Shown: positions 1-7,364 of the stretch, piece by piece
Numbering within the stretch: position 1 is the stretch's first letter
Layout: every line of letters starts with the position of its first letter
Source of the DNA: a virus
Taxonomy: Duplodnaviria > Heunggongvirae > Uroviricota > Caudoviricetes
IMG/VR virus record: IMGVR_UViG_2671180366_000008
Strand: one strand, 5' to 3'
Length of the DNA: 7,364 nucleotides
Made by a program: the position numbers and the translations under genes
The notes under the pieces: model-generated
What the model saw: only the letters and a program-made list of their open reading frames with translations
The model's database searches: none
What the model was told of the DNA's origin: nothing

Positions 1-753
1 AATCCGCTGGCGCTGAATAACGTCATGTCAGAGCAGAAAAAGACCTGGGCGGCTGAAGACCTGCTTCGCGGGAACTGGATGGCAGGCCTCAGGTCCGGCT
101 GGAGTGAGTGGGAAGAGAGTGCCACGGACAGTATGTCGCAGGTAAAAAGTGCTGCCACGCAGACCTTTGATGGTATTGCACAGAATATGGCGGCGATGCT
201 GACCGGCAGTGAGCAGAACTGGCGCAGCTTCACCCGCTCCGTGCTGTCCATGATGACAGAAATTCTGCTTAAGCAGGCAATGGTGGGGATTGTCGGGAGT
301 ATCGGCAGCGCTATTGGCGGGGCTGTTGGTGGTGGCGCATCCGCGTCAGGCGGTACAGCCATTCAGGCAGCTGCGGCGAAATTCCATTTTGCGACCGGAG
401 GATTTACGGGAACCGGCGGCAAATATGAGCCAGCGGGGATTGTCCACCGCGGGGAGTTTGTCTTCACGAAGGAGGCAACCAGCCGGATTGGTGTCGGGAA
501 CCTGTACCGCCTGATGCGGGGCTATGCGGAAGGGGGGTATGTGGGTGCTGCCGGAAGTCCGGCGCAGATGCGGCGGGCCGAAGGCATTAATTTTAATCAG
601 AACAATCACGTGGTGATTCAGAACGACGGTATCAACGGACAGGCCGGGCCGCAGCTGATGAAAGCGGTGTATGAGATGGCCCGTAAAGGTGCGCAGGATG
701 AGCTCCGGCTGCAGTTGCGTGATGGCGGTCTGTTATCGGGGAGCGGGCGATGA
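1..753 (+). CDS. H: Tail tape measure protein, C-terminal fragment (5' end lies outside the window)
   Basis: The reading frame is open from base 1 with no stop until TGA at 751-753; the supplied ORF (25..753) is only the part after the first in-frame ATG. The translation has a Gly/Ala-rich flexible stretch (GSIGSAIGGAVGGGASASGG) and sits immediately upstream of the M-L-K-I-J tail-tip genes. Its stop overlaps the M start (ATGA). Confidence 0.88.
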   Translation, partial: NPLALNNVMSEQKKTWAAEDLLRGNWMAGLRSGWSEWEESATDSMSQVKSAATQTFDGIAQNMAAMLTGSEQNWRSFTRSVLSMMTEILLKQAMVGIVGSIGSAIGGAVGGGASASGGTAIQAAAAKFHFATGGFTGTGGKYEPAGIVHRGEFVFTKEATSRIGVGNLYRLMRGYAEGGYVGAAGSPAQMRRAEGINFNQNNHVVIQNDGINGQAGPQLMKAVYEMARKGAQDELRLQLRDGGLLSGSGR

Positions 754-1079
754 AAACATTTCGCTGGAAAGTGAAGCCGGATATGGAGGTGAACTCGCAG
801 CCATCGGTGCGTGAAGTGCGTTTTGGTGACGGGTACTCACAGCGTATGGCGGCAGGGCTGAATGCTGACCTGAAAACATACAGGGTGACGCTTTCCGTGA
901 CCCGGGAGGAGGCCCGGCATCTGGAAGCGTTCCTGGCAGAGCACGGTGGCTGGAAGGCATTTTTGTGGAAGCCACCCTATGCATACCGGCAGATAAAGGT
1001 GACCTGTGCCGGGTGGTCTGCGCGGGTCGGGATGTTGCGCGTTGAGTTCAGCGCGGAGTTTAAGCAGGTGGTGAACTGA
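750..1079 (+). CDS. M: Tail tip assembly protein gpM (109 aa)
   Basis: 109-aa ORF (MKTFRWKVKPDMEVNS...) with its start overlapping the H stop in ATGA (750-753). Size and position match lambda gpM. Its stop (1077-1079) overlaps the L start in TGATG. Confidence 0.93.
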   Translation: MKTFRWKVKPDMEVNSQPSVREVRFGDGYSQRMAAGLNADLKTYRVTLSVTREEARHLEAFLAEHGGWKAFLWKPPYAYRQIKVTCAGWSARVGMLRVEFSAEFKQVVN

Positions 1080-1777
1080 TGCAGGATATTCGCGAAGAAA
1101 GTCTGAACGAGTCGGTTAAGTCAGAGCAGTCACCGCGGGTGGTACTCTGGGAAATCGACCTGACGGTACAGGGTGGTGAGCGGTATTTTTTCTGTAATGA
1201 GCTGAATGAAAAAGGGGAGCCGGTCACCTGGCAGGGGCGTAAGTATGAGGCATACCCGATTGACGGCAGCGGCTTTGAGATGAACGGCCGGGGCAGCAGT
1301 GCCAGACCGTCGCTGACGGTGTCCAATCTGTTCGGTCTGGTCACCGGGATGGCGGAAGACCTGCAGAGTCTGGTGGGGGCCACGGTGGTCCGCCGCCGGG
1401 TGTATGCCCGTTTTCTGGATGCGGTGAATTTCGTTGCGGGCAATCCGGAGGCGGACCCGGAGCAGGAGCTGAGTGACCGCTGGGTGGTGGAGCAGATGTC
1501 GCAGCTGACAGCCATGACGGCCTCGTTTGTGCTGGCTACACCGACCGAGACGGACGGGGCGCTGTTTCCCGGTCGCATCATGCTGGCGAACACCTGTATG
1601 TGGGATTACCGGGGAGATGAATGCGGGTATAACGGTCCTGCGGTGGCGGATGAGTTCGACAACCCCACCACGGATATCCGTAAGGACAGATGCAGCAAGT
1701 GCATGCGCGGTTGTAAGTTGCGCAGGAATGTCGGCAACTTTGGCGGCTTCCTTTCCATTAATAAACTTTCGCAGTAA
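1079..1777 (+). CDS. L: Tail tip protein gpL (232 aa), with C-terminal cysteine cluster
   Basis: 232-aa ORF (MQDIREESLNESVKSEQSPRVVLWEIDL...), translationally coupled to M. The C-terminus has a cluster of Cys residues (CMWDYRGDECGYNG...CSKCMRGC), consistent with the Fe-S-binding C-terminal domain described for lambda gpL. Same length as lambda L. Confidence 0.93.
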   Translation: MQDIREESLNESVKSEQSPRVVLWEIDLTVQGGERYFFCNELNEKGEPVTWQGRKYEAYPIDGSGFEMNGRGSSARPSLTVSNLFGLVTGMAEDLQSLVGATVVRRRVYARFLDAVNFVAGNPEADPEQELSDRWVVEQMSQLTAMTASFVLATPTETDGALFPGRIMLANTCMWDYRGDECGYNGPAVADEFDNPTTDIRKDRCSKCMRGCKLRRNVGNFGGFLSINKLSQ

Positions 1778-1787
1778 ATCCCGGTTT

Positions 1788-2531
1788 ATGACACAGACTG
1801 AATCAGCGATTCTGGCGCATGCCCGGCGGTGTGCGCCTGCGGAGTCGTGCGGCTTCGTGATAAGCACGCCGGAGGGGGAGTGGTATATCCCTTGTGTGAA
1901 TATTTCTGCAGAGCCGGAGGCGTATTTTCGTATCGCACCGGAAGACTGGCTGCGGGCAGAGATGCAGGGGGAGATTGTGGCACTGGTCCACAGTCATCCC
2001 GGTGGGCTGCCCTGGCTGAGCGAGGCTGACCGGCGGCTGCAGATAAAAAGCGCACTGCCCTGGTGGCTGGTCTGCCGGGGTGACATTCACAAATTCCGCT
2101 GTGTGCCACATCTGACAGGACGGCGCTTTGAGCACGGGGTGACGGACTGTTACACGCTGTTCCGGGATGCTTATCATCTGGCGGGGACTGAAATGCCGGA
2201 TTTTCATCGCGAGGATGACTGGTGGCGCAACGGCCAGAACCTTTACCTGGACAATATGGCGGTCACCGGCTTTTACCGGGTGCCCCTGTCCTCTGCACAG
2301 GCGGGCGATATTCTGCTGTGCTGCTTTGGTGCTTCGGTACCGAACCATGCCGCCATTTACTGCGGCAACGGTGAGCTGCTTCACCATCTGCCTGAACAAC
2401 TGAGTAAACGGGAGAGGTATTCCGAAAAATGGCAACGACGAACGCATTCAGTCTGGCGTCACCGCCACTGGCACGCATCTGCCTTCACGGGGATTTACAA
2501 CGATTTGGCCGCCGCCTCAGCCTGTATGTGA
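1788..2531 (+). CDS. K: Tail tip assembly protein gpK with JAMM/MPN metalloprotease and NlpC/P60-like domains (247 aa from ATG 1788; alternative internal start at ATG 1962)
   Basis: The frame is open from the ATG at 1788 (MTQTESAILAHARRCAPAESCGFV...), 11 nt after the L stop, and runs to the stop ending at 2531. It contains a JAMM motif, HSHPGGLPWLSEAD (H-x-H-x7-S-x2-D), with an upstream Glu in ...PEGEWY. A downstream Cys (VTDCYTLFRD) and His (ELLHHLPE) pair is consistent with an NlpC/P60-type fold. The supplied ORF 1527..2531 is the same frame extended back into L. The start is uncertain because no strong SD precedes 1788. Confidence 0.85.
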   Translation: MTQTESAILAHARRCAPAESCGFVISTPEGEWYIPCVNISAEPEAYFRIAPEDWLRAEMQGEIVALVHSHPGGLPWLSEADRRLQIKSALPWWLVCRGDIHKFRCVPHLTGRRFEHGVTDCYTLFRDAYHLAGTEMPDFHREDDWWRNGQNLYLDNMAVTGFYRVPLSSAQAGDILLCCFGASVPNHAAIYCGNGELLHHLPEQLSKRERYSEKWQRRTHSVWRHRHWHASAFTGIYNDLAAASACM

Positions 2532-3109
2532 ACACGGCAGCGGAAGCCATTCGCGCCCTGTCGATGCAGATGCCGGGCTTTCGCCGTCAGATGAACGAAG
2601 GCTGGTACCAGATACGTATTGCCGGTTATGACACGGCACCGGAGGCGGTGTACGCCCGTCTTCACGAACAGCTGGGTGAGGGAACGGTCATCCACATTGT
2701 GCCGCGACTGGCCGGGGCCGGAAAGGGTGGACTGCAGATTGTGCTGGGGGCGGCAGCCATCGTGGGCTCTTTCTTCACTGCCGGGGCATCAATGGCGTTA
2801 TGGGGTTCAGCCCTGGCAGCCGGTGGTTTTTCTGCCACCACGATGCTGTTTTCACTTGGAGCCAGCATGATTCTGGGCGGTGTGGCCCAGATGCTGGCCC
2901 CGAAGGCAAAAACACCGGATTACCGCGCAACGGATAACGGCAGACAGAACACGTACTTTTCCTCACTGGATAACATGATTGCCCAGGGGAACCCGATGCC
3001 GGTGCCTTACGGGGAAATGCTGGTTGGCTCCCGCCGTATATCCCAGGACATCAGCACCCGTGATGAAGGCGGGGGCGGAAAGGTCGTGGTTATCGGGCGG
3101 CAGGGGTAA
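2429..3109 (+). CDS. I: Tail tip assembly protein gpI (226 aa)
   Basis: 226-aa ORF (MATTNAFSLASPPLARICLHGDLQRFGRRL...) starting 103 nt inside the 3' end of K in a different frame. A purine-rich SD-like GGGAGAGG lies about 11 nt upstream of the ATG. The C-terminal half is hydrophobic and Gly/Ala-rich (GAAAIVGSFFTAGASMALWGSALAAGGF...), as in lambda gpI. The K/I overlap length matches my recollection of the lambda arrangement. Confidence 0.85.
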   Translation: MATTNAFSLASPPLARICLHGDLQRFGRRLSLYVNTAAEAIRALSMQMPGFRRQMNEGWYQIRIAGYDTAPEAVYARLHEQLGEGTVIHIVPRLAGAGKGGLQIVLGAAAIVGSFFTAGASMALWGSALAAGGFSATTMLFSLGASMILGGVAQMLAPKAKTPDYRATDNGRQNTYFSSLDNMIAQGNPMPVPYGEMLVGSRRISQDISTRDEGGGGKVVVIGRQG

Positions 3110-3155
3110 AAAGAATAAAAAAATCCCGCAGTGATCGCGGACAGGAACTGCGGGA
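3110..3155 (-). terminator. Putative rho-independent terminator oriented for minus-strand transcription
   Basis: An 8-bp inverted repeat, TCCCGCAG (3124-3131) and CTGCGGGA (3148-3155), flanks a 16-nt loop. It is immediately preceded on the + strand by the A-tract AAAGAATAAAAAAA (3110-3123), which reads as a hairpin followed by a T-tract on the minus strand. It sits directly after the I stop codon. Confidence 0.5.
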
Positions 3156-3319
3156 GAGTTACGAAGATTAAGTGTAAGGAATTATTCTTATATCACGACA
3201 AAAAAATTAACGCAGAGAAATTATACGCGCCACAGTCAGTTTGTGAAAATGTGAAGATATTCAGAATTTTTATGCCATTACCGGTTTTAACCAACAGGAT
3301 TATCGGTGGGCATGAAAGA

Positions 3320-3358
3320 AAACCCCGGTATCTGCTGATACCGGGGTTTCTCTTTAGC
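3320..3358. terminator. Perfect 13-bp stem-loop with T-rich flanks on both strands (bidirectional terminator-like hairpin)
   Basis: AAACCCCGGTATC (3320-3332), loop TGCT, GATACCGGGGTTT (3337-3349): a perfect inverted repeat with a GC-rich stem base. It is followed on the + strand by CTCTTT and preceded by GAAAGAA, which gives a TTCTTTC tract after the hairpin on the minus strand. Confidence 0.55.
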
Positions 3359-3452
3359 ATGGCAGAAATGTGTTTCATGCTTTTCGGGCGAAGGATATCC
3401 GACTTCTGTACGGAATGGCAAGTGGCGGTTAATTTATTCAGGGGAAGGCTGT

Positions 3453-6400
3453 ATGGGAAAAGGTGGCGGTAAGGCACACACGCCTCGTGAGGCGAAGGAT
3501 AATCTCAAATCCACGCAGATGATGAGCGTGATTGATGCGATTGGTGAGGGACCGATAGAAGGTCCGGTGAAGGGACTGCAGAGTATCCTGGTGAACAAAA
3601 CCCCGCTGACGGACACGGACGGTAATCCCGTGATACACGGTGTGACGGCGGTCTGGCGCGCCGGGGAGCAGGAGCAGACACCACCGGAAGGCTTTGAGTC
3701 CTCCGGTGCTGAAACCGGACTGGGCGTGGAAGTGACGAAGGCAAAACCGGTGACGCGCACCATTACGTCCGCGAACATTGACCGCCTGCGGGTTACCTTC
3801 GGGGTGCAGTCACTGGTGCAGACCACGTCAAAGGGCGACCGTAATCCTTCCTCTGTCCGGATTCTGATTCAGTTACAGCGTAATGGCCGCTGGGTGACGG
3901 AAAAGGATGTCACCATTAACGGCAAGACCACCTCGCAGTTCCTGGCCTCGGTGATTCTGGATAACCTGCCGCCGCGCCCGTTCAATATCCGGATGCGCAG
4001 GATGACGCCGGACAGCACCACAGACCAGCTGCAGAACAAAACGCTCTGGTCGTCATACACCGAAATCATCGATGTGAAACAGTGCTACCCGAACACGGCC
4101 ATTGTGGGGCTGCAGGTGGATGCGGAGCAGTTCGGCGGCCAGCAGATGACGGTGAACTACCATATCCGCGGTCGCATCATCCAGGTGCCGTCAAACTATG
4201 ACCCGGAAAAACGCACGTACAGTGGTATCTGGGACGGCAGTCTGAAACCGGCATACAGCAACAACCCGGCCTGGTGCCTGTGGGACATGCTGACTCACCC
4301 GCGCTACGGCATGGGAAAACGTCTGGGGGCGGCGGATGTGGACAAGTGGGCGCTGTATGCCATCGGGCAGTACTGCGACCAGACGGTCCCGGATGGTTTC
4401 GGGGGGACCGAGCCGCGGATGACCTTTAATGCGTACCTGGCACAACAGCGTAAGGCGTGGGACGTTCTCAGTGATTTCTGCTCTGCGATGCGCTGTATGC
4501 CGGTATGGAACGGCCAGACGCTGACGTTCGTTCAGGACCGTCCGTCGGATGTGGTGTGGCCGTACACCAACAGCGATGTGGTGGTGGATGATAACGGCGT
4601 GGGTTTCCGCTACAGCTTCAGTGCCCTGAAGGACCGGCACACGGCAGTGGAGGTGAATTACACCGACCCGCAGAACGGCTGGCAGACCTCCACGGAACTG
4701 GTGGAAGACCCGGAAGCCATACTGCGCTACGGACGCAACCTGCTGAAGATGGACGCGTTCGGCTGTACCAGCCGCGGTCAGGCCCACCGTGCCGGGCTGT
4801 GGGTGATAAAGACCGAACTGCTGGAAACGCAGACGGTGGATTTCACGCTCGGGTCACAGGGGCTGCGTCACACACCCGGTGACATCATTGAAATCTGTGA
4901 TAACGACTATGCCGGGACCATGACCGGCGGACGTGTCCTGTCCATCGATGCCGCCAGCCGTACCCTGACGCTGGACCGGGAGGTGACACTGCCGGAGACC
5001 GGCACGGCCACTGTTAATCTGATTAACGGCAGCGGTAAGCCGGCGAGCGTGGTCATCACCGCACACCCCGCGCCTGACCGGATACAGGTCAGCACCCTGC
5101 CGGATGGTGTGGAGGCATACGGGGTGTGGGGACTCTCCCTGCCGTCACTGCGCCGTCGCCTGTTCCGCTGTGTCTCCGTCCGGGAAAACACGGACGGCAC
5201 CTTTGCCATCACGGCGGTGCAGCACGTACCGGAAAAAGAAGCCATCGTGGATAACGGTGCCCGCTTTGAGCCGCAGTCAGGTTCCCTGAACAGCGTCATC
5301 CCACCGGCAGTGCAGCACCTGACGGTGGAGGTGAGCGCAGCTGACGGACAGTATCTGGCGCAGGCGAAATGGGACACGCCGCGGGTGGTGAAGGGTGTGC
5401 GCTTCAGTCTGCGCCTGACCAGTGGTAAGGGAACGGATGCCAGACTGGTGACCACCGCCATCACCGCAGACACGGAGCACCGTTTCAGCGGCCTGCCGTT
5501 CGGGGAATACACCCTGACGGTGCGGGCGATAAACAGCTATGGCCAGCAGGGTGAACCTGCCACCACCACATTCCGGATTGCCGCACCGGCAGCACCGTCG
5601 CGGATTGAGCTGACGCCGGGCTATTTTCAGATAACGGCGGTCCCGCGTCTTGCGGTGTATGACCCGACGGTACAGTTTGAGTTCTGGTTCTCGGAAAAGC
5701 GGATTGCGGATATCAGGCAGGTTGAAACCGCAGCCCGCTATCTTGGCTCGGCGCTGTACTGGATAGCTGCCAGTATCAATATCAAACCGGGCCATGATTA
5801 TTATTTTTACATCCGCAGTGTGAACACCGTTGGCAAATCGGCATTTGTGGAGGCTGTTGGCCAGCCGAGTGATGATGCATCCGGCTATCTGAATTTTTTC
5901 AAAGGAGAGATAGGGAAAACCCATCTGGCTCAGGAGTTGTGGACGCAGATTGATAACGGTCAGCTTGCGCCTGACCTGGCTGAAATCAGGACGTCCATTA
6001 CGGATGTCAGCAATGAAATCACGCAGACCGTCAATAAAAAACTGGAAAATCAGAGTGCGGCAATCCAGCAGATACAGAAGGTTCAGGTTGATACAAATAA
6101 TAATCTGAACAGCATGTGGGCTGTGAAGCTGCAGCAGATGCAGGACGGACGCCTTTATATTGCGGGTATCGGTGCCGGTATTGAGAATACGCCAGCAGGA
6201 ATGCAGAGTCAGGTGCTGCTGGCGGCAGACAGGATTGCGATGATTAATCCTGCGAATGGCAACACAAAGCCGATGTTTGTTGGTCAGGGCGATCAGATAT
6301 TCATGAACGAAGTGTTCCTGAAATACCTGACGGCTCCCACCATTACCAGCGGCGGTAATCCTCCGGCATTTTCCCTGACACCGGACGGAAAACTGACCGC

Positions 6401-6926
6401 TAAAAATGCAGATATCAGTGGCAGTGTGAATGCGAACGCCGGGACGCTCAACAATGTCACAATTAATGAGAACTGTCAGATTAAGGGGAAACTGTCAGCC
6501 AACCAGATTGAAGGCGATATAGTCAAAACAGTGGGTAAGGCTTTCCCCCGTGACTCCCGTGCACCGGAGCGTTGGCCATCAGGAACCATTACCGTCAGGG
6601 TTTATGACGATCAGCCGTTTAACCGGCAGATTGTTATTCCGGCGGTGGCTTTCAGCGGTGCCAGACATGAGCGGGAGAACAGCGATACTTATTCGTCATG
6701 CCGCCTGATAGTACGGAAAAACGGTGCTGAAATTTATAACCGTACCGCGCTGGATAATACGCTGATTTACAGTGGTGTTATTGATATGCCTGCTGGTCGC
6801 GGCCACATGACGCTGGAGTTTTCTGTATCAGCATGGTGGGTAAATGGCTGGTATCCCACAGCAAGTATCAGCGATTTGCTGGTTGTTGTGATGAAGAAAG
6901 CCACCGCAGGCATCAGTATCAGCTGA
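3453..6926 (+). CDS. J: Central tail fibre / host specificity protein gpJ (1157 aa)
   Basis: Uninterrupted 1157-aa ORF with the SD-like GGGGAAGG 5-6 nt upstream of the ATG. The N-terminus ([22 protein letters not shown]...) and conserved blocks ([32 protein letters not shown]; [16 protein letters not shown]; [21 protein letters not shown]; [38 protein letters not shown]) are those I recall for lambda-family J proteins. Lambda J is 1132 aa from memory. Confidence 0.96.
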
Positions 6927-6944
6927 ATTTTATAACCCATATAC

Positions 6945-6972
6945 GGGCGCCAGAAATGGCGCCTTTTTTATT
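6945..6972 (+). terminator. Rho-independent terminator downstream of J
   Basis: The stem GGCGCCA (6946-6952), loop GAAA and TGGCGCC (6957-6963) are followed directly by TTTTTTATT (6964-6972), 20 nt after the J stop. Confidence 0.75.
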
Positions 6973-6993
6973 GCAGAAAAGCGAGAGGTAATT

Positions 6994-7364
6994 ATGCGTA
7001 AAGTTTGTGCAGCCATTTTGTCCGCAGCCATCTGTCTGTCCGTATCCGGTGCGCCTGCATGGGCGTCTGAACATCAGTCCACACTGAGCGCGGGGTATCT
7101 TCATGCCCGTACGAACGCTCCCGGCAGCGATAATCTGAACGGGATTAACGTGAAATACCGTTATGAGTTTACGGACGCGCTGGGGCTGATTACGTCCTTC
7201 AGTTATGCCAATGCTGAGGATGAGCAAAAAACGCACTACAGCGATACCCGCTGGCATGAAGATTCCGTGCGTAACCGCTGGTTCAGCGTGATGGCGGGGC
7301 CGTCTGTACGCGTGAATGAATGGTTCAGCGCGTATGCGATGGTGGGTGTGGCTTACAGCCGTGT
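6994..7364 (+). CDS. lom: Lom-like outer membrane protein (Ail/Lom/PagC family), N-terminal part; the ORF continues past the window end
   Basis: ATG at 6994 is preceded by the SD-like GAGAGG (6983-6988). The translation MRKVCAAILSAAICLSVSGAPAWA/SEHQSTLSAGYLHARTNAPGSDNLNGINVKYRYEFTD... has a signal peptide with an AxA cleavage site, followed by alternating-hydrophobic beta-strand segments (WFSVMAGPSVRVNEWFSAYAMVGVAYSRV). It lies immediately downstream of J, as in lambda. Confidence 0.9.
   Translation, partial: MRKVCAAILSAAICLSVSGAPAWASEHQSTLSAGYLHARTNAPGSDNLNGINVKYRYEFTDALGLITSFSYANAEDEQKTHYSDTRWHEDSVRNRWFSVMAGPSVRVNEWFSAYAMVGVAYSR

Follow-up and report, generated by a model that had tools for sequence, protein, structure and literature searches.

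Small RNAs and morons of lambdoid prophages

Protein-coding morons of lambdoid phages include lom and bor in lambda and sodC in O157 and Gifsy-type prophages. The moron concept is reportedly that of Juhala et al. in 2000. AgvB/AsxR (RF02702, RF02703) and STnc100/PasD (RF02076) are prophage-borne, Hfq-binding short RNAs in pathogenic E. coli, and like the gene described here they are lambdoid-prophage morons with their own promoters and terminators. Those genes are located downstream of PR', Q, and stx, whereas the gene described here is located in the tail operon.

The closest described RNA is PasB of EPEC O127:H6 strain E2348/69 (NC_011601, 1466343-1466261, minus strand, 83 nt), which is encoded between E2348C_1436 and E2348C_1437 (PMC8550237, table S6). 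These two genes are annotated in RefSeq as a tail assembly protein (I) and gpJ. PasB is an Hfq-dependent RNA supported by Northern blot and RIL-seq (Pearl Mizrahi et al. 2021, PMC8550237). Its base mean of reads was 482-1082, compared with 5-15 for the flanking I and J, its log2 changes in the hfq mutant were -6.8 and -2.4 (decreases), and it was more abundant in LB (non-activating) than in DMEM (PMC8550237). PasB had 37 RIL-seq interactions, and the partners were trans targets from both the core and the accessory genome (PMC8550237). PasB has also been surveyed with a definition that used a word size of 28 and a query coverage above 75% (Zhu, Shabalina & Storz 2026, bioRxiv 10.64898/2026.05.13.724894).

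In E. coli O157:H7 Sakai, EcOnc22, EcOnc23, and EcOnc24 are homologous Hfq-CRAC peaks in Sp15, Sp14, and Sp11, respectively (Tree et al. 2014, PMC4104026, table S2). On a Northern blot EcOnc22 is an RNA of about 85 nt, and its stability is lower when Hfq is missing (PMC4104026, table S2). A 2021 review listed its targets as unknown (PMC7873438), and we found neither a seed nor validated targets for PasB or EcOnc22 in the published literature. The literature on these RNAs also yielded no statement that EcOnc22-24 and the PasB family are the same.

The junction between I and J

The window, i.e. the whole stretch of 7,364 nucleotides analysed here, carries a lambda-type tail operon in which H (C-terminal part), M, L, K, I, and J were identified by Pfam (Table 1). 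The homologues of I in RefSeq are of a shorter 582-bp form, labelled 'tail assembly protein', and the equivalent start in the window is GTG 2528. The Pfam domains of J are FNIII-A_GpJ, Ig_J, Ig_J_second, Phage-tail_3, Phage_Tail_Tip, and Ig_GpJ_C. A lom gene was seen downstream of J in the window.

The I-like ORF ends at 3109 and the J ORF starts at 3453, leaving a gap of 343 bp. The GC content of this island is 41.7%, compared with 57.5% for the rest of the window, and the lowest-GC stretch of 343 bp elsewhere in the window has a value of 0.455. The left part of the island (3110-3273) is poorer in GC (0.354) than the right part (3274-3452, 0.475). A sequence-only reading of this DNA had described an AT-rich gap of about 343 bp in a GC-rich operon with two terminator-like hairpins, and the size, the composition, and both hairpins (3125-3154 and 3320-3349) agree with our results. 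It had also given a lambda gap of about 60 bp and estimated an insert of about 280 bp. In lambda, with the end of I at 15444 and the start of J at 15505, the gap measures exactly 60 bp, and thus about 280 bp of the island is extra DNA.

The same reading had regarded the island as lying in a typical moron position and proposed a BLAST search for polymorphism at this junction. The junction is indeed polymorphic among relatives. Lambda has 60 bp between I and J, E2348/69 and Sakai have about 240 bp, the window has 343 bp, and prophages with sodC have about 850 bp. The insertions found at this junction in relatives are sodC and IS elements. An apparent new moron in one relative (L037) turned out to be an IS3-family insertion only. 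Like classical morons, the island adds DNA where two genes of a late operon meet, and it has its own predicted promoter and terminator. Classical morons are expressed from the prophage, while autonomous transcription of the kind predicted for the window has been demonstrated for its homologues. Unlike the cargo of classical morons, the cargo in the window is a predicted non-coding RNA antisense to the operon. The island consists of two modules, a left module (3110-3273) containing the minus-strand gene and a right module (3274-3452), which we call R2.

Table 1. Positions of the features at and around the I-J junction in the window
Feature	Position	Strand	Basis or content
Tail assembly gene I	2429..3109	+	Pfam Lambda_tail_I, E 6e-17; PHROG tail assembly protein
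Predicted sRNA of the PasB/EcOnc22 family, 97 nt	3117..3213	-	Covariance model and promoter/terminator
Predicted intrinsic terminator of the sRNA	3117..3154	-	Terminator scan and fold
Predicted single-stranded core of the sRNA	3163..3189	-	Family alignment and consensus fold
Predicted sigma-70 promoter	3220..3247	-	-35 TTCACA (3247-3242), 16-nt spacer, -10 TATAAT (3225-3220)
Conserved upstream block	3246..3273	-	Motif TTCTGAAnnTCTTCACATTT (-53 to -33) and A/T-rich tract
Right-hand module R2	3274..3452	.	Near-invariant, joined to different sRNA alleles
Predicted bidirectional intrinsic terminator hairpin	3320..3349	.	AAACCCCGGUAUC, loop UGCU, GAUACCGGGGUUU
J Shine-Dalgarno GGGGAAGG (3441-3448) and spacer to ATG 3453	3441..3452	+	Read from sequence
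Tail tip attachment/host specificity gene J	3453..6926	+	Six GpJ/tail-tip Pfam domains

A probable small-RNA gene on the minus strand

The promoter in the left module matches the sigma-70 consensus at 11 of 12 positions and is the top sigma-70 match of the whole 7.4-kb window. The predicted start is a purine, the G at 3213, which lies seven bases past the -10 box, and the predicted RNA reads 5'-GCGUUAAUUUUUUUGUCGUGAUAUAAGAAUAAUUCCUUACACUUAAUCUUCGUAACUCUCCCGCAG...CUGCGGGAUUUUUUU-3'. The published 5' end of PasB is 15 nt downstream of the start that would be predicted from its -10 box, and therefore the 5' end of the window RNA is uncertain by about 15 nt. The terminator consists of the stem CCCGCAG (3154-3148)/CUGCGGG (3131-3125) with 7-9 pairs, followed by an A and seven U's (3123-3117), and it ends 8 nt from the stop codon of I. 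Since the plus strand lacks a U-tract, this hairpin is expected to be a one-way terminator. Homologues found by BLAST retain the stem, and a diverged allele found by the promoter-motif search has a compensatory stem, CCCACAG/CUGUGGG.

Outside the terminator, the RNA is predicted to be largely unstructured. A consensus fold of 47 alleles gave covariation-supported structure nowhere except in the terminator, and because the weak 5' hairpins vary from allele to allele we do not claim any 5' structure. The single-stranded core contains an (ARN)3 run AAGAAUAAU (3189-3181), UUCCUUA (3181-3175), and the conserved block UUAAUCUUC (3171-3163). UUCCUUA is CU-rich and resembles an anti-Shine-Dalgarno sequence, and we infer that the core has roles in Hfq binding and as a seed. 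The (ARN)3 run is at nt 25-33 of the RNA. The chance of such a run in a shuffled RNA body is about 0.03, and at least three ARN triplets are at the same place (nt 21-35) in 43 of the 47 sampled alleles. Class II Hfq-binding sRNAs, as Schu et al. are said to have described in 2015, contact the distal face of Hfq with an ARN motif and the proximal face with the U-tail. The window sRNA has both an internal run of ARN triplets and a terminator U-tail, and may contact Hfq with them.

A scan of the whole window with Rfam 15, a check that the sequence-only reading had proposed, gave at E up to 1 only a spurious match to an archaeal snoRNA inside J. The models of AgvB/AsxR and STnc100/PasD (RF02702, RF02703, RF02076) had no match in the window at this threshold, while AgvB and STnc100 were recovered in the Sakai loci that served as controls. 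The genome matches had no annotated feature at the island among the matches listed. Rfam does not have a family for this sRNA, and thus annotation pipelines are silent on the island.

The promoter, the terminator, and the homology to PasB described below indicate that the left half of the island (3110-3273) is likely to be a self-contained minus-strand sRNA gene, and by analogy with its homologues the window allele is probably expressed.

Relation to PasB

PasB resembles the predicted window gene in its location, the I-J gap of a lambdoid prophage, and in running antisense to the tail operon. The two promoters have identical -35 and -10 hexamers, 54 of the 58 upstream positions match (4 differences), and the terminator stem and the U-tail are identical. 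The published Northern probe of PasB, AATCCCGCAGTGATCGCGGAGCT (PMC8550237), matches the window at 3122-3141. The two RNAs also share the 5' GCGUUA, the U-run, the ARN run, and the CCUU and AUCUUC blocks. They differ in the RNA body, in which only 44 of 66 positions are identical (67%; 77 of 104 for the whole RNA). The modules between the promoter and J are also different, R2 in the window and the shorter R1 in E2348/69.

We made a covariance model from 13 alleles, which were of the PasB and Sakai types only and included none of the window's group, and ran it with the filters off. It matched the window at 3213-3117 on the minus strand over the full length of the model (positions 1-92 of 92) with 60.2 bits and an E value of 1.8e-9, while the next match in the window had 11 bits. 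With the 83-nt PasB as the query, blastn gave no match in the window when the word size was 28, and lowering it to 11 gave only the 25-nt terminator, at 30% coverage. The window allele thus falls outside the definition of Zhu et al. 2026, and very probably it was not counted as PasB in that survey. The gene in the window is a homologue in the PasB family by its sequence, yet it is not PasB in the narrow sense. The 'PasB-2' (C27A) of Zhu et al. 2026 is the allele of O157 strain NE92, which carries the R2 module of the window. A full-text search of the literature with an 18-nt stretch of the window allele, in three written forms, retrieved no paper.

Relation to EcOnc22-24

In the current Sakai record, the coordinates of EcOnc22, EcOnc23, and EcOnc24 all lie within I-J gaps, and the strand is in each case antisense to the tail genes. 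The published coordinates refer to an older assembly, and we measured the offset on AgvB, which Rfam places at 1941920-1941981 and the paper at 1941783-1941835 (PMC4104026). The offset was about +135 to +146. After this correction, the EcOnc22 peak is inside a predicted promoter-terminator unit at about 2902836-2902926. The link between EcOnc22-24 and the window relies on an offset measured at 1.94 Mb applying at 2.17-2.90 Mb. Within the latter range the offset appears constant, since the spacing from peak to peak equals the spacing of the three J starts. A second anchor near 2.92 Mb, EcOnc42, was rejected, as the sole Rfam match there (STnc100) is on the opposite strand, and therefore the offset rests on AgvB.

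The Sakai allele and the window share the upstream motif, the UUAAUCUUC block, and the terminator. The Sakai allele belongs to a third group, in which the -10 box is AATAAT, the -35 box is weak, and the 5' half differs from that of the window. On the coordinates and the assembly offset, it is very likely that EcOnc22-24 belong to the same family as PasB and the window sRNA. PasB from EPEC (2021) and EcOnc22-24 from EHEC (2014) would then appear to be one locus family, which would unify two literatures.

The first option of the sequence-only reading, a locus for a small non-coding RNA that is perhaps antisense to read-through of the tail operon, is thus supported by the PasB homology and by a promoter and a terminator on the minus strand. 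The part that needs correction is its extent, as the RNA gene is confined to the left half (3110-3273). The feature is also less novel than had been assumed, because the sRNA family had already been described in 2014 and 2021 and was surveyed in 2026. What is added here is modest, namely a common, uncharacterised allele that was probably uncounted, a probable link that unites EcOnc22-24 with PasB, the modular build of the junction, and a conserved motif upstream of the promoter.

Alleles and distribution

We scanned IMG/VR with a pattern from the 3' part of the RNA and, separately, with the promoter motif, and each scan gave at least 120 loci. These loci contained at least 47 distinct sRNA alleles. 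The 5' GCGUUA, the U-run, the ARN run, CCUU or CUCC, UUAAUCUUC, and the terminator were conserved across the 47 alleles, and between these blocks the alleles varied by substitutions and indels. Because AUCUUC and the terminator were both in the first search pattern, their invariance is partly an artefact of sampling. In the promoter-motif search, 117 of 140 occurrences among the matches listed had the full pattern, and the others were mostly further alleles, including ATCTTT variants and a second tandem cassette with another terminator.

The window allele was the commonest in the IMG/VR sample, with at least 27 loci. At 99% identity or more, it was found in 633 E. coli records, including ATCC 25922. 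Of the 5426 complete E. coli genomes, 1661 (about 30%) had the island, and up to eight copies of related alleles were found in one genome. In prophages carrying sodC, the sRNA body was kept and the promoter was missing. Outside E. coli, credible copies were found only in E. albertii. Matches in Butyricicoccus, Blautia, and a Clostridia MAG had unrelated flanks and look like chance matches, while those in Parendozoicomonas, Streptomyces, and a Clostridiales MAG were on E. coli-like short contigs and were taken as contamination.

The island is a mosaic, and its left and right modules recombine independently. This mosaic structure, together with the IS and sodC insertions at the junction and the lack of any Rfam match or gene annotation, could be expected of a non-functional remnant, i.e. 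the decayed moron or recombination scar that had been considered in the sequence-only reading. In the 47 alleles the intervening sequence turns over but the promoter hexamers, the 5' end, the ARN run, UUAAUCUUC, and the terminator are kept, which would not be expected of a remnant, and neither would the occurrence of the exact allele in 633 genome records. Moreover, the homologues are abundant Hfq-bound RNAs. We consider this explanation very improbable. The alignment of the 47 alleles could serve as the seed of an Rfam family, and the gene would then no longer be read as an empty spacer or a 'hypothetical protein'.

A conserved motif upstream of the promoter

The 20-nt motif TTCTGAAnnTCTTCACATTT is kept even in groups of alleles that have another -35/-10 region and a poor -35 box. 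Using the motif alone as a query retrieved the same locus family from IMG/VR. The A/T-rich tract of the upstream block resembles an UP element, and the conservation of TTCTGAAnnTCTTCACATTT suggests that it is a regulator site or an UP element. The motif contains TCTGA-N6-TCACA, which matches the CRP core at 9 of 10 positions. Since the centre of this putative CRP site would be at -44.5, a non-canonical position, we only note it here. Sigma-54 and extended -10 readings of the conserved GTGGC were rejected, as the spacing required by either was not found.

The right-hand module and the hairpins before J

R2 was identical in 41 of the 47 sampled loci that bear its 5' anchor, whichever sRNA allele was attached to it, and 1445 of the 5426 complete E. 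coli genomes had it with an identity of at least 95%. The hairpin in R2 has a 13-bp stem and a 4-nt loop, with an A-tract before and a U-rich tract after it on both strands. Its folding energy is -32.2 kcal/mol (z -5.8 for the plus and -5.9 for the minus strand). Because it folds equally well on both strands, it is likely to be a bidirectional terminator. Natural variation in R2 is confined to 3317-3363 and includes one clean deletion of the hairpin. To the 3' side of the hairpin, there is a J leader of about 100 nt, followed by the J Shine-Dalgarno sequence.

In E2348/69, Sakai, and Stx1a/Stx2c phages, a shorter and unrelated module is found in place of R2. It contains a terminator-like hairpin on the sense strand, GGCACCC-TCCG-GGGTGCC followed by UGUUGUUUUU, and its variants include a compensatory change from C-G to U-A. 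The 60-bp spacer of lambda also has a hairpin, CCGCC-TGCG-GGCGG followed by UUUUGUCAUUU. Since both the shorter module and the lambda spacer have one, a hairpin before J would seem to be a general property of the junction, and the sRNA cassette is positioned between the stop codon of I and this hairpin.

The hairpin of R2 would also be a good terminator on the minus strand, and a match to a promoter at 9 of 12 positions (TTGCCA-18-TATCCT, 3421-3392) lies upstream of it. A second minus-strand sRNA of about 70 nt could therefore start at about 3385 and end with the hairpin at 3349-3320 and its U-rich tail, and the module is almost invariant in 1445 genomes. However, promoter matches at 9 of 12 positions occur in the window at about the rate expected by chance (7 found, 4.4 +/- 1.8 expected), the invariance leaves no signal of covariation, one natural variant deletes the hairpin, and we found no published RNA that maps to the right half. 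A second sRNA is thus quite improbable.

The same variation bears on the coding potential of the island. There are three ORFs, 3131-3472 on the plus strand (113 aa), 3193-3477 on the minus strand (94 aa), and 3287-3421 on the minus strand (44 aa), and one deposited phage record has a 'hypothetical protein' there, so the island might encode a small protein. None of the three ORFs had a match in Pfam or PHROG, and all of them cross the hairpin at 3320-3349. Natural 1-nt deletions (3319, 3350), a 5-nt loss, and a 47-nt deletion break every frame, and E2348/69 and Sakai have unrelated sequence in place of the entire right half. We regard a small protein as extremely improbable, in line with the remark in the sequence-only reading that the island has no convincing ORF.

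Proposed function

We propose that the island is an sRNA moron of the PasB family that has its own promoter and terminator and acts in trans, and we estimate the probability of this reading to be about 80%. RNA polymerase would start at about 3213 on the minus strand from the near-consensus sigma-70 promoter, antisense to the tail operon, and stop at about 3117, at the hairpin and U7, so that the RNA would be roughly 85-97 nt long. By analogy with PasB, and probably with EcOnc22-24, the RNA would be made in lysogens while the tail genes are silent. Hfq would bind and stabilise it through the 3' U-tail and probably also through the internal ARN run, and the unstructured middle part (which includes UUCCUUA and UUAAUCUUC) would pair in trans with host and prophage mRNAs. 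As this middle part differs from that of PasB and of the other alleles, the window allele probably has its own set of targets. The terminator in the right half would be read through by Q-modified polymerase in lytic growth, while in a lysogen it may insulate the sRNA promoter and J from stray transcription.

The sRNA gene is wholly within the tail operon on the opposite strand, and in all sampled relatives the locus is at exactly this junction. It is conceivable that its main function is in cis: the RNA could form a 97-bp duplex with the late mRNA at I-J and lead to cleavage by RNase III, thereby altering the I:J ratio or blocking production of the tail tip, either in its own phage or in a related phage that is induced or superinfecting. 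With up to eight copies of related alleles per genome, cross-talk between prophages would be possible. On the other hand, the RIL-seq partners of PasB are trans targets, and the prophages with sodC keep the sRNA body without the promoter. Direct translational control of J is unlikely, because the duplex would stop 240 nt short of the J start region. RNAduplex energies of the sRNA body against the translation starts of M, L, K, I, and J were all within the spread of the background, and we base no conclusion on them. We consider a main function in cis unlikely, while a cis-antisense effect during induction is possible alongside the trans mechanism, as the two are not exclusive.

Going beyond the proposed trans-acting moron, the I-J junction might hold a recombining series of 'seed-swapped' sRNAs with a fixed chassis and interchangeable middle segments, although we think that this is rather unlikely. 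The chassis would consist of the upstream motif, the 5' GCGUUA and U-run, the ARN run as the Hfq handle, UUAAUCUUC, and the terminator, and prophages would plug different targeting sequences into one expression unit, which is possibly controlled by the carbon source. Since the sRNA is perfectly antisense to an I-J junction of the same allele, allele-specific interference between co-resident or incoming lambdoid phages would also be possible. If alleles do differ in their targets, the prophage content would tune the post-transcriptional regulation of the host strain by strain. If the seeds are indeed swapped, the window allele, which is the commonest and is typical of the sampled genomes of human isolates, would be a so far uncharacterised regulator acting on host targets of its own. 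The presence of this allele in the reference strain ATCC 25922 provides an easy experimental handle.

Variation of the sRNA gene and its upstream motif

The promoter of the predicted antisense sRNA between tail genes I and J is preceded by a conserved motif (see table), within which TCTGA-N6-TCACA matches the CRP core at 9 of 10 positions and is centred at -44.5. This motif is a possible regulator site. PasB, the Hfq-dependent sRNA at the same locus and on the same strand in EPEC E2348/69, was reported to be at a higher level in LB than in DMEM (PMC8550237).

A search with the promoter motif was the only route that retrieved a more diverged sRNA allele, L145 (IMGVR_UViG_2711768049_000008). Its terminator stem is altered on both arms (CCCACAG/CUGUGGG vs CCCGCAG/CUGCGGG), and this is the sole clear compensatory change in the sRNA family among the alleles sampled. 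The same search showed that five relative loci carry the upstream motif twice, about 180 nt apart (L016, L065, L085, L027, and L050). In this tandem second cassette, the upstream motif is unchanged while the RNA body and the terminator (CUCCCG...CGGGAG) differ. Since the second cassette and the sRNA gene have ACUCCUUAAGG in common, the sequences suggest that the sRNA gene was duplicated and then diverged at the I-J junction.

Insertions, replacements and a possible loss at the I-J junction

Insertions repeatedly target the I-J junction or are tolerated there. IS3-family transposase insertions were found within the right-hand module, which comprises a hairpin and the J leader (L037:4724-5300), and in the sRNA promoter, immediately past its -35 box (L152). 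In other prophages, sodC lies antisense to the tail operon in place of the sRNA promoter (L005:596-1301; also L109, L112, L140, L141, and L084). These prophages retain the sRNA body and terminator on the same strand as sodC, about 90 nt beyond its stop codon, and thus the sRNA could arise there as a sodC 3'-UTR product.

In strain NZRM4165 (NZ_CP032791.1 2133843-2133943), the match is confined to 3341-3440 of the window and is covered by a gene annotated as encoding a tail assembly protein, which suggests that a deletion or rearrangement took out the sRNA cassette there, together with half of the hairpin. The hairpin in the lambda I-J spacer is analogous to the pre-J hairpins of E2348/69, Sakai, and the window.

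Features at the I-J junction and downstream of J
Feature	Location	Strand	Sequence	Remark
Conserved upstream motif	window 3246-3266, about -53 to -33	minus	TTCTGAAnnTCTTCACATTT	persists across differing -35/-10 regions
Terminator-like hairpin	L009:746-805 (lambda 15445-15504)	sense	CCGCC-TGCG-GGCGG then TTTTGTCATTT	within the lambda 60-bp I-J spacer
Strong terminator	within window 6945-7364, 19 nt past the J stop codon	plus	GGGCGCC-AGAA-ATGGCGCC then T6	
Putative Lom/Ail-like outer-membrane protein ORF	ATG at window 6995, extends beyond the window end	plus	MRKVCAAILSAAICLSVSGAPAWA...

Matches outside E. coli and the region downstream of J

The E. coli prophage sRNA region also occurred on short contigs labelled Parendozoicomonas, Streptomyces flavalbus, and a Clostridiales MAG, and we take these copies to be assembly contamination. 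The flanking sequences are unrelated for the matches in Butyricicoccus, Blautia, and a Clostridia MAG; these look like chance pattern matches.

The region past J in the window is the classical lom moron position, and the ORF found there, assigned by sequence inspection alone, encodes a putative Lom/Ail-like outer-membrane protein.

Follow-up and report, generated by a model that had tools for sequence, protein, structure and literature searches.

PasB of EPEC O127:H6 E2348/69 is an 83-nt small RNA (sRNA) encoded on the minus strand of NC_011601.1 (1466343->1466261), in prophage PP6 between E2348C_1436 and E2348C_1437 (PMC8550237, table S6). It accumulates in lysogens, was detected by Northern blot and RNA-seq and has Hfq-dependent stability (Pearl Mizrahi et al. 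2021, PMC8550237), with log2 fold changes of -6.8 and -2.4 in table S2 of that study, whose tables are taken here as the delta-hfq comparison. The same study reported 37 RIL-seq interactions of PasB on Hfq, with core and accessory mRNAs, as well as a higher PasB level under 'non-activating' conditions (PMC8550237), and took as its sRNA criterion a 3' stem-loop with a U-tract of 4 or more behind it (PMC8550237, table S6). A 2026 preprint placed the PasB seed just upstream of the terminator and reported that the synteny flanking PasB is conserved between phages and chromosomes and that PasB was acquired separately from PasA, PasC and PasD (Zhu, Shabalina & Storz 2026, bioRxiv 10.64898/2026.05.13.724894). 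In EHEC Sakai, EcOnc22, EcOnc23 and EcOnc24 were assigned to prophages Sp15 (Stx1), Sp14 and Sp11, respectively, as RNAs of ~85 nt by Northern blot that are destabilised in delta-hfq (Tree et al. 2014, PMC4104026, Table S2). A moron, in the sense attributed to Juhala 2000, is an autonomous promoter-gene-terminator unit inserted between genes that are neighbours in related phages.

We compared these systems with a lambdoid prophage tail-tip region from the IMG/VR database (record IMGVR_UViG_2671180366_000008), a stretch of 7,364 nt that was analysed as a whole and is referred to below as the window. Its genes all lie on the plus strand and comprise the 3' end of the tape-measure gene followed by M, L, K, I and J, the last two of which frame the locus under study:

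2528-3109, plus strand: tail assembly gene I, with the start at 2528 as in the CFT073 annotation (longest in-frame open reading frame, 2429-3109) and the stop codon TAA at 3107-3109
3453-6926, plus strand: tail tip / host specificity gene J, a context gene

A 343-bp non-coding island separates I from J in the window. The island is 240 bp long in E2348/69, where PasB lies between tail assembly gene I and gpJ, antisense to both, and the I-J gap of lambda measures 60 bp. A hairpin with a U-tract at the I end of the island is very probably the Rho-independent terminator of an sRNA gene of the PasB/EcOnc22 family, a reverse-oriented and self-contained moron between I and J with the following elements:

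3220-3247, minus strand: sigma-70 promoter, with the -35 box TTCACA at 3247-3242, a 16-nt spacer, the -10 box TATAAT at 3225-3220 and the start at about 3213-3211
3212->3117, minus strand: predicted primary transcript of the PasB family, ~96 nt, from a full-length covariance-model match
3163-3180, minus strand: conserved internal core UCCUUACACUUAAUCUUC, from an alignment of 31 distinct variants among the matches listed
3125-3154, minus strand: terminator hairpin, with the 5' arm CCCGCAGU at 3154-3147, a 14-nt loop at 3146-3133 and the 3' arm ACUGCGGG at 3132-3125
3117-3123, minus strand: U7 tract, predicted 3' end of the RNA, ending 8 nt short of the I stop codon

The first-pass annotation of this DNA had described a hairpin followed by a T-tract at 3110-3155, in minus orientation and adjoining the stop codon of I, and direct reading bore out both the element and its coordinates. 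On the plus strand the letters read AAAAAAAT at 3117-3124, CCCGCAGT at 3125-3132 and ACTGCGGG at 3147-3154, which gives an 8-bp stem with G-C pairs at six of eight positions and a single A between stem and U7; beyond the U7 a U-rich stretch, AUUCUUUUU, reaches as far as 3108 and takes in part of the I stop codon. Folding of the 46-nt segment gave -15.5 kcal/mol, against a shuffle mean of -6.8 (z = -4.0), and none of 200 shuffles equalled it. The same hairpin is contained in the fold of the full-length transcript. A consensus pattern scan also listed the site as a minus-strand terminator, which is weak alone (9 sites versus 6.6 expected). A stricter test, which required a perfect stem of 7 bp or more with no fewer than 4 GC pairs and 6 or more T among 8 positions, was passed by three elements of the window, the 3125-3154 hairpin, 3322-3347 and 6946-6963, compared with 0.035 expected per simulated window. 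Overall, the element has the attributes of an intrinsic terminator: a G+C-rich stem, then a U-run, and a promoter ~95 nt upstream on the same strand.

Conservation of the terminator was assessed by scanning IMG/VR with a terminator word, which recovered at least 120 loci, with 31-34 distinct variants among the matches listed. The 3' arm and the U-tract are invariant in 31 distinct variants among these matches, an invariance that arises by construction because the variants were gathered with a pattern containing both. The 7-bp core of the 5' arm, CCCGCAG, lies outside the search word and is invariant too, while the loop varies in length and sequence among the variants listed. No compensatory changes were found in the stem, which is invariant among the 31 variants listed; given this invariance and the collection of variants through the 3' arm, covariation is neutral on the structure.

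A hairpin can also form in plus-strand RNA, and this one stands directly after the I stop codon, where it could be a terminator or attenuator following I, or a 3' stabilising or processing stem of the late mRNA, with the minus-strand reading incidental. We regard such a role as highly improbable. Because the plus strand after the hairpin, AGAGTTACG, carries no T-tract, the hairpin is unidirectional and reads as a terminator on the minus strand only; the U/T-run sits on the minus side and is invariant in the variants listed, and a separate strong hairpin with a plus-strand T-run is already present at 3317-3357. A minus-strand promoter lies at sRNA distance, and homologous RNAs were detected on the antisense strand.

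That promoter, TTCACA-16-TATAAT, is of a strong, constitutive type, matches the consensus at 11 of 12 positions and is the sole such site in the window (expected, 0.025 per simulated window), and the E2348/69, ASU11 and PPompW alleles have the same hexamers and spacing. Promoter, ~96-nt non-coding body and terminator thus follow one another on one strand in the correct order, an arrangement of promoter then terminator that occurred in 0 of 400 simulated windows, and a chance origin of the unit is excluded. The suggestion that a short leftward unit, antisense to the late tail operon, ends at the hairpin is therefore upheld, with the promoter at 3247-3220 and the terminator joined by the ~96-nt transcript. 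Its origin had been assigned either to the island or to the 5' end of J; the island holds, and J does not. A strong bidirectional hairpin at 3317-3357 stands between the promoter and J. Lying inside the I-J spacer, the RNA is antisense only to the polycistronic late transcript and to no coding sequence.

The island also has the properties of a moron, with a promoter and a terminator of its own within 343 bp and no counterpart at the I-J junction of lambda. Canonical lambda had been said to transcribe nothing in this direction here, which agrees with its short I-J gap, where a covariance-model search for the family gave zero matches. An Rfam scan of the whole window at E <= 1 returned no match in the island; its sole match was a chance snoRNA-like one inside J. 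The sRNA unit has no notable open reading frame (ORF), and the island ORFs had no PHROG match. Two protein-coding candidates, a 66-aa ORF from the ASU11 annotation and a 94-aa minus-strand ORF, were discarded, both being without a PHROG match. The 66-aa 'hypothetical protein' of ASU11 (L002 1679-1879, equivalent to window 3272 to about 3472, plus strand) reaches over the island and the J start and spans the bidirectional hairpin; it is probably a spurious call, and the 240-bp E2348/69-type island does not contain its region. Genome annotations, both PGAP and phage, are empty at the sRNA site, with a hypothetical ORF nearby in one phage record.

The identity of the RNA was examined with a covariance model, R1, whose 12 distinct alleles excluded the window type. 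R1 matched the window at 3212->3117 on the minus strand along the full length of the model (positions 1-97 of 97; 64.5 bits, E = 3.7e-12). The rest of the window gave no score above 8 bits. The model also recovered the loci of E2348/69, Sakai Sp12, Sp15, CFT073 and an E. albertii contig, and none in lambda. Family members share their position, in the I-J island and on the strand opposite the tail operon, across E2348/69 PP6, CFT073 and Sakai Sp11, Sp12, Sp14 and Sp15. The published Northern probe for PasB, AATCCCGCAGTGATCGCGGAGCT (PMC8550237, table S6), matches the window at 3122-3144, with its first 20 bases exact (3122-3141). Measured against the sRNA criterion of the PasB study, the window allele shows an 8-bp 3' stem-loop followed by U7.

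The window sRNA and PasB thus have in common the I-J site, the antisense orientation, the TTCACA-16-TATAAT promoter, the terminator 3' arm, the U7, the probe site and a similar length, and identity reaches 65 of 89 aligned columns (73%) over the gene but ~64-66% over the non-terminator body. They differ in the loop (11 nt in PasB versus 14 nt in the window) and in the stem, which is one pair longer in the window, and the E2348/69 island carries another hairpin on the J side. In the alignment of the two loci, the PasB 3' end, derived from RNA-seq coverage, corresponds to window 3117 and its annotated 5' end to 3200. The latter falls 21 nt past the -10 box and 13-14 nt downstream of the predicted start, so either the ~96-nt primary RNA is trimmed to ~83 nt or one of the 5'-end estimates is off. 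The stretch between the two estimates (window 3200-3212; L004 3144-3158) reads CGUUA(A/G)U followed by a U-run.

The EcOnc RNAs of Sakai appear, from sequence comparison, to belong to the same family. Their published coordinates refer to NC_002695.1, and the CRAC peaks of all three fall on the PasB-like body once shifted to NC_002695.2. The version shift near 1.94 Mb is +137 to +146 nt as calibrated on AgvB1, for which the Rfam match is at 1941920-1941981 (NC_002695.2) and the published peak at 1941783-1941835. The EcOnc probe, GGGAGAGAACGATGAAGATTAACTGATGAGTTA, has as its reverse complement GTTAATCTTCATCGTTCTCTCCC of the Sp15 gene, exact over 23 nt and abutting the terminator stem. On the strength of the probe match and the calibrated coordinates, we treat EcOnc22-24 and PasB as one family, a link absent from both the PasB study (PMC8550237, table S6, which gives no EHEC homologue) and the 2026 preprint (10.64898/2026.05.13.724894). 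The Sakai loci are L130 838-927 (Sp15), L131 (Sp14) and L132 (Sp11). They resemble the window in the I-J island, the strand relative to the tail operon, the stem CCCGCAG/CUGCGGG with U7 and the core AACUCC.U..AAUCUUC, and differ in the loop sequence (CGCUAACU), a weaker -35 box (TCCGGC at the equivalent position) and a shorter 5' part.

Two other assignments in Sakai were considered and rejected. Read without the shift in NC_002695.2, the EcOnc22-24 coordinates would point to the hairpin next to J, which the version shift and the Northern probe rule out. EcOnc10, EcOnc11 and EcOnc12 lie near endopeptidase (Rz) and DNase genes, away from I-J.

Several further prophage RNAs are built along similar lines. 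AgvB/AsxR, PasA/PasC and PasD/STnc100 are likewise short, with their own promoter and an intrinsic terminator at moron positions, and they are Hfq-binding RNAs made in the lysogen, with host mRNAs or sRNAs as targets. Unlike the window sRNA, they are found near Q/PR', lysis genes or an esterase gene, outside the tail operon, and they share no sequence similarity with it. The Rfam models of AgvB, AsxR and STnc100 had no match in the window, yet they do match Sakai Sp10. Identity with the anti-sRNAs AgvB/AsxR was accordingly ruled out, those RNAs adjoining PR' on its downstream side and their Rfam models being without a window match.

Within the RNA, the features conserved among the variants listed are the promoter, the first transcribed bases CUGCGUUA, the U-run, the core motifs, the stem and the U-tract, the remaining body and the loop being variable. 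The core UCCUUACACUUAAUCUUC contains an anti-Shine-Dalgarno-like UCCUU and AAUCUUC and is partly unpaired in the partition function, and (C/U)UCC(U/A)U and (A/G)AUCUU are kept in every allele listed while their surroundings differ. We regard 3163-3180 as a candidate seed region. UCCUU and AUCUUC are the only short motifs that a seed comparison found in common between the window and PasB. In addition to the U7 tail, a further U7 run is present near the 5' end (3206-3200); the segment just upstream of the hairpin, CUUCGUAACUCU, is only moderately U-rich.

These features suggest how the locus might work. Host RNA polymerase would start at the 3247-3220 promoter, transcribe ~96 nt leftward and stop at the U7 (3123-3117), 8 nt before antisense entry into I. 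By analogy with the homologues, the terminator hairpin and the 3' oligo-U tail may double as an Hfq-binding module, through which Hfq would stabilise the RNA, and the window sRNA is presumably Hfq-dependent. As homologues suggest, the conserved single-stranded core that precedes the terminator (UCCUU...AAUCUUC) would then let the RNA pair in trans, in a lysogen, with mRNAs of the host and of the accessory genome. Because the bodies are only ~64-66% identical, PasB targets are not transferable to the window allele, whose body, and hence seed and target set, probably differs from that of published PasB.

A short antisense RNA facing a phage operon could instead act in cis. Lambda OOP, a 77-nt antisense RNA transcribed from a promoter of its own (pO) up to an intrinsic terminator, covers the 3' end of cII and works in cis via RNase III. 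The window RNA resembles it as a short constitutive phage transcript opposite a major operon that ends at a hairpin and U-tract. In a comparable arrangement, the main role of the window RNA would be pairing with the I-J part of the late mRNA in lytic growth, where RNase III cleavage or transcriptional interference would tune J or delay induction, as OOP does on cII, and the terminator would merely bound the antisense RNA. The unit does converge on the late operon, is fully complementary to its I-J spacer and is always found at the single I-J position of tail operons, with PasB synteny conserved in phages and chromosomes (Zhu et al., bioRxiv 10.64898/2026.05.13.724894). We nevertheless consider a main role in cis unlikely. 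No coding sequence or ribosome binding site falls within the RNA, the J start being 240 nt away and the I end 8 nt, whereas OOP overlaps a gene, and lambda itself has no I-J counterpart of the window sRNA. The homologue PasB has many trans partners on Hfq, the 37 RIL-seq interactions involving core and accessory mRNAs. Pairing of the sRNA with the translation initiation regions of M, L, K, I and J did not exceed shuffled controls (z of -1.6 to +1.5), and thus none of the five showed significant pairing. Finally, the body is swapped between alleles with identical flanks, which would be unexpected for a cis regulator, though each allele is still complementary to its own locus. As an addition to action in trans, the CFT073-type allele might also act in cis on the late I-J transcript.

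The swapping is clearest in two phage-borne alleles. Over 3248-3452, which reaches from the promoter up to J, ASU11 (L002) and PPompW (L003) match the window at 205 of 205 positions, but identity drops to only 66% across the RNA body (3212-3155) and to 70% across the hairpin. This sharp break between flank and body indicates that the RNA body acts as an exchangeable cassette between fixed ends; as far as sequence can tell, those ends appear to be the conserved promoter on one side and the terminator's 3' arm on the other. The matches listed fell into several allele classes: the window/CFT073 type, the E2348/69 type, its C27A variant, a shorter type, the Sp15 type and apparent recombinants (L068). 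The C27A variant of the E2348/69 type corresponds to 'PasB-2' of the 2026 preprint (10.64898/2026.05.13.724894), and the window/CFT073 type was the commonest among the IMG/VR matches listed (32 of 124). More tentatively, and with less than even confidence, the CFT073-type may be a functionally distinct sRNA, with another seed and regulon in extraintestinal pathogenic E. coli, and the I-J site a hotspot of cassette exchange, where sRNA 'heads' would pass from one lambdoid prophage to another between a promoter and a terminator/Hfq module that both stay fixed.

We then determined how widely the family is distributed. Searched as a 156-nt promoter-plus-gene segment, it occurred in 1,841 of 5,426 complete E. 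coli genomes, and a single genome could hold as many as 9 copies, a number reached in O157:H7. The window allele was found at >=99% identity in 631 of the 5,426, including CFT073, S88, CE10, ATCC 25922 and clone D, and the CFT073 copy of the sRNA allele, on the minus strand of NC_004431.1 at about 1364243->1364148, is identical to the window. Outside E. coli, a window-type allele occurs on E. albertii NBRC 107761 contig NZ_BBMY01000220.1 (L125 33-128; 64.6 bits). An exact-match promoter scan of GTDB species representatives found E. albertii only, which agrees with a family restricted to Escherichia.

This distribution also bears on whether the window copy could be a decayed or silent allele, a diverged pasB remnant whose hairpin is a relic. 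Its identity to PasB of 73% over the gene and ~65% over the body would fit such decay, which we judge very unlikely all the same. The promoter is intact at 11 of 12 positions, with the hexamers of the expressed E2348/69 gene, and the stem is intact and one pair longer, followed by an intact U7. At least 99% conservation in 631 genomes, the rank of commonest IMG/VR variant among the matches listed, the occurrence in E. albertii and the retained core motifs all argue against a relic. We conclude that the window copy is a divergent, widespread and ExPEC-associated allele, hitherto undescribed, within a known sRNA family.

Its absence from earlier surveys can be traced to how PasB was searched for. 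The 2026 preprint (10.64898/2026.05.13.724894) used an 83-nt E2348/69 query with a word size of 28 and a query coverage above 75%. Repeating this search with megablast returned 956 genomes, each at >=90% identity, and did not retrieve the window allele. Because the longest exact word it shares with PasB is 25 nt, the window allele falls outside the described PasB set, as does the Sp15 type. A literature search found no paper describing an sRNA at I-J in CFT073-type prophages, and the terminator sequence was likewise without a match there.

The island and its surroundings contain additional elements, the most prominent of which separates the sRNA promoter from J:

3317-3357, both strands: 12-bp perfect hairpin ACCCCGGUAUC/GAUACCGGGGU, with an A-run on one side and a U-run on the other

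This hairpin was missed by the simple scan, but it is strongly stable (z = -5.2 on the plus and -5.7 on the minus strand), passed the strict terminator test on both strands and looks like a bidirectional intrinsic terminator. On the plus strand, it would stop non-antiterminated late-operon transcription before J, and its minus-strand activity would keep antisense transcripts leaving J from reaching the sRNA promoter. Different, non-homologous hairpins with a T-run on the operon strand lie just upstream of J in lambda and in E2348/69-type and Sp15-type islands: in lambda it reads AAACCGCCTGCGGGCGGTTTTGTCATTT (L134 765-790), and the others are at about 3190-3230 of L004 (E2348/69) and about 740-775 of L130 (Sakai Sp15). 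Because lambda and the other islands carry their own hairpins there, the presence of a hairpin before J looks ancestral to these tail operons and unconnected with the sRNA cassette, which would be the insertion. A weak promoter-like sequence on the minus strand at 3392-3421 (TTGCCA-18-TATCCT, 9 of 12, a pattern match alone) precedes the 3317-3357 hairpin by ~70 nt and could drive another short antisense RNA beside the start of J. At the far end of J, a strong plus-strand terminator, GGGCGCCAGAAATGGCGCC then TTTTTTTATT, is found at 6945-6974, 19 nt past the J stop (6926), at the boundary with a lom-like gene.

Together, these results place an sRNA of this family in a prophage tail operon of about one-third of complete E. 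coli genomes. The window allele represents an unannotated non-coding gene in 631 of them, and the family distribution has been underestimated ~two-fold because this allele misses the criteria of the published PasB survey. Treating EcOnc22-24 of EHEC and PasB of EPEC as one family merges two separate experimental records. Current understanding is not overturned; rather, the known class of prophage-encoded Hfq-dependent sRNAs is extended.

Follow-up and report, generated by a model that had tools for sequence, protein, structure and literature searches.

A perfect hairpin at positions 3320–3349 of the window, the 7,364-nucleotide stretch of DNA analyzed here (IMG/VR record IMGVR_UViG_2671180366_000008), is probably a Rho-independent transcription terminator at a conserved position ahead of the tail gene J, one that would be passed only by antiterminated late transcription; we place the probability of this reading at roughly 0.6. 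The hairpin sits in an E. coli lambdoid prophage with lambda-like tail genes on the plus strand, and RefSeq E. coli genomes carrying identical DNA annotate its neighbors as the tail assembly protein (I) and gpJ (J). The elements that frame it are as follows:

2429–3109, plus strand: tail assembly gene I (Pfam Lambda_tail_I, E=6e-17)
3320–3332: left arm of the hairpin, AAACCCCGGTATC (repeat finder)
3337–3349: right arm of the hairpin, GATACCGGGGTTT (repeat finder)
3453–6926, plus strand: tail tip and host specificity gene J (Pfam FNIII-A_GpJ and Phage-tail_3)

The I–J spacer spans 343 bp (3110–3452), and no other non-coding gap in the tail operon is of appreciable size. An initial sequence-only reading had placed the hairpin between I and the J ribosome-binding site. 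That location is correct, but the hairpin does not directly adjoin the ribosome-binding site; it ends ~90 nt before the J Shine-Dalgarno sequence AGGGGAAGG (3440–3448), and the J start codon follows 104 nt past the hairpin end. The J leader (3350–3460) is not unusually structured (z=+0.98).

The two 13-nt arms are 100% complementary across a 4-nt TGCT loop (3333–3336), and the repeat finder returned no other perfect inverted repeat of at least 12 bp in the whole window. The GC-rich 10-bp core, 3323–3346, contains 7 G-C pairs, is extendable to 13 bp, and has a folding energy of -19.1 kcal/mol on the plus strand and -18.5 kcal/mol on the minus strand. To the left, the flanking GAAAGA together with the first three A residues of the stem forms GAAAGAAAA over 3314–3322 on the plus strand; to the right, the stem is followed by CTCTTTAGC at 3350–3358. 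Folding of the 3300–3370 segment yielded -32.2 kcal/mol on the plus strand (z=-5.25) and -28.7 kcal/mol on the minus strand (z=-5.91), with 0 of 200 shuffles as good in either case. Dinucleotide shuffling of the whole window (n=300, loop 3–8) produced perfect stems of at most 12 bp and never 13, and the longest perfect stem in 2000 shuffles of the 343-bp spacer (loop 3–8) was 10 bp. The perfect 13-bp inverted repeat with its 4-nt loop, the T-rich flanks on both strands and the improbability of such a stem by chance, all claimed from the sequence at the outset, are thereby borne out.

The hairpin belongs to no dispersed family. A REP/BIME-like palindromic repeat was considered and rejected: of 1450 E. 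coli records that match the spacer module containing the hairpin, 1449 align over at least 80% of the query, and the remaining one is the same locus shortened by a deletion. An apparent second site in phage records arises because the palindrome also matches itself on the opposite strand, and unrelated phage contigs in which the 10-bp stem encloses other loops are coincidences of terminator-like sequence. The palindrome was not found repeated elsewhere in the phage or host DNA searched. An Rfam 15 scan of the whole window with E up to 1 gave no match in the I–J spacer; its only hit in the window was a weak match to an archaeal snoRNA model inside J. Open reading frames that cross the spacer and enclose the hairpin (113 aa on the plus strand, 94 aa on the minus strand) have no Pfam match and were set aside as coding candidates. 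Phage ASU11 carries an annotated 66-aa ‘hypothetical protein’, gp9c (L001 1671–1871, plus strand, ~3272–3472 of the window), that spans the hairpin and runs into the J start; with no obvious ribosome-binding site and no Pfam match for the longer frame that contains it, gp9c is probably an annotation artefact.

Terminator strength was expressed as the score d, computed with the d'Aubenton-Carafa formula and ViennaRNA energies, the absolute values being approximate. The features that enter the scoring are:

3347–3355, plus strand: rightward T-rich tail, TTTCTCTTT, 7/9 T, starting where the 10-bp core ends
3314–3322, minus strand: leftward T-rich tail, TTTTCTTTC, 8/9 T
6946–6963, plus strand: second terminator-like hairpin, GGCGCC-agaaat-GGCGCC then TTTTTTATT, d=+42.1

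The 3320–3349 stem has the form of an intrinsic terminator (GC-rich, ~5–14 bp, short loop) and is followed 3' by a U-run on both strands, UUUCUCUUU on the plus strand and UUUUCUUUC on the minus strand. The core scored d=+22.3 with a T-score of 3.43 on the plus strand, and d=+32.9 with a T-score of 4.15 on the minus strand. These values are comparable to those of the terminator of the adjacent small-RNA gene pasB (+30.1) and the lambda lom terminator (+40.4). Both T-runs are interrupted by C, in view of which the efficiency of termination may be modest, and a simple consensus terminator scanner did not list the site. Natural variants of the plus-strand tail, TTTCTGTTT, TTTTCTTT and GTTCTCTTT, occur among IMG/VR copies. 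The proposal that this is a terminator is thus supported by sequence criteria on both strands; the higher minus-strand score counts against a firmly rightward polarity for this particular copy.

On the plus strand, the hairpin lies downstream of gene I and the tail genes that precede it. The only other terminator-like site on this strand of the window is the 6946–6963 hairpin, 20 nt past the J stop codon, so that J is bracketed by two rightward terminator signals. In phage ASU11, J is bracketed likewise, and a further such signal follows lom. On the minus strand, a window-wide scan identified the pasB terminator as the only site besides the hairpin, and upstream of the hairpin there are only weak promoter-like sequences with 8–9/12 matches, at 3421–3392 (TTGCCA-18-TATCCT) and 3459–3431 (TTCCCA-17-TAAATT). 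Plus-strand promoter-like candidates that could feed the hairpin are poorer still.

The sequence-only reading had spoken of an ‘island’. This is made up of a known small-RNA gene, pasB, which that reading overlooked, and the module that bears the hairpin. The pasB elements are:

~3213 to 3117, minus strand: pasB small-RNA gene, a variant, with a predicted primary start near 3213
3220–3247, minus strand: pasB promoter-like site, TTCACA-16-TATAAT, 11/12, kept in all aligned pasB-bearing spacers
3117–3155, minus strand: pasB terminator, stem 3155–3124 followed by a T7 run at 3123–3117

PasB was described in EPEC E2348/69 as an 83-nt Hfq-dependent minus-strand RNA encoded between I and J homologues (PMC8550237). 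Alignment to E2348/69 (NC_011601 1466261–1466343) places the equivalent of the published 83-nt RNA at 3198 to 3117, and the published Northern probe (AATCCCGCAGTGATCGCGGA; also AATCCCGCAGTGATCGCGGAGCT) matches window positions 3121–3140. The pasB terminator points leftward only, with d=+30.1 on the minus strand vs -61 on the plus strand. According to a 2026 preprint, PasB is widespread, frequently occurs in extraintestinal isolates and is encoded amid genes for phage structural proteins; our recovery of the spacer in 1661 of 5426 complete E. coli genomes agrees with this. PasB and the hairpin are immediate neighbors in the same spacer but separate elements: the hairpin is found ~70–100 nt upstream of the pasB promoter and within a module absent from E2348/69.

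Small RNAs of O157 Sakai can probably be added to the PasB family. EcOnc22/23/24 are Hfq-dependent RNAs of ~85 nt (Tree et al. 2014, PMC4104026). Sakai coordinates are shifted by ~+135 nt between genome versions, a shift we calibrated on AsxR and AgvB with Rfam, and the shifted EcOnc22/23/24 positions fall in equivalent I–J spacers of NC_002695.2 (L128 992–1231, L129 973–1212 and L130 1023–1262). From this shift and a ~70% similarity judged by eye, EcOnc22/23/24 are probably diverged PasB homologues. The EPEC table that lists EHEC homologues gives them for PasA and PasD and none for PasB, and the link may not have been made before. Other prophage small RNAs considered as the identity of the locus, namely svsR, HnrS, AgvB/AsxR and the lambda RNAs PreS/LPR2, were rejected, being situated elsewhere in prophages.

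To the right of ~3277, alignment of the spacers revealed two alternative forms, one long (~176 bp) and one short (~70 bp). The long form is the one present here:

3277–3452: module B, the long right-hand part of the I–J spacer, comprising the hairpin, the 104-nt leader and the J Shine-Dalgarno sequence

The long form, carrying the 13-bp hairpin, is also found in phage ASU11, the PPompW phages and Sakai Sp12, and the short form in E2348/69, PhiR5_1, Stx2c phages, JLK-2012 and Sakai Sp11/14/15. In the corresponding position, the short form has a hairpin unlike the 13-bp one, CAGGCA(C/T)CC-loop-GG(G/A)TGCCTG then TGTTTTTGTG, which has terminator character on the plus strand only and in which one stem pair reads C-G, U-G or U-A among variants. 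In E. coli, a search with 181 bp of the long module found identity of at least 99% in 1441 of 1450 records, spread over 1445 of 5426 genomes; the 13 phage records with the module all show 100% identity. The pasB segment beside it diverges by ~20% from lineage to lineage. Because the module is near-invariant, conservation of the stem arms is uninformative about selection. A pattern scan of IMG/VR for the stem returned only copies with the same core. The suggestion that the hairpin marks the island boundary is not supported, as the variable module begins ~40 bp to its left (~3277) and ends in or at J.

Several natural variants disrupt the locus. In IMG/VR 2869970738_000006 (L176), exactly the hairpin and its right flank (~3320–3366 of the window) have been lost, ~130 nt before J, by a deletion of 47 bp between two AGAAA repeats. 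IMG/VR 2695420596_000001 (L158) and NZRM4165 (L004) are degraded prophages with independent large deletions that end in the right arm, one extending from a portal-like gene (assigned by eye) and the other from gene I. In IMG/VR 2541047932_000014 (L012), DNA that ends in a transposase-like ORF (by eye; an IS element) adjoins the spacer ~20 bp left of the hairpin. These deletions and the IS element resemble the usual instability of palindromic DNA and are no evidence of a recombination function. Two further IMG/VR contigs (L178 and L206) carry a gene resembling Cu,Zn superoxide dismutase (sodC by eye), oriented leftward, between the I stop codon (~649) and the J start (1501); the insert brings its own hairpin and replaces the pasB promoter, and the 3' part of pasB remains. 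With pasB here and sodC in these contigs, the I–J junction appears as a repeated landing site for leftward cassettes.

Comparative evidence bears on the plus-strand reading. Hairpins precede J in a range of lambda-like phages and prophages, and scored as follows:

Lambda, 15466–15479, in a 60-bp I–J gap, GAAACCGCC-tgcg-GGCGGTTTTGTCATTT: d +18.6 on the plus strand, -17.2 on the minus strand
E2348/69-type short spacer: d +12 plus, -38 minus
Serratia phage Stoker: d +33.5 plus, -7.5 minus
Edwardsiella prophage: d +15.4 plus, -45 minus
N15: d +43 plus, -9 minus
mEp237: d +39.5 plus, +11.5 minus
Pseudomonas phage BR52a: d +33 plus, -15 minus

The stems are GC-rich and unrelated to one another, and each is followed by a T-run and lies close to J. 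Searching species-representative genomes with the N-terminal part of J gave at least one locus, that of Edwardsiella, among the matches listed. For N15, the GenBank record AF064539 annotates a stem_loop at 15307–15330, between the I-like and J-like genes, as a ‘putative rho-indep. transcription terminator’; a literature search for a terminator before J in lambda-like phages returned nothing beyond this feature.

To put the pattern on a quantitative footing, we gathered IMG/VR relatives representing three J types, with 77 distinct I–J gaps among them. At a cut-off of d of at least 10, a plus-strand site was present in 72 of the 77 gaps and a minus-strand site in 4, and the coding DNA flanking the same gaps held 21 plus-strand sites in 235 kb (0.09 per kb) and 0 on the minus strand. 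The stems vary by lineage (GCCACC, GCCCGC, CCGCC, GCCCCGC, TCCCGGC, GTCCGC, CCTCC), from which it follows that structure and polarity are shared and sequence is not. Among N15-like gaps, RNAalifold recovered a conserved stem with mostly one-sided (wobble) changes, and in Pseudomonas gaps whole hairpins are replaced, so no common alignment can be made. The 23-kb late operon of lambda contains four sense-strand sites with d of at least 10, three of which fall in the D–E, I–J and lom–stf gaps. The D–E site (NC_001416 6101–6114) is a sense-strand hairpin just before the major capsid gene, with d=+22.

The element is not universal. Genes I and J abut, with no gap and no hairpin, in Providencia PSTCR8lys, Pasteurella Pmp12, phi1026b and Mcat24, and inspection, without scoring, of the sodC-bearing spacers of L178 and L206 found no obvious plus-strand hairpin in the 130 nt before J; the pre-J element is on this evidence dispensable. 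The hairpin studied here shares with the class its location in the I–J gap and its plus-strand polarity (d=+22.3), and departs from it in its distance from the J ribosome-binding site, 104 nt before the J ATG. It is longer than other pre-J examples, further from J, and symmetric. The proposed plus-strand terminator upstream of J draws strong comparative support, from 72 of 77 gaps and from lambda, N15, mEp237, Pseudomonas, Serratia and Edwardsiella.

A model for the hairpin emerges from these comparisons. In lambda, polymerase modified by Q at the late promoter ignores terminators, whereby a pre-J site would stop unmodified polymerase only. Rightward RNA polymerase that has not acquired the modification of a Q-type late antiterminator would halt at the hairpin, and in a lysogen J and the genes beyond it would not be transcribed from upstream. 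Late transcription under antitermination would continue past the hairpin, perhaps not in full; incomplete read-through would trim the level of J and the genes that follow, and in transcripts that extend beyond it the stem-loop may also shield the 3' end of the processed upstream mRNA. The A-run, stem and T-run are symmetric, and a leftward stop is thus expected too: the present copy would also arrest leftward transcripts arising in or near the J start before they reach the pasB promoter and the tail genes. Termination in vivo, passage by Q-modified polymerase, and effects on J dosage or on pasB are inferred. More broadly, and tentatively, the pre-J terminator may be a widely conserved, apparently undiscussed checkpoint that makes J and the fibre or cargo genes antitermination-dependent or sets their dosage, and that is symmetric here to shield, or to end, leftward small-RNA transcription beside pasB.

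The better minus-strand score (d=+32.9, tail TTTTCTTTC) invites the opposite emphasis, in which the hairpin acts mainly on the minus strand, either as the terminator of a second, undescribed leftward RNA of ~75–115 nt, running from ~3385 or 3424 to ~3311 in tandem with pasB, or as an insulator that keeps J antisense transcription from the pasB promoter. The spacer is known for leftward cassettes (pasB here, sodC in L178 and L206), the weak leftward promoter-like sites at 3421–3392 and 3459–3431 could serve such an RNA, and all three IMG/VR tail variants fall on the plus-strand tail and none on the minus-strand tail, numbers too small to weigh. The promoter candidates are, however, poor (8–9/12), and their conservation is uninformative. 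Sakai Sp12 has the exact module (NC_002695.2 ~2217497), yet it has no entry among the 63 Hfq-CRAC candidate small RNAs; no Hfq-bound RNA at the module appears in that published O157 Sakai list with the +135 shift allowed for, which, coming from one list, is weak evidence. The RIL-seq strain, E2348/69, does not have the long module, and pasB functions there beside the short one, in which the hairpin lacks a leftward T-run (d=-38). The rightward polarity before J is, moreover, conserved across phages. The minus-strand option voiced in the sequence-only reading is therefore compatible with the data, having in its favor the better score and pasB lying downstream leftward, and against it the want of a convincing leftward promoter and of a Sakai Hfq entry; as the main role of the hairpin, we consider it unlikely.

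A role at the level of RNA, in which an intercistronic hairpin blocks 3'-to-5' exonucleases or forms a processing site that uncouples decay of the J message, would suit a stem as stable as this one (-19 kcal/mol for the core, 13 pairs) in the tail operon's one sizeable non-coding gap, and with Q-modified polymerase reading through, the hairpin would reside mostly inside lytic read-through mRNA. Against it stands the T-run that follows the stem in the 72 scoring gaps, which marks termination and is not needed for exonuclease protection. RNA-level and termination roles are not mutually exclusive; as the primary explanation, the former is improbable. The hairpin might instead be a relic, either the terminator of a former I–J cassette or DNA carried along with a J allele by recent recombination. 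The near-identity of the module in ~1,440 genomes, vs the ~20% divergence of the pasB segment, suggests recent spread over purifying selection, the I–J junction is a cassette hotspot, and one contig (L176) has lost the hairpin by its 47-bp deletion. The presence of a functional analogue at the same place in unrelated lambda-like lineages, in 72 of 77 gaps vs a background of 0.09 per kb, is difficult to reconcile with relics alone, and we regard this reading as highly improbable. A DNA-level element, whether a hotspot of recombination or deletion or a palindrome bound by a protein, scarcely merits credence: in its favor are the large deletions of L158 and NZRM4165 (L004), independent of each other and both ending in the right arm, the 47-bp deletion in L176 and the IS element ~20 bp to the left in L012, but this amounts to 4 events in well over 1,000 copies, the L004 and L176 junctions show short repeats or similarity as for slippage at any palindrome, the module boundary lies ~40 bp away, the palindrome is unrepeated elsewhere, and no binding protein is suggested.

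Bidirectional intrinsic terminators lie between convergent genes in E. coli. They share with our hairpin the layout of A-run, GC-rich stem and T-run; the hairpin, however, does not have convergent flanks, with the leftward pasB and its promoter facing away on the left and the rightward J on the right. The closest counterparts to the preferred terminator reading are the I–J stem-loops of N15 and lambda, which likewise pair a GC-rich stem with a coding-strand T-run, score positively and occupy the same operon position. They differ in having stems of 5–7 bp, close to J and rightward only, with no sequence homology to the window hairpin, whose stem of 10–13 bp lies 104 nt from J, has terminator scores on both strands and is parted from I by an inserted small-RNA gene. 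Terminators that bound ‘moron’ cassettes in lambdoid prophages, a concept cited in Tree et al. 2014 (PMC4104026), are a further point of comparison; the hairpin after lom in lambda (19613–19632) is an example. They are intrinsic terminators within an antiterminated late operon and delimit an insert with expression of its own, and the I–J spacer holds such inserts (pasB here, sodC in relatives). Our hairpin, however, is not at the pasB 3' end, which has its own terminator, and neither strand offers a gene to which it could be assigned.

Intrinsic, bidirectional and cassette-bounding terminators are textbook elements, and the N15 annotators flagged an equivalent stem-loop; no discussion of this hairpin, or of the breadth of the pre-J pattern, was found in the literature searched. 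Taken alone, this is a routine terminator hairpin, and its value, which is modest, comes from its context: the I–J junction of lambda-like tail operons almost always has a rightward terminator where any gap exists. Such a pre-J terminator may bear on the silence of the host-range module in lysogens and on the tolerance of the pasB and sodC cassettes at the I–J junction. The long two-way and short one-way hairpins, together with the 47-bp deletion in L176, offer a natural comparison for effects on J and PasB.
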